From an uncultured Candidatus Saccharibacteria bacterium (lineage in GTDB: Bacteria; Patescibacteriota; Minisyncoccia; Phycocordibacterales; SW-6-46-9), in the NCBI GenBank assembly GCA_964534365.1, contig CAZHOI010000001.1, positions 188,171 through 252,170 on the forward strand: 64,000 nt of DNA. The letters are read 5' to 3'. Under the pieces are notes generated by a model, which saw only the letters and a list, made by a program, of their open reading frames with translations, was not told where the DNA came from and ran no database searches. This document shows, piece after piece, positions 1 through 64,000 of the stretch (position 1 is the stretch's first letter; the number at the start of each line of letters is the position of its first letter). Position numbers and translations under genes: made by a program.

Positions 1-763
1 CTTTTAAGATATGTTGTAATTCTGAACCCATCCAATCAATTCCGGGTACTCCTAAATTCTCTCCCCCATGAACAATGGTCACCTGGGAATGTTTGGTAAC
101 ATTAGGATAGCGACTAGATAGCGGACCGTTAATCATATCTGCTAATTCGGCAGCAACCTCAACCCCCGTTGCACCGCCGCCCACGATAATGAAATGTAGT
201 AGTTTTTTCAGTTCATCAAATTCAGTGGCAAGCTCGGCGTCTTCAAACGATTGAAGGATCCGATTTTTAATTTGTTTGACATCATCCAGGGTTTTAACCG
301 GCAGCGCGAATTCTGCTGCTCCATTCACGCCAAAATAAAATGTTTTGGATCCCAGCGAAGATACAATGTAATCATATTGTCGCACTACATCTTCCTCAAC
401 CGCGTTTGAACTGACGACATCCAGCAATTTCATTTTCACCTCGCCAGCGGTGGCATCAATTGATTGAACGGTGGCCTGAATGTAGTTATCGTAAACTGTA
501 GTGGGCAGCGATCGAACCGGCTGCACCACGTCATCAGGTAATAAATTACCAGTTGCAATTTCATGCGCCATCGTCACTAACCAAAAATAATCAGTTTTGG
601 AGATCATTTCGACATGAAATTTGATATCTTTAGGTAGCTTGCGACGCAGTTTACGCAATTCTAGCGCCGCGTGCATTGCCCCAAATCCAGAACCTAAAAT
701 AGCAATTTTGACCACCTTTTCTTCAGATCTATTATTAAAAGTTAGAGTTTTTATTTCTGACAT
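1..763 (-). CDS. ndh: Type II NADH dehydrogenase (NDH-2) / FAD-dependent pyridine nucleotide-disulfide oxidoreductase; C-terminus cut by window edge
   Basis: Minus-strand translation from ATG at 763 gives MSEIKTLTF...IAILGSGFGAM (GxGxxG FAD fold) and later IIVGGGATGVEVAAELAD (second Rossmann motif); ORF runs off the window start. Confidence 0.8.
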   Translation of the reverse strand, partial: MSEIKTLTFNNRSEEKVVKIAILGSGFGAMHAALELRKLRRKLPKDIKFHVEMISKTDYFWLVTMAHEIATGNLLPDDVVQPVRSLPTTVYDNYIQATVQSIDATAGEVKMKLLDVVSSNAVEEDVVRQYDYIVSSLGSKTFYFGVNGAAEFALPVKTLDDVKQIKNRILQSFEDAELATEFDELKKLLHFIIVGGGATGVEVAAELADMINGPLSSRYPNVTKHSQVTIVHGGENLGVPGIDWMGSELQHILK

Positions 764-853
764 TATTAATTCCAAGTCTAGCAGACAATCATCACGGTGA
801 ATACGTTTTGCCAACTTGAATATATTTTGTTGGCAAGTATGATGATGTAGTTC

Positions 854-891
854 GCTGCCTTAGCTCAGTTGGTAGAGCGCATCCATGGTAA
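854..891 (+). pseudogene. 5' half of a disrupted host tRNA-Thr(GGT) gene (acceptor 5' strand, D-arm, anticodon 5' stem, anticodon loop ATGGTAA)
   Basis: GCTGCCTTAGCTCAGTTGGTAGAGCGCATCCATGGTAA has a canonical tRNA 5' half; it pairs perfectly with the 3' half at 7178-7222. Confidence 0.7.
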
Positions 892-1003
892 TAAGTAGAT
901 AGTACTTAAAAACTAAGGATACGGCTTAAACCAAAGCTATTAGTAAGGTTGCAAGAGAGACATCGGCCTACTCTTGTGTAAAACAGGTCGGCGGATATCA
1001 TTC

Positions 1004-1076
1004 GCTGCTTTAGCTCAGTTGGTAGAGCGCGTCCATGGTAAGGACGAGGTCAACAGTTCAATTCTGTTAAGCAGCT
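1004..1076 (+). tRNA. tRNA-Thr (anticodon GGT), intact element-borne copy
   Basis: Cloverleaf: acceptor GCTGCTT/AAGCAGC, D-arm GCTC-AGTTGGTA-GAGC, anticodon stem CGTCC/GGACG, loop ATGGTAA, T-arm AACAG-TTCAATT-CTGTT; no CCA encoded. Confidence 0.85.
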
Positions 1077-1114
1077 CAACTAAAAATCACAGGCTTGTAG
1101 GTAAACAACAAGCA

Positions 1115-2005
1115 ATGACAAACATACAAACACTGGCACGCCAGTTCTACGATTACTCTACGTTTATACGTGGGTACTCACCAATAACAATAAAGCGTTA
1201 TCGGCAAGTGATTAACTTTTATTGCAAGCACTTTGACATTATAAATATCGAAGACGTAACAGAGAAAAACGTTAAGCAACTATTCGTGTTCGGTAGGTCT
1301 GAACGTAGTTGGTCAGCTAATAGCTACATTATCTATCAAAAGTCACTACTAGTGTTTTTTAGATGGTGTGTAACTAATGGTTACATGGCAACTAACTTTG
1401 CTGAACAAATCGAACTACCAAAATTAAGTAAACGGTTACCACCCAAGCTCACAAAACAGTCTGCTCAACAATTGCTACTTGTTATACAAAATTATCCTTA
1501 TGACTATCCATATCTGCGATATCGTAATCATGCAATCTTCGCTACCTTTCTATTTGCTGGGCTACGTAAGAGCGAGTTATTAAATCTTAAACTTAGTGAC
1601 GTAGACTTAGAAAATATGACGATTATGGTACGCCAAGGCAAGGGCTCTAAAGACCGTATCATTCCAATAAATTACACATTAATGCAGATACTTGAAGAAT
1701 ACTTGGTACATCGTAAGAGATTACGCAAAACATGTCCTGAATTCTTCACTTCGCTTAATAGAAATTTAGGTTTAACTGCTAGTGGACTTAAGTGGGTTGT
1801 TAAAACAGTTAGAAAGGCTACTAAAATACAGTTTACAATCCATAAGTTGCGACATACGTTTGCAACATTAATGTTAGAGGGCGGTTGCGACATCTACTCC
1901 TTGTCCAAAATGATGGGTCATAGCGACATAAAAACAACAACTATATATCTAGCGGCAAGTGCTGAGCACTTGAGGTCGCAGGTTACAAAGCACCCACTAT
2001 CATAA
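1115..2005 (+). CDS. Tyrosine recombinase/integrase (phage integrase family)
   Basis: C-terminal catalytic motifs GLRKSEL (Arg), HKLRHTFAT (H-x-x-R) and GHSDIKTTTIYL (His/Tyr); the ATG at 1115 is downstream of the tRNA, and the ORF-track start at 974 overlaps the tRNA. Confidence 0.85.
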   Translation: MTNIQTLARQFYDYSTFIRGYSPITIKRYRQVINFYCKHFDIINIEDVTEKNVKQLFVFGRSERSWSANSYIIYQKSLLVFFRWCVTNGYMATNFAEQIELPKLSKRLPPKLTKQSAQQLLLVIQNYPYDYPYLRYRNHAIFATFLFAGLRKSELLNLKLSDVDLENMTIMVRQGKGSKDRIIPINYTLMQILEEYLVHRKRLRKTCPEFFTSLNRNLGLTASGLKWVVKTVRKATKIQFTIHKLRHTFATLMLEGGCDIYSLSKMMGHSDIKTTTIYLAASAEHLRSQVTKHPLS

Positions 2006-2049
2006 AAAAGTCACTTATAATAAGATATAATTTCTTAAAGATACTTATT

Positions 2050-3153
2050 ATGAGTAAGATAACTCAGATAAATAAAGAAAACTTCAAGATAGCACGTAAA
2101 AATGCTGGTTTTTCTACTGTCGAAGCATCAAAAAAAGTTACGACATCAAAAAAAAATCTGGTTGAAGAATGGGAAAAAGGTGGCTCTACCCCAACTTGGA
2201 AGCAAGCCGAGACATTGTCGCGTATTTATAACGTTCCATTAGTATTAATGATGTCTAATAAAAGTTTATCTGTACAAAGAGAAATTCCAGACTTCAGAAG
2301 TAATATTAAAGAAATGAGTCTGCCTTTAAAGAGATATATCAACGATTTACTAAAGACTCAAAAGTGGTTAGAGAATAAAATCCAACAAGCAGACGGTTTA
2401 CAAAATTCAATTCAAGGTATTGCTTCAGCAACAGACTCTGTAGATGAATTAAGTAAAATTATTGCTGATAAACTGCAACTAGAGCTCGAATATTTTTACA
2501 GTATTGGCAGTGCGAAGAATAAATTACTTTATTTGATTGAGCGACTCGAAGATAAAGATGTATTTGTCGGCAAAACTTTTGCTCATTATGATATTCCTGT
2601 TAAAGAAATGAGAGGTATGTTTATTTCCAATAAGTATGCACCTATGATTATATTGAATAGAAAAGATGCATACACTGCGCAGTTGTTTACACTCGTCCAT
2701 GAAATCACGCATCTTTTCCGAAATACAGAAGGTGTTTCAAATATAGAACTTGCTAGGAAAGAAACTTTAAAAGAAGAGCGCTTATGTAACGAAGTTGCCG
2801 CCAAGATACTAATGCCAGAAAGTTTTTTGCCGAAAAGTAAGGTTGACTTAAATCAGTTAAAACAGTTAGCAAATAAATTGACCGTCAGTCCAATAGCAAT
2901 GTTTTATAGACTAAAAAACTCAAATAGAATTGCAGGTGAAGTAGATAAGGTGTTGGAAAAAGTAAAGCTTGAGACAAAGCAAAACCTAGAAGCAAAAGAA
3001 GCCAAGGGTTCTACAGGCGGTAACTACTATAACAATACTAAAGACTCTAATGGCACATTGCTAAACAGGTTCGTATCCTCGCTTTACTTTAATCAAGAGA
3101 TTAATTTCGTCGAAGCCTCGAATATTTTAAGACTAGCTGTAAATAAAGTATGA
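2050..3153 (+). CDS. Fusion protein: N-terminal XRE-type HTH DNA-binding domain plus C-terminal ImmA/IrrE (M78, COG2856) zinc metallopeptidase domain
   Basis: N-terminus KENFKIARKNAGFSTVEASKKV is HTH_XRE-like; HEXXH motif in FTLVHEITHLF; sits next to the integrase as ImmR/ImmA do in ICEBs1. Confidence 0.8.
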   Translation: MSKITQINKENFKIARKNAGFSTVEASKKVTTSKKNLVEEWEKGGSTPTWKQAETLSRIYNVPLVLMMSNKSLSVQREIPDFRSNIKEMSLPLKRYINDLLKTQKWLENKIQQADGLQNSIQGIASATDSVDELSKIIADKLQLELEYFYSIGSAKNKLLYLIERLEDKDVFVGKTFAHYDIPVKEMRGMFISNKYAPMIILNRKDAYTAQLFTLVHEITHLFRNTEGVSNIELARKETLKEERLCNEVAAKILMPESFLPKSKVDLNQLKQLANKLTVSPIAMFYRLKNSNRIAGEVDKVLEKVKLETKQNLEAKEAKGSTGGNYYNNTKDSNGTLLNRFVSSLYFNQEINFVEASNILRLAVNKV

Positions 3154-3647
3154 ATACCGAACAAAAAGGTTTTAAGTACGTCATAGACACTAATTACTTA
3201 ATAGGTTTTTCAATATGGCTACCAGTGACTTATAATGAAAATTTTTGGAATAATCTTGAAATTTTGGTAGAGAGTGGAAAAGTACTAATTTTAGACGTAG
3301 TAGCTAATGAGGTTACACGTAAAGGTGACCTAAAAACATGGTGCAAGAAGTTAAAACAAAAAAATCTTTTAACTTCAATTGAAAACACCGACAGAAATAG
3401 AGCTATTGAAATAAACAATCTTTACCCAATGATTGATGAAACCTCAGGAAATTCAGAGGTTGATACATACATAGTTGCTTTTTCTGAAAGGACTTCTCAC
3501 ACATTACTGAGTAGAGAGGCTCCAAGGAAATCAAGTAACGTTCCGTTCAAAATTCCAGATGTATGTAATAAATTAAATATCAACACAATACGGTGGCCTG
3601 AAGATTTTTATAGTATCTTCCCCGAGTTATTTAGTACGTGCAATTAG
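3150..3647 (+). CDS. DUF4411-family PIN-like predicted nuclease
   Basis: YVIDTNYLIGF...NFWNNLE...VLILDVVANEV...DLKTWCKK matches the DUF4411 pattern (IDTN...FW...V.eE...W); ATGA start/stop overlap with the upstream ImmA-fusion gene. Confidence 0.7.
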   Translation: MNTEQKGFKYVIDTNYLIGFSIWLPVTYNENFWNNLEILVESGKVLILDVVANEVTRKGDLKTWCKKLKQKNLLTSIENTDRNRAIEINNLYPMIDETSGNSEVDTYIVAFSERTSHTLLSREAPRKSSNVPFKIPDVCNKLNINTIRWPEDFYSIFPELFSTCN

Positions 3648-4150
3648 ATGCAAGCTTTAGCAATTTCACCATTTTGATAAACAAACAAATTTACTCGATT
3701 CCCACTTGGAATAGCTGACCTGGCACTATCTTTTAAAACTTGGCAATAACTATCAATGGCAACTTGGTTAGCTTGAGACATGACATAAGCTTCCACAATT
3801 ACACCATCATCGCCTTTCTTTACAATCACATTAGACCAACGACCTTCTGCCCAGCCGTCTAAATCTGCTTGTAGCTCATCGATATCAGCTTGAGTTATAG
3901 CAATAGTAGCAGGTGCAGTATTACTTACATTAGGCGGCAAATTAGTAGCTGATTGTGTGAGACTATCATCGCGAGAGTCGTTATTTGAAGCTAAGGTTAT
4001 TGATATAACAATCACTACAAAAATGAACCAAAGAATTGTTTTGATTGGATGTCTAGCAATATACGAGCGCTGACTTGAACCACAATTGGGACACTTAGTC
4101 GCTTTCTTGTTAATCTGCTCCTTACATTCTCTACATTCCTTAGTATCCAT
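3644..4150 (-). CDS. Zinc-ribbon membrane protein (N-terminal CxxC...CxxC, one TM helix, extracytoplasmic domain)
   Basis: MDTKECRECKEQINKKATKCPNCG followed by hydrophobic ILWFIFVVIVISITLA; convergent with the DUF4411 gene and sharing overlapping stop codons; the longer alternative start is at 4207. Confidence 0.5.
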   Translation of the reverse strand: MDTKECRECKEQINKKATKCPNCGSSQRSYIARHPIKTILWFIFVVIVISITLASNNDSRDDSLTQSATNLPPNVSNTAPATIAITQADIDELQADLDGWAEGRWSNVIVKKGDDGVIVEAYVMSQANQVAIDSYCQVLKDSARSAIPSGNRVNLFVYQNGEIAKACI

Positions 4151-4574
4151 AATTAAATTGTTAGTTAGTAACTGGTGTAAGGATTGTAGAAAGCACAAAA
4201 CCCGCAACCAGGTGAGCCGAAGCTCATACGACAGTTTCCCATCGCAACATTAGACACGCCCTGATTACGGGGTTTCTGTGTCTAATGATTTGCAACCATG
4301 CCGACTCTATCGAGGAGGGTTAGGTTGGTAGGTCTATTTTACACCAAAATTTGTCCACTATCCTTGGAACACACAAAAACTAGTTAGCAGGACATTAGCA
4401 GGATAAAGTCAATCTAGAGGACTATTTAAAAACACAAAACAGTAGAAGTAACAGAGAAAGTTTTTAATTTTATGTACCTATTCTTATATGGCAAAAATAA
4501 TAAATAATAGTAAAAAAACGGTAGGAAAACCATAAATACAGTTTTTAACTAAACTAACATGGTACATTTTACAT

Positions 4575-5240
4575 ATGAGTAAGAAACAGCCTTTGAGTAT
4601 TTACTTTGAGAAGCTAGTAGTGAAAAACCAATTTTTAGATGATTTGAAAGAGCTGAACAAATTTCATCAATCAAAACTCAGCCAATTTCAGTCAAATGAG
4701 TTACGGTCAATGTTTGCAGATATTGGTCGAGGTAGAGAATATTGGAGTAAAGTATTTATGATATGTTCTAAGTACGGATTAAATGTTAATCAATTCAAAA
4801 TCATAATATCTAAACTAGCCACTGAAAGTAATTATGATTACAAAGACGATTTAGCGCACATAAGCAACATTAAACTATTAGACTTACAATCTATAAAGAA
4901 AATAATAAAGAAAAAGTTCAATTACAGTAATGAAGCGACATATATTGAAAACGACTATCGGGCGTTTATCGGCCTAAGTAATAATACCACTAAAGCAGAG
5001 CTAATAGATTACATTGAAAAGAATTATCATTCTAAGATTAAACCTTTAATCAGTAATAAAAAAGTAAGCTTTAAAAATCTACAATTAGAAAGAAACAGTG
5101 AGTTAAAGAATTTTGTTTGGAAAAACCAAGATATGCCTCATAAGGAATTGGCTAAAAAAGTCAGTAAAAAGTTCAATAAGATTTGTACTCCTGGATATAT
5201 TTCAAAAATGCTTTCAAGATTAAGAAAACAACGTGATTGA
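4575..5240 (+). CDS. Hypothetical Lys-rich protein with C-terminal HTH-like segment
   Basis: 221-aa ORF; C-terminus HKELAKKVSKKFNKICTPGYISKMLSRLRK resembles an HTH; its stop overlaps the ATG of the downstream recombinase (ATGA). Confidence 0.55.
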   Translation: MSKKQPLSIYFEKLVVKNQFLDDLKELNKFHQSKLSQFQSNELRSMFADIGRGREYWSKVFMICSKYGLNVNQFKIIISKLATESNYDYKDDLAHISNIKLLDLQSIKKIIKKKFNYSNEATYIENDYRAFIGLSNNTTKAELIDYIEKNYHSKIKPLISNKKVSFKNLQLERNSELKNFVWKNQDMPHKELAKKVSKKFNKICTPGYISKMLSRLRKQRD

Positions 5241-6247
5241 AATATGACAAAATAAACTCCAAAAATTGTCAGTATTTCACACAATTTATTTCATATAGTT
5301 GTAGCTACCAACTTATGAAAGACAAAGACCTATATAAATTATTCGATGAATATATAAAAGAATGTACCTATGTAGCTCGCATGCGACCAGCTACCTTAAC
5401 AGGATATAAACAGGTGTTTGATACATTTATGAAGATTATGCCTGAGGTAAAAAAGGTAGATGATTTAATACCTGAGCTAATTACAGAATTCTTTACGCGC
5501 ATGCAGACAAGGACTAGACATTTAAACAACGGTCAAACCCGTTCTGGAATGAAACAATCCTCTGTTGTTACTTATAGAAGCAAGCTACATTCGTTTTTCA
5601 AATGGTTAAACACTAAAAATATCTTAGAAACCAATCCTTTTGACATGTTACCTAAGCCTGAATGGCCAGTGCATGAAGACCAAAGAGCCTTAGATACAAA
5701 AGAAGTTAATCAAATATTGGGTGCGATTTTAAATAATGACAACGACTTTATAATTTGTAGAGATACAGCACTTTTCTATACTTTACTTTACACAGGTATT
5801 AGAAAAAACGAACTAATAAACTTGAGTCTCTCTGATATTGATTTATTAAACCTGAGTTTAAGGGTTAAAGCTGAAACTTCTAAATCCAAAAGAGAACGCA
5901 TAATACCGATTAATAAGGTTTTAGCTCATAAATTAACTACGTATCTAGCAATGCGCAACAAGTTTAGTATTAAATCTGAGAAACTCTGGGTCTCTCATCA
6001 ATCAAAACAAAAACTAACTTCACATGGTCTAAAACATATAGTGGCAAAGTATGTTCATCTATCAGGCGTTAAGTTTCACCTACATCGTTTTCGACATACG
6101 TTTGCGTGTCAGCTGCATTTGGCAGGTGCATCAATTACTGAGATACAGCGTTTATTGGGCCATAAGAAAGTAACAATGACTATGTTGTATCTAAGGTCGA
6201 TAGATACAAAAGATGCTACTTGTCATATTAACAAGCTAACTTATTAG
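5237..6247 (+). CDS. Tyrosine recombinase/integrase, second copy within the element
   Basis: GIRKNEL (Arg), HRFRHTFAC (H-x-x-R), GHKKVTMTMLYL (His/Tyr); alternative start ATG at 5315. Confidence 0.8.
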   Translation: MKYDKINSKNCQYFTQFISYSCSYQLMKDKDLYKLFDEYIKECTYVARMRPATLTGYKQVFDTFMKIMPEVKKVDDLIPELITEFFTRMQTRTRHLNNGQTRSGMKQSSVVTYRSKLHSFFKWLNTKNILETNPFDMLPKPEWPVHEDQRALDTKEVNQILGAILNNDNDFIICRDTALFYTLLYTGIRKNELINLSLSDIDLLNLSLRVKAETSKSKRERIIPINKVLAHKLTTYLAMRNKFSIKSEKLWVSHQSKQKLTSHGLKHIVAKYVHLSGVKFHLHRFRHTFACQLHLAGASITEIQRLLGHKKVTMTMLYLRSIDTKDATCHINKLTY

Positions 6248-6307
6248 CAGTAAAAAGCGTGCTCGCGTTCACTTTTCTACATAAGTCAATTAGTATATAG
6301 CCATAAT

Positions 6308-6988
6308 ATGGTTATGAGTGATATTAAAAAATTACTAATTGAAACAGTTAAAGAGAATGGAATTGATATAGCATCTGATACATTAAAAGTTGTTAGTACT
6401 GTTGCTAACATTTATGGCAAAGTAAAGCGAACTCGAATTAAGATGTTCCTTAATTGCATTATAAGCTTTGTGAATGAGTTAACAGCCGAAGATAAAGAGC
6501 TTTTCATAGAATATGTAAACAGTGATGAAGGTCGGCAATTACTAACTGACTTTATAGATAGCGCATTACGCGTCTCAAATACAATACCGATGAGCGCTTT
6601 AGCATTACTTTTTGCTGACTATAACAGTATGGAATATGGCTTAAATGCCAAATACCATGGAATACGTGTACTTCCGAAGATGAATAATAAGGACGCTATT
6701 TTGTACTCTAAACTTATATCCGGAAGTTCAATATATGAAAATGCTCTAACAGAAATTGATAGTGATGAAACAGTCCCTTATGACACATATATCACATCTC
6801 TTCCCGTAAACGTACAAACTAAGAAATTGTTTATAGATATCAAAAAATTACAAAGCGAAGGCATTATATTAGATGACCCATTCAACGCTAGGATGGCAGG
6901 TGAAGAACTAACAATTGTTTACGGTCTTTCCGATAAAATGTATAGATTAGGGCGGGTGATAAGTATAGCAATTGAGATTAGTAATTAA
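6308..6988 (+). CDS. Hypothetical protein, element cargo
   Basis: 226-aa ORF with coding-like composition and no recognisable motifs. Confidence 0.5.
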   Translation: MVMSDIKKLLIETVKENGIDIASDTLKVVSTVANIYGKVKRTRIKMFLNCIISFVNELTAEDKELFIEYVNSDEGRQLLTDFIDSALRVSNTIPMSALALLFADYNSMEYGLNAKYHGIRVLPKMNNKDAILYSKLISGSSIYENALTEIDSDETVPYDTYITSLPVNVQTKKLFIDIKKLQSEGIILDDPFNARMAGEELTIVYGLSDKMYRLGRVISIAIEISN

Positions 6989-7177
6989 TTATTGATGGCA
7001 ACTTCTGTTATAATGATAGTACTGGGTTACAGCATTAATCAGTAAAAAACTAATAGCCTGTGATTGAGGACATTGGTTGTTAAATAGGTAGTTACATCTG
7101 CTTAGTTAAAACAGCTGATTTGCTCACAAAACCCTTATTTATAGCTCCCTTTTGTCGGAAAGGCCTATGTCCACTTA

Positions 7178-7222
7178 ATGGTAAGGATGAGGTCGACAGT
7201 TCAATTCTGTCAGGCAGCTCCA
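7178..7222 (+). pseudogene. 3' half of the disrupted host tRNA-Thr(GGT), from the anticodon loop through CCA
   Basis: ATGGTAA-GGATG-AGGTC-GACAG-TTCAATT-CTGTC-AGGCAGC-T-CCA; GGATG pairs CATCC and AGGCAGC pairs GCTGCCT of the 854-891 half; the ORF 7120-7317 over this region is spurious. Confidence 0.7.
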
Positions 7223-7276
7223 CTAAATTACACCACAAATATTTAAACCCGTTGGGTGACTGTCACCCTTGTCTCA

Positions 7277-9514
7277 TTAATCGAAAAAATCGTCGTCGGA
7301 AATATCAGATTCGCTAGCTTCAGTTGATAGATCACTGCCGTCATCAGTGCGGATATAGACCACTGATGGTCCGCAGCTGGTTGCTTCAGTACCAACAGCA
7401 GTTTGAGTTACAACAGCACTGTAATTGGAATCAATACAACCAAAGAAATCTGGATTAGGTAGTGGTAATTGCACTAGGAATTCGCTGTTAGCTGCATTAC
7501 ATGTTGCCTGAACTCCTGTATTAGTACTGACAAAATCACGCAATTCTTGCACCGCATCACTGGCACAAAAATTGTTGAAACTACCCTCATTATCGCGATA
7601 AACCGATGCATCACTGCCTAACAAACGCAGACGATCCATAATTACCACCTCTTCACCAGGACCTAATTGTTGCAAAATGGAAATAATTTCATCTGATGGA
7701 ACCACGTTTGGTGGAGCAGTTATGGCTGATCCTGTGTAATCGTAATCAAACGAAATATTGATATTGCTGGCTCCAGATTGGTGAATTAATTGTGCGTCAA
7801 CCTCTTGAATCAGTCGTGTATTTCGGTCGATTTGCGCCTGTCCTTCAACTGATAACAAACCACTATAATCAAACATATCATTAAAGAAAGCGGTGTTTTG
7901 CGGGATGCGCGAGTTAAAACTATCAACATCAAAACTAAAATCAAACATATCCACTGCACCACTGGCACCATCTATGGTATTTTTATATTCAAATTGTAAA
8001 ACATCACTGTTATAAAGGTCGGTTAAAGAACTGGATACAGCGTTTACCACATCAGATAAATTAGTAGGGGGATTTCCTGACAATAGCGACAGCACTGACG
8101 ACACGTCACCGTCGCCCTTGATTTCGAACCATTCATTGGGGACCTGATCCAGTGGACTTACGTTTGGTAGTTCCCTGAATTTGGCAAATGACCGGCTGCC
8201 ATCATAGGCAAAGTCCAGCGTAATCTCGCCTAAACTAGCACTAAACCCATTTTTATTTGATTGAGTGTTTACCAAACCCCTTACATTGATTGGCAATGTA
8301 GTAGAATTGGCAACCGCTGCAACGGCCGGCGGGGTGTCGGCAGTAGGATTATTAATATTAAGCGGCAATTCACCTGAGGCAGCATATGAAACATATTGCA
8401 CCGTATCAAATGCACTTATGATTTGGTCCGGGGAATAATCAGGGGTAGTACCAATTAATCGCGGTAGAAAAGTTGCGGCGGCAGCGGCGAGGGCAACCAG
8501 AAGCAATATAGCAATCACCAGAATAGTTATTTTTTTATTTTTTGATTTATCGGTCGATTGTGATTGAAGTTTAGCTTTAGGATTGGCATTTAAAGACTGA
8601 CGGGGCAATCTAGCAGATTGTTTCATCGTATTACCTTTAACCGATGGTCGGTAAACTAAACCTGAGTTTTCGGTTTGAGTCGGTTTATTTTGCTCAGGTT
8701 GAATACGCATTTGGTCATTTGATTCACGACTATCAGACAAAGCTCGCTTCTTATCCGCAGAGGCCGCAGAGACCAATTTATTTGGTGATTGACCAGGCTC
8801 TTCCCCTTTGCCTAACGAACTATTGTCATCAGTCGATTTATTTAACTGCCAATCAGCTGCGCGGCGATATTTGATATTACTGGCTGATTTAGGTTCAGCA
8901 GTATTAGGTGATCCTAATACATCAATAGGAGTTGCGGCAGCAGAACGCTGGACAGGACTCGTATTAAATTGCTCTGGCTGTTTTCCCTGCTCTGTTGCGG
9001 GGGCTTGATTGGTTCGATTAGTTTGGGACTTATTATCTCTGTTTTGATTTAATCCTTCTACCCTAGTTACTGAATCAGTATTATTGCCAGTATCATTTAG
9101 AGTAATATTATCCCCTTGATTAATAGTAGATTGTTGTAGCTTTTGCCTGAGTTGTTGCAGATTTTCAGCTGCATTGGATCCAGTACTTGATTGGACCCCG
9201 GACTGTGTCGCATTACTTTTATCATTGCTATCGGGACCACTAGTGTCGGCGGTCGAGTCATCAGCAGATTTTTTATTCCCTGTAGCCGAATTATCTGAAT
9301 TATCACCAACTTCAGCTGAACCAGTTCTGGATTGATCAGAGGCCAGATTATCTGAGGTGTCATTTTCGCTAGCAACGGTATCAACCACTCCAAACGCTTC
9401 ATTAATATCATCACCGGTCCAACCGGCTTGCAGCAGGGTCATTTTTATCGAATTTTTATCCACTCCGCGGTTTTTTTGATATTCAACGTAGCGCAATAAT
9501 TCTTCGGTAACCAT
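7277..9514 (-). CDS. Membrane-anchored protein: small cytoplasmic N-domain, low-complexity S/T/N/Q linker, one TM helix, large extracytoplasmic domain
   Basis: 745-aa ORF; TM segment ITILVIAILLLVALAAAAATFLP; acidic C-terminus. Confidence 0.6.
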   Translation of the reverse strand: MVTEELLRYVEYQKNRGVDKNSIKMTLLQAGWTGDDINEAFGVVDTVASENDTSDNLASDQSRTGSAEVGDNSDNSATGNKKSADDSTADTSGPDSNDKSNATQSGVQSSTGSNAAENLQQLRQKLQQSTINQGDNITLNDTGNNTDSVTRVEGLNQNRDNKSQTNRTNQAPATEQGKQPEQFNTSPVQRSAAATPIDVLGSPNTAEPKSASNIKYRRAADWQLNKSTDDNSSLGKGEEPGQSPNKLVSAASADKKRALSDSRESNDQMRIQPEQNKPTQTENSGLVYRPSVKGNTMKQSARLPRQSLNANPKAKLQSQSTDKSKNKKITILVIAILLLVALAAAAATFLPRLIGTTPDYSPDQIISAFDTVQYVSYAASGELPLNINNPTADTPPAVAAVANSTTLPINVRGLVNTQSNKNGFSASLGEITLDFAYDGSRSFAKFRELPNVSPLDQVPNEWFEIKGDGDVSSVLSLLSGNPPTNLSDVVNAVSSSLTDLYNSDVLQFEYKNTIDGASGAVDMFDFSFDVDSFNSRIPQNTAFFNDMFDYSGLLSVEGQAQIDRNTRLIQEVDAQLIHQSGASNINISFDYDYTGSAITAPPNVVPSDEIISILQQLGPGEEVVIMDRLRLLGSDASVYRDNEGSFNNFCASDAVQELRDFVSTNTGVQATCNAANSEFLVQLPLPNPDFFGCIDSNYSAVVTQTAVGTEATSCGPSVVYIRTDDGSDLSTEASESDISDDDFFD

Positions 9515-9634
9515 AGACTTATTGTAACAGCTTTAAATTAACATCTATTAGAATGTCAACATTTTATTACCGTGTCCAAACTATGGATTTTAATTCAGAA
9601 CATTTTATAATCTGATTGGACCAACCACAGACTC

Positions 9635-9943
9635 ATGTACTACCAAGGATCAGTAGAAGCTGTAATTGCAGCGTATCAAAAAGCCTTTCCACATGTCGAG
9701 CCCAAATTTATTGATCTAGACGAAATTGACCTAACCAAACCAGTCGATCCATCATATGTGCTATGGATGTGTCAGAAAATTAAACATGAAAAGCCAAATT
9801 CTTATGAAAGTGCTGTCAAAATGGGACGTTGGATTGGTTGGATCTTTCGAGAAGTAGAACTTCGCGGCTTATGGCCAAACAGTTACAGCCGAGATCTCTC
9901 AAGAGCTGACAAACAAGCAGGTCGAGATCTACCTCATCAATAA
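9635..9943 (+). CDS. Hypothetical protein
   Basis: 102-aa ORF followed by a hairpin terminator. Confidence 0.45.
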   Translation: MYYQGSVEAVIAAYQKAFPHVEPKFIDLDEIDLTKPVDPSYVLWMCQKIKHEKPNSYESAVKMGRWIGWIFREVELRGLWPNSYSRDLSRADKQAGRDLPHQ

Positions 9944-9955
9944 CCGTACTCCCTA

Positions 9956-9989
9956 GGCACGCTTTAATCAGCGTGCCGATTTCTTTATA
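9956..9989 (+). terminator. Putative rho-independent terminator
   Basis: GGCACGC-TTTAATCA-GCGTGCC followed by a T-rich tract. Confidence 0.45.
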
Positions 9990-9999
9990 ATCCTATTAT

Positions 10000-10536
10000 A
10001 TGAAAGCACTATTTATAAGGCATGGCGAAAGTGAATTTAATAAAAAAGGTTTCATGACTGGAATTACTGATGTAGGTTTAACCAAAAAAGGTTTTCAACA
10101 AGCAAAGCAGGTAGCAGAAAAACTACACGATAGTAATTTTGATCAAATTATTTGCTCGCCGTTATTACGAGCTCGACAAACCGCCAAACCTCTGGCAGAG
10201 ATAAGCCGCCTTAAACCGATCTTGTGGGAAGAGCTTTATGAAGTTAATTACGGTCAATGCCAAGGCGCACCAAAAGAATATGATCTCAGCAGTTTAGAAA
10301 TGATCGCGCAGAAATTGTGCCCCGGATCAGAAACTTTAGCGGAATTAGAATCGAGGGCCGGTATTGTTGTTGCAAAATTAAAAAGCTTAAAGTCCGATAA
10401 AGTTGTAATAGTTGGTCACCGCACATTTACCTCGATTATATTTGCGGTGCATAAAGGATTAGATCGATCTGAATTTGCTGAATTCAGAAAAGGATGGGAG
10501 TTTAAGAATGGGGAAATTAAGGTTTTAATAGTATAA
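10000..10536 (+). CDS. Histidine phosphatase family protein (phosphoglycerate mutase-like)
   Basis: N-terminal RHGES motif; LLRARQT. Confidence 0.8.
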   Translation: MKALFIRHGESEFNKKGFMTGITDVGLTKKGFQQAKQVAEKLHDSNFDQIICSPLLRARQTAKPLAEISRLKPILWEELYEVNYGQCQGAPKEYDLSSLEMIAQKLCPGSETLAELESRAGIVVAKLKSLKSDKVVIVGHRTFTSIIFAVHKGLDRSEFAEFRKGWEFKNGEIKVLIV

Positions 10537-10540
10537 AAAA

Positions 10541-11086
10541 CTACCGCACATCGTCACGGATTTTTTCGAACTCTTCATCCGTAATCAGAGTTTTTATATC
10601 TGTCATTCGATCTACAAATAATATCCCATCTAAATGATCTAATTCGTGCTGAAATACCCGCGCCCCAACCCCTGATAAACTTGCCTCGACCTGTTGACCA
10701 GATTCATTTATATAACTGACCTCGATTGTATTGGGACGCCTAACTTGACCCCAAAATCCTGGGGCCGACAAGCACCCTTCCCAATCGACCGATGTGTCGT
10801 CCGAGCGCCATCTCATTAACGGATTTAGGCAAATGACTGGTCCTGTAATTGGTCCCAGGGTCTTTTCCTGCCAGTCATTGCGATAGATGTCTGCTAAAAA
10901 TATACGCCAGGCAAGATTAATTTGCGGCGCAGCCAAGCCAATACCATGTTCAGGGATCGAGGATTTGAGGCTGGCAATTAACTCTTGTATCTCTGGGCTG
11001 GATATGTACTCAAGCGGTACAGCAGCTGATTTTTGGCGCAAAGTCGGATGTCCAAATTGGATAATTTTTCGCTGATGATTGGTCAT
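10541..11086 (-). CDS. def: Peptide deformylase
   Basis: Three signature motifs: GIGLAAPQ, EGCLS, QHELDH; start chosen at MTNHQ to avoid overlapping the upstream gene. Confidence 0.85.
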   Translation of the reverse strand: MTNHQRKIIQFGHPTLRQKSAAVPLEYISSPEIQELIASLKSSIPEHGIGLAAPQINLAWRIFLADIYRNDWQEKTLGPITGPVICLNPLMRWRSDDTSVDWEGCLSAPGFWGQVRRPNTIEVSYINESGQQVEASLSGVGARVFQHELDHLDGILFVDRMTDIKTLITDEEFEKIRDDVR

Positions 11087-11087
11087 A

Positions 11088-11615
11088 TTAGCTAGACTTG
11101 GAGGTAGTGGTTGAGGCAATGGTCGAAATAACGATTATGGCCCCAAACATGGTTAGAGCCATAGTAGGAATAGTGACCAGCCCAAATACATTCACCCACA
11201 ATGTATCGCAGCTAGCCGATTGACCAACGCTGCTACAAGTTAATCCCGAGGTTGGCAATCGTTGTTCGATTACGTGATATAGGGAAATTGCAAAACCAAC
11301 AATTGCCAAGGTTTTTGCATAAATTAATGATTTAGGATCTTTGATTGCAATTCCTAAATAAGCAATTAATACAATCGGATACATAAATATTCGCTGATAC
11401 CAGCACAACTGACATGGTTCATATCCAATAATTTCGGAATACCATAGCGATCCAATAGTGGCCGCTAATGAAACTGCCAGAATTAAATAAACTGGAATTA
11501 AATTATTCTCAGAAACTTTATTTTTATACCATCGATTCAAATCAGGAATTAAAGTAAAACCAATAATTGCTAGCCATACCGCAATGGCACCAATACCAAA
11601 AAACAGATCTGTCAT
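11088..11615 (-). CDS. Disulfide bond formation protein B family (BdbC/DsbB-like) membrane thiol oxidoreductase
   Basis: PCQLCWYQRIFMYP closely resembles the Bacillus BdbC PCELCWYQRILMYP motif; four TM segments; second Cys pair CSSVGQSASC. Confidence 0.75.
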   Translation of the reverse strand: MTDLFFGIGAIAVWLAIIGFTLIPDLNRWYKNKVSENNLIPVYLILAVSLAATIGSLWYSEIIGYEPCQLCWYQRIFMYPIVLIAYLGIAIKDPKSLIYAKTLAIVGFAISLYHVIEQRLPTSGLTCSSVGQSASCDTLWVNVFGLVTIPTMALTMFGAIIVISTIASTTTSKSS

Positions 11616-11660
11616 ATTGTTACTATAACTAATTTCGAAGGTTATTTAAATGGCTAAAAC

Positions 11661-11993
11661 CTAATATTCGTCGACGTCTTCGGGTTCGTAATCAATTGCA
11701 TCATCCTCGTCATCATCATCAAATGCCCCTAGGTCCAGGTCGTCTTCATCATCAATATCATCCTCGTCAGCGACAAAATCATCGGATAATTCTTCGTCTA
11801 ATTCCACATCTGCGTCATCAACTTCATCATCAAATGCGTCCTCTAGGTTATTGCTATCACTTTCACTAGTTGCAAATAATTTAGCAGCAAATAACATTGA
11901 CAAATGAATTTGATTGAACAATCTTAAGGCAGTAAAAAAACGATCGTAATTAGTTGTGGTTGAAATGGTATTGACCATAATATTTGACATTAT
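11661..11993 (-). CDS. Hypothetical protein with extreme acidic (D/E) C-terminal tail
   Basis: ORF only; low-complexity composition, may not be expressed. Confidence 0.35.
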   Translation of the reverse strand: MMSNIMVNTISTTTNYDRFFTALRLFNQIHLSMLFAAKLFATSESDSNNLEDAFDDEVDDADVELDEELSDDFVADEDDIDDEDDLDLGAFDDDDEDDAIDYEPEDVDEY

Positions 11994-12043
11994 ATGTTGA
12001 TTACGATTTGTAATATACACTGTTTTGACAAAGGCACAAGCAC

Positions 12044-12829
12044 TTATAATTGTATTAGTCCGGCAACAACTGCCAGAACTCCAAACCCGAATACAAAAAC
12101 ACTAAAATTGGCATCTTTGGCAATTCGCAGTAGCCAACCAATAGTTAAATATCCGACTATGGCAGCAGTAGCTAGAGCCACCACCCCACCGGGCGAGGTG
12201 ATAATTTGTAATCCCTCACCTTGCCACAGTAATAAGGCCGAGCCGATAATCATGATTGGCAGTCCGATTATAAAACTATTCTCAAGGCTAGCAGTTGTTG
12301 AAAACCCACGCCACAATGAAACCGCCGTAGTCGATCCTGATCGTGAGATGCCGGGAATAACTGCTAATCCCTGAGTAATTCCCAGCCATAGACCATCCAT
12401 TTTGCTGACATCGAATCTAGTCCTTATGTCCTGACCAGACCGCTTTAGCAACCAGGCAGTAAACAGCAAAGCGACACCCATAATTATAGTCAGGATTGAA
12501 CCGGCTGAATCACCGGCGGTTATTTGTTTTAACCCTAAATAAATGGGTCCACCTACTACTAGCGACATTGCCGTAGTCACAATTATAAACTGTCGATAAT
12601 TAGTTTTAGATCTGCTAGATTTCATCAGATTCAGTAGCTCATCTTTGAAATACCCGGCAATTGCCAAAGCTGTTCCCAGATGTAACAACAGTGCGGTGTC
12701 AATAATAGTTTGAGGCGATAAGCCCAGTAGTTGCACCCCAATAATCGCCACCATCGCCTCTGAAGAAACCGGCAGCCATTCGGCAATTCCTTGAATTAAA
12801 CCTAATAAAAAACCCTGCCAAACATTCAT
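12044..12829 (-). CDS. uppP: Undecaprenyl-diphosphatase (BacA/UppP)
   Basis: GLIQGIAEWLPVSSEAM and PGISRSGSTT motifs; polytopic membrane protein. Confidence 0.85.
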   Translation of the reverse strand: MNVWQGFLLGLIQGIAEWLPVSSEAMVAIIGVQLLGLSPQTIIDTALLLHLGTALAIAGYFKDELLNLMKSSRSKTNYRQFIIVTTAMSLVVGGPIYLGLKQITAGDSAGSILTIIMGVALLFTAWLLKRSGQDIRTRFDVSKMDGLWLGITQGLAVIPGISRSGSTTAVSLWRGFSTTASLENSFIIGLPIMIIGSALLLWQGEGLQIITSPGGVVALATAAIVGYLTIGWLLRIAKDANFSVFVFGFGVLAVVAGLIQL

Positions 12830-12882
12830 TGCAGGGATAATTATAACAGTTAATGTAGTGTCAAAGGATTGATTATTACCAA

Positions 12883-13119
12883 TTAATCGCGACTAACAAA
12901 TTTATTGAATTTGCTGTCTTCCTCGATGATTAAAGCTAATTTATTTTCTTCAAATAATTCAAAGAAATGCTCCCAATTAATTTCATGGAGCTCGTCTTCG
13001 CTGTCGCCAACATCAAATCGAAGGATGCTGGTATCCTTTTGTCCGTCATTAACTACTGCCGGCGAAGTATCATGGTTTTGTGCCCATTCTTTTATTTTTT
13101 TGTGATCAGTTATTTTCAT
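12883..13119 (-). CDS. Small hypothetical acidic protein
   Basis: 78-aa ORF, 2 bp downstream of the DUF2945 gene. Confidence 0.45.
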   Translation of the reverse strand: MKITDHKKIKEWAQNHDTSPAVVNDGQKDTSILRFDVGDSEDELHEINWEHFFELFEENKLALIIEEDSKFNKFVSRD

Positions 13120-13120
13120 A

Positions 13121-13339
13121 TTATTTTTTATTAACTTCTGAGTGAGATTTTAGCACCCGGTCGCCATCGTCTTGCTTGATTAGATATGCAGGATTATCAC
13201 TGTCGGCTTGACGGGTAACTTCGGTGCCTTTGATGGTTTTAGTCACTTCATCGGTATAAGACTCCTCTATCTGGCCAGAGGCGCTAGCGTTACCCCACGA
13301 CCATTCTACAGTGGTGCCCTGGTTATAAGTTTTCGACAT
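13121..13339 (-). CDS. DUF2945 family small protein (hypervirulence-associated TUDOR-like domain)
   Basis: GTTVEWSWGNASASGQI...NPAYLIKQDDGDRVLK matches the DUF2945 pattern (G..V.W.wG.G...G.I ... P.Y ... G..v.K). Confidence 0.6.
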   Translation of the reverse strand: MSKTYNQGTTVEWSWGNASASGQIEESYTDEVTKTIKGTEVTRQADSDNPAYLIKQDDGDRVLKSHSEVNKK

Positions 13340-13478
13340 AGTTATTTAGATTAAGATAATACTTTCAATATAACTTAAAAACTTAATTTGTACAAATTGT
13401 TATAAATGTAATATAATAGACCATGTAGCTTAATGCAATTTGATACATATGCTATATTATCAACTGTAACAACTATTC

Positions 13479-13721
13479 ATGAAAAATAACGTGAAAAAAG
13501 ATTTAAAATCAACCACTGATGTTAGGGCTAACTTCCAAGATGTAATTGACAATGTGCATTACACCAAGACCCCGCTGATTATTACTAAGCGAAATAAACC
13601 TTGGGCAATCATTTATTCCCTACCAGAAGACGGATCCCTAGATACGATTGAAAAAGTAATGGCCAATAATAAAAAATTTGCTGACAATCAGTTTAATCGA
13701 TCTAGCAAAAATAAAAAGTAA
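13479..13721 (+). CDS. Phd/YefM-family antitoxin-like small protein, orphan (no adjacent toxin)
   Basis: VRANFQDVIDNVHYTKTPLIITKRNKPWAIIYSL matches the Phd/YefM N-terminal pattern; immediately upstream of dps. Confidence 0.6.
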   Translation: MKNNVKKDLKSTTDVRANFQDVIDNVHYTKTPLIITKRNKPWAIIYSLPEDGSLDTIEKVMANNKKFADNQFNRSSKNKK

Positions 13722-13735
13722 TGGAATAAAAAGTA

Positions 13736-14308
13736 ATGGCTCGCTTCCCTAATCATACCGGCATGAATGAAAATGCCGAGGTAGTAGAGCAAATTTTGCA
13801 AACTCAGCTGGCGACGTGTTTTGACCTGTATTCGCAAATTAAACAAGCTCATTGGAATCTGAAGGGTCCAGGATTTATTGGCATTCATCAAATGTTTGAT
13901 AATTTTGCTGAAGAAATTATTAATTTAGTTGACACGATTGCCGAACGAATTGCGGCACTGGGGGGTTATCCCTTGGGTTATTTATCCGCTGCCTCGGCAA
14001 ATTCAGAATTAGACAATCCGGTTGATGACCTGGTTCAAGACCTGGATTGGGTTGCTTTTATTCTGGACCAGCACCATCAGTATTCGACCAAATTATATAA
14101 TGATATTAAATCAGTTGGTCCTCTGGATCCTGCCAGCGAAGACCTATTAATTGAGATTGTGCGATCAATTGATAAAAATATTTACTTTTTATCAGGGCAT
14201 TTAGAAGATGACACCTCAGCCGAGGCATATGAAACTGGGTCTGATGTTGACCAGAACAAAGATGAAGAGACCGAAGTAGTTGATGATGGCGAGGACGCAA
14301 CTATCTAG
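13736..14308 (+). CDS. dps: DNA starvation/stationary-phase protection protein Dps (ferritin-like) with acidic C-terminal tail
   Basis: QIKQAHWNLKGPGFIGIHQMFDNFAEE is the ferroxidase-site region. Confidence 0.85.
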   Translation: MARFPNHTGMNENAEVVEQILQTQLATCFDLYSQIKQAHWNLKGPGFIGIHQMFDNFAEEIINLVDTIAERIAALGGYPLGYLSAASANSELDNPVDDLVQDLDWVAFILDQHHQYSTKLYNDIKSVGPLDPASEDLLIEIVRSIDKNIYFLSGHLEDDTSAEAYETGSDVDQNKDEETEVVDDGEDATI

Positions 14309-14312
14309 TAAC

Positions 14313-14798
14313 TTATAACTGATTATCGTTAGTGAACAAGTTAAGGTATTGTCCATAACCTCTTTCAGCCATTTTATTCGTGGGAATAAACTCGAGGGCG
14401 GCTGAATTTAAACAATAGCGCTGGCCAGTTGGGCTAGCAGTTGATGATTCAGATTCAGTAGTGGGACCATCAGGAAATACGTGACCCAAATGTGAATCGG
14501 CCTGCGACGAGCGCACCTCAATTCTCGCTTGCCACAGACTATTATCCTCTACTTCGATAATATTTACCCCGTCAATTGGTTTAGTAAACGATGGCCAACC
14601 GGTTCCTGATTCATATTTATCAATTGATGAAAATAGTACCTCGCCAGACACAATGTCCACATAAATTCCCTCTTGTTTATTATTCCAATACTGATTAACA
14701 TAGGGCGGCTCAGTTCCGTTTTTTTGAGTAACAAAATATTGCATTTTGGTTAGCTCTTTTTTTAATTGTTCTTTGTCGGGTTTAGAATATTTTTTCAT
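14313..14798 (-). CDS. msrB: Peptide-methionine (R)-S-oxide reductase MsrB
   Basis: [17 protein letters not shown] and RYCLNSAAL motifs. Confidence 0.9.
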
Positions 14799-14821
14799 AC
14801 TTTATAGATTGAGATCCCCAA

Positions 14822-16000
14822 TTAACCTTCCGCTCCTACTTCTGAACTTAGATCGCTAACTGCTGCGCCATTTAAAAACAATTGTACTCGATCAACCGCT
14901 TCAAACTGTAAAGCTGTTTCTTCGATCTGAATCTGCGCACGGGGCTCATCGCAAACTCCGGCAATCCCTGACAATTTACCCAGCAAATAAATTTGGGCTT
15001 CGCCATCAATTATAGTAGCTCGATCGAATGAAAGCGTGTCATTAGTATTGGGAATAAAGTGATTCAATTCACCAAGTTTATTATTATCAATTGCAAACAA
15101 CTGCCTTATCGATTCATTTAATGGCTGGGTGGTTGGTAAAATATTTCGCTCGATCAGCTCGACATTGTCACACCCTCGATCAGGTTCAGAATCAGCTGGT
15201 GATAGTAAGGCCAATTTAACCTGGGCCACGGGTTCAAGTTTAGTCACAGTTGGCAGTTCGCGATATGGCTCGATCGATTGGATCAAGTTGATGGCTCGTT
15301 CTTTGTCTGGGCTTGGCAACAAATTGTCATAGGTAATTTTCATGGCAGTACTGTCATCAAGGTTAATAACTGTTATTAACGTAGAATCAGTATTGGCTTT
15401 TAAATAGTTAAACCCATCTCTTCCCAATATGGAAATACTATCAACTTCGCCCTCTGCGTCAGGTGTCAGATTTTGGGCGGTTGCTGCCTCTTCCAATAAA
15501 TTGATTTCTATTCGTAATGATTTATTAGATGATTGATCAGTTATTGTAACTCCATTCTCTGATTGCGTTACGTTAGTTTTAGGAGGTTGAAGGAATGAAA
15601 AACCATATCCGACTAGAAAAACTTCAGAATAGAAACGTTCCCACGAGTCAATATTTAAATTATTTGAAAATTGATTTCTCTTAGCCAAACAGGATTTAGA
15701 AATAGTATCGCCGCCAGATTTAACCACCGCCTCGCCGTCAATTACCCAGAATAAATCTTGGCCGTTATCGGACTCAAATCGCAAGCTATTATTGGTTGAA
15801 ACTTGCTTGAGATCCATCACGACCCCTCCTGGTACAGTTACCGAGGCTTGATTACCTGTAACCACGACCTCCACCTCGACACCGTCACCGCAATCGTATT
15901 TAGCAACAACTGGATCAGGTTTTGGCAATAGCGCCAGAACCGCCATTATTACCACGACTAAAATGCCAATTCCAATTGCTAACAATTTGTAATTTTTCAT
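14822..16000 (-). CDS. Secreted/lipoprotein-like protein with MliC-like N-domain and GerMN-like C-domain (tentative)
   Basis: N-terminal TM/signal; YDCGDG...C pattern resembles MliC; the C-terminus resembles germination/sporulation GerMN domains. Confidence 0.5.
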   Translation of the reverse strand: MKNYKLLAIGIGILVVVIMAVLALLPKPDPVVAKYDCGDGVEVEVVVTGNQASVTVPGGVVMDLKQVSTNNSLRFESDNGQDLFWVIDGEAVVKSGGDTISKSCLAKRNQFSNNLNIDSWERFYSEVFLVGYGFSFLQPPKTNVTQSENGVTITDQSSNKSLRIEINLLEEAATAQNLTPDAEGEVDSISILGRDGFNYLKANTDSTLITVINLDDSTAMKITYDNLLPSPDKERAINLIQSIEPYRELPTVTKLEPVAQVKLALLSPADSEPDRGCDNVELIERNILPTTQPLNESIRQLFAIDNNKLGELNHFIPNTNDTLSFDRATIIDGEAQIYLLGKLSGIAGVCDEPRAQIQIEETALQFEAVDRVQLFLNGAAVSDLSSEVGAEG

Positions 16001-16040
16001 GAGGTAAATACTAACTCAACTTGGTGATAGGTACCAGATT

Positions 16041-16502
16041 TTAGTCGATTGATCTTTTAGGAAGATATGTTGAAGCCATAATCAGAAATATCAGTGTTGT
16101 CGTTAGCGCTGACAGTAAACAGAATTGGCACCAATACTCAATCACAATTGCCTGCAAATAAATCAGATAAATACTGACCACCATTCCTATCGTGACTACA
16201 AACATGATCAGGTGGCGCAAGAAATTTAGTTGTTTATAGGCAAACCAAACCAATAATCCCAGCATTAATAGATAATAAATCAGGCCGTATGCAGCTAGGG
16301 GGATATTAAATAAACTGGCATAAGAGCTGGATAATACATAATTACAACCCCCGGTTAAAGAGCAGCTTACCGCAGTTGTAGAAATCCAATATTTGTAGGT
16401 TAAATAACCAGAATCTATTATCCCTATAATTGACAAAACAATTAGTAATCCTGTTTTATCCCCCCGTAACCATGACATTATCTGCTGATTATAGCAGTTC
16501 AA
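16041..16502 (-). CDS. Vitamin K epoxide reductase (VKOR) family membrane thiol oxidoreductase
   Basis: Loop Cys pair CSLTGGC plus CxxC (CQFCLLSAL) inside a TM helix; 4-5 TM segments. Confidence 0.7.
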   Translation of the reverse strand: MNCYNQQIMSWLRGDKTGLLIVLSIIGIIDSGYLTYKYWISTTAVSCSLTGGCNYVLSSSYASLFNIPLAAYGLIYYLLMLGLLVWFAYKQLNFLRHLIMFVVTIGMVVSIYLIYLQAIVIEYWCQFCLLSALTTTLIFLIMASTYLPKRSID

Positions 16503-16528
16503 TTATTAAAACCAACTAGTCAAGACTA

Positions 16529-16864
16529 TTATTCTTTAGAATAATTATCATTATTTTTTAAAGTTTCTCGTTTCCTTCTAGACCAATCATAACCTGAATC
16601 ACCACCCCACAATAACCAAGACACATATCCATTTGACGGATTTTCATCATCGCCAAAATTATCAGCTTCTTTGTCAACTTCATGTCGCGAGAAATACGCA
16701 TACATGTCTTTTAATTCTTCCAGGGTAAGTTCAGTTTGATTAGCAATTTTTTCGGCCATAGCCATACCCTTGTCTGTTGCTGCATCAGAGTTTTTATTTT
16801 CACGTAAATCCAAACCCTTTTGGGCATTCTGTGCCATGTCTTTTGTTGGTGTTAAATCAGTCAT
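16529..16864 (-). CDS. Hypothetical protein
   Basis: 111-aa ORF; WLLWGGDSGYDW motif. Confidence 0.45.
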   Translation of the reverse strand: MTDLTPTKDMAQNAQKGLDLRENKNSDAATDKGMAMAEKIANQTELTLEELKDMYAYFSRHEVDKEADNFGDDENPSNGYVSWLLWGGDSGYDWSRRKRETLKNNDNYSKE

Positions 16865-16888
16865 AATTTAATTTTACAGATTAATAAG

Positions 16889-17677
16889 TTAACTTTCCAA
16901 TAAGCCTATCATGTTGGCTTCGTCTCCAATATTTGACTTGTAAATCTTTATTTGTTCTACAAACGAATAATTCATAATTGTCTGGTTTACAGAATTTTGA
17001 ATCTGATCAATTTTATATGCTGGGGTGCCTAAAACCATACTGCCGGCCAAGACTAAATTTGATGCCGACCAGCCAATCGCCAGTTGGGCCAGGTCCATAC
17101 CTAGATCCTGCGACCGACATCTCCAAAAATCGTCATCATTGATTTGGTAGGGCTCGATTCTGAACTCATCTCGTACTGCGTGTCCGCCATAGTAATCCTC
17201 TAAGGTCAATTCTGGTTGGACGGTTGATCTAAGGTGGCCGGGCTCGAACCCAAAATCATTAATAGCAATTGATCCGTTAGTAATTCTGGCACCACCAAAA
17301 CCAGTACCAATTGCCAAATAACCAAAATGATTGATTCCCTGCCGAGACATCATATTAATTTGAGCCAGCGATCCTGCTTCAACATCATTTAGCAACAATT
17401 CTAAATTTAGACCTGGCCTTTGTAATTCATCTTTTAGATCTATCCCCTGCCAACTAGCATCTAAATTGGGGACAAAAATAATTTGACCATTTCGTACCCC
17501 GCCGGCAATCGCGCCTCTAATCACATTTATTTTAGCTTTGTCTGCATATCTTTTTAATTTGGAAATAAAATCTTCTACTTTTGCAGTTGGGAATTTTTCA
17601 ATACCAACTAATTGATTATCATTTGATCTAGCGATTCGCGTATTAGTCCCCCCAATATCAAAAACAATTTTATTCAT
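16889..17677 (-). CDS. ROK/BadF-type sugar kinase family protein (glucokinase-like)
   Basis: N-terminal FDIGGTNTRIA phosphate-1 motif and LAIGTGFGGARI; start taken at MNKIVF. Confidence 0.7.
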   Translation of the reverse strand: MNKIVFDIGGTNTRIARSNDNQLVGIEKFPTAKVEDFISKLKRYADKAKINVIRGAIAGGVRNGQIIFVPNLDASWQGIDLKDELQRPGLNLELLLNDVEAGSLAQINMMSRQGINHFGYLAIGTGFGGARITNGSIAINDFGFEPGHLRSTVQPELTLEDYYGGHAVRDEFRIEPYQINDDDFWRCRSQDLGMDLAQLAIGWSASNLVLAGSMVLGTPAYKIDQIQNSVNQTIMNYSFVEQIKIYKSNIGDEANMIGLLES

Positions 17678-17701
17678 TAAATTCATTATCACATAAATCG
17701 C

Positions 17702-18573
17702 TTAAGTAGAAAGAAACTCTTCAACTATTTTTTTATCCTCTAGTATTTGTTCGAATTTTTTTTGATCTACAGTACTACCTTCAAACGCTAAACCTAAATT
17801 TTTGAAAGCCATTTTGAGGACGTGCCTTACCCCAGCTGGAGTAAGGTCAAATTCTTTAGCCAACATTGTAGTCGATTTTAATTTCTCAGGATCAAATGAT
17901 TGATACCTAGATCTTAATAAATTTGCAGTTCTCTCGGTTAAATCTCTATCCGACTTGTCGCTAAATTCAATTAGAAATTTATCTATAGACTCTAGCTTCA
18001 AAACTGCATCTACTTCGAGATAAATTTTTTGTTCGCTGGTAACACCATGGGTGTGTCTATAGAATTCATGAACGGTTCTGCCATTATTTTCATCTAATAT
18101 TTCATATAGACATTCAACCCACTACTAAAGTCTCGGGAAGGTATATTAACAGATTTATCATATTTTTGAATCGCTCGACTTATGGTTGCCTGAATCCACC
18201 CATACGCATAAGAATTGAGGGTATTGTCTCGTGATAGATCAAATTTTTCTATAGCTCGATTCAGTCCTATTATGCCAAAGGAGATTAAATCTGAAACAGT
18301 TAGGTTGGTAATGTCATTAATATAATTTAGAGCCACCTTATTTATAATTTTTAAATTATATTGAATTAATAAAGTCTTGGCTTCTTCATTTCCCCTTTTA
18401 TATTGGGTTATTAAAAATCCCTCTTCCTCTTTATCAAGGATTGGATGGTCTAAAGGATTATCTAAATTATCTACCGCCGCCTTTAATCGCCTGAACTTTT
18501 CATCGGATTTTTCCTGCTGATTACCGTTTTCTAGAACAGCCGCTTCGGGAGTAGTATCATCAAACGACCACAT
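17702..18573 (-). pseudogene. RNA polymerase sigma-70 family factor interrupted by a -1 frameshift near 18094-18124
   Basis: Upstream frame encodes regions 1.2-2.4 (DLISFGIIGLNRAIEKFD, YAYGWIQATISRAIQ) and stops at 18094; another frame continues GRTVHEFYRHTHGVTSEQKIYLEV (region 3) into region 4 (LTERTANLLRSRY...TMLAKEFDLTPAGVRHVLKMAFKNL); the two frames overlap over 18094-18124. Confidence 0.65.
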
Positions 18574-18602
18574 TGTATTTATTGTACCAAATAAAGTTTT
18601 AT

Positions 18603-18614
18603 TTTTTGCGCGGT
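18603..18614. repeat. 12-nt direct repeat of the tRNA-Asp 3' end (GCGCGGTCGACC); possible att scar
   Basis: Identical to 18816-18827 inside tRNA-Asp and 190 bp away. Confidence 0.4.
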
Positions 18615-18814
18615 CGACCCTTCTTCGCCAAGGCTACGAACGGGCACAGCCGGAATCTCATATAAACATATTTTTTATCCCCAAACCCCTACTTTGAAAA
18701 CCCGAGGGGCAACGCTTTGCTGCTTTCCTACTTGGGGATAAAAAGTTCGAATCCAGTCTCTAATACAAATCAAACAAAAATACCGAGCGTAAAGCTCAGT
18801 ATTTTTATTCGAAG

Positions 18815-18889
18815 CGCGGTCGACCGGATTCGAACCGGCGATCTTCTGCGTGACAGGCAGACGTGTTAACCTAGCTACACCACGACCGC
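18815..18889 (-). tRNA. tRNA-Asp (anticodon GTC)
   Basis: Minus strand GCGGTCG-TG-GTAG...TCTGC-CTGTCAC-GCAGA...CGCCG-GTTCGAATCC-GGTCGACCGC-G; anticodon loop CTGTCAC. Confidence 0.9.
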
Positions 18890-18942
18890 ATATTTACGTG
18901 GAACTAGATTGTATCTTAGCGAGAAACTAGTTTGCACGCAAC

Positions 18943-18977
18943 AAAAAAACTTCCTTATTTCACAGGAAGTTTTTTTT
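18943..18977. terminator. Bidirectional rho-independent terminator
   Basis: AAAAAAACTTCCT-TATTTCAC-AGGAAGTTTTTTTT, a hairpin flanked by an A-run and a T-run, between the minus gene 18985-19554 and tRNA-Asp. Confidence 0.6.
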
Positions 18978-18984
18978 GATTCGC

Positions 18985-19554
18985 CTAGGCTGGCAGTTCA
19001 ATATCAACCGATTCAACTAACAAATAAAACCTGGCAGTATTATCTAGTTCTAAATTATCACTTTCATAACTAGACAGGTCGCGCCTGGAATCATCCAAGG
19101 TTATTATTTCACCCGATAGCGACAGGGTTTGTCCAACGTTAATGTCAGTTTGTGATTCAGGTAGATCTAGTTCTTGTTCTAGTAAGGCCCGTAAATTAAT
19201 TGTCCCATCAGATACTACAAATCCGCGGTCACTATATAGGTCTACCACCTCGACATCTGATAAGTTGACACTAACCCCTTCGATATCTTCACTCGTTGCC
19301 AGACTAGTTAGCTGCGACAGACTGTAGACAGTATTGACCTCGTTGGCTCCGGTAGGATCCTCGCCATCGGCCAGCATAGAGGTTTCGGTTACAGTATCTA
19401 GATTAATATCCCGGCTAATATCTAAATCTTGATCAGCTAGGTCGTACCAACCTAGTAGTAGTCCGATTAGCAGTAATAACAGTAGCAATCCCAGTAACCA
19501 CCATGGCCAAGTTTTCTTTTGACCCACTAATCTTGTTTCGTTTTTATTTTCCAT
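18985..19554 (-). CDS. Hypothetical membrane-anchored acidic protein
   Basis: N-terminal TM WPWWLLGLLLLLLLIGLLLGW. Confidence 0.5.
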   Translation of the reverse strand: MENKNETRLVGQKKTWPWWLLGLLLLLLLIGLLLGWYDLADQDLDISRDINLDTVTETSMLADGEDPTGANEVNTVYSLSQLTSLATSEDIEGVSVNLSDVEVVDLYSDRGFVVSDGTINLRALLEQELDLPESQTDINVGQTLSLSGEIITLDDSRRDLSSYESDNLELDNTARFYLLVESVDIELPA

Positions 19555-19556
19555 AT

Positions 19557-20906
19557 TTATTTATCATTATCATTAGTTTCTAATTTTCGATCCTCATTAG
19601 ATAAATCTGGACCAGACGTATCAACAGAAGTAAGTAATAGTTCTAATACCCCCGCTGATCGAGCCTTGTCAATAGATTCTCGTGTGATGATCTGACCGGT
19701 ATCTAATAGCACATCGTCGTTTTTATCCAATACTACCCTATTTGTTGGACGTCCCAGCGCGCGTTGAATACGTTTTTCCTGAACTTTGTCTTCGGCTTGA
19801 TTAAACAATTGTGAAGCCTTGGACTTTAAAGTATTCCATGCTGATCCGGCTGCCTGTTTGGCATTGTCGCCAGATCGACTGATTTTTTGGTCCATAACTT
19901 TGCGAGAAGACAGATTTACGGCATTTAATAAATCGGCAGATTTATCGGCTTTCTTGGCCTTGGTTACAACGCTGTCGTCAACATATTGTCCTTGGGCAAC
20001 TACGATATAACCCTCATCACTGTAAACCGTATGATTAGCCCGACGCCCTTTAGCTTCGTCAACTGTTTTGGCTGCAGTTGCTTCAATTGCATCTTGGCGT
20101 TGCTGTTGATACTTTGCTTTGGCATCATCAGATAATTCAGCGTATTTTGTGCTGGCCTCGTCGTATTTAACTTTGGCTTCAGCTGATAATTCGCTGTATT
20201 TTTCTTTAGAAATTTCTCGATAATCTTCCAGCTTGTCTGAAGTCTCACTTTTTAATAATTCGGCTCGCACCTTGGCTTCATCATATTTTTTCTTGGCTTC
20301 GGTCGACATGGCATCATACTTTTCTTTGGAAACTTCTTTAAAATCTTCATATTTAGCATGAGCTTTTTCTAAATATGGGTCTACTGCGCCTTTAACACCG
20401 CCAGTTTGTTTGTGAATTACATCAGCAAATTCATTTGGCACAAAAGCAACATCTTCGCCTAGACGCAATGATTGGGGGGTTGGTAGATATGATTTGCCAG
20501 TATAAGCATCAGAGAATATACCGCCTGAAACCTCGTATCCTTCGATATGTCCATTCATCTCACTAAAATATACGTCACTGATCTTGCCCAGATCGCGTCC
20601 GTCTTCGGTTAGTAATTTGGTACCAACTACCACATTATCAGCTGCCAAACGATTATTGATAACCTCGACATCAGAGGCGGTTTTTACCAATTCTGGTGAT
20701 TCGATCACAATGGCATCGGGTCCAATTGTGCTAACCTCGGCAATGGCAACTACTTTCGAGCTAGCCAATAAACCACCCTCATCAAGTAACAATCCAAGCA
20801 CTCGCCCATCGACGCCCGAGAAAATAATGTCCTCGACTTTTCCTAGTTCTTTTCCTTCAGCAAAGTCTACTACTTTGCGTCCGACTAAATCTTTTCCTTT
20901 ATACAT
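19557..20906 (-). CDS. PRC-barrel domain protein with long K/E-rich coiled-coil region
   Basis: Two PRC-barrel-like segments (GRKVVDFAEGKELGKVEDIIF; GTKLLTEDGRDLGKISDVYF). Confidence 0.6.
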   Translation of the reverse strand: MYKGKDLVGRKVVDFAEGKELGKVEDIIFSGVDGRVLGLLLDEGGLLASSKVVAIAEVSTIGPDAIVIESPELVKTASDVEVINNRLAADNVVVGTKLLTEDGRDLGKISDVYFSEMNGHIEGYEVSGGIFSDAYTGKSYLPTPQSLRLGEDVAFVPNEFADVIHKQTGGVKGAVDPYLEKAHAKYEDFKEVSKEKYDAMSTEAKKKYDEAKVRAELLKSETSDKLEDYREISKEKYSELSAEAKVKYDEASTKYAELSDDAKAKYQQQRQDAIEATAAKTVDEAKGRRANHTVYSDEGYIVVAQGQYVDDSVVTKAKKADKSADLLNAVNLSSRKVMDQKISRSGDNAKQAAGSAWNTLKSKASQLFNQAEDKVQEKRIQRALGRPTNRVVLDKNDDVLLDTGQIITRESIDKARSAGVLELLLTSVDTSGPDLSNEDRKLETNDNDK

Positions 20907-21219
20907 CTTTAATTTTATTATGGTTAATAACTTTATTATAGCAAACTGTACTAAATGTACAACTACCTAATTACTTTTAGTTTTTAAGACAAAAGCTTGA
21001 CTGTATAGAACAATGCCAAATAAAACTAGAAATTAACAAAGGTGAAAACACATCAAACCCTGCTAACAAATTGTCATGAATTGATTAAGTATATAAAGTC
21101 TTCTAAATATGCCTGTCATGATATCGTTAATTTAACGTGGGCAACCTTACTAAAAGAATTTGCTTGGAAAATTGCTAAAAGTAGAAATTACTAACTTAAT
21201 TATATAGAATAATGATTAA

Positions 21220-21293
21220 CTCGAGGTAGCTCAGTTGGTTAGAGCGGGCGTCTCATACGCGCCAGGTCGTGAGTTCGAATCTCACCCTCGAGA
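21220..21293 (+). tRNA. tRNA-Met (anticodon CAT), elongator-type
   Basis: Acceptor CTCGAGG/CCTCGAG (1-72 paired), D-arm GCTC-AGTTGGTTA-GAGC, anticodon stem GGCGT/GCGCC, loop CTCATAC, T-arm GTGAG-TTCGAAT-CTCAC. Confidence 0.85.
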
Positions 21294-21330
21294 CTATTTA
21301 CGCTCAGAAATTTTTGAAAATTTATTCGCT

Positions 21331-21361
21331 ATGGCATAGATTTTTAACAAAATCTATTAGC
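21331..21361. repeat. Palindromic motif ATGGCATAGATTTTTAACAAAATCTATTAGC, copy 1 of 2
   Basis: Near-identical copy at 57194-57225; inverted repeat ATAGATTTT/AAAATCTAT. Confidence 0.5.
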
Positions 21362-21428
21362 CTGCTAGACTGTTTTAATACCAATAAGCGAAATGCGTAG
21401 ATTGGGTAAATCCTCCCCTCGAGCAGGC

Positions 21429-21989
21429 TTAATTCAGATTGAGGCTCGTAACGTAAATTACTTCTGTTACTCCAACCAATGTTGTCCGTTCTTCACTAGT
21501 GATTTGAATTGTGCTGATTGACGCTATGTAGCCATCAAAAATAATAGTGTCACCGGCATCAATTTCAATTATATCTTCAGCCACTCCCAAATCTAGCACA
21601 TCTCCCAAATAAGCTATTTGACCTTGACTAGAACCTTCTAGGAAAATTTGAAAAAACCGATCGCTATAGACCGCTCCTACATATGCTGATTGATTTTCAA
21701 TATCATTTCTTCGATCAAAGTTTGTAGATCTGGCATTAATACCATCTATCACACTATCAGTAGTGGCTACCGTAACCCCGTCATCAATTAACACCTCGGG
21801 CGAATCATCAATGATAACCACGTCAGTGTCATCATTGGCCAGGCTCCATACCAATGCAAATAATAAAACTATTGCTAGTATGGTTATAAAAATCCAGGCG
21901 TATTTAGGATTTTCATCATGTAGAGCCGCGCGATTAACATGATGGTCTGTAACATCAACATTGCTTTCTGGGTTATTAAGATTTTTCAT
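21429..21989 (-). CDS. Hypothetical single-pass membrane protein
   Basis: TM helix WIFITILAIVLLFALVWSLA. Confidence 0.5.
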   Translation of the reverse strand: MKNLNNPESNVDVTDHHVNRAALHDENPKYAWIFITILAIVLLFALVWSLANDDTDVVIIDDSPEVLIDDGVTVATTDSVIDGINARSTNFDRRNDIENQSAYVGAVYSDRFFQIFLEGSSQGQIAYLGDVLDLGVAEDIIEIDAGDTIIFDGYIASISTIQITSEERTTLVGVTEVIYVTSLNLN

Positions 21990-22032
21990 ACCTTAATTAT
22001 AGCACTGCTGATATATTCAAATATAACAATTA

Positions 22033-22716
22033 CTATAGCTTGACCACCTCACCCTCGCCGATTACCCAAACTGAATCTGGCTGAAATTTATTAAATCGCA
22101 ATGAACCGTTAAAAGAACCAAAGGCCGGTAAAATTAAGCCCTTGCCCATTTGCACAAAGGCCGGTAATTTGCCCTCGCCCGGTAGCTTGTACCCTGGGTG
22201 TTCATGTCCCGAAATAAAACAATCAGTTTTGGCATCATTGCGATCGTGCACAAATTCGGCCCCCAATATTTCTAAACATGGCATAATTTCCAAATTCATT
22301 TTGTTTAATTCCGTTCGGGCCCAGCGGTCATGATTACCTTCTACCAAAATAAAGTTTTGTGAATTATTTTCAAAAAAATCTGCCAGAAGTTCAAAATCTG
22401 AGGTCGCACGCGAGTGGATTAAGTCACCCACTATTACCACTGTTTTAACATCATGCTGATCCAATAACATCTGTAGTCGCGCGAGATCTTGCTGGCCAAT
22501 TTCTGGTGCATATTGTCCCAAACGGCGCCAATGACTGTCTTTACCAAAATGAACATCAGCAAGAATAAGTGTCTTTTCACCAGGATTATAGACGACACGA
22601 TCAGGCAGCAATACCAATTCCAAATTACCAATTTCGAGGTGAGGGTTCAGATGATGAGGTGACATATACTGAATTAGATTATAAGATTTTAAAAGCCAAA
22701 CCGCAGTTTTTACCAC
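22033..22716 (-). CDS. pdeM: Ligase-associated DNA damage response endonuclease PdeM (metallophosphoesterase)
   Basis: Calcineurin-like motifs LADVHFG, GDLIH, GNHD; last gene of the exonuclease-ligase-helicase operon. Confidence 0.75.
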   Translation of the reverse strand: MVKTAVWLLKSYNLIQYMSPHHLNPHLEIGNLELVLLPDRVVYNPGEKTLILADVHFGKDSHWRRLGQYAPEIGQQDLARLQMLLDQHDVKTVVIVGDLIHSRATSDFELLADFFENNSQNFILVEGNHDRWARTELNKMNLEIMPCLEILGAEFVHDRNDAKTDCFISGHEHPGYKLPGEGKLPAFVQMGKGLILPAFGSFNGSLRFNKFQPDSVWVIGEGEVVKL

Positions 22717-22720
22717 TGAC

Positions 22721-25129
22721 CTAATCAGTTTTTGTTTCTAGTTGTAGTTGGTATTTTTTAATTCGCTCTTTAAAAGACTCGCTGGTTAATCGAGCCTTTA
22801 ATCGCTCGGCGACAACTGGAAAAGCAAATGGTGTTAGGCGATTGGGATTAGTAATGATAGGATCCAGTCTACCTAACCGATCAAGTTCATTTTTTACTTG
22901 ATCAATTTGTAAATCGTATGTTAGCACTTCAATCCTCGCTTGCTGGATTAGAGGATGGTTTGGTTCGAACTGCACCAGTGCTTCATAAAGGGTGTCGCTG
23001 GAGCCCGCTAAATGCGAATATCGTTTGGCTTGCCAAGGAAAACCGGGAAATAATAGCCCCCCAATCCTGGCAATGGTAGCAAAACGACGCTTGGCCAGTT
23101 CCGAGAAATTTTGTGAATCTACCAAATCGGTCATCACATTCTGAATTGTTAATAATTCATTCAGTTCAGCGGGTAAGTTGACGAGTTCAGCTGACTTGGA
23201 TAGTAATTCGAAACCATAATCATTTGCAGTAAAAGAAATTGTATCAGTGCGATTTTTTAACCAACGATGGGCAATCAAAGTCGCAATTTGTTCGTTGATT
23301 ACCTGTCCGGCAAACGGATAGATAACTATATGATGACCTTCGCGAGTTTTAAAATGCTCGATTAAAAGCTGGTTTTGGTTTGGCACCCTAGATCGCTGAT
23401 TTTGAATATTTATTAAATAACCGGCCTTATCATTCTGATTAGATACCACCCTACGTAATTCATCTGCAAGATGATCAGCAATTGGTAGCCGCGAGCCAGT
23501 CCAACGGGGTATAAACCCATCACCGCTACGCGTGCGCTTAACCGTAATATCAGTATTATGCATTCTCTGCACTTGGTAGAATTTACCTCCTAATTGAAAT
23601 TTATCCCCCGGTTTTAATTTGGCCGCAAAAGCATCATCAATTGTTCCAATTCGTCGCCGGCGGTTAATAATTTGGTAAGGTTGACCACCCTCGATAGTGC
23701 CGATGTTGAATCGATGACGCATAGCATGTCGTTTCGAAGCAATCTCAAGTTTTGTACCTGATTGAACCACATGCTGAAACTGCTCGTAACGACCCAGGGT
23801 TTTACCACCTTGGGTTACAATTGCTAAAACTTGCTGCCAAAAACTTTTGTCTAGATCATGGTAATAATAGCAGTTCTGCAACTCTTTCTTTAGAACTGAT
23901 TTATCCACTGCACTGCCGCAGACTCGGGTCGAAACATATTGCGCGGCGACGTCTAGCGCATTCTCTGGCAGCTGTGCTACTGGATCCAGCCTACCTTTCT
24001 GCAGTAAATTTTTTATTGCCTGAATCTCGAGTATTTCAAGGGTAAAGGTTGGCACCACAAACACTTCTGGGGCAACACCAGGTCGATGGTTCGAACGTCC
24101 AGCCCGCTGACGAAGTCGAGTAATTGATTTAGGCGACGACACTTGAACCACTAACTCTACTGACTGAAAATCCAATCCCAAATCCAAACTAGCGGTTGCT
24201 ATTACCACTCGAGCCGTACCGTTTTTAAGCTTTTCTTCGACTGATCGGCGATGATCGATTTCTAGTGAGCCATGATGTATTAAAACATCTGCTGGAGTTA
24301 ATATTTGCTTCTTATCTAATTTAACTTTTTCTTGGAGCGCTTCAAACCAGAATTCTGCCCCCGCTCGGGTATTAACAAAAATTATACTGGATGTAGCCTG
24401 GCTGACTAATTTATAAACCCGAGGCACCATTTTTAACCCAATGTGCCCCCGCCACGAATACGCCGCAGGGGTGTCTGGTTGCAATAGCGTAATTTTTTCC
24501 TTGATCCGGGATTTTTTTGGTGGCTGAATTAATTTGTAATGAGTATCGGTGTTAAATAAAGCTTTTGCTGCTAGATCTGGGTCTGAAATTGTAGCTGATA
24601 TGCCACAAATATCTTTTAAATTAAAACTTGTTGTCAAGGCACTGATACCTAGCGAGGTCTGTACCCCACGTTTGTTAGCTAACAGACTATGCCATTCATC
24701 AACCACTACTGATTCAATCTGATTCAATAGTTTATAGGCGGTTTTCTGTGATAGTAATAAATGTAGCGATTCCGGTGTCGTTACTAATACCCGCGGCGGT
24801 TTTTGGAACATCAATTTTTTGTCCGAGGCACTGGTATCGCCGGTCCGATACATTACCTTGTCAGCTAGGTCGAGTGTTCCAATGATATTTTCCAACGATT
24901 TAGCAGTGTCAAATGCCAGCGCCTTGAGTGGTGTAATCCACAATAAAGTCGTATTGGTTTTGATTGCCTGTTCTAATAATGGCAAAAACGCCGCCAAAGT
25001 CTTGCCCTCGCCGGTAGGGGCAGCAATCAAATTATAGCGATTTTTTCCTAAAGCCTGGTAAGACCGACGCTGCAAAGCAGTTGGTTCCCAGCGTTTTCTA
25101 TCGAAAAAATTTTTAAAAAAATCCGGCAT
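22721..25129 (-). CDS. Ligase-associated DNA damage response DEXH-box helicase (Lhr-core-like)
   Basis: Walker A APTGEGKT, DEWH box, helicase C motifs (QRAGRS); ~800 aa with a large C-terminal extension. Confidence 0.85.
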   Translation of the reverse strand: MPDFFKNFFDRKRWEPTALQRRSYQALGKNRYNLIAAPTGEGKTLAAFLPLLEQAIKTNTTLLWITPLKALAFDTAKSLENIIGTLDLADKVMYRTGDTSASDKKLMFQKPPRVLVTTPESLHLLLSQKTAYKLLNQIESVVVDEWHSLLANKRGVQTSLGISALTTSFNLKDICGISATISDPDLAAKALFNTDTHYKLIQPPKKSRIKEKITLLQPDTPAAYSWRGHIGLKMVPRVYKLVSQATSSIIFVNTRAGAEFWFEALQEKVKLDKKQILTPADVLIHHGSLEIDHRRSVEEKLKNGTARVVIATASLDLGLDFQSVELVVQVSSPKSITRLRQRAGRSNHRPGVAPEVFVVPTFTLEILEIQAIKNLLQKGRLDPVAQLPENALDVAAQYVSTRVCGSAVDKSVLKKELQNCYYYHDLDKSFWQQVLAIVTQGGKTLGRYEQFQHVVQSGTKLEIASKRHAMRHRFNIGTIEGGQPYQIINRRRRIGTIDDAFAAKLKPGDKFQLGGKFYQVQRMHNTDITVKRTRSGDGFIPRWTGSRLPIADHLADELRRVVSNQNDKAGYLINIQNQRSRVPNQNQLLIEHFKTREGHHIVIYPFAGQVINEQIATLIAHRWLKNRTDTISFTANDYGFELLSKSAELVNLPAELNELLTIQNVMTDLVDSQNFSELAKRRFATIARIGGLLFPGFPWQAKRYSHLAGSSDTLYEALVQFEPNHPLIQQARIEVLTYDLQIDQVKNELDRLGRLDPIITNPNRLTPFAFPVVAERLKARLTSESFKERIKKYQLQLETKTD

Positions 25130-25131
25130 AA

Positions 25132-26775
25132 TTATTTTGATCGCAAAAGGCTATTTGCTGCTTCTAGCGTATCTGCCTCGGACACTGGTTTGTCCTGTCG
25201 CCAGCGCAAAATTCGCGGAAACCGAACCGCCAACCCAGATTTGTGCCTGGCTGAGGGGGCAATACCCTCGAAGGCAATTTCAAAAACTTGACCAACTTTT
25301 ACCGTTCGCACTGGACCGAAACGCTCGAAAGTATTTTTCTTGATCCAGTTATCGACTTTGGCAATTTCTTTATCAGTCAAGCCAGAATACGCCTTTGCCA
25401 GCGGTACTAATTGGGCTTGACCTGGTTGAGGAAAGCCATCAATCGTATCCGGAATCGGTCCCGTCGACGTGTCCCATACCCCTAAAGTGTAGTCAGTATA
25501 GAGGGTGGCACGACGACCACTGCCACGCTGGGCATACATCAACACCATATCAAGTGTATAAGGGTCGACTTTCCACTTCCACCACTTGCCTTTTTTGCGT
25601 CCCACAAAATATTCTGACCCGCGATGTTTAATCATAACTCCTTCAGCATCCATGTCGCGGGCGGTATCTTTGATCTTCGATAATTGATCCCAAGAATTAA
25701 AAGATATTTCCTGGGAAAGGATGAGATTATTATGATTGACAATAGAGACAGCTTCTTCCAATAATTTTCTGCGCTTAGTCAGACTTTGATTGCGAACGTC
25801 ATTGCTATCATATTCAAAAATATCATAGGCAATAATGCCCACTGGATTCTTCTTCATCATTGCGCCTGAAACATTTTTGCGGCCCAATCGATTTTGCAAT
25901 GAGTTAAACGGCTGGATTTTACCGTTCTCGATGACGATTAATTCACCATCAATGGCGGTTCCGTCAGGAAGACCCGTGGCAATTTCGGCAAGATCAGGAA
26001 ATTGATCGGTAATCAAATCCTCACCCCGGGACCAAATATGAACCTCGCCAGATCGTTTAATAATCTGAGATCTAATACCATCCCATTTCCACTCGGCTTG
26101 CCATTCATCCGGATGACCCAATTCAGCAAAATCACGATCCAGTTGATATGCCAATGCAAACGGATAAGGTCTGGCGGTATTAGCCTGATCGCTGAATAAA
26201 ATTTCTTCCAGTGATTCAAATTCAGCAGGCGTCCATTTACCACCTAATCTAAACTGGACCTCATCTTCGGGTAATTCGTACGTTTGAGCAATTGACCGAT
26301 ACACTAATTTTTTTGACGCCCCCACTCGAAAAGCTCCGGTTATTAGTTTGTTAAATACAAAACGCTCCAGCCTAGGTAGTGATGCCCATACTTTTAATAC
26401 ATAGGCCTTCTTTTCTACAACTGATTTGTTTTTTAGATCAATTAATTCAACCGCCCATTTGCCAAGTCGTCTGTTGCGGTATTTTTTATTGGGCTCCGGT
26501 AGTATCAGCGTAATCGTTTCGGCCAGATCTGCAATCTGATTATAGCTCTCGGCAAATAACCAGTCAGGCACCGCAGCTAACTCGGCCGACCATTCTTTTA
26601 ACAGAGTACGATTTACTGGTTGCGGTAGGCGCTCGCCTGATAAAAACCAAGCCGCCCATAATTTATCATGATCCGAGACCTTTTTATTTTGGAAATAATT
26701 GTTTAAAGCCACTACTTTTTTAAGCGTTTTTGTAGTTCGATCCAGATTCTCGAATAATTTTGCCAAGTCTCTCAT
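25132..26775 (-). CDS. ATP-dependent DNA ligase (ligase-associated DNA-damage-response type)
   Basis: Adenylation motif I KWDGIR; OB-fold C-terminus; 3 bp from the helicase gene. Confidence 0.85.
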   Translation of the reverse strand: MRDLAKLFENLDRTTKTLKKVVALNNYFQNKKVSDHDKLWAAWFLSGERLPQPVNRTLLKEWSAELAAVPDWLFAESYNQIADLAETITLILPEPNKKYRNRRLGKWAVELIDLKNKSVVEKKAYVLKVWASLPRLERFVFNKLITGAFRVGASKKLVYRSIAQTYELPEDEVQFRLGGKWTPAEFESLEEILFSDQANTARPYPFALAYQLDRDFAELGHPDEWQAEWKWDGIRSQIIKRSGEVHIWSRGEDLITDQFPDLAEIATGLPDGTAIDGELIVIENGKIQPFNSLQNRLGRKNVSGAMMKKNPVGIIAYDIFEYDSNDVRNQSLTKRRKLLEEAVSIVNHNNLILSQEISFNSWDQLSKIKDTARDMDAEGVMIKHRGSEYFVGRKKGKWWKWKVDPYTLDMVLMYAQRGSGRRATLYTDYTLGVWDTSTGPIPDTIDGFPQPGQAQLVPLAKAYSGLTDKEIAKVDNWIKKNTFERFGPVRTVKVGQVFEIAFEGIAPSARHKSGLAVRFPRILRWRQDKPVSEADTLEAANSLLRSK

Positions 26776-26790
26776 AAACTATAATTCAAG

Positions 26791-27810
26791 TTAATCTTCG
26801 TCATCGCTACGGTGAAAATGCCCCCTAAATTCAGATGTTTCTAATCCCCACTCCTCGGTTAGAAATTTCGCCATCTGAGATGTATATCCATGATTGGTAA
26901 TAACCCGCTTGGCGCCAGTCTCTTTAACTGCTCGCAGAATTCCATCCCAATCAGCATGGTCAGACATCACAAACCCCCGATCAGCTCCTTTGCGGCGGCG
27001 GGTGCCCCTGGCCTGCATCCAACCTGACGCAAATCCCACTGAATAAGGGGCAAATTTTTTTACCCAAGAAGCACCAAAAGATGACGGCACGGCAATGATC
27101 ATCGCGTCTCGATATTCTGATTTGTCCACCTCACGAGAGGCTTTAGGAACATCTGGTAAATCAAATCCGGCAGCGCGTATTCTTTTATTAGACTCATAAA
27201 CAGCACCGTGACAAAACATCTTAACCCCGCGCTGGGCCAAACCGTAAATTAATCGCTGTGCCTTGCCTAACGCATAAGCACCCAATAGCGAACAAATGCC
27301 TTCTTTGACATTTTGTTGATACCAGTTGGCAATTTGATCCATCACATCGTCATTGGGTTGCCAACGATAGACCGGCAGTCCAAAAGTGGTTTCGGTAACA
27401 AATACATCGCAATCAACCGGTTCGAACGGATGGGACAAGCCGTCATCCTGGTATTTCCAGTCACCAGTATCAACCCACACCTGACCTTGATATTCAATTC
27501 TAATTTGCGCCGAACCAGGAACATGACCGGCCGGATGAAATGAAAATGAAACGCCATTAAAACCAAACTCTTGATAATATGGGACTTCGTGAAATTTTTG
27601 AGAGCTATCCTTTCTGGCAACCCGATACTCCAGGATGGGACGCGATTCTGGCGTCATCCAATATTGCTTCATCCCCCACCTGGCGTGATCGGCATGAGCG
27701 TGCGTAATTACCGCGCGATCAACCGGAGATTTAGGATCCAACCATACATCTGCTGGTGGGCAATATAATCCTTGCTTGGTTTGAATGATTAAGTCTGATT
27801 TGATAGCCAT
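26791..27810 (-). CDS. Ligase-associated DNA damage response exonuclease (metallo-beta-lactamase/beta-CASP fold)
   Basis: HxHxDH motif ITHAHADHA; first gene of the four-gene operon. Confidence 0.8.
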   Translation of the reverse strand: MAIKSDLIIQTKQGLYCPPADVWLDPKSPVDRAVITHAHADHARWGMKQYWMTPESRPILEYRVARKDSSQKFHEVPYYQEFGFNGVSFSFHPAGHVPGSAQIRIEYQGQVWVDTGDWKYQDDGLSHPFEPVDCDVFVTETTFGLPVYRWQPNDDVMDQIANWYQQNVKEGICSLLGAYALGKAQRLIYGLAQRGVKMFCHGAVYESNKRIRAAGFDLPDVPKASREVDKSEYRDAMIIAVPSSFGASWVKKFAPYSVGFASGWMQARGTRRRKGADRGFVMSDHADWDGILRAVKETGAKRVITNHGYTSQMAKFLTEEWGLETSEFRGHFHRSDDED

Positions 27811-28733
27811 TCCCTTAACTGATTAATTGATAAAGATTCTACTAGTGTTTGATTACAAACTCTTTCTAACTCCACCAGATCAGAAGCGGTGACATCAACT
27901 CTGCTTGCTTGATCATCGTGTTGCAAATAATACATTATCGCTCCTTCGTCGGACACATGCCCCATTCCTAGCGCGTGACCAAATTCATGAACCAGCAAGG
28001 CCAATAAATCAGATTCTGTTTCGTATTGATAAATTTCAATCCCGTATTGATTGTAAATCCCCTGTTTGAAAGTATCTCCTCGCCTGGCAAATTGCTGGTT
28101 AAAAATGGCGACCTCGTCATTAAATTCCTCGACCTGATTGTTAGTTTCTGACGCTAATCGATTTAACCTCTTGGCCAAAGAATTCAAGTTTTTACGATCT
28201 GATTCTAATTGCGCGAAATCATTGGCTAATTTATCTGATCTGGCCTCTAGATCACTGACCGATCCGCCTTCTCCGGCATTATAATTTTCTACCGCTTGAT
28301 TATAGTTAGATTGGTTCTGTTGGTAGCGATCACGCTTGGCAACATAAGATTTCTGCGCTTGGCGGTAATTTTGCTCTAGCTCTTCAACTGAATCAAACTT
28401 GTTTTCTAGAGTTTCGCGACTAGTATCTAGGTTTGATTCTGACGAAAGGCGCTGGATTGTTTGCTGCTGTCGATCATCAAAAATAAATTCAATCATGAAC
28501 GGTGATTCTGGATCATAATCGATTATGGTTTTACCAATTTCTTTATTCCAGACCTCGGCCGCCTGTTGCGCTACTGATATTGCAGTTTCACGATTTAAGT
28601 TAAATTCATCCGGAATTGATCCAAGGCTATATTCTATTCCAGTTTGGCACCCCGGCACCACGGTTTGATAGATAAAAAAACCACTGAATGCAATTATCAA
28701 CAATAAAACTATATTACTAATAAACTTGAACAC
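27789..28733 (-). CDS. Matrixin-like zinc metalloprotease (metzincin) with N-terminal membrane anchor and coiled-coil segment
   Basis: HEFGHALGMGH fits the HExxHxxGxxH motif; N-terminal TM. Confidence 0.7.
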   Translation of the reverse strand: MFKFISNIVLLLIIAFSGFFIYQTVVPGCQTGIEYSLGSIPDEFNLNRETAISVAQQAAEVWNKEIGKTIIDYDPESPFMIEFIFDDRQQQTIQRLSSESNLDTSRETLENKFDSVEELEQNYRQAQKSYVAKRDRYQQNQSNYNQAVENYNAGEGGSVSDLEARSDKLANDFAQLESDRKNLNSLAKRLNRLASETNNQVEEFNDEVAIFNQQFARRGDTFKQGIYNQYGIEIYQYETESDLLALLVHEFGHALGMGHVSDEGAIMYYLQHDDQASRVDVTASDLVELERVCNQTLVESLSINQLREWLSNQT

Positions 28734-28859
28734 TATCCTTTAGTATAGCCCCTAACCCCAACAACATAAACTACGATTTGTGGTTTATTGTATCTACTAG
28801 CCTTTTTTGTTACATTAATCCTACACTGCGGGCCGCTATAGCGAGCCTCGCGAAAATAT

Positions 28860-28930
28860 CGCGGGATGGAGAAGAGGTATCTCGGGAGGCTCATAACCTC
28901 CAGACGTAGGTTCGATTCCTGCTCCCGCAA
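28860..28930 (+). tRNA. Initiator tRNA-fMet (anticodon CAT)
   Basis: C1xA72 mismatch (CGCGGGA vs TCCCGCA), T8 G9, D-arm GAGA-AGAGGTA-TCTC, anticodon stem GGAGG/CCTCC, loop CTCATAA, T-arm GTAGG-TTCGATT-CCTGC; the overlapping ORF 28733-28930 is spurious. Confidence 0.8.
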
Positions 28931-28943
28931 TGCCGTAAAACAA

Positions 28944-28967
28944 AAGACTGCCTTGGCAGTTTTTTTG
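28944..28967 (+). terminator. Rho-independent terminator after tRNA-fMet
   Basis: AAGACTGC-CTTG-GCAGT followed by seven T. Confidence 0.5.
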
Positions 28968-29024
28968 CCACGGCATCACGTGGCGAATACAATGAGCTTT
29001 ACGTGAACGCGTTATAATTAAGTC

Positions 29025-29282
29025 ATGTTTTATGTATATTTGTTAGAAAATATTGAGGATAAAACTTGGTACACCGGTTTTAGTTCTAATTTAAAACAAA
29101 GAATTAAGGATCATTATAGTGGTAAGGGTGGACGGCATACTAGACTAAAACCAAATTGGAAGTTGATTTATTATGAAGCTTATCTAGATAGAACAGACGC
29201 GTTAGGCAGGGAAAAATTTCTAAAAAGTGGGTCGGGTAAAAGTTTCTTGAAAAAGCAATTGAGAAATTATTTAAATTCTTAA
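29025..29282 (+). CDS. Stand-alone GIY-YIG nuclease domain protein
   Basis: MFYVYLLEN...WYTGFSSNLKQRIKDH is a GIY-YIG core. Confidence 0.7.
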   Translation: MFYVYLLENIEDKTWYTGFSSNLKQRIKDHYSGKGGRHTRLKPNWKLIYYEAYLDRTDALGREKFLKSGSGKSFLKKQLRNYLNS

Positions 29283-29398
29283 ATACAAAGCAACTAATAA
29301 AGTGAGTAATCGGCGGCAAATTTTGCCCTAATTGCAACTTAGTAGACTTTAATCAATTGTAGTTACACATTTTGTACAACATGTCTTATGATTAAGAC

Positions 29399-30064
29399 AT
29401 GAAAGCACTAATTTTTAACGCAACTTTAAAAAATTCAACTAGCGACCAACCATCTAACACCGGCGCCTTAATTGATAAGGTAGTAGCTGAATATAAGGAT
29501 CTCCATGTGACCACCGAAGTAATTCGTCTGGCCGACTATCACCTAGCACTAGGTACCAGCACCGAAACCGGTGACCCAAATGATCAGTGGCCCGAGCTAA
29601 TCCAAAAAATAAAACAGGCTGACATTTTCTTGATAGCCACCCCCGTTTGGATGGGGCATGTGTCTTCGCTTGTACAGCAAACAATCGAGCGCCTTGACGC
29701 AATCTTTCACGAGGATGAACATACCGATCCAAAAACCGGTCAATACTGGACTTATAATAAAATCGGGGGTGCGGTCGCTACCGGCAACGAAGATGGTGCC
29801 AAGCAGAGCTGTTTCTTTATAATTTCAAGATTGATTAATTTAGGCTTTACCGTGCCACCAAATGGGTACACGTATTGGGTGGGACCAGCTGGACCAGGCC
29901 CTAGCTATATCAAAGCCGGCGGACAAAATCATTTATACACCAATAAAACCTATCGCCAAATGGTACACAATTCGCATAAACTTGCTACGGCACTAAAACA
30001 AAATCCAATTGACACTAACCTGAATGAAATTTATAAACAAGCTAAATCTGATAGCGATCAATAA
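29399..30064 (+). CDS. Flavodoxin-like NAD(P)H-dependent oxidoreductase (FMN reductase-like)
   Basis: Flavodoxin-fold N-terminus MKALIFNATLKNS and overall composition; tentative. Confidence 0.6.
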   Translation: MKALIFNATLKNSTSDQPSNTGALIDKVVAEYKDLHVTTEVIRLADYHLALGTSTETGDPNDQWPELIQKIKQADIFLIATPVWMGHVSSLVQQTIERLDAIFHEDEHTDPKTGQYWTYNKIGGAVATGNEDGAKQSCFFIISRLINLGFTVPPNGYTYWVGPAGPGPSYIKAGGQNHLYTNKTYRQMVHNSHKLATALKQNPIDTNLNEIYKQAKSDSDQ

Positions 30065-30147
30065 TTATCAGGTATAGGATTTATGCAACCCTACCTGCAT
30101 CGCCTACTATTCATTATATTTTTTTGTAAATCCAGTTGCTAGCCAAT

Positions 30148-30627
30148 TTAATAATGGACACAATAAATATTTGGAATAGAAGAGTTAAATAATGGCAAAT
30201 GATTAAATTCTTTAAGCTCACTCTTGAAGGTTATTACGAACTCGCCATTTTGGCATTCTGTATTTGACGGTAGCGACCCTCCGGCGATTGATGGGTTAGG
30301 AGAATACGAATAGCAATAATCATCTGTTCCCAGCGGATCATCGGGCAAGCGTGAAATATACGAATCCAGGGTGTTTTGAAGAGTTATCCAATTTGAATCA
30401 TTATTACATGATGTGGCGTAGGCATTATCTAATTCGTCCTCCAGCGGGAGTGATCCATTGTCTAAACGATACTTGTAAACTGCCTTGACCAATTCATCAG
30501 CTTCGAGATGGCGCACGGTGTCACGGGCCTCGCTTTTTGATCGCGCCATGTTTCCAATTACAATAGATAAAATGATCCCAATTACGGCTACTACAATCAA
30601 AATTTCGATTAAACTAAAACCTTTCAT
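30148..30627 (-). CDS. Type IV pilin/pseudopilin (prepilin-type N-terminal cleavage/methylation domain)
   Basis: MKGFSLIEILIVVAVIGIILSIV class III signal. Confidence 0.75.
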   Translation of the reverse strand: MKGFSLIEILIVVAVIGIILSIVIGNMARSKSEARDTVRHLEADELVKAVYKYRLDNGSLPLEDELDNAYATSCNNDSNWITLQNTLDSYISRLPDDPLGTDDYCYSYSPNPSIAGGSLPSNTECQNGEFVITFKSELKEFNHLPLFNSSIPNIYCVHY

Positions 30628-30680
30628 CTAACTAAAATTGTATCATTAACCGACCTCCCCGCTCTGCCAGATTACTCATA

Positions 30681-31349
30681 TTAATTCATCATTCTTTCCA
30701 GGTGACTTTCATAGAAATATTCGAAGCCTAGGACCATTAATCCCAATACAAGGGCGAATCCAAACAATAAGCCGAAAACTATGCCAAATAATCGTTTAGG
30801 AGTAGTTTTGAATTGATCACCATCTTTTACGGTGCCATAGTTTGAAGTGGTGGCATTACTATAATTAACAAATTCTGTTCGTATTACATTATCATTCTTG
30901 ATATCTAAAATTATCTGTAACAAATCCTCGGCTACTGACCTCTTGAACGGACCCACATTAATTAATTTTTGTTTTGCATCTTTTAAGACAATAACGTTGA
31001 CGCTCGCCCGATTAAAAATAGATTGATTAAAGTCTTCGTCTAATTCCACTGAAACAATATTGTGCTGATCTAATACCAAACCGCGATCATCAAATACATG
31101 CAACTTTCCTAACGGCAGCACCACTCTACCTGCTTTGATTTTAAATGACTCTACTCGAACACCTTCTCCAGTTATAGCTTTAATAATTACTACAGCGGCA
31201 AATAATCCGAATATTATGAATGATAGTCCGATATTTGAGTCTAAAGCTAGATTATTGGTTAGTTCATACCATAAGAAAGCAGAGCTAATTACCAGCGATA
31301 TTAAAAACCATATTTTAGAAGATCTCTTGGTCTTTTTAATCTCACTCAT
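30681..31349 (-). CDS. Hypothetical membrane protein
   Basis: Two TM segments; start set at MSEIKK, just downstream of the rmuC stop. Confidence 0.5.
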   Translation of the reverse strand: MSEIKKTKRSSKIWFLISLVISSAFLWYELTNNLALDSNIGLSFIIFGLFAAVVIIKAITGEGVRVESFKIKAGRVVLPLGKLHVFDDRGLVLDQHNIVSVELDEDFNQSIFNRASVNVIVLKDAKQKLINVGPFKRSVAEDLLQIILDIKNDNVIRTEFVNYSNATTSNYGTVKDGDQFKTTPKRLFGIVFGLLFGFALVLGLMVLGFEYFYESHLERMMN

Positions 31350-31353
31350 ATAA

Positions 31354-32448
31354 TTAATCTTTGATTGGTTTTTCAACCTCCATACTATCAATATCAGCCG
31401 ATTCGCCGGTGATTTTAAGCACGTTGCGGTCAATGTGAACTAATTTTTTGCGTGAGGCATTATAATGATTTACCGCTGTACCCAAAGTATTGCCTAATTT
31501 TAGGTGATATTCATCATAGCGAGACAAATTTTCCTTGAGCTTCATGACGTTTTTTTGGATTTTTTCGGTTTGACGTTCAATCTTGAACGCATTAAAACCA
31601 TGCAAAACAGTTTGCAAATAGGCATACAGCGTCATTGGCGATACAATAATCACCTTTTTTTGATTTGCATATTCGATCAAAGACTTGGAATTAACCCCAG
31701 TTCCGGTTTCGTTAATCAGCAAATCATAATATATTCCCTCGGCTGGAATATACATTAGCGCAAAACCAAGGGTCCCTTCCCCGGTGCGAATATATTTGGC
31801 AGTTTCATCAATTCGTTTTTTTAAATCATTTTTAAAATCACGCTCAAGCACGGTAACATCTTCGTTATTTTTCTGAGCGGTGAGTAAGCGGCGATAATTG
31901 TCCAGCGAGAATTTAGCATCAATACAAATAATCCCGTCCTTGGCTTTAATGACAGCGTCCACCGCTTCACCACTATCAAAGCCATATTGAAGTTCATATA
32001 ACTCTCCAGGAACCCCTAACATATTTTCCAAAATCAATGCCAGCCCAGCCTCCCCCAGTGATCCGCGTTGTTTTTGGTTGGTCAGAGTGCGTTCTAATGA
32101 TTGCAAGGTTTCAGTAAATTTTATCACTTGATCAGTCGAGGCTTTGTTTTCAGCCTGCCCTCGCGACACCTGTTGTAAATCCTTGGAAATTCGATCCAAT
32201 AATTCCTGAGAGTTCTGCAGCTGTCCCGCCACTGAACGCTGCATTGCTTTGGAATTATCTTGTACCAAATTTGTATTCTCTTCCATTCGTTTGGATAACG
32301 TTTGGTTTAGGTCTTGCAGCTGATTTTGCATCAACAGCAACTCAGCTGATCGGTTTTTATCATCAGGATTTCGTAATTTAACCAGCAAATAAACTACATA
32401 ACCCAATACCGCAAATAACAATAGTAATAACCCATATAATACCTCCAT
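31354..32448 (-). CDS. rmuC: DNA recombination protein RmuC
   Basis: N-terminal TM, long coiled coil, C-terminal FALMYIPAEGIYYDLL...VIIVSPMTLYAYLQTV RmuC-like region. Confidence 0.75.
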   Translation of the reverse strand: MEVLYGLLLLLFAVLGYVVYLLVKLRNPDDKNRSAELLLMQNQLQDLNQTLSKRMEENTNLVQDNSKAMQRSVAGQLQNSQELLDRISKDLQQVSRGQAENKASTDQVIKFTETLQSLERTLTNQKQRGSLGEAGLALILENMLGVPGELYELQYGFDSGEAVDAVIKAKDGIICIDAKFSLDNYRRLLTAQKNNEDVTVLERDFKNDLKKRIDETAKYIRTGEGTLGFALMYIPAEGIYYDLLINETGTGVNSKSLIEYANQKKVIIVSPMTLYAYLQTVLHGFNAFKIERQTEKIQKNVMKLKENLSRYDEYHLKLGNTLGTAVNHYNASRKKLVHIDRNVLKITGESADIDSMEVEKPIKD

Positions 32449-32450
32449 AG

Positions 32451-35198
32451 CTAGATTGTATCAGTTTTGATTAGGGTAAGAGATTTAGCGGGTGCTACCG
32501 CAGGTGAGCGCCGACGAGCGATCAGTTTGGCCAGCTCGACCAGACCCAAATCAATGCAGGCAATGGCAGCAATCGCCAACCACAAACTAATTGGTAGTGC
32601 AGAAAGTGATAGAAAATCTCTAAGTCCAGGAATTAACATCGAGGCAAGAAATGCTCCAAAGCTTAGCATCACTGCGATGTTTAGTACTTTGTTAGACAGA
32701 ATATTGATTTTCCAGATCGGTCGGTTAAAATCTTTCAGCGCAAATGAAAACACCATTACGTCAATTGTTAATACGGCAAATATCAAGGTTCGCAACTGCT
32801 CGAACGGAATGTTTAATATTCCGAATTGACCCAGCAAGTAAACGCACAGACTAACGGTCCCAAACGCAAAGCTGGATAAAAATAACAATGTTTTAGTTTG
32901 TTGATTCAGAATCCCACGCGAGCCAATTTGATTTGGTGATCGCTTCATAACCCCTTGATCAGCTGGTTCAAATGCATAGGCAAAAGTTAGCAAGCCACCT
33001 TGAATAATATTTATCCACAGAATCTGTTTGGGCAGAATTGGCACTTCAACTGCCAACGCCAATGCAGACATAACAATTAAAATTTCGCCAAATCCAGCTG
33101 AAATACGATGCACCGCCACTCGTCGAATATTATCTAATAATCGTCTACCTTCTTTGATAGCCGCCACGATGGTGGCAAAACTATTTTTTAACAAAATGAG
33201 ATCCGCTGCTGATTTGGCGACATCGGTACCTGAATGAACCGCAATTCCCACGTCAGCCGAAGCCAATGCCGGTGCATCATTAATTCCGTCCCCGGTCATT
33301 GCTACCACATGACCATTCGATTGCAGTACCCCGGCCAGACGTTGTTTTTGAGTCGGGCGCATTCGGGCATAAACTGATACTTGCTGAAAGGTTTTGTAAA
33401 TTTCTTCATCTGATAAGTCCGCCAAATCTTTGCCTTCTACCACTTGATCATCCGTTAATACTTTGGCTTGTTTGGCAATTGCCAGTGCCGTGTTGGCATT
33501 GTCTCCCGTTGCCACCACTACTCTTGCCCCAGCCTCTTGAGCTTGTCTAATTGCCTGCGGCACATCCCCCCTAACCGGATCGGTGTAACCAATTAACCCA
33601 ACAAATTCCAGCTCACTGCCCAGTTCTTGCAAAATATTTATATCGCTTAGTTTTTTGAAATTATCAGCGTGAATTGGAATTCGGGCAACACCGGTCAAGC
33701 GATGACCTCTGCTTGAGAGTTCCTTTTGAATCGAATATAGACGAGCGCGATCAGCCTGGGACATTTTTGTTGGCGTCGCATCCCCGTCATAATAAAAATG
33801 CGCTGATGACACCATGTATTCCGGAGCGCCCGACAAAATCGCATAATGCCCATGATCCCCTTGTACCAATACGGCCGCATAACGGCGCTCGGAAGCAAAC
33901 GGTAAAAAATCTTCTTCGACATCATCATTATTAAGCGCCGAGCGGTCTAGTCCTAGACGCAACCCGGCCTTGACCAAAGCTTTTTCGACAGGTCTACCAT
34001 TAGGTATAGGCTCTCCATCATCTGCAGTAGTAACGTAGCCATCTGAACATAATAGTGCCGAACGCAGCAGTACTTCTTGATGATGATCTAAATTATTTAC
34101 TTCGTCAGTCTGGGGTGCCTTATCAGCAAACGCAGGGATCAGCGACACTAGTGTCATCTCGCCTTGGGTCAAGGTACCTGTTTTATCCGTAATAATAACG
34201 TCAGTTGCGCCCAGCGTTTCGGCTGCAAGCAAGCTTTTAACCAGACCGTCTTGGTTTAATACATGACGCATCCCCACTGCTAAAATAGCGGTAATAGCGC
34301 TTGGCAATCCCTCAGGCACTGCCGACACCGCAATAGCGATCGAGATTAATAATACCTCTGATAAAGGTAAATCTCGCAGTAGTCCAATCACTAAAATCAG
34401 TGCCGATAGCACGATCACAATACCCGACACAATATAAGCCAGGCGTTGCAATTGCTTTTGCAATGGAGTTAATTCAGGCTCGACGTTGCTGGCTTCAGCC
34501 AATTGCCCGAATTCGGTGCTTGATCCGGTGGCTGAAACGATGCCAACCACTGACCCTGATGCCAATAATGTCCCGGCATAAAGCATCGAGGTGCGTTCAG
34601 CCAGGGCAGCGCCGTATTTGACAGGTTGATTGTTTTTTATAATCGGTTCCCATTCCCCAGTTAATACTGCCTCATCAGCCTCGGCATCATCACTTTTAAT
34701 GATTCTGATATCAGCTGGAATGGCTTCACCACTCGAGATATAAACTAGATCACCTGGCACCAAATCTGTGGCAGCAATTAACTGATCGACCCCAGCACGC
34801 TTGACCCGCGAATGTTTAGCCTGTTTTTTTTGGAGGCTGACGAAAATATCTTTTGCTTTGCCTTCTTGATAAAGGGCGATGCCAATATTAATCACAATAG
34901 CCAATGCAACCACAGTTGCGTCCACATATTCACCCAGATAAATTGTTAAAAAGAAAGCAAATACTAAAATTAATACCAATGGGTTAACTAGCTGCTGCCA
35001 AATCCTTTGCAACAGATTTTTGCCTTTTCTGGCTGCTAGGGCATTAGGTCCAAATTGCTGCTGACGGCTTGCGACCTCGGCCGTATCAAGACCGTGTTTA
35101 ACATCAGTGCTCAGCGCTGGGGCCAGCGCAGATAATGGCAAAGAGTGAATTTTACCTCGGTTGTTGTTTATTCTTTCTGGCAGATTACCAGCCATCAA
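32451..35198 (-). CDS. Cation-transporting P-type ATPase (P2-type, Ca2+/Mg2+-ATPase-like)
   Basis: Motifs TGE, DKTGTLTQ and TGDGINDAPAL; ~10 TM segments; 915 aa. Confidence 0.9.
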   Translation of the reverse strand: MMAGNLPERINNNRGKIHSLPLSALAPALSTDVKHGLDTAEVASRQQQFGPNALAARKGKNLLQRIWQQLVNPLVLILVFAFFLTIYLGEYVDATVVALAIVINIGIALYQEGKAKDIFVSLQKKQAKHSRVKRAGVDQLIAATDLVPGDLVYISSGEAIPADIRIIKSDDAEADEAVLTGEWEPIIKNNQPVKYGAALAERTSMLYAGTLLASGSVVGIVSATGSSTEFGQLAEASNVEPELTPLQKQLQRLAYIVSGIVIVLSALILVIGLLRDLPLSEVLLISIAIAVSAVPEGLPSAITAILAVGMRHVLNQDGLVKSLLAAETLGATDVIITDKTGTLTQGEMTLVSLIPAFADKAPQTDEVNNLDHHQEVLLRSALLCSDGYVTTADDGEPIPNGRPVEKALVKAGLRLGLDRSALNNDDVEEDFLPFASERRYAAVLVQGDHGHYAILSGAPEYMVSSAHFYYDGDATPTKMSQADRARLYSIQKELSSRGHRLTGVARIPIHADNFKKLSDINILQELGSELEFVGLIGYTDPVRGDVPQAIRQAQEAGARVVVATGDNANTALAIAKQAKVLTDDQVVEGKDLADLSDEEIYKTFQQVSVYARMRPTQKQRLAGVLQSNGHVVAMTGDGINDAPALASADVGIAVHSGTDVAKSAADLILLKNSFATIVAAIKEGRRLLDNIRRVAVHRISAGFGEILIVMSALALAVEVPILPKQILWINIIQGGLLTFAYAFEPADQGVMKRSPNQIGSRGILNQQTKTLLFLSSFAFGTVSLCVYLLGQFGILNIPFEQLRTLIFAVLTIDVMVFSFALKDFNRPIWKINILSNKVLNIAVMLSFGAFLASMLIPGLRDFLSLSALPISLWLAIAAIACIDLGLVELAKLIARRRSPAVAPAKSLTLIKTDTI

Positions 35199-36106
35199 GT
35201 CGTCGGTTTAAAATTATTATTTTCACTAGATTGCGTATCTGTTTTGCCAGGGGTGTCTTCGCCAATAACAGGGCTGTCATCGCCATTAATTTGAGCAATA
35301 GTATTTTCCAATTTTTGCTTGTTTTTCTCTAGTTCACGGTTTTCTTGACGTAATCGCAAACTTTGCCAGTTACGCATCTGTGAAAAACCAAATACCGAAA
35401 ATACTAATGCTGATACCAAGGTAATGGTGATCAAATTGACAATAAATGAAATCAGAGAGCCGGTAAAAACATCAGCCGATAGCAAAACCGCCCCCACCCC
35501 AATATTTGCCAATGGTGGCACCAACGATACGGCGATTGCCACCCCAGGCAGCAAAGCCGACTGTGATTGCTTTACCCAGGCATAGGATGCGATTAACGCT
35601 GATAACCCAGCTACAAAAAACGACGTAATATTTGGTGATGACACTAAAACTACCGTCTGATTTATTGATTCTCCGTTTAATAGATATTGAAACATGAAAA
35701 CCACTACTGTACTGGTCAGAACTACCGCCGCGAATGAAACCCCAATAGCTTTGATTGCCCTCAGGGTTGCTTGTTTCGAGGCGGTTACCACAGCCAGTCC
35801 CAATGACAAAATGGGAAATAATGCTGGAGCAACTAACATGGCAGCGATAACAATAGCCAAATTATCATTAATCAGTCCCAGTGCCGCAATTAATCCAGAA
35901 ATAATTAGATAAAAATAATAATCACCATCGGTACGACTTTCTTTAACCAGCGTGTCTACCGCTTGACGTTGTTCGACTAAATTGGCAAAGAATAATATAT
36001 CGTCATCTTTAACCGAAGGATTACTAACCCGCGGATCATTTAATCCTGAGTCAGCAATCGAGCCTGTTTGGACACTAGTTTTGTTCATATTGTTAAAGTA
36101 TACCAA
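35195..36106 (-). CDS. Polytopic membrane protein (DUF389-like, tentative)
   Basis: 303 aa with multiple TM helices; 4-bp overlap with the ATPase gene. Confidence 0.55.
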   Translation of the reverse strand: MVYFNNMNKTSVQTGSIADSGLNDPRVSNPSVKDDDILFFANLVEQRQAVDTLVKESRTDGDYYFYLIISGLIAALGLINDNLAIVIAAMLVAPALFPILSLGLAVVTASKQATLRAIKAIGVSFAAVVLTSTVVVFMFQYLLNGESINQTVVLVSSPNITSFFVAGLSALIASYAWVKQSQSALLPGVAIAVSLVPPLANIGVGAVLLSADVFTGSLISFIVNLITITLVSALVFSVFGFSQMRNWQSLRLRQENRELEKNKQKLENTIAQINGDDSPVIGEDTPGKTDTQSSENNNFKPTT

Positions 36107-36152
36107 GCTATTGGCGGTCTACATTAGGCTATAAACAGCTGTATACGCTATA

Positions 36153-36629
36153 ATGACTTTACTATTTATGAACAACCTACAAGATCGCATTACCAGTGAC
36201 CTTAAAATCGCTATGAAAAATCGTGACGCCCTGCGACTAGAGACATTGCGTTCGATTAAAACTGCCTTTACCAATGAATTAGTTCAAAAAGCCCGCACCC
36301 CCCAAGATAATTTGTCAGATGAGGAGGCTACTGCCGTAATCAAAAGATTGCATAAACAACGCCAGGATGCCGGCCAGCAATTCAGTCAAGCGGGTAGAGA
36401 TGATTTGGCGACCAAAGAAAAACAAGAAGCTGAAATACTGGCCGAGTATCTGCCAAAACAATTAGACGATCAGGCACTGACAGACTTGGTTGATCAGGTA
36501 ATTACCGATTTAGGTGATGATTTTGATCAATCCAAAATTGGCATAGTTATTGGACAAGTTATGAAGCGATCTAGTGGTCGCGCTGATGGCAAGCGGGTAC
36601 AAAAAATGGTCGCTAGCAAATTACGCTAA
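36153..36629 (+). CDS. GatB/YqeY domain protein
   Basis: ITSDLKIAMKNRDALRLETLRSIKTAF is a YqeY signature. Confidence 0.8.
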   Translation: MTLLFMNNLQDRITSDLKIAMKNRDALRLETLRSIKTAFTNELVQKARTPQDNLSDEEATAVIKRLHKQRQDAGQQFSQAGRDDLATKEKQEAEILAEYLPKQLDDQALTDLVDQVITDLGDDFDQSKIGIVIGQVMKRSSGRADGKRVQKMVASKLR

Positions 36630-36639
36630 ATTTAATTAT

Positions 36640-36813
36640 TTAGCAGTCTTCTGATCTAGAATCACAAAATAATATCTCGCCGTCAGAACTGGACTGACTA
36701 TCTATTGGCTCTTGATTTTGCTGCAGGGTTAACATCAGCAATACTAATGATCCGCCCAATATCATTATTGTGGCTCCCAAAAATTTGATAGCGGTTGAAT
36801 TTAGTAATTTCAT
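36640..36813 (-). CDS. Possible 57-aa small membrane protein, not in the ORF track
   Basis: MKLLNSTAIKFLGATIMILGGSLVLLMLTL... is hydrophobic; short, uncertain. Confidence 0.25.
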   Translation of the reverse strand: MKLLNSTAIKFLGATIMILGGSLVLLMLTLQQNQEPIDSQSSSDGEILFCDSRSEDC

Positions 36814-36820
36814 TTATTAA

Positions 36821-37102
36821 TTATTCTAGCAGACGAGCTAATCGCAATAAAAATTCTCGCTTGTCTGCAGTAGTCAAAAATACTGCTGCCAGATTTGCGT
36901 TTGAGGTCAACATTTCATTATTGTTTTCTAGATGGCTATTCAATTGTATGGGCTCTTCACCTCCAACCACTCCTTGTGGTTCGGTAAACACACAGGTTTG
37001 ATAAGGGTTATTAAATTGATAGTTTGCCTGACACTGCCAGGCAGCTAGAGCATTGGAACCCAGCAATCCAAATAGAATACTAGCAATTAACAAATACTTC
37101 AT
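36821..37102 (-). CDS. Small secreted Cys-containing hypothetical protein
   Basis: Signal peptide MKYLLIASILFGLLGSNALA. Confidence 0.45.
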   Translation of the reverse strand: MKYLLIASILFGLLGSNALAAWQCQANYQFNNPYQTCVFTEPQGVVGGEEPIQLNSHLENNNEMLTSNANLAAVFLTTADKREFLLRLARLLE

Positions 37103-37189
37103 ATTACTAATTATGAACTTAATTATTGTGGAGTCAAATTACACATCATATCGTGCATTAACTGTTCATCATTATATTTGTGCAAATCG

Positions 37190-38833
37190 CTATTCTTTGA
37201 TCAAAATTAGGGATTGATAAGGCTGCAAACAATCTAGATCATCCGGGATCAATTTAGTAGTAAAATCAGGATTTATAATCTGATATTTACTTAAATTGAT
37301 TCCCAAATTTTCTAATGATCGCTCGCTATTGGAGATGTTGCCCAATAGTAATACCTCATTGTGATTATCAGAATCAGTAAATCTCGAACCCAAGACTGCT
37401 ACTTCGCCTGTATCGATAAACTGATGCTCGCCGCCGAATATAGATTGATAAGTGCTGCGCATCCGACCCAAAAATTTTAACCAATTATAGGCCGAATCTC
37501 GATCAGCTTCGATCAGGTCTACTGTTCTTATCGGTTCGGATGGTTTGGGCAAATTGATTTTTTCAGGTAGTTTTTCAGCCCCGTATTCGCTAAATCCGTA
37601 AAATGGCTGCTGCTTGACCCAACCCATTGTTGTTCTGACTGACGCCCTTTCATCCAGATCAATATTATCAGCCAGACCAATTTCATCGCCATAAAATATC
37701 ACCGGTGAGCCGGGCAAGAAAAACAACACACTATAAATTGACTTCATTTTTGCCTCGTCATAGTCAAACAATGGCCCTAGACGTCGACTAATTCCCCGTC
37801 CGTAACTACGGGCTTTTTCTTCGGGATCAAAATGATCTAGCACTTCATCTTGTTCGTCATCAGATAATTTGCTGGTATTAAATTCGTCGTGATTACGGAT
37901 AAAATTAAACCAAACATTTTTGTCAGTAAATGGCATGTCTTGTAATGCATTAATAAACTGCTGCGTATTTTCGCGAACATATGCCAGTAGTAAATGTTGG
38001 TTGACGTAAAAGTTTAAATTACCGAAAATGCCGTATCCGTCGTGTTTTTCCAAATCCTTAAAATATTTTTTGAAAGCATCCAAATCTAGATCAGTCTCGC
38101 CGAAAAATAAAAATTGGCGATCATAGGTAGATTCCAGATCACGGTGAAGATCGGCAAAAAACTGGTGCCCGTCTTCGAAATTATCTTGCGCTGCCCCAAC
38201 CCGGTCGTAAAACATGTAATTAACCGCATCAATTCTAAATCCATCAGTTCCAAGCGAAGCCCAAAAATCAAAAATGTTTTTTATTTCATTATGAACGTCT
38301 GGATTACGCAAATTCAAATCTGGTTGGAAAGAATAGAAACTATGGTGATAATATCGGCCGGATCGCTCGTCAAATTGCCACGGACCGTGCTCGTCACCGG
38401 GAAAAGCCGCTCGCGAATCAGACTGGTAATCTGGCTGGTCACGCCAAATATAGTAATTGGAAAACTTGGATTTATCATTCATGCGCCCAGCCTGGAACCA
38501 ATGGTGGATATTAGAAGTATGATGAATCACCATATCGATGAACACTTTTATATCACGACTGTGTGCTTGCTCGATTAATTCAATATAGTCACTAAGGTCT
38601 CCTAGACGTGAGTCAACCGAAAAATAGTCAACAATATCATAACCATTATCGCGCCACTGCGACGGATAAAAGGGTAGCAACCAAATTGCCTTGACCCCCA
38701 TTGATTTCAAATAGTCTAGTTCCGAAATCACTCCCCCTATATCACCATACCCGTCAGCGTTCGAGTCCTTGAAATATTTGACATCAATTTGATAAACAAA
38801 TTCATTTTGCCACCTGTCGCGATTATTTGGCAT
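37190..38833 (-). CDS. GH13 alpha-amylase family glycoside hydrolase
   Basis: GH13 regions: GVKAIWLLPFYPS...DNGYDIVDY, GFRIDAVNY (catalytic Asp), GETD (Glu), FIRNHDE. Confidence 0.8.
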   Translation of the reverse strand: MPNNRDRWQNEFVYQIDVKYFKDSNADGYGDIGGVISELDYLKSMGVKAIWLLPFYPSQWRDNGYDIVDYFSVDSRLGDLSDYIELIEQAHSRDIKVFIDMVIHHTSNIHHWFQAGRMNDKSKFSNYYIWRDQPDYQSDSRAAFPGDEHGPWQFDERSGRYYHHSFYSFQPDLNLRNPDVHNEIKNIFDFWASLGTDGFRIDAVNYMFYDRVGAAQDNFEDGHQFFADLHRDLESTYDRQFLFFGETDLDLDAFKKYFKDLEKHDGYGIFGNLNFYVNQHLLLAYVRENTQQFINALQDMPFTDKNVWFNFIRNHDEFNTSKLSDDEQDEVLDHFDPEEKARSYGRGISRRLGPLFDYDEAKMKSIYSVLFFLPGSPVIFYGDEIGLADNIDLDERASVRTTMGWVKQQPFYGFSEYGAEKLPEKINLPKPSEPIRTVDLIEADRDSAYNWLKFLGRMRSTYQSIFGGEHQFIDTGEVAVLGSRFTDSDNHNEVLLLGNISNSERSLENLGINLSKYQIINPDFTTKLIPDDLDCLQPYQSLILIKE

Positions 38834-38835
38834 AA

Positions 38836-39042
38836 TTAACTTTTAGGATGCCATTGATCATTGTCCCCTTTTTCATATTTATTTTTTACCGCTGACCAGG
38901 CAGTCGCGTGCGCCCTGGATTCATCATCATATTGTTGTGCGGCGGAATTAAAGGCTTCTTTATAAATATCCTGCGCATGCGGAACATTTGACAGTGCATT
39001 TTGCACGTCATCGGGTAAGTCGTTTGTTGAGTTATAAGGCAT
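38836..39042 (-). CDS. ChaB-family small protein
   Basis: LPDDVQNALSNVPHAQDIYKEAFNSA...AWSAVKNKYEK matches ChaB. Confidence 0.6.
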   Translation of the reverse strand: MPYNSTNDLPDDVQNALSNVPHAQDIYKEAFNSAAQQYDDESRAHATAWSAVKNKYEKGDNDQWHPKS

Positions 39043-39909
39043 TAATCAAATTGTACAGAAATTTCAAACTGTATGCTAGCTAAATCTCTGATTTATGTTG
39101 TAATTATAAATTAATTACTTAAAATAGTACTAGCCTCGAGAAGTCCTCGAGCACGTACCTCACCCTCTCTCGCTCTGTCACCCATGAATACTAGCCTGAT
39201 CGCAGATTTGATCTGTAGACGCTCTAGACGTCAAACCCTACCCAGTAGGTTTGATCCAGATAAAATTCATGTCTTTGAAATTCTACCGATTGAACACAGT
39301 ATTCGGAGTTCTAGCTCTGGCACCAGATTTATCAGGTTCCGACTATGGATTCCCCATAGCAAATCTGTAGACAAAAGAGTCAAAATTCAACATTGCGACA
39401 ACGGCATTACCCCCGTCAACTTCTTTTTCACTCTAAATGGTACTGTTAGAGGAATGAACAGAATACAATTAATCGTTCCGTCTTTTGGCAGGACTTTCGT
39501 TGTGGCCATAAATAATGAGGTTATAGCCGAGCTACTTCACAATGGCTGAGGGCAGAGGGTGCAGCGCACATCAGCGTTGTACCCTCTTTTTATTAAAAAA
39601 ATTGGCCCGACGCTCCTACTACATGACGCAGTAAGATTGCCGGGCCCAGACAGTCTGTTTAGATCAGTGGTGGTAACCTTCCCCTAGATATAAAAAGAGT
39701 GACCTGAACAGACTGCCCCGTGGTGGTACCTGTTCGACCGTTGAGGGTCGAGGATTAGTATATATTAAAATGCTTAACTTCATTTGTCAAGTAACCATTG
39801 ATCTTTAATTCAATCCTTCACTAAGTGGATAAACTTGAAAAAATTCCATTATTTGTCCTATATTATATACAGACTCATTCGCTGGCCTTCCACCTAAACC
39901 CCTCCTGCC

Positions 39910-40377
39910 ATGTGCACGCTCACCGGAAAAGTTGGTTCATTCGGCCAAATACCTGTGGCCTCTCGTGACCAAGGATTGATTCTTGATTCACTTTCTTTTA
40001 AATCGTTTGGTTTTATCGCCCGATTATTAAAACAATTGGGTTATCATCTTTTGGACGATCGTGAAAACCCACTATACGCCGACCGCAAGCACGGCTGGCT
40101 ATATATTTATGGAGACAAAGAACCCTTGATTGGCATTACTTGTGACACCTTAAAGCTTAGTAATACAAGTAGCGTTGACGTGGTTGTTCTACAGTATCCA
40201 TCAATGGCACGTAAGCCTCATTTAGTTTACGTCAAAAGCCAGTCCGTTGTATTGCAACCTTTCTCGATACCTGGACACGAAATTAGCCTGGTTGAAAAAG
40301 GTCGTAAAGTAGCATCCTATCCTCACCGAACACTATACTTGCCCAGTGATTTGCAGAGGGTGGAGTATCATGACTAA
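39910..40377 (+). CDS. Hypothetical protein
   Basis: 155-aa ORF followed by a strong terminator. Confidence 0.45.
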   Translation: MCTLTGKVGSFGQIPVASRDQGLILDSLSFKSFGFIARLLKQLGYHLLDDRENPLYADRKHGWLYIYGDKEPLIGITCDTLKLSNTSSVDVVVLQYPSMARKPHLVYVKSQSVVLQPFSIPGHEISLVEKGRKVASYPHRTLYLPSDLQRVEYHD

Positions 40378-40393
40378 ATAGGTAACCCACCAC

Positions 40394-40437
40394 ACTCCGC
40401 CTTGACAATTAATATTCAAGGCGGAGTTCTTTTTTTC
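40394..40437 (+). terminator. Rho-independent terminator
   Basis: ACTCCGCCTTG-loop-CAAGGCGGAGT followed by TCTTTTTTT. Confidence 0.7.
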
Positions 40438-40493
40438 ATAAAAATAACCCCTGGCAGCAATCAAACTGCAACAGGGGTCTTAATTTGAGACCA

Positions 40494-40889
40494 TTACGCC
40501 TCTTCCATATATACCACAAATTTTTTTCCAATTGTTTGTGGTCCGATCAAAGGCAGCTCTTTTGGATTCACAAACCAGAGTCTTGATTTTTTGAACCAAG
40601 AAATCCAAAGACGTTGCCACCAACTCATGTTTCTAGTGAGTTGATGATAATACTTTTTACGGTACCAAAAATAGATACCCTGTGCTGCCTTGAAATAATC
40701 ACCTAGATTATTTGGCCTAGGTCTGACTCTTCCAAGCATTACTTCTGTGTTATCAAGTTCAGCTACAATTACATGCCCAGTTAAGTTAGATGATTTCGTA
40801 TGTAGTAAACTGATATATTTTGAAGCAGTATCAATTTTAACAGTTATTGTATGTTTTACTTTTTGTGAAGCCTTAGAGGAGATTAGCAT
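40494..40889 (-). CDS. Hypothetical basic protein
   Basis: 131-aa ORF; hairpin CCCCTGGCAG...CTGCAACAGGGG lies downstream on the minus strand. Confidence 0.4.
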   Translation of the reverse strand: MLISSKASQKVKHTITVKIDTASKYISLLHTKSSNLTGHVIVAELDNTEVMLGRVRPRPNNLGDYFKAAQGIYFWYRKKYYHQLTRNMSWWQRLWISWFKKSRLWFVNPKELPLIGPQTIGKKFVVYMEEA

Positions 40890-40999
40890 GCCTTTATTGG
40901 CTAGTGAGAAGGAACGACTAGATGCAAGCTTAACTAAAAATACACCCCTTTTGCAAGTGATTGTTATCAGCCGTGGTTTTAAAAACTAGATTCTATTGA

Positions 41000-41713
41000 T
41001 TAAACAATTGGGCGTATCTTGATATAGCGATTTTTCCACGATCGCAGGAATTGATCGGTGTCCAGGGTTCGATTACCAGACAGCTCGGCCGGGTCACTAT
41101 AGGTAATGGTATTATCATCATTAACCGCCGAAATCACCACCAAATGTGGAATCGGATTAGCGGGGTCAAACGTATAATGGACCGATGCCATAACTGGTCC
41201 GTTTTCCAGCTCGACCGCTAGATCATTCAGAGCTTGTTGTTTGTCAGCTGACAACCAAACTGTTTCGCCATCTAGACCATGTTCATTAGCCAGCGCTATT
41301 AATCCTGCATGCGACCATCCAACCGCGTCATTAAATGCCCCGGCTGCTAGACCACGCTGCAGCAAATCATCTGGTGTAACGGGATCAGTAAAGTAATCAA
41401 TCAACATTGCCAAACTAGCCACCCCACAGCTAACCCCGCGCCACTCTGCTGCGGTGATATCACTAAATTGCGAATAAAATGGTACGGAAGAAATTTCAAT
41501 ACCCTTATCTATGGCGGCGTTTAAAGTTTGATCAAATGACAATTCGTCAACAAAAGGTTGCGCCTCGGCATTCGGTTGCAATAATGCAGCAGCTTGATAA
41601 TTAGTAGCCAAATATAAACCAGCCACATTTGTCAGGGCAATTGAACCTAGCAAAAATCCGGATACCGCACCTCGTTTTTTTAATTTTCGAACCCCCAAAT
41701 TGGTGTTTCGCAT
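41000..41713 (-). CDS. Secreted papain-like (C39-like) cysteine peptidase domain protein
   Basis: N-terminal signal/TM; GVSCGVASLAMLIDYF contains the catalytic-Cys context of the Peptidase_C39-like family. Confidence 0.6.
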   Translation of the reverse strand: MRNTNLGVRKLKKRGAVSGFLLGSIALTNVAGLYLATNYQAAALLQPNAEAQPFVDELSFDQTLNAAIDKGIEISSVPFYSQFSDITAAEWRGVSCGVASLAMLIDYFTDPVTPDDLLQRGLAAGAFNDAVGWSHAGLIALANEHGLDGETVWLSADKQQALNDLAVELENGPVMASVHYTFDPANPIPHLVVISAVNDDNTITYSDPAELSGNRTLDTDQFLRSWKNRYIKIRPIV

Positions 41714-41773
41714 TTAGTTTACACTACCACAAATTGGGGTATTGACGTCTAGTATATATTATTATTTAATATA

Positions 41774-42712
41774 TTAATCTTGTACTACTACTTTGGTTCC
41801 CAACACTGCCCAATCGTATAGTTTCTTGGCATCTTCGGGTCGTAAATTTACACAGCCATGTGATTCACGTGATCCAAATTCATTATGCCAATAGGCCCCG
41901 TGTATTACTGCTCCATCATAGGTAAAATACAAATCCCATGGCACCCCTGGTAAGTCATATTCATCGGTTAATCCTGAACCTGGAATTGGACCCTGCATGT
42001 AGCGTGTAGGCATTTTTTTAAACACTTCAAATTCACCAACCCTGGTTGGCGATAGTTCTTCACCAGTCGATACTACTACTTTCATAAACTCGGCATCGCC
42101 TTGATAAGCGGTCAGGGTCTGATCTGATCGATCAATCACAATCTTTTTATCGGTTTGTTTGGCTCCATCTTCCCATTCAGTTACCGGCTTTTCTTCTATA
42201 AATTGTCGTACATACGGGGCTGCCACCCATTGCTCGGACTCGACTCTTTCTGGGTAATATAGTTTTTGATTGTCAAAGGATACCCGATACCAATCCATAC
42301 CATCCTCTGATTTAGCTGTTTCTACCACCCTTAATACCATGCCGGTTCGATACCGATCAACAATAGCAAAATCCGATCCGGGTCCAGAACGAACATTCAA
42401 ACAATCGTTCTGGAAGTTATAATCACAACCATCAATCACCTCGATATAAACTCCTTCATCTTCAGGGGTTTCTGGTATCGAGGCGGTAGTGTCAAACCTA
42501 TCATCACGAGAATTGATTGTATTAAACCGCGCATTATTTTCTGTTTCATTAGATAAAGCTTGGTTAACCTGGACTTCACTGCTATTAGCTAGTTGAGAAG
42601 TTGCAGACGTATTAGCAACCGTGTTTGTTTCATTACTAAATACACCAAATCCAACAACTGCTATAGCTGCCACTACTAATAATCCGGGTCCAAAAAATTT
42701 ATTCATGTTCAT
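41774..42712 (-). CDS. L,D-transpeptidase (YkuD) with SH3b-like domain
   Basis: Catalytic motif SHGCVNLR; signal peptide. Confidence 0.8.
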   Translation of the reverse strand: MNMNKFFGPGLLVVAAIAVVGFGVFSNETNTVANTSATSQLANSSEVQVNQALSNETENNARFNTINSRDDRFDTTASIPETPEDEGVYIEVIDGCDYNFQNDCLNVRSGPGSDFAIVDRYRTGMVLRVVETAKSEDGMDWYRVSFDNQKLYYPERVESEQWVAAPYVRQFIEEKPVTEWEDGAKQTDKKIVIDRSDQTLTAYQGDAEFMKVVVSTGEELSPTRVGEFEVFKKMPTRYMQGPIPGSGLTDEYDLPGVPWDLYFTYDGAVIHGAYWHNEFGSRESHGCVNLRPEDAKKLYDWAVLGTKVVVQD

Positions 42713-42759
42713 TACCTTAATATAACAAAAATGTACCTATTGTACAAACTGGCAAAATG

Positions 42760-43110
42760 CTATCGATTTTGGTGCCATTTGGTCAACAATAACTTGGCAG
42801 CTAGCTGCGCCCGAACTGCCATAATCTGATTTTCACTATTTTGCAGCTGCAGCAGTTTTTGCAACAAATCTTGACCGGCCTGGCCTCCTTGAATAGGAAT
42901 CATCCGTGGATCATTGTCTTCAATTCGAATAACCTCCTTTTCACCATCATCCTGCAATCCCTCGGCCCCATCACCAATACCACAATCAGTATCAGCACAA
43001 TAAACTGGTTGCCCGTTAACATATCCATCTGGTTGAGGGGTTTGCGCACTAGCAGTAAATCCAAACGATAGGATAGTAAAAGCTAGTAACAATGTAGTAA
43101 TCATTTTCAT
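42760..43110 (-). CDS. Small secreted hypothetical protein
   Basis: Signal peptide MKMITTLLLAFTILSFGFTASA. Confidence 0.45.
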   Translation of the reverse strand: MKMITTLLLAFTILSFGFTASAQTPQPDGYVNGQPVYCADTDCGIGDGAEGLQDDGEKEVIRIEDNDPRMIPIQGGQAGQDLLQKLLQLQNSENQIMAVRAQLAAKLLLTKWHQNR

Positions 43111-43235
43111 AATCTATATTGTAGCTGACAAATTGTCATTTGACTATTGCTTGATTGAGAGGAATCTATCATTATAATTGCAATCTGACCCCTCAATAAC
43201 GAGGGCGCTCGCTCGTTCTACCACCCCCCAACTCC

Positions 43236-43742
43236 ATGCGTTTGCGCATCCCCGATCCTCAAGTAGCCCTAGATTCAATTCCAACCAAATCAATTCTCCC
43301 TCACTTTCCCGGCTGTAGCAGAATTGAAAGTCGCGGCGGTTTACGATTTAGCTTAGATCAACATGCCGTAGCTGCTTTGCAAGGACTAGACCAGCGACCC
43401 GTGACCAAGCCTATTGTTTGGCTGACGTTTTTTCAAATCAACCTTCAGGGTGAACAAGCTCTGATGGTTATTGGGAAAGTCAGCTACCTTCAAAATGGCC
43501 AGCAAAAAGAACAAGTTGCCCTGCCAACCAAACCCACTCGGTTGACCATGGGTGACTTGCGTCAAAAGCTGGGACCAAAGCATACTGCGGCGATTAGTGG
43601 GTTGCTGTCACGAGACACTAGCTACCAAATATCGCTAGGAGGAAACGGTCAGCTAAACCAGAGGCGAATCAGTGTGATCATAGATCCGCCTAGCTACGAG
43701 CAGAAGCAAATAGAGCTTGACTACAAGCTCGGCTCTAGCTAA
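43236..43742 (+). CDS. Hypothetical protein in a GC-enriched atypical segment
   Basis: 168-aa ORF with GC-rich codon usage unlike its neighbours; a terminator follows. Confidence 0.4.
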   Translation: MRLRIPDPQVALDSIPTKSILPHFPGCSRIESRGGLRFSLDQHAVAALQGLDQRPVTKPIVWLTFFQINLQGEQALMVIGKVSYLQNGQQKEQVALPTKPTRLTMGDLRQKLGPKHTAAISGLLSRDTSYQISLGGNGQLNQRRISVIIDPPSYEQKQIELDYKLGSS

Positions 43743-43766
43743 CTCATATGGCCAGTTTGATGATTG

Positions 43767-43810
43767 GGCCCGCCTGGTTTCCTAACCCGGAACTAGGCGG
43801 CTTTTATTTT
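43767..43810 (+). terminator. Rho-independent terminator
   Basis: GCCCGCCTGG...CTAGGCGGGC followed by TTTTATTTT. Confidence 0.6.
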
Positions 43811-43859
43811 ACAAGCTTATTTTATATAGTATTAATTAGATCACCAGCCAATCTGCAAG

Positions 43860-44081
43860 ATGCAGTCTCTCAGACTTGATCCGGGACAAGAACTTCCATT
43901 CGACAGAGGAATTTTGATGGGACAACCTGACGGTCGGATTTCGTTAACAACTGTGTACGGCGCCACCGTTGCCAACCGCCCGGCTGATAGCCTGGTTCTG
44001 GACCTGACTGAAACCGGTTCTTTTACCCTTGTTGGCTTGCCAGGTTATGAGCAGCCATACAACCTGGGCAATTTGTCCTAA
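43860..44081 (+). CDS. Hypothetical small protein, GC-enriched
   Basis: 73-aa ORF between two terminators. Confidence 0.35.
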   Translation: MQSLRLDPGQELPFDRGILMGQPDGRISLTTVYGATVANRPADSLVLDLTETGSFTLVGLPGYEQPYNLGNLS

Positions 44082-44082
44082 A

Positions 44083-44112
44083 AAAACCCCTCATCAAGTG
44101 AGGGGTTAATCT
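44083..44112. terminator. Bidirectional terminator
   Basis: AAAAAAACCCCTCA-TCAAG-TGAGGGGTT followed by a T-rich tract; sits between convergent genes. Confidence 0.55.
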
Positions 44113-44134
44113 TTATTATTAGACTGACTAACGA

Positions 44135-45037
44135 CTATTCACCGTCTTCGATTTCTAGATCAATAACTTCAAAACCTTCATTTAATTCAGCTTCGCCCGC
44201 GCGCCCATCAGATAATAGGAACTCTACTTCGTAGCCATCACCTTCACGCTCGACCTCAATGACTTCGGCGTCATCTTCATTTTCTTCATCCTCTAAATAA
44301 TCTAGTACTGCGTCCTTGGCGGCTTCATATTCTTCATCAGTTACTTCGGCATCATCTTCGACTTCATCTTCTTCGTCATCTGATTCCTCGACCTCAACAA
44401 TTTCAAAATCATTGTTTAACTCAACCTCGACTTCATCGCCATTTTCGCGACGAACTTCTGCTTCGTACCCGTTATCGTCACGCTCGACACCTAATACTTC
44501 TACATCTTCATCGCGGTAATATTCTACTACCGCTGATTCGACCATTTCAATCTCTTCGTCAGTCAATTTATCACTATCATCCTGATCATCGTAATCGTCG
44601 TTCTCTTCATCGTCCTCTTCATCGTCATTTTGCAATTCATCGCGCTGATCACGTAGATCATCGCGCATCGTATCTGGTGAAGTCAGCATCATTAACAATA
44701 ATTCCAAGAAAGTTTGTTTCTGTTCAACGGATAGCTGTGAGTTCTGAATAATTCGGAATAGCGACACAAATTGTCCCGGCGCAATTTTATTCATTCCCCG
44801 CCTTTTATCTTTCACTTTTTTACCAGTCCATTTCTTATTTTTTAAATTTTCATCATCGTTACCTTCTTCTATCATTTCATCATGGTCCTGAGAAACATCA
44901 GTTTGGACATCAGCACTACGATTGGGTCCGCGGTTATAGCCCTCACGATGCGTGGCTTGAACCGGCAGTGAACCCGTTAACAAAAAGACTGCTAATACCA
45001 GTAATGATAATAATTTATTTATTTTAATTTTTTTCAT
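44135..45037 (-). CDS. Secreted acidic protein with PepSY-like repeats
   Basis: Signal peptide; repeated ...DDNGYEAEVRRENGDEVEVEL... and ...EGDGYEVEFLLSDGRAGEAEL... PepSY-like units. Confidence 0.65.
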   Translation of the reverse strand: MKKIKINKLLSLLVLAVFLLTGSLPVQATHREGYNRGPNRSADVQTDVSQDHDEMIEEGNDDENLKNKKWTGKKVKDKRRGMNKIAPGQFVSLFRIIQNSQLSVEQKQTFLELLLMMLTSPDTMRDDLRDQRDELQNDDEEDDEENDDYDDQDDSDKLTDEEIEMVESAVVEYYRDEDVEVLGVERDDNGYEAEVRRENGDEVEVELNNDFEIVEVEESDDEEDEVEDDAEVTDEEYEAAKDAVLDYLEDEENEDDAEVIEVEREGDGYEVEFLLSDGRAGEAELNEGFEVIDLEIEDGE

Positions 45038-45393
45038 TATATAAATATTATACACGTATAAATACAAAAACCCCTGGGTTTCCTAGCAAAGTCAGCAGGC
45101 AGCACAATCGGCTTGCGACTAACTTGGCTAGAATACCAAAGGAGTTTGTGGAAGTGCATTGCTGCACCGTGCTTTAACCGGGTCCTCTCCCTGGTCTTTC
45201 AACCATAACCCAATCAAACTTAGCAACCGTCCCACGGGTTGAACACGGTCAAGGTTTCCGGGGGGTTAAACCTTGACTCCAGCTATAATTTATAGTTATT
45301 TAACTGGTTTTGCAACCATATTAGTAACTTTAAAAACCATTTGAAAGTGGTTTTTAAAGGCTTATTTTGCTTTTATAACTCTAGTAAGAGCTA

Positions 45394-45852
45394 TTATTCA
45401 GCCGGAATTACCAATTTCTGACCCGGATAAATCTCATCAGGATCTTTCAGCATTGGCCGATTAGCCTCGAATATTTGTGGGTATTTGCTGGCATCACCAT
45501 ATACTTCGGCAGCAATACCGGACAAGGTATCGCCTGATTGAACCTCGTAATAGCGAACTCGATCATCTGCAACTTCATTATCATTATCATCAACTACTTG
45601 GATCAGATCGTTTACTCGCTCGACGCCTTCAATATTTCCGATTGTTGCCACAATTCGCTTGCGCTCCAGCATACTGTCAACTTGGCCCTGGACCGTTACC
45701 GTATCATCGCCATCGAATACTGCTTTTATGTCATTGGTTCGCAAATTAAAGTTCTGCAAATGCTGGTAAACTGCATTGGCCTTTTCCTCGGCCGAGGCCT
45801 CGCGTCCGAATAATTTCTTGCCCGCGCCCTTTATGAAATCTAGTAGTGCCAT
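45394..45852 (-). CDS. BON + LysM domain protein (Kbp/YgaU-like)
   Basis: C-terminal LysM (YYEVQSGDTLSGIAAEVYGDASKYPQIFEANRPML) and central BON-like segment. Confidence 0.75.
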   Translation of the reverse strand: MALLDFIKGAGKKLFGREASAEEKANAVYQHLQNFNLRTNDIKAVFDGDDTVTVQGQVDSMLERKRIVATIGNIEGVERVNDLIQVVDDNDNEVADDRVRYYEVQSGDTLSGIAAEVYGDASKYPQIFEANRPMLKDPDEIYPGQKLVIPAE

Positions 45853-45923
45853 AGTTTATATTATTACTTAGTATCACTATATTATATCAAATTGTACGTT
45901 TTGAACAATAGCTTAACCCCAAT

Positions 45924-45948
45924 GGTGCCAGGGACAGTTGCGTTTATC
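45924..45948 (+). repeat. Solo REP-like element GGTGCCAGGGACAGTTGCGTTTATC
   Basis: Same family as the repeats flanking the RAYT gene at 47.0-47.8 kb. Confidence 0.55.
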
Positions 45949-46012
45949 GGTACCGCCGTTTGGATCAGTAAAAAACCTGCTAGATAAGAATATTTTACTT
46001 AATTTTAAGATT

Positions 46013-46996
46013 CTACAGTTGCAGTAGCAGTACCCGCAGTAGGGTCACCTTGGTCGAAACTTCCAGATTACTTTGCAGCACCACTCGGATCAAACTGACT
46101 ACTGACGAATTTGTATCGACGTCATTTTCCGAGGTGACTTCTGCTTCATCGCTAAACTCTTCGTCTGACCTTTGATCAGAATCCTCGGTATCATCATCTT
46201 CCATATTATCCCCTTGATCTTGATTGTTGGCGTTAAAAGCACTTAACGAGGCCCCGCCACCTGAATTAGTCAAAGCTGCAGTAGCCGACACTTCGGCCGA
46301 CAGACCGCTTTCGTTATCGGCGTCGTCTTCAGTTACCAAAACATAGTAATAAATAGTGCCATCAGTTATTGCGGTGTCTTCGAAACTAGTGCCAGTAACA
46401 TTGGTGGCAATTTCGACGTATCCCGACCCACTTGTATTCGAGCGCAACACATCATAGTCTTCGGCGTCACTGGATGAACTAGCGGCCCAAGATAAATCAA
46501 TACTGTTTGAGTCAGCACTAGCTGATAAATTGGTTACGGCATCTGGTGCAATTGAATCTACTACTACGTCAGTCGTCAAAGTTGGACCCAAGGCTACGTT
46601 GGCTTCATCACTATCGCTGTATGACAAATCAATCACCGAAGCAAAATCATTAGCCGCTACGTCAATCCCACTTGAATCAGCGTCAACCACAGTCATGACT
46701 AGTTGAAACTCATCCCCCACTCCAGCATTATCATTGATTAAAACGAATGATTCCGAAGCCGAGCCGCCGTAAGCCGTTGTGTCACCTGATACTGCGGTTG
46801 TTGACGAATCATTATTAACCACTACGTCTACGGTAATATTGTCCCCAACATTTATAATTCCATTCGAATCCGCGTCATTAGTTAGCGTAATTGAGCTACT
46901 GACAATAGTTGCGCTGTCGAGAGCCGCATATGTAAAGCCGGGCAATGACATTATTCCAAATGCTATTAATGTTGATATGGTGGTAATTTTTTTCAT
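46013..46996 (-). CDS. Secreted acidic repeat protein (Ig-like/FN3-like folds, tentative)
   Basis: Signal peptide MKKITTISTLIAFGIMSLPGFTYA; S/T/D-rich. Confidence 0.5.
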   Translation of the reverse strand: MKKITTISTLIAFGIMSLPGFTYAALDSATIVSSSITLTNDADSNGIINVGDNITVDVVVNNDSSTTAVSGDTTAYGGSASESFVLINDNAGVGDEFQLVMTVVDADSSGIDVAANDFASVIDLSYSDSDEANVALGPTLTTDVVVDSIAPDAVTNLSASADSNSIDLSWAASSSSDAEDYDVLRSNTSGSGYVEIATNVTGTSFEDTAITDGTIYYYVLVTEDDADNESGLSAEVSATAALTNSGGGASLSAFNANNQDQGDNMEDDDTEDSDQRSDEEFSDEAEVTSENDVDTNSSVVSLIRVVLQSNLEVSTKVTLLRVLLLQL

Positions 46997-47048
46997 TTGT
47001 TTATTAGTTATACAAAACCATTATACCGCACTTCTAAATCCTTTATGA

Positions 47049-47113
47049 AAGGGTGCCAAAAAGGGTGCCATGCCAAAAAGGGTGCCAAAAGGGTGCCAGG
47101 GACATTTGCGTTA
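47049..47113 (+). repeat. REP-like repeat cluster, left flank of RAYT (tandem AGGGTGCCAAAA units, then GGTGCCAGGGACATTTGCGTT)
   Basis: Inverted relative to the copies at 47784-47840. Confidence 0.6.
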
Positions 47114-47749
47114 ATCTTGTTTTGTTGTCTTGTTAAATTCTTCGTGCCAATTCAACTCAGCAAATGGCTTTGATTTATTTACGCTGTGGCAAACAGCGTC
47201 GCGCTCGGATTCAGTTAAAGGTTTGTTAAGATCATTTAAATATGTGTCTGGTATGTCGATTGGTGGATTTGTTAAATATTTGTTTTTAATTCTGCTTTTC
47301 CCATTACTGCGCAGCCAGGCACTGCCCCAGCGCCAGTCTTCAGCCTTTTCACAGAGACCAGCTCGCAGAGCATTACGCTCGACATACCGCAGTGTTGTAT
47401 AGAAATAATTATCATCGCCAATTAAAAATGATTTGTACCTGCCTTGATATAAATGCCCGTAACCGACTTGATCATGCATAGATTTATACTGTTTTACATG
47501 AGTATTAGTCAGTCGGTTCATAAATTTAGATAAATCACCATTTATTCGAGGTGACAATATCAAATGCCAATGATTGGGCATAATGCAATACCCCAGTAAC
47601 CTCATATCTATCAATTCAACTGTTTCAAATAGTAAATCGTTAAAACATTTATAATCATCATAACTATTGAATATTTGTCTTCTCCCATTACTACGATTAA
47701 GTACGTGATAATAATAGTTTGCTAAATCTATTCGAGGCTGGCGTGGCAT
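47111..47749 (-). CDS. REP-associated tyrosine transposase (RAYT; IS200/IS605-like Y1 HUH transposase, COG1943)
   Basis: MPRQPRIDL...YHV.NR.N....IF...DDY..F..LL...NHWHLIL (HuH)...GHLYQGRYKS (catalytic Tyr region). Confidence 0.8.
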   Translation of the reverse strand: MPRQPRIDLANYYYHVLNRSNGRRQIFNSYDDYKCFNDLLFETVELIDMRLLGYCIMPNHWHLILSPRINGDLSKFMNRLTNTHVKQYKSMHDQVGYGHLYQGRYKSFLIGDDNYFYTTLRYVERNALRAGLCEKAEDWRWGSAWLRSNGKSRIKNKYLTNPPIDIPDTYLNDLNKPLTESERDAVCHSVNKSKPFAELNWHEEFNKTTKQD

Positions 47750-47783
47750 ATCATAATTATACCACCATATTAAACAACTAAGT

Positions 47784-47840
47784 CAAACGTCCCTGGCACC
47801 TATTATGGCACCTATTACAAACGTCCCTGGCACCTATTAC
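47784..47840 (-). repeat. REP-like repeats, right flank of RAYT (two copies of AAACGTCCCTGGCACCTATTA)
   Basis: Reverse complement GGTGCCAGGGACGTTTG matches the left-flank repeat. Confidence 0.6.
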
Positions 47841-47908
47841 GGTAGCTTTTGCAAACAAAAAACTCCCCATAAGGAGAGTTGATTGTTTAGATTAGAAGTT
47901 AAGACAAC

Positions 47909-50002
47909 TTATTCTGCGTCGTCTGCGTCGTAATCTACGTCTTCATCTAGAACAATGTAGTCAAAGACTCCATCGTCAGAATCAGTACCTCGACTTGAGT
48001 TTGGAGTACCGTCGCCAGTTTCGCCTTCATTTTCAGAAGTGTACTGAATTGCTTCAATTCGCACGTCAGCATCGCCTTCATCATCGGCACCAGAGAATCG
48101 GAACTCTAGTTCGAACTCTTCGCTGTTACCAGCGTCAACTACGTAGAACTCTTCACCATCAATAGTAACGGTGTCAAGATCTGAGTCGTTTTCTACTTCA
48201 GCTGAAGTAAGAGTGGCTCCAGTAGCAAGAGTAATTTCGTACAAGAACCCGTCATCTGAGGTTTGAGGGCCACCATCAACGTAAGTTCCTGTTTGACTTA
48301 CAGTTAGGCTGGTTGGGATTAGAACATCCTCACCGTCTTCTGAAGCCATAACTTCAATAGTGAATTCTTCACGTGCGTCACCTTCGTTTGAGTCTTCTAG
48401 AGAAGCGTCAATTGCAAAGATAGATAGGGTGTGTTCTTCACCGTTTACAGTACCGGTATCAATATCGGCACCGTCAGGACCATCAGCGTCTAGATTAGTT
48501 AGATCGAATGAAACCATTTGACCATTTTCATAGTCTTCAGCAGCTTCGAATTCTACCCGTACTGACATTTGTACTTCTTCGTCTTCTAGATCGTATTCGT
48601 CATCGAATTCAAATCGTGCAGTGTACTCACGATCATCACCAGAAACAGTTGGGGTTGCTGAGACTAATTCATAGTCGTCATAAGTTTCCCCATCGATGTC
48701 AATTTCTAGATCAGAAACAACTTCGTCAAAAGTTACGTCAGCAGCATCTGCATCAAATAGAGTCACTACTACATCAATACCTTCTAGTTCGAACATGCCA
48801 TCTTCAGCTTCAACATCAGCAACAGTAACCATGTACCATTCTGATTCGTCGTCAGCATCAACAGCAATGGTTGATTCGTCTGGATTTTCTGAAGCTTCAG
48901 ACAAGTCAAGTTCAGCATCATCGCCTTCTTCAACTACTTCAAAGTCAGCAGTGTCAGAACCTGATGAGTATTGTTGAATTCCTTCTGAGTCTTCGCCGCG
49001 GACAGCACGATCTTCAACAGATAGTCTCCATTGTGCATCACCGTCTTCGGCACCATCAACATTGTTGTTGGCGGTAATCCAAATTTCGATTTCTACGTCT
49101 TCATCTTCACGAACCACGTAGTCTAGACCTGATACACGGAATTCACCGTCATCTTCATCTAGGTATTCGTCTTCGTCAGATAGATCAAAATCTTCTAATT
49201 CGTCACCGTCAACTGCTAAAGTCAAAGTGTCGAATACTTCCCATGGCTCATCTTCGGCGTCAGTGCTTGAAGTTGGGCCAACGTATTCTAGTGTGAAGTC
49301 GATTCGGTTAACTTCTACGTCACCGTCTTCGACATCGAATTCAAGAGTGGCAACATGTACCATCTCGCCTTCTTCTGCATCGTCTTCTTCATCTAGTTCA
49401 ACGTCGCCGATTTCAGCTTCGCCGCCTGATAGACGATCATCGTCATCATCCATGTCATCGTCATCATCCATGTCGTCATCGTCGTCTCCGCCGTTGTCAA
49501 CAGGAGGTTGAGGAGCAGGCATAGTCATGTCAGCACACATTTCGCGTACCGCATCACGTGAACCAGCGCCAAAATATCCAGTTCCAGATACAAGACCTAG
49601 AGGGGTAAGGATAGTAGCTGCATTAGCTTCTTGGAAGCGAGTTACTGCATTAGCAGTCAATGAACCATAGTACATTGTTTCCATGCCAGGTGATCCAGCG
49701 CCAGTTGCGGCAACTTGGAATCCAGCATCGTTTAGGAACTCTTGTAAATTCATTACATCAGCTCCTTGTGAACCTCGTGAAAGGTCACGTAGGTAGTCAA
49801 CGTCACAACCGCGATTCGATGAAGAAACAGTAGTTGTGGTAGTTGTTCCACCTAGTAGAGACATGAACAAGGCAACTTCTGTGTCTGATAGACCAGCAGC
49901 GCGTAGTTCAGCCTCTGAAATACTTTGAGCGTCAACCAAGCCAGGACTAAAGAATAGAACCATAGCTAGGGTTAACAACCCAGTAAATACTTTATTAAGC
50001 AT
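47909..50002 (-). CDS. Secreted protein with N-terminal peptidoglycan-binding-like domain and a very long D/E-rich acidic region
   Basis: Signal peptide; GADVMNLQEFLNDAGF...YYGSLTANAVTRFQEANA resembles PG_binding_1; ~500 aa of acidic low complexity. Confidence 0.65.
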   Translation of the reverse strand: MLNKVFTGLLTLAMVLFFSPGLVDAQSISEAELRAAGLSDTEVALFMSLLGGTTTTTTVSSSNRGCDVDYLRDLSRGSQGADVMNLQEFLNDAGFQVAATGAGSPGMETMYYGSLTANAVTRFQEANAATILTPLGLVSGTGYFGAGSRDAVREMCADMTMPAPQPPVDNGGDDDDDMDDDDDMDDDDDRLSGGEAEIGDVELDEEDDAEEGEMVHVATLEFDVEDGDVEVNRIDFTLEYVGPTSSTDAEDEPWEVFDTLTLAVDGDELEDFDLSDEDEYLDEDDGEFRVSGLDYVVREDEDVEIEIWITANNNVDGAEDGDAQWRLSVEDRAVRGEDSEGIQQYSSGSDTADFEVVEEGDDAELDLSEASENPDESTIAVDADDESEWYMVTVADVEAEDGMFELEGIDVVVTLFDADAADVTFDEVVSDLEIDIDGETYDDYELVSATPTVSGDDREYTARFEFDDEYDLEDEEVQMSVRVEFEAAEDYENGQMVSFDLTNLDADGPDGADIDTGTVNGEEHTLSIFAIDASLEDSNEGDAREEFTIEVMASEDGEDVLIPTSLTVSQTGTYVDGGPQTSDDGFLYEITLATGATLTSAEVENDSDLDTVTIDGEEFYVVDAGNSEEFELEFRFSGADDEGDADVRIEAIQYTSENEGETGDGTPNSSRGTDSDDGVFDYIVLDEDVDYDADDAE

Positions 50003-50180
50003 TATTAATTGTTTTGTGTCTGACTATTAGCCAGAGCACATATTTATTGGTAATAGTAATTAGTTAACAGCATTAAAGGCACAAGCCCTTCTGAAACTAA
50101 TTACTGTTTAATCTTTTAATAAGATTTGGTAATTTGTCAGCACTTTCAGCCAACCTGTTTTTTTTGAAGTCAAGCTTCAA

Positions 50181-50489
50181 ACGCAGTGGCTGGCACCTTT
50201 GGTGCCTGTCACTTTAGTGAAGAAGCCTGTCTTTTTCCAGCCGCGCGAGGCTAGAAAGATACGGGTCGTTAAGGTAACACCGACCATAGGTCAATGTCAC
50301 CGCACTCCCCCAATCTTAATAGGTTGGCGATTCGTCGGCCAAAATCTAGTTAAAGATTAAAGCCATGGAATGACAAACCGCCAAACCAAATAGTTTTTGA
50401 CGTTTTTTCGGTATTTTGTTAACTAGCCCTGCTCGCTAAAGTGGCAGGCACCCTAGGATTTATGAATAAATCCAGATGAGCCAGCCACT
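50181..50489. repeat. Long-range imperfect inverted repeat (~37-nt arms) enclosing ~215 bp; MITE-like element or structured ncRNA
   Basis: 50181-50217 GCAGTGGCTGGCACCTTTGGTGCCTGTCACTTTAGTG is complementary to 50432-50450 plus 50478-50489; a minus-strand terminator-like hairpin and T-run lie at 50152-50178. Confidence 0.5.
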
Positions 50490-51031
50490 GCGCTCGCTAT
50501 ATAGCCAATTAAACCTTTGTCAAAGAGCTAACTGGTTTGGCGGCAGATTAATATCTGTAGCACCAACCAATTAAGGATTGGATCAATCTGATCCGGTTAG
50601 GGAGACCAATAGTTGATATTAGTCCCCCTATGCGATTCAGTTGTTTTCTTTAGTTATTTATCTTTAGTTATTTATTGGGCCTATTTTGCTGGGCCGATAC
50701 TAGTGGTGACGAGAATAGATAGATTTGATTACGTTGACAAAATTAATAATTCGTTATTTTAACTATATGATATTTTGTACAATTTGGCAAAGTTCAGGAC
50801 TTGATTAGATTAAATGCTTGATCCAATAATAGTCAGCCGAACTACCAATACCTATAGATTACCTTATCAACAGCCAAACATTAGTTAGCTGGTCTAACCC
50901 TGGGGATAATTGAGTTATTAATTCAAGGCTGATATCAAATAATAACTCAGTAATTAGGAAAAACTAGGAAATCAGGGCATTTTAGCAATATCAATAATCA
51001 AATATAGAGTTTTCTTAAAGGGATATTATTA

Positions 51032-51979
51032 TTATTGATTAAGCTCTTGATTAAGGGTTATTCCCTCCCCCAAAGTATAGCTGCTCCAGCGCCTTTTGCC
51101 ATGTTTTTCCAGTAGTCCGTCCTCGACCATACTTTTTAATTCTCGCTGCATGGTTTTCTGTGAACAGCCCTCGATTACTTCCTGGACATCATTTATAGTG
51201 ATTTCTTCATTATCACTAAACAAACCCAAGATTCCACGGCGTCTTTTGGAATGATTACTGCCGTGTCGTCGACGGGAACGTCCACTATTAGATTTAGGTC
51301 GATTCATATGATTGTCAGCACCGGCAACAGCTTTAGGGTCATTTATTTGACTCCCTACACTAGAAAATTTATGAATTTGATCGGTATTATTGCTAGTCGT
51401 TTGATCAGAATCAGGGATATTGCTTTCAAACCCTAGTTGCTTGGCAATTTGATCGGGGTGCTGGCGATTAGTGTCTTTAAAGAAATTAGATTCGAAAGTA
51501 TGGCCAGGCTTATCAGACATACTAGCTAATGTCTTTTTGAGTGTGGTCATTTCTGATTCGATGACCCCATAATTCATTTCCGACATTAACCCGGCTCTTA
51601 CCCCGATTTGCAAAATCGCTATTAATTCAGGAAATTGTCGGACAATAATCTGATTAAGGATATTCAATTTAGCTTGATCTTGAATCTGAACCCGATATAG
51701 CTCGTCAATTAAGTTGAGTGATTTTTCCCTGACTTTTTGACGAAACGGCTCGTTAATATCCAGGTAATTTGTTAATACGTACAATGCTTGGGCAATTTTT
51801 TTAATTTTACTGACTACAAAGGCTTGTTTTTGAGTATCATCTTTATCAGACATTATTAATCCTGCATCACTAGGATTACTATCATTTTTATTACTATTAG
51901 CCGAATTGCTATGTCCCATGGCTGTACTATACGTTACTATCTGTAATTTATAAAAGACATAATAATTCCTCAAAGACAT
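51032..51979 (-). CDS. Hypothetical protein with C-terminal winged-helix-like DNA-binding segment
   Basis: C-terminal ...TMQRELKSMVEDGLLEKHGKRRWSSYTL; alternative start at 51919. Confidence 0.5.
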   Translation of the reverse strand: MSLRNYYVFYKLQIVTYSTAMGHSNSANSNKNDSNPSDAGLIMSDKDDTQKQAFVVSKIKKIAQALYVLTNYLDINEPFRQKVREKSLNLIDELYRVQIQDQAKLNILNQIIVRQFPELIAILQIGVRAGLMSEMNYGVIESEMTTLKKTLASMSDKPGHTFESNFFKDTNRQHPDQIAKQLGFESNIPDSDQTTSNNTDQIHKFSSVGSQINDPKAVAGADNHMNRPKSNSGRSRRRHGSNHSKRRRGILGLFSDNEEITINDVQEVIEGCSQKTMQRELKSMVEDGLLEKHGKRRWSSYTLGEGITLNQELNQ

Positions 51980-52073
51980 TTATAAGACAAGCTTGGTCTT
52001 TAGCCATATAAAATGAAGTTTTTAATTATTCCAACCCACTGCAATACTGATGGTATCATTGGAGTTAATTAAT

Positions 52074-54299
52074 ATGGCAAAATCAAAGCGTAAAAAGAAA
52101 AAAACCAAGAAAAAATCTGGATCTAGTTCTGCTACCAGACGATGGTTGTGGGTTATCGCGTTAATAGTCTTATTTGTATATTCTTTATTGATTTGGTCTG
52201 GGGGCGGTGGTTTAATCGGTGAGCCAATTTATCGGCTGCTTTATTATTTATTCGGCCAAGCATATTTTCTAGTACCACTATCACTGGCAGCTGGATCAGC
52301 ATCAATCATATATTCGCTCTCACACCAATTGGAGACTAGACGAATCATTGCCGGTTTATTATTTATAATTGCTTTATTGGTAGGAATTCAACTACTATTA
52401 GGGGCAGGATCAGGTGGTATTATCGGGGGGTATTTAGCAAACATTGGTATCACGTTGTTAGGTCCAATTGGAATAGCAATTATAACTATTGCTACTGCTG
52501 TCGGTAGTTTGATCGTGGTTTTATCACCTGATTATGACCCGCAAGATTTGGGCGAGCGCCTGCGCAAGGGTGTAAATATTGGATCGCTGTTTTCAAAAAC
52601 CCATTCTGCGGATGATGAATATCAGATTACCGGCGGCGAGCCAGATGATGACGGTGAAAATGTAATAATGGATTCTAGCACTGCCCAAACCCATTCCGTG
52701 GCCGAGGCAAAGCAGCCCACCGATCCAGCTCCAGCCAAGTTATCCATCAACAAAAACTCTAAATCAGATGATAATAATTCAGCTGAATTCGTCCTGCCTG
52801 GTAATGATCTGCTGCGTCGCCCATATACCCCGCCCCCGTTAAATTTATTGTCAGGTGATAAGGGCAAGGCCGGGGTTGGTGATATTAAAGCTAATGCCAA
52901 TGTTATTAAACGAACGTTTCAAAATTTTGGTATCAGAGTCGAGATGGACGAGGTTTCCATTGGACCAACTGTGACGCGATATGCTTTCAAGCCAGCCGAA
53001 GGAGTTCGATTGTCTAAAATATTATCATTACAGTCAAATCTAGAACTAGCCTTGGCGGCCCATCCGGTTCGAATCGAAGCCCCAATCCCTGGCAAAGCCT
53101 TGGTCGGTATCGAAGTTCCTAATTCAGCCAAAACCACCGTCGGCCTAGCTAGTTTGTTGCAATCCGGAGAATATCGCGAATCAGACAAACCGCTGGTTAT
53201 TGCCCTGGGTAAAGGTATTTCTGGATCAGCCTTCTTTACCGATATTGCCAAAGCCCCCCACATGTTAATTGCCGGCGCTACCGGGTCAGGTAAATCCGTT
53301 ACCCTTCACGTTTTAATCAACTCTTTATTGTTTAGAAATTCCCCCGAGGACTTGCGATTAATTATGGTTGATCCAAAAAGGGTCGAGTTGACCCTATACA
53401 ACGGTATCCCCCATCTGCTGAACCCGGTTATCACTAAACCGAAAAAAGCCGTCCAGGCGCTGAAATGGGCGGTTAAAGAGATGGAGAGGCGCTACGAAGT
53501 ATTACAAGAAGTTCGGGTGCAAAACATCGTTTCCTATCACCAGAATATTGTGGCTAAAGCTTATAAAAAGGCAGATGCTGACACTGATTCTGATGCCTTG
53601 CCAGAAAAAATGCCTTATATAGTGGTTATTTTGGACGAGGTTGGTGATTTAATGCAAGTTTACCCCAAAGAATTAGAGGCTGAAATCATTCGACTGGCGC
53701 AAATGTCCCGGGCTGTAGGTATTCATTTAGTACTGACAACACAACGACCCGATAAAAAGGTGATCACCGGTTTGATCAAAGCCAACGTCCCTACCAGGGT
53801 CGCATTGCAAGTCGCCTCCAATGTCGAATCGCGCATCATTTTAGATAGCAGCGGGGCCGAGGATTTATTAGGGGCGGGTGATATGTTGTTCCAGTCGGCC
53901 AAAATGTCCAAACCAGTGCGGGTGCAATCACCTTTTATTACCGAAGGCGAGATAAAATCAGTTATCAAATTTATTACTAAGCAATATGATGGCGAAGCGC
54001 CTGATGAAGTTGATATGTCCGAGGATAGTCAAACGACCGACTTGTTCTCGATCGATTTGGAATCAGCCGAATCAGAAGAAGAGGACGAGCTATATAGCGA
54101 AGCAGCCCTAACCGTTATCAAGGCCGGCAAAGCCTCGACTTCATATCTGCAGCGTCGACTACGCATTGGCTATTCGCGTGCTGCCCGGATTATGGATATG
54201 CTAGAAGAAAATGGTGTCATTAGTGCCCAAGATGGTTCCAAACCACGTGATGTATTAGTTGATGAAGACAGCTTTAACAATTCTGATAGTGATAACTAA
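52074..54299 (+). CDS. ftsK: DNA translocase FtsK/SpoIIIE
   Basis: N-terminal TM domain, Walker A GATGSGKSV, C-terminal gamma domain YLQRRLRIGYSRAARIMDMLEENGVIS; GGAG Shine-Dalgarno 9 nt upstream of the ATG at 52074. Confidence 0.9.
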   Translation: MAKSKRKKKKTKKKSGSSSATRRWLWVIALIVLFVYSLLIWSGGGGLIGEPIYRLLYYLFGQAYFLVPLSLAAGSASIIYSLSHQLETRRIIAGLLFIIALLVGIQLLLGAGSGGIIGGYLANIGITLLGPIGIAIITIATAVGSLIVVLSPDYDPQDLGERLRKGVNIGSLFSKTHSADDEYQITGGEPDDDGENVIMDSSTAQTHSVAEAKQPTDPAPAKLSINKNSKSDDNNSAEFVLPGNDLLRRPYTPPPLNLLSGDKGKAGVGDIKANANVIKRTFQNFGIRVEMDEVSIGPTVTRYAFKPAEGVRLSKILSLQSNLELALAAHPVRIEAPIPGKALVGIEVPNSAKTTVGLASLLQSGEYRESDKPLVIALGKGISGSAFFTDIAKAPHMLIAGATGSGKSVTLHVLINSLLFRNSPEDLRLIMVDPKRVELTLYNGIPHLLNPVITKPKKAVQALKWAVKEMERRYEVLQEVRVQNIVSYHQNIVAKAYKKADADTDSDALPEKMPYIVVILDEVGDLMQVYPKELEAEIIRLAQMSRAVGIHLVLTTQRPDKKVITGLIKANVPTRVALQVASNVESRIILDSSGAEDLLGAGDMLFQSAKMSKPVRVQSPFITEGEIKSVIKFITKQYDGEAPDEVDMSEDSQTTDLFSIDLESAESEEEDELYSEAALTVIKAGKASTSYLQRRLRIGYSRAARIMDMLEENGVISAQDGSKPRDVLVDEDSFNNSDSDN

Positions 54300-54307
54300 A
54301 ATCCTGC

Positions 54308-54808
54308 ATGACCCCGGCAATTAATCGATCCTTATCGCGATCACTTGACCGCCAGCGATTAGATCAATTTAGGCCTGGCCTCGCCAGGGTCATATTTGTA
54401 ATTTTAGCGCTAATAATTATTACTTTTGCTGGTTGGCAAATTTATAACGTATCAGTTGGACCAGAAATTGAATTGGGCAATCACCTTGAACTTTCGGGTT
54501 TTAACCAAACTGAAAATAATATCATTACCGTTTCTGGCGAAACTAAACGGGTAGCATTTTTCTATCTAGATGACATTGAACAGGCCATAAACGCTGATGG
54601 TAGCTTTGCGTATGATTTGTACATGCCTTATGGGACTAGTACAATAGAGGTCAGGATACAAGACCGCTACGGTCGAGAAAAAGCGCTTGATATACAAATT
54701 TATAATCCCAACCGAAACACTGACCTGAACAAGCGCGAATCAATTTCGGAAGATCTGCTGCAGCGGTCATCTACCCCAAACCCTGCCAGTCAAATTAATA
54801 ATGAATAA
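54308..54808 (+). CDS. Hypothetical membrane-anchored protein
   Basis: TM helix [16 protein letters not shown]. Confidence 0.5.
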
Positions 54809-54816
54809 ACTTACTT

Positions 54817-55878
54817 ATGCCCAAAAAAAGCAACAAAAAATCTAGTAATAAAAAAACTGACAGTAAAGACCTAGACAAAACCTTGGCCGATATTCGCAAA
54901 AAATTTGGCGAGGAGTCTATTATGAAACTGGGCGAAGCTCCCAAGGTTGACGTCGAGGCAGTTTCGACTGGGTCACTGGGATTGGACGCGGCCCTGGGTA
55001 TAGGCGGACTACCAAAAGGTCGCATTGTCGAAATTTATGGCCCTGAATCATCGGGAAAAACCACTTTAACCCTGCATGTAATTGCCGAAGCACAGAAAGC
55101 CGGTGGTTTATGTGCTTTTGTGGATGCTGAACACGCTATGGATCCTGATTATGCGGCTAAACTGGGAGTGCAAACTGATCAGCTGTTGTTATCACAGCCA
55201 GATTCCGGCGAGCAAGCGCTAGAAATGGTAGAGGCGCTAGTTCGTACTGGCGATTTTTCGGTCATTGTAATTGACTCGGTAGCGGCCTTAACTCCCCGGG
55301 ATGAAATTGAGGGTGAGATGGGGGCTCATCAGGTTGGTAAACAAGCCAGATTAATGTCACAAGCCTTGCGTAAATTGACCGGGGTCGTAAGTAAATCGAA
55401 TACAATGGTGATATTTATTAATCAGATCAGAATGAAAATTGGGGTAATGTTTGGCTCGCCAGAAACTACGACCGGCGGTAGGGCCTTGAAATTTTATTCA
55501 TCAGTTAGGCTGGATATCCGTCGTATTGCCCAAATCAAAAAGGGTGACGAAGTTGTTGGGTCACGCACCAGGGTCAAGGTAGTTAAAAACAAGGTCGCTC
55601 CTCCATTTAGGCAAACTGAATTTGATATTATCTATAATGAAGGCATATCGCGCGAGGGCGAGATTATTGCTCTGGCTGAAAAATATGATTTGATTCAAAA
55701 AGCCGGCGCCTACTACAAGGATTTGGAAGGCAATACCTTGGCCCAGGGTTATGACAACACCCGTCGTTATTTGAAGGATAATCCAAAATTTACCAATAAC
55801 TTAATGAAGGAAATAAAAAAATCAATCAAAGATTCGGAAACCACCGAAGCCAATAAAGAGGCAGATAAAGACAAATAA
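54817..55878 (+). CDS. recA: Recombinase RecA
   Basis: GPESSGKTT Walker A, full-length RecA similarity ([29 protein letters not shown]...). Confidence 0.95.
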
Positions 55879-55889
55879 GTATTAGCAGT

Positions 55890-56471
55890 ATGCTGGCCTA
55901 TAACGAAATCAAACCAAAAAACATAATTGTTTATAACGGTGAACCCCACCAAGTCCTGGAATCAGACATTGCCAAACGAACCAAACAAAAACCCGTTAAC
56001 CAAACAAAGCTAAAAAATTTAGCTACTGGATCAATCGTTCAAGTAGCTTTTCGACAATCGGATAAAGTCGAAGAAGCTGATATCACTAAACAAGAAATCG
56101 AATTTGCCTATCACAAACCGGGCAAGGACATTGACGAGTATTGGTTTATAGAGCCCGGCAATCCTAAAAATCGTTTTCAACTAGAGCCAAGACTGTTGGA
56201 TAATATTATGGATTTTATTGCCGAAGGCGAAGTCGTTGAGGCGCTATTATATGAAGCGCAAATAATTCAAATCGAGGCACCAATCAAAGTTTTTCGCACG
56301 GTCAAGTCTGCCCCACCTAATATTAAAGGCAATACCTCGGCGGGAGGAAACAAAGTGGTTGTATTGGATACTGGTTATCAATTAACCACTCCGTTATTTA
56401 TAGAAACTGGTGATACAATTGAAGTCAATACTCAAACTGGTGAATATGTAACGCGAATTAAAAAGGCGTAG
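55890..56471 (+). CDS. efp: Elongation factor P
   Basis: Length and KPKNIIVYNGEPHQVLES...KLKNLATGS pattern fit EF-P. Confidence 0.8.
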   Translation: MLAYNEIKPKNIIVYNGEPHQVLESDIAKRTKQKPVNQTKLKNLATGSIVQVAFRQSDKVEEADITKQEIEFAYHKPGKDIDEYWFIEPGNPKNRFQLEPRLLDNIMDFIAEGEVVEALLYEAQIIQIEAPIKVFRTVKSAPPNIKGNTSAGGNKVVVLDTGYQLTTPLFIETGDTIEVNTQTGEYVTRIKKA

Positions 56472-56473
56472 CT

Positions 56474-56902
56474 TTATCGCAATAGTGATTCGTCAACCTC
56501 GGTTATTTTTACACTGTCAACCACCGCCAGGTCGAGCAATTCAGCAACTGCGCCTACCATTGAAGCTATAAACGCTGCCACTGCAGCATATAATGCAATC
56601 TGAGACATCCGCAAGCTTTGTTCGGTACGTTGGTGGCTAAAATAAACCCCACGACCATAAAGTGATAGCATTCTGGTAGCTTCGATTGTAGTTTTGTTAT
56701 CATTATTTTTGACCCGGGGGAAATAATTTTTCAAAATATGTTCACGTAATAGCATTTCTGCCTCGTCATTATCTAAATCAAGGTCCAATCTCATCTGATC
56801 GATGCTAAATTTATTTTTTTCTTTGGCATATTTTAAACAGCGATAAAACATATCAGCTTCGAGGCTGACTAGTTTGATCGTTGGAAACAACCTAGTTAAC
56901 AC
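56474..56902 (-). CDS. Hypothetical protein with C-terminal hydrophobic segment
   Basis: 142-aa ORF. Confidence 0.45.
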   Translation of the reverse strand: MLTRLFPTIKLVSLEADMFYRCLKYAKEKNKFSIDQMRLDLDLDNDEAEMLLREHILKNYFPRVKNNDNKTTIEATRMLSLYGRGVYFSHQRTEQSLRMSQIALYAAVAAFIASMVGAVAELLDLAVVDSVKITEVDESLLR

Positions 56903-56947
56903 AATTTGATTATATCAAAAACCACCTGTGATTTTAGTGGCTGGTGA

Positions 56948-57154
56948 TTATTTGATCACGTATGGCATTAATGCCATGAATCGAGCGTGCTTTATTGCTT
57001 TGGTGAGCGAGCGTTGGTTATTTGCGTGTGTTCCGGTCACCTTGGCCGGCATTATTCGACCGGTCGCATTTACAAATTTTTTCAGTGTTGCGATATCTTT
57101 GTAATCAATGTGATTGATATTGTGTTTTTGGAAGTAGTCTTGTCCTTTTGCCAT
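56948..57154 (-). CDS. rpsR: 30S ribosomal protein S18
   Basis: [50 protein letters not shown]. Confidence 0.85.
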
Positions 57155-57193
57155 ATCTTTTTTCGTTAGATAATTTTAGAAAATTATCTGCCT

Positions 57194-57225
57194 CATGGCA
57201 TAGATTTTTTTACAAAATCTATTAG
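57194..57225. repeat. Palindromic motif ATGGCATAGATTTTTTTACAAAATCTATTAGC, copy 2 of 2
   Basis: Near-identical to 21331-21361; lies 40 bp upstream of the rpsR start. Confidence 0.5.
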
Positions 57226-57508
57226 CAGTCATAATCTAAAATTTTTACTTTAATTAATATTATTTTGATTTTTATTTAGATGAAGTACGCGGCTCAAAAA
57301 AAATTAATTTGGAAGCGTATGCGCAATACGATTAAAAATTAATTATTATGCAGCAACAAAGTAATTCGCTAAATAAATTTTTAATAATTATTTTAGTAAA
57401 TTTAGACAATGAAATTCGAGGAAGTAGAGAATATTTTGGAGACATATATATAATACGTTGAGGAAATTATTAAACGCTACTGACCAAGAATTTCGAAGTA
57501 TCAATTTT

Positions 57509-57955
57509 CTAAAATGGGATGTCGTCGGGATTGATAGTAGACTCTGGATAATCAATCTCTTTAGATTTAGAATTTGATTTATTATCCGATCCCCCATCAT
57601 TTGATTTGCTGGAACTAGATGATCCACCCGAGCCCTTTGGTCCAAACTGAACCCGATCTGCTACCACTTCGGTTCGATAACGTTTTTGACCGTCTTGCTC
57701 CCATGACCTAGTTTGAATACGTCCTTCGATCAGGGCCATGGATCCTTTCTTCAAGTACTGCGCAGTAGTTTCAGCCTGTCGCCCAAATACCACAATGTTA
57801 TGGTAATCGGTTTGTTCTTGACGTTGTCCTTGACCATCAGTATAGGTTCGATTGGTAGCAATGGAAAACGAAGCCACTTTTACTCCTGAGGGTAATGATT
57901 TTAATTCGGGGTCTCGTGTTAGATTGCCGATTAATAATGCTTTGTTTAGATACAT
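57509..57955 (-). CDS. ssb: Single-stranded DNA-binding protein
   Basis: OB-fold N-terminus, Gly/Ser-rich linker, C-terminal DDIPF tail. Confidence 0.9.
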   Translation of the reverse strand: MYLNKALLIGNLTRDPELKSLPSGVKVASFSIATNRTYTDGQGQRQEQTDYHNIVVFGRQAETTAQYLKKGSMALIEGRIQTRSWEQDGQKRYRTEVVADRVQFGPKGSGGSSSSSKSNDGGSDNKSNSKSKEIDYPESTINPDDIPF

Positions 57956-57972
57956 ATAATTATTGTATCAAA

Positions 57973-58455
57973 CTATTCTTCATTTTCTTCTGTTTTTTGC
58001 TCCGTTTTTGGTTCCGTATTATCCTCGCCTTCTGATTCTTCATCGTCTGATTCGTCTTCAAACTCTTCTTCATCAGGGTTATATTCGTCAGTCAAGGTTG
58101 TAACAAAATCCTCGCGAGTGGTTTTAATAATTAAAAACCTGATAATTGATTTGTTAGCCTTGATAGTTGATTCTAAGTCGCTAATTAATTCTGGATCTTG
58201 TTTGAATTTAATCCAATTGAAATAAGCATCTTTATAATCCCGGCGTTTACCTTCAGTTTTAACGGTGATCTCATAAGCCAGATTACGCAATCTGGGTTCA
58301 CCACTAGAAAGCACCGCGCCGGATCCCTGAGCGACCGTGTCGCCCAATGAAGTGAATAGTTTGTCCACTTTGTCTTCGGAAAGCTTGGGGTCGACCAGAG
58401 TTGCTAGTTCATAGACCACCAGCTTGGAATCCTGGTTTTGGTTATTTTCTGTCAT
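57973..58455 (-). CDS. rpsF: 30S ribosomal protein S6 with acidic C-terminal tail
   Basis: S6-like core (VVYELATLVDP...RLRNLAYEI...); conserved rpsF-ssb-rpsR order; start taken at MTENN (58455) because the ORF-track start lies inside the repeat. Confidence 0.8.
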   Translation of the reverse strand: MTENNQNQDSKLVVYELATLVDPKLSEDKVDKLFTSLGDTVAQGSGAVLSSGEPRLRNLAYEITVKTEGKRRDYKDAYFNWIKFKQDPELISDLESTIKANKSIIRFLIIKTTREDFVTTLTDEYNPDEEEFEDESDDEESEGEDNTEPKTEQKTEENEE

Positions 58456-58474
58456 AACTCGCCGATTGTAACAT

Positions 58475-58551
58475 GTCATCCGTCATCCGTCATCCGTCAT
58501 CCGTCATCCGTCATCTGTCATCCGTCATCTGTCATCTGTCATCTGTCATCT
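58475..58551. repeat. Heptanucleotide tandem repeat (GTCATCC/GTCATCT) x 11
   Basis: Eleven perfect 7-mer units read directly from the sequence, between the tatD stop and the rpsF start. Confidence 0.9.
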
Positions 58552-58553
58552 GT

Positions 58554-59369
58554 TTAAAGATTGAACACTCGTCTGGCGTTGGCCACCAACTGCATTTGAA
58601 AGCTTTGCAGTGATTTTTCACCTCTAATCATGAATAAAGCTTTGATGACTTCATCAACATATAGGGGCGAGTTTTGTTTACCTCTATGAGGTACAGGCGC
58701 AGCATAAGGGGCGTCAGTTTCTGCATGAATCATATCTGATGGAATATATTTAATAACTTGATCATAATCACGAGCAAACGTAATTGGACCATCAAATGAC
58801 AAGGTAAAATTAAGATCCAAAAAACGCTTGGCTATTTCCCGATTACCGACAAAAAAATGCACGTTACCTGGCCATTCCGGTAGCTCGTCCCTCCGTTGGG
58901 ATAAAATTTCAATCATATCCAGATACGCATTCATGGTACCTTTGGAAGGGCGACCATGTAGCATTAGTGGTAACTGAAACTCTGCGGCTAATTCAATTTG
59001 TTTCCTTAAGTTATTTACTTGGACATCGTAAACTCTATCACGTGGCGTTCGATAGTAATCCAGTCCACACTCCCCAATTGCTATAATCTTTTTTTTAGCC
59101 AAATGGTGCCTGAGGCCTCCTGAGTTAACACCGAGTATACTTCGATATATCGCAGTATCAAAGTCATTTAATTCAGTCGGGTGCTGACCGATAGTGGCCC
59201 ATATATTTTCATGCTTATTAGCCAACTCCACCGCAGCTCGCGAAGTTTCAATATTAGTCCCGACAACAATTGTTCCCCAATTTCGATTTTCTAATTCCTG
59301 AATCACCTCTACTCGAGAATTATCAAAGTCTGCAAACTGCAAATGACAATGGATGTCAATTACCTTCAT
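58554..59369 (-). CDS. tatD: TatD-family metal-dependent hydrolase/DNase
   Basis: MKVIDIHCHL N-terminal motif, GECGLDY, His/Asp metal ligands. Confidence 0.85.
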   Translation of the reverse strand: MKVIDIHCHLQFADFDNSRVEVIQELENRNWGTIVVGTNIETSRAAVELANKHENIWATIGQHPTELNDFDTAIYRSILGVNSGGLRHHLAKKKIIAIGECGLDYYRTPRDRVYDVQVNNLRKQIELAAEFQLPLMLHGRPSKGTMNAYLDMIEILSQRRDELPEWPGNVHFFVGNREIAKRFLDLNFTLSFDGPITFARDYDQVIKYIPSDMIHAETDAPYAAPVPHRGKQNSPLYVDEVIKALFMIRGEKSLQSFQMQLVANARRVFNL

Positions 59370-60886
59370 TTTCGGGGGAACAAATTATCAGGCTTTGCCC
59401 TTTCATCAATAGCGTGCATAATTTTTTGTGCTGTGTCGGGCAAAGCTGGTTGCAATAAAACCGCCAATTCGTGCAACCGTATCGCGCAATAGGCAACATC
59501 GGCCTTGGCCTTAACTTCATTAGTTTTAATTGTTTTAAAAGGTTCTTCGGTTGCAATATATTCGTCCAAGGCCCCTAGTTCTGACCACAACCAATCCATA
59601 GCTTCATTAAATTTAAAATTGTTGATTAAACCAAAATATTTAATAGCTTCATCACTAGCAATAATTTCAGCTTGATCTTGTACCCCATAATCGACTTCAT
59701 ACTGTTCTGCCATAGTAAGTACCCGAGAAACTAAATTACCTAAACCATTTACTAGTCCGGATTGATAAGCGGCAGCAAAACGATTAGCGGTTACGTCAGA
59801 ATCATCTATTGGGTGGACGTGCCGTAATAGATAATATCGCAAGGCATCAGTGCTATAATCAGAAATTAAATTAAATGGATCAATGACATTTCCAATTGAT
59901 TTAGACATTTTCTGACCCTCTGAATTAATAAAACCATGATAAAACACCCGATCGGTTGGCTGTAATTCAGCTGACATCAGCATCGCCTGCCACATTAGCG
60001 ATTGCATGCGCACCTGGTCCTTGCCAGCAAATTGCACGGTCTCTGCTTCATTCCAAAACTCTTCAAATAAATTGGTTGCCCCATCTTCTGTCTCGACGGG
60101 TTTATCCAGCATTTTTTCTCCCCGAGAATTATTCTGAGCCGCGCCCTCTGGGGCCTTGGCGTAGGTGGGCCACCCTAAAGTAGAAATATAATTTGTTAGA
60201 GCATCGAACCAAACATACATTACATGATCATCGTCACCTGGCACAGCAACCCCCCAATCCAGTTGGTCGCGATGTCGTGAAATTGAGAAATCTTCCAATC
60301 CACCGGACACAAAAGACCTGGCCCAGTCGCGTTGATGGTTAGGTATCACCGTTTTTTCATCACTTAAATAATCCAGCAAAGGCTGTTCGTAGCGCGAGAA
60401 TTTAAAGAAATAATTTTCGGTGGTTACTTCTTCAGGTTTCTTATTGTGATCAGGACATTGACCATCAACTAAATCACGATCAGTAAGAAAAAGTTCGCAA
60501 CCGACACAATACATACCCGTAAATTGTTTTTTATAAATATCCCCTGCCGCCTCGCAGCGACGCCACATTTCTGTTGCTGCTAATTCGTGTTCGGGATCGG
60601 TAGTGCGTATAAAAGTATCGTTCGAGATATCAAATTGCTGCAGTAGATTTTGAAATTCATTTGCGTATTGATCAACGTATTGTTTGGGATCTTGACCTTT
60701 CTCCCCCGCCGCTTGTTTAATTTTCTGACCATGCTCATCAGTGCCGGTATTAAAAAAAACATTATGGCCCTGTAATCGCAAAACCCTGGCGTAATAATCC
60801 GCCTGGACAAATTCAAGGGCATGCCCAATATGAGGACGTGCATTCACATATGGCAAAGTAGTGGTTAAATAATACGATTTTGTCAT
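59366..60886 (-). CDS. metG: Methionine--tRNA ligase
   Basis: HIGH-type motif PHIGHA, KMSKS motif, zinc-knuckle Cys cluster. Confidence 0.9.
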   Translation of the reverse strand: MTKSYYLTTTLPYVNARPHIGHALEFVQADYYARVLRLQGHNVFFNTGTDEHGQKIKQAAGEKGQDPKQYVDQYANEFQNLLQQFDISNDTFIRTTDPEHELAATEMWRRCEAAGDIYKKQFTGMYCVGCELFLTDRDLVDGQCPDHNKKPEEVTTENYFFKFSRYEQPLLDYLSDEKTVIPNHQRDWARSFVSGGLEDFSISRHRDQLDWGVAVPGDDDHVMYVWFDALTNYISTLGWPTYAKAPEGAAQNNSRGEKMLDKPVETEDGATNLFEEFWNEAETVQFAGKDQVRMQSLMWQAMLMSAELQPTDRVFYHGFINSEGQKMSKSIGNVIDPFNLISDYSTDALRYYLLRHVHPIDDSDVTANRFAAAYQSGLVNGLGNLVSRVLTMAEQYEVDYGVQDQAEIIASDEAIKYFGLINNFKFNEAMDWLWSELGALDEYIATEEPFKTIKTNEVKAKADVAYCAIRLHELAVLLQPALPDTAQKIMHAIDERAKPDNLFPRK

Positions 60887-60925
60887 TATTATAGGATATC
60901 GGATTAATCATTTATTCTCTAGCGA

Positions 60926-61996
60926 CTATTTATCGTCTAGTGATTTCAGACTCACCAGCTCAAATATGGATTTATGATCAGAACTTTTAAACGATTCTAG
61001 ATCAGACACAAATTCCATTAACCCCGCAGCCATCGGGACCGCCAAAATTAAGCCCAAAAATCCCGCCAACTGGGCACCAATTAGCAAAGATATAATTACG
61101 ATGATAGCTGGCACCCCAACTACTTTTTTAACCACAATTGGGTGAAATACGTGATTTTCAAGCTGCTGAATTACGAAATATAATAGTGCTACCAATAGTC
61201 CCAACTCAACTCCTCCATCTACAAAACCAACTAATATCGCTGGAATCGAGGCTAAAATAGGTCCAAAAAGTGGAATCAGTTCAAACATACCTGCTAAAAC
61301 CGCTAGCAAAAAGGCACCTTCAACCCCCAATATCCACAAGCCGATGAAGGAAAACACCCCAACAATTAATGACAATAATAGCTGTCCCTGTAACCAAGCT
61401 CCGATTTTCTTTCTGGTACGCCGCCACAAGTCGATGACATAATATTCATATGATCGTGGCGAAATTATGCGCAAGAAATTGGCAACCCCGTCTTCCTGAA
61501 CTGCTAGGTAAAACGAGATGACTACAATTAGAGCAAATGAAACTAATCCGCCAAATACGACATTAAATACCCCGACCGGAGAAGCTACGATATCAGTCGT
61601 AGCCACTCGAACCGAATCAAAAATCCCCTCTAAAGGCACCGTATTTTTAATCGAACCTAGGATCGGTGAAGAAACATCACTACCAGTTCCCAAAGATTCT
61701 ACATAGGAAGGAAATTGATTAGCCAGGGCCTGAAATTGCGCCACCACTGATGGGATAAAGAAATACACCGCCCCAAATAGAATTATCGCCGAAAGTAAAT
61801 AAACAATTACCACCGCATACACCCGGTCAATTTGATGGCGTTTGAACCAAGCAGTAATTGGTTCAATTGCGGACGCAACCACTATGGCAGTCAAAACAAT
61901 TAAAAACACATCACGCAATAGAAACAGTAAATAAGCGGCAAAAAACACCGCCACAACCTTTACGATCTGACTAAAAGGTATTTCTAATTTCACCAC
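60926..61996 (-). CDS. AI-2E family transporter (PerM/UPF0118)
   Basis: 8 TM helices, 356 aa, typical composition. Confidence 0.8.
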   Translation of the reverse strand: MVKLEIPFSQIVKVVAVFFAAYLLFLLRDVFLIVLTAIVVASAIEPITAWFKRHQIDRVYAVVIVYLLSAIILFGAVYFFIPSVVAQFQALANQFPSYVESLGTGSDVSSPILGSIKNTVPLEGIFDSVRVATTDIVASPVGVFNVVFGGLVSFALIVVISFYLAVQEDGVANFLRIISPRSYEYYVIDLWRRTRKKIGAWLQGQLLLSLIVGVFSFIGLWILGVEGAFLLAVLAGMFELIPLFGPILASIPAILVGFVDGGVELGLLVALLYFVIQQLENHVFHPIVVKKVVGVPAIIVIISLLIGAQLAGFLGLILAVPMAAGLMEFVSDLESFKSSDHKSIFELVSLKSLDDK

Positions 61997-62022
61997 TCTA
62001 TAATAGCACTTACTAGTGGTAC

Positions 62023-63909
62023 TTACTCGACCACTATTGCTTCGGATCGATTAAAATTGCTGTCGTTTCTTAATTCAGTTGTAATTGGACCAATCGCTTG
62101 GGTTTTGTCAGTTTGATTTTGTGAGTAGTAAAACATAATATCACCCAGCAGTACGGCGGCTAAACCTAATTGGCTACGCTCGGGCCTAAGCGCTACTTGA
62201 AACTGCGTCGCTTGTGCACCAGTTGATAAATTCCAAATTAGTTGATTACCTCGTACCTGAATGTTTTGTGGAGGGTTTAGGATAACTACGTTATTTGGGA
62301 TTCGGGCCACCATCTGATCCGCCACCGCCCCAGAAGCAGTCAGCGAGACATCTAAATTGATCGTATAAGTTGTTTCCTGATTTATTTTAGGTGGCAAGGG
62401 GCCGCGATTACTGAAATTAGACTGTCGATACGTGGCAAAAGCATCTAGTCCTGCTGATGGTTTAACCACATATTCATACGTACCACCAGCCAGTGAACGC
62501 CTAGTAGTTGCTTGTTCGGCAATGACTCCAGCCACGGCGTAATTAATATTTAGTATTTGACCAGCACCTGGCACGACCGAAAATTGTAATTCGACTGACT
62601 CGCCAGGACGTAATGATGCCAAAGCGCTATTGGTGCTTGAATTGAAAGTTACTTGATTAGAAACTTGATTGAAATTACCTCGATTAGGTTTGACAGAATT
62701 TACTTGCCCGATTAAATCAAATACAACCTCTAGACCGGTAATACTTGAATCAGTAGTGTTAGTAACCTCGAACTCTAATTCGGCTTCGTTATCAATTACC
62801 AACTCGGTCACGGTATTTCTTTCGATCAAAATTGGTGGTAACACAACACTGATATCACGTTTTAAATTAACAAGTGCCAAACCCTGGCTGTCTTTCACCG
62901 TAGTGGTAACCGTTATTAATCCCGAGGTAGTCCGATCCGCCTGGATGCTGCCACTGACTTGGACCGGCTGTTGTGGGGTAGGAGCTGGTATCGTTATAAT
63001 TTTGCTTTCATCATCTGTGGTTTGATTTTCCAGGTTAATCCCAAGCCCAGCCGCGCGATCAAATTCAATGATTAACTCATCTTCATCAAATTCGGCGGTT
63101 GTACTGATTACTAATGAAAACGGCAGCTCTTCTCCCACTGTTAGTTCTGACGGAAAATCATCTTGTAATGATATTTTAGTGCGTTCGATAGTGAATTCGC
63201 TATTAAACTCGAGAGCAAATAAATTAGCTGAATCTAAACCAGTATATTCAAGCTCGAAATCCAACTCGACTGGATCGCTTAGTTTACCCAATACTATCAA
63301 TGGTACCTCGAGACGTTTTATCTGCCCTGCTCCGATTAATCCAACTTCGGTCCTGGTTAAACGTTGGTTTTCAGGACTGGTGGCACCAGTTTGATATTTT
63401 GTCACTAACACTGCATTAGCCATCGGATTAGGATTCTGATTTTCAATGATAACCGTGCTTTGTAAGACTTCTCCAGTAACAACTTCAGCTGGGGGCGCTA
63501 CTCTAATCTGAACCAATTCTAGATCTATACCCCCGCGGTCATACCACCATACAAATCCAGCAACAGTTGAAGCTACTATCAACAGCCCAATAGTGATTAG
63601 CAAGGTTCTGCGATACCAATTAGTTCTTTGACCAGATTCTAGCGTCGCATCCAAGGGCTTACGGGCAGACTTGACCTTTACATCATCATCAATCCAATCT
63701 GACGGAGCATTTGATTGCCGGTTTTCGATTGATGCGTCTTCTAGGTTTTGATATTGATTAGTATTGGTGTTTGTTTCGTTTAGTTTCTGTGACAAATTTT
63801 CAAGCGGCTGCTTGTGTAGTGTGTCATTGATAATTTTATCTTTTTGTAACTGATGAGACTGCGAAGGTATATGCGAGCTAGACTTCTTAAATTTAGAGAA
63901 CAAATTCAT
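62023..63909 (-). CDS. Hypothetical membrane-anchored protein with large extracytoplasmic beta-rich domain
   Basis: TM LLITIGLLIVASTVAGFVWWY; 628 aa. Confidence 0.55.
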   Translation of the reverse strand: MNLFSKFKKSSSHIPSQSHQLQKDKIINDTLHKQPLENLSQKLNETNTNTNQYQNLEDASIENRQSNAPSDWIDDDVKVKSARKPLDATLESGQRTNWYRRTLLITIGLLIVASTVAGFVWWYDRGGIDLELVQIRVAPPAEVVTGEVLQSTVIIENQNPNPMANAVLVTKYQTGATSPENQRLTRTEVGLIGAGQIKRLEVPLIVLGKLSDPVELDFELEYTGLDSANLFALEFNSEFTIERTKISLQDDFPSELTVGEELPFSLVISTTAEFDEDELIIEFDRAAGLGINLENQTTDDESKIITIPAPTPQQPVQVSGSIQADRTTSGLITVTTTVKDSQGLALVNLKRDISVVLPPILIERNTVTELVIDNEAELEFEVTNTTDSSITGLEVVFDLIGQVNSVKPNRGNFNQVSNQVTFNSSTNSALASLRPGESVELQFSVVPGAGQILNINYAVAGVIAEQATTRRSLAGGTYEYVVKPSAGLDAFATYRQSNFSNRGPLPPKINQETTYTINLDVSLTASGAVADQMVARIPNNVVILNPPQNIQVRGNQLIWNLSTGAQATQFQVALRPERSQLGLAAVLLGDIMFYYSQNQTDKTQAIGPITTELRNDSNFNRSEAIVVE

Positions 63910-64000
63910 GTCTGCATTATAACACCAAGCTTATAGCTGAGAATTCTCTAGCGCTTGCCAGATGGATTTCTTTAACGTCGCCAAATCATAATTCGACTGT

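Follow-up and report, generated by a model that had tools for sequence, protein, structure and literature searches.

The window analysed here, by which we mean the whole 64-kb stretch of DNA, carries the genes metG and tatD followed by rpsF, ssb and rpsR, all on the minus strand. The metG gene (59366-60886, minus strand) and the gene of a tatD-family hydrolase (58554-59369, minus strand; PF01026) overlap by 4 nt, the 5' end of tatD covering the metG stop, and the stop codon of tatD itself lies 2 nt from a heptanucleotide tandem array of 11 units and 77 nt (58475-58551), the sense strand of which is the minus strand. The first gene past the array is rpsF (57973-58455, minus strand; PF01250), encoding ribosomal protein S6 of 160 aa, and it is followed by ssb (57509-57955, minus strand; PF00436), which has its own TGATACAAT box 6 nt ahead of the ATG, and by rpsR for ribosomal protein S18 (56948-57154, minus strand; PF01084). 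The only terminator-like hairpin of the region is found after rpsR (56852-56869), and none was predicted between tatD and rpsF. The rpsF start at 58455, which had been proposed in the preliminary description of the locus, agrees with the JGI gene call of 160 aa and with the N-terminus common to the relatives (MTENNQNQDS or MKENNQNQDS). A longer ORF of 168 aa starting at 58479 is an artefact: position 58479 is the ATG of the last array unit, which happens to be in frame with rpsF.

On the plus strand, positions 58475-58551 read (GTCATCC)5-GTCATCT-GTCATCC-(GTCATCT)4, so that the 11 units, their coordinates and their composition match exactly what the preliminary description had given, and the gene positions likewise bear out its view of a heptanucleotide microsatellite in the intergenic gap that runs from the tatD stop to the rpsF start. 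Read 5' to 3' in the sense direction, the array is (AGATGAC)4-GGATGAC-AGATGAC-(GGATGAC)5, all on the minus strand: a block of four AGATGAC units (58551-58524), one GGATGAC (58523-58517), one AGATGAC (58516-58510) and a promoter-proximal block of five identical GGATGAC units (58509-58475). A partial unit AC (58553-58552, minus strand) precedes the first block, and with it the array touches the tatD stop codon (58554-56). The complete sense strand from tatD to rpsF is therefore TAA-AC-(AGATGAC)4-GGATGAC-AGATGAC-(GGATGAC)5-A-TGTTACAAT-CGGCGAGTT-ATG, with a single nucleotide separating the array from the TG of an extended -10 box and 19 nt separating it from the rpsF ATG. With head-to-tail units, a length beyond chance and a non-coding position, it qualifies as a simple sequence repeat (SSR, or LSSR). 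Tandem Repeats Finder (TRF) assigned it a period of 7, 10.9 copies, 95% matches and a score of 124, the highest of any tandem repeat in the window, and found no other heptamer array of more than 3.1 copies in the 64 kb. A search of the window with a two-unit pattern, allowing at most one mismatch, gave 10 matches, all within the array, against 0.03 expected; none of 100 shuffles reached that number, and no second two-unit copy was present outside the array in the 64 kb examined. Elsewhere in the window, tandem repeats at 47048-47098 and 47784-47856 flank a gene for a 212-aa protein (47111-47749), one with a 17-nt unit in two copies (TGCCAAAAAGGGTGCCA) and the other with a 34-nt unit in 2.1 copies with GGCACCTATTA four times; a GGCACC/TGCCA-type word occurs in both, and judging from this shared word they may be protein-binding sites.

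The same 11 units were found in contigs from JGI samples 3300040789 (L001 and L005) and 3300040798 (L004), and every assembly that spans the array has this number. Contigs from other samples with the same TatD or S6 protein were 100% identical to the window, and the 90% protein clusters of S6 and TatD contained a single clonal genotype only. Three further contigs (L002, L003 and L006) start or stop inside the (GGATGAC)5 run. We considered these breaks as a sign of length heterogeneity and rejected this, since the perfectly periodic stretch in the array is 41 nt and exceeds a k of 29-31 (Logan k-mers of 31 and a k=29 graph), which probably makes the breaks uninformative; the overlap of L003 and L006 is 28 nt, matching a loop in a k=29 graph.

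Between the array and rpsF lies an extended -10 element, TGTTACAAT (58465-58473, minus strand), which is a perfect match to TGnTAnAAT, is conserved and is situated 9 nt before the ATG. The 9 nt from the box to the ATG, CGGCGAGTT (58456-58464, minus strand), are rich in G+C and presumably resemble the discriminator of stringently controlled promoters. No Shine-Dalgarno sequence is present at rpsF, and from the usual distance between a -10 box and +1 we infer a transcription start at about 58456-58459, which would make the rpsF mRNA leaderless or leave it a leader of at most 4 nt. With +1 at about 58458, the array would be upstream promoter DNA, covering approximately -17 to -93 up to the tatD stop. 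TGAC is the core of TTGACA, and every array unit carries it; the copy within ATGACG at 58488-58493 (minus strand) is located 17 bp from the -10 box, and by its position this unit could serve as the -35 element. A promoter scan scored ATGACG together with TGTTACAAT at 9 of 12 matches with the TG present ahead of the -10, a scan that by itself is not significant for consensus promoters (12 sites against 9.6 expected). The prediction draws support from two independent lines, the conservation of the box among the relatives and the recurrence of this layout at other gene starts of the window, both given below. Since the conserved -10 box comes after the array, just 9 nt ahead of the ATG, the array would lie outside both the 5' UTR of transcripts starting at the rpsF promoter and the -35/-10 spacer. 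The predicted start lies downstream of the repeat, which would speak against the preliminary description, in which the array was supposed to tune promoter or UTR spacing; with the -10 box on the rpsF side and the five proximal units identical, this role was not supported. Given the predicted start, the geometry also differs from that of phase-variable repeats of the hmw, nadA or uspA2 type, in which the repeat is in the -35/-10 spacer or in the leader.

The layout at rpsF fits what seems to be the rule in this organism. A -10 hexamer of at least 5/6 matches ending 4-11 nt upstream was found at 22 of 46 gene starts in the window, compared with 5.4% of random positions, and among these starts the spacing from box to start codon is mostly 6 nt; examples are the minus-strand starts at 9514, 18573, 21989, 32448, 47749, 57955 and 63909. 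Among 19 aligned starts, TG was present at -15/-14 in 14, and a -35-like hexamer (at least 4/6) at 16-18 bp in 8, against 2.7 expected (P=0.0035). Shine-Dalgarno sequences are scarce in the window. A -10 box beside the start codon at about half of the genes implies leaderless mRNAs, and leaderless transcription from extended -10 promoters appears to be the default. In this way the analysis exposes the promoter grammar of a poorly sampled lineage, namely TGnTAnAAT at a distance of 6-9 nt from the start codon, Shine-Dalgarno sequences being absent. In one respect the rpsF promoter departs from the others: the 35 nt upstream of its -10 box have an A+T content of 43%, whereas the mean for 18 other leaderless-type promoters is 67% (minimum 49%). 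The array is thus compositionally atypical, and this could weaken or otherwise modify the predicted promoter.

Homologues of the S6 protein are rare: a collection of 5.8 billion proteins contained 8 clusters of them at E<=1e-10, and the lineage is very sparsely sampled. The upstream DNA could be compared for six lineages with S6 identities of 60-75%. In all six a -10 box is found 6-10 nt before the ATG and a Shine-Dalgarno sequence upstream of rpsF is absent, and GTT ATG is invariant in 7/7 lineages. The -10 region is TGTTACAAT in L007, TGGTACAAT in L013, TGCTACCAT in L143 and TACAAT in L149, each with 9 nt between box and ATG, while it is TGGTATAGT in L141 with 10 nt and TATAGT in L014 with 6 nt; L007 and L013 have the extended -10 in the form TGnTACAAT. 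At the -35 position the relatives have TTAACT or TTGTTA at the same distance, as read by eye. The array at the junction of tatD and rpsF is absent in all six. In L014-L019, which are contigs of a marine sister lineage from TARA Oceans and related sources, three genes on the opposite strand separate tatD from rpsF; they form a cassette of 1.6 kb and encode an Imm11-domain protein, an unknown protein of 143 aa and a second Imm11-domain protein, and this makes the junction a permissive insertion site in the relatives.

The window has 98 nt between tatD and rpsF where L007, L013 and L143 have 42 nt, and the additional 56 nt equal exactly 8 units. The residues that flank the array (TAA-AC...A/C-TGnTAC) are common to L143 and L007, and the 24-nt spacer of L143 can be written as AC-ATTTAAC-TTTTAAC-CTTAAAC-C, which reveals a latent period of 7 nt, (NTTTAAC)x3, in register with the array. 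The lag-7 identity of this spacer is 69% (p of about 2e-4, surviving correction for 55 tests), and in L007 the 7-nt periodicity is weak (p=0.08); the degenerate periodic spacers span positions 700-742 in L143 and 2958-3000 in L007. Periodicity in the same register suggests an origin in situ, and these degenerate spacers may represent the proto-repeat of the array. Within the array, the A and G variants of the unit, which differ at position 1, are grouped in blocks, as is expected when a point mutation is followed by block expansion. The blocks of two variants and the exact 8-unit excess over the relatives agree with the earlier suggestion of a microsatellite prone to slippage, and we infer that the array arose by amplification of the proto-repeat in situ through slipped-strand mispairing.

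The array has little potential as coding sequence or as structured RNA. TGA occurs in each of the three sense frames once per 21 nt of array, so the array is not translatable, and we rejected its translation, as the preliminary description had also favoured a role other than coding; the antisense ORFs that run over it are artefacts overlapping tatD and rpsF. Folded as RNA, it forms less structure than shuffled versions do (z=+2.35) and its centroid is unpaired, and Rfam gave no match at the gathering threshold and only noise at E<=10, on which grounds a structured leader or a known RNA family was rejected. An autoregulatory leader in the rpsF 5' UTR, that is, an RNA bound by S6:S18, has no counterpart here, as structured RNA is lacking and the predicted leader is at most 4 nt.

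All lineages examined share, in the spacer between ssb and rpsR (57155-57508 in the window), a conserved extended hairpin of about 88 nt with four nested helices. The window has two tandem copies of it (57276-57512, minus strand), copy A at about 57404-57512 and copy B at about 57276-57384. Across six copies 90% of the cells pair, compared with 29-43% when partners are slid, and compensatory changes are seen in 14 of 25 pairs against 2-5 when slid. There was no Rfam match for this hairpin, and it is a candidate for a new cis-regulatory RNA. It may be an autoregulatory site for S6:S18 which, rpsF being leaderless, has been relocated to a place ahead of rpsR. About 40 nt separate the rpsR ATG from another conserved hairpin, GCTAATAGATnT...AAATCTATGCCATnAGGCA. 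At the other end of the window, a match to the LOOT RNA (RF03000) was found at 4213-4326 (minus strand) with 64.6 bits against a gathering score of 46.4.

The explanation that we favour, and hold with modest confidence, is that the array is a lineage-specific and probably near-neutral SSR which fills the spacer upstream of the promoter, incidentally provides a -35-like element and is buffered against changes in length. The array would have grown by slipped-strand mispairing inside a short spacer between tatD and rpsF, and its growth would have been bounded by selection on the tatD stop codon at one end and on the -10 box TGTTACAAT at the other. The promoter would be of the extended -10 type, for which the proximal array unit could act as a -35. 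Gain or loss of units within the identical proximal block would leave positions -17 to about -51 as they are, including ATGACG at 17 bp; only the spacing from tatD and the place of the AGATGAC block would shift. Since the five proximal units are identical, slippage should not touch the core promoter, and an unstable repeat would thereby be tolerable in front of an essential operon. We see no dedicated regulatory function, at most a -35 contact and the replacement of the usual A+T-rich upstream DNA.

An alternative is that the array is an expression rheostat or contingency locus in which a unit number changed by slippage modulates transcription of rpsF-ssb-rpsR, either by moving or phasing the upstream DNA and the end of tatD relative to RNA polymerase, by altering A+T-rich contacts or by changing the local DNA structure. 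Repeats upstream of the promoters of phase-variable genes are known parallels for such a mechanism. Perfect runs of 4 and 5 units, with 11 in total, stand directly beside the promoter, and the composition of the array is unlike that of the other promoter-upstream regions of the window. Heptanucleotide repeats can also be highly mutable and control expression, as with (ATCTTTC)n of hmw1A (PMC12721329), and duplication and loss of GGTGCCC have been described in pflu0185 (bioRxiv 2024.05.01.592015). However, proximal unit changes would leave -17 to about -51 intact, so that the classical spacing mechanism cannot operate, and the array is absent in all relatives. All assemblies that span the array have 11 units, and the contig breaks are probably explained by the periodic stretch exceeding k. 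Contingency loci are typically surface or restriction-modification genes, whereas S6, SSB and S18 are essential housekeeping proteins, and no surface, host-interaction or restriction-modification gene of the phase-variable kind is found downstream of the array. We therefore consider a rheostat unlikely.

It could also be that the array acts as RNA in transcripts reading through from metG and tatD into rpsF, or that its units are bound by a protein with affinity for single-stranded RNA or DNA, as has been proposed for the TAACTGA repeats; we judge this to be quite unlikely. With no terminator-like site between tatD and rpsF, transcripts of metG-tatD that read through would carry the array with its 11 AUGs and many UGAs. 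The units, (A/G)GAUGAC, combine AUG, UGA and an SD-like GGA, and could offer a standby or decoy platform for ribosomes or a chain of overlapping mini-ORFs, by which the translation of tatD would be coupled to, or insulated from, that of rpsF, which has no Shine-Dalgarno sequence. There are indeed nine mini-ORFs of the form MTDD[RG]* with AUGA stop/start overlaps, the last AUG (58479) being the one in the rpsF frame, and because the array is unstructured it would be accessible. TAACTGA repeats are likewise found 5' of genes without Shine-Dalgarno sequences in Beggiatoaceae, where a translational role has been proposed (PMC4679880). Against this, the predicted promoter that rpsF has to itself is conserved and only 9 nt away from the ATG, so the main mRNA would be without the array, and the end of the array at 19 nt from the ATG is away from the position of a ribosome-binding site. 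In the 64 kb examined it is a single locus and no member of a dispersed family, and the relatives function without it. The chain of mini-ORFs was rejected as a switch depending on unit number, since chains are present at odd and even numbers alike.

A bolder version, in which the array is a hypermutable length module that sets the level of S6, SSB and S18, either by way of the upstream contacts of the promoter or by capturing ribosomes on tatD transcripts that read through, seems very unlikely to us. If it were true, the array would be a heritable and reversible dial for growth rate or replication in a streamlined bacterium with leaderless mRNAs, and no contingency-type repeat would have been known before on an operon of core ribosomal proteins. 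That the array is an artefact of assembly or sequencing, or the remnant of a mobile-element insertion, is almost certainly wrong, for although three contigs end or begin in it, the same 11 units occur in independent assemblies of different samples, the size difference from the relatives is an exact multiple of 7, and inverted repeats, a target-site duplication and an ORF are absent from the array. A mobile-element remnant, an iteron and a CRISPR-like repeat were rejected as array classes in any case, as there are neither inverted repeats nor spacers and the unit is too short.

Our preferred reading of a slippage-born and near-neutral repeat is supported by the occurrence of the same heptamer elsewhere. 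Arrays of GATGACRGATGACRGATGAC were present in at least 120 unrelated JGI metagenome contigs of 35-72% G+C, with 3-27 units, and the window locus was not among the matches listed. Among these matches, the arrays often mix in GAGGACA, GAAGACA, GACGACG or GATAACG. Counting all GANGACR-type arrays together (GATGACR, GAGGACA, GAAGACA, GACGACG and GATAACG), at least 120 contigs are involved (L021-L140); some, such as L044 and L059, contain inverted partner arrays able to form long hairpins, and L062 has four copies of a composite element containing an array of this type. No clear rule of orientation relative to ORFs was seen, with 40 sense and 32 antisense upstream positions in a crude count of the matches listed. 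The appearance of the heptamer in unrelated contigs without a consistent gene context indicates a recurrent product of slippage and not a lineage-specific element.

Several heptanucleotide repeats of bacteria resemble the array in part. In Haemophilus influenzae, the (ATCTTTC)n repeats of hmw1A and hmw2A also have a 7-nt unit, about 11 or more copies and a position upstream of a gene start (PMC12721329). The hmw repeat governs an adhesin and is transcribed as part of the 5' UTR, where it base-pairs with a G-rich arm into a long hairpin that RNase III cleaves (PMC12721329). The array in the window, by contrast, sits 5' of the -10 box, shows no structure as RNA and stands ahead of essential genes for ribosomal proteins and SSB. 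In Pseudomonas fluorescens pflu0185, a 7-nt unit amplifies in situ and produces a local mutational hotspot (bioRxiv 10.1101/2024.05.01.592015), but that repeat is coding and acts by frameshifting, while ours is non-coding.

Dispersed families offer another comparison. The TAACTGA repeats of marine Beggiatoaceae, some Cyanobacteria and Bacteroidetes (MacGregor 2015, PMC4679880) are, like the array, sense-strand heptamers preceding genes without Shine-Dalgarno sequences, ribosomal-protein genes among them. When the unit is rotated to GATAACT, it agrees with GATGACR of the array at 5 of 7 positions, and units of GATAACG and GATGACG are mixed in some of the metagenome arrays among the matches listed. 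The TAACTGA repeats, however, come in 169 sets per genome, each of 2-6 copies and a few nt from the start codon (PMC4679880), in contrast to one array of 11 units with a promoter -10 box between it and the ATG. The cyanobacterial STRR and the GGGNATC repeats of Xanthomonas and Nostoc are similarly intergenic heptamers between co-oriented genes, but they belong to dispersed multi-copy families, and GGGNATC prefers four units and forms G-quadruplexes (PMC4692102). GGATGAC has only GG runs and no G3 tracts, and the array is single-copy in the window. Thus, the many arrays that define the STRR, TAACTGA and GGGNATC families were not seen in the 64 kb examined, and the array has neither the ribosome-binding-site position of TAACTGA nor the G-quadruplex potential of GGGNATC.

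The closest match is the class of LSSRs with units of 5-11 nt (Mrazek et al. 2007, as presented in PMC4679880), which according to that account are likewise head-to-tail, intergenic, longer than expected by chance, sporadic in their phylogenetic distribution and attributed to slippage, and among which heptamers are the commonest long SSR class in prokaryotes. As far as that account describes the class, nothing essential differs, except that here there is one array per 64 kb instead of a repeat-rich genome, and that it stands flush against a -10 box. As a heptanucleotide SSR in intergenic DNA the array is ordinary, but its position is unusual. By itself it carries little weight, adding one further slippage-born heptanucleotide repeat to those in bacterial intergenic DNA, and if its unit number should be variable it would be a convenient strain marker. 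It is mildly instructive in that an unstable repeat is tolerated against the promoter of essential ribosomal-protein and SSB genes, apparently since its units themselves resemble a -35 element and the promoter belongs to the leaderless type with an extended -10.
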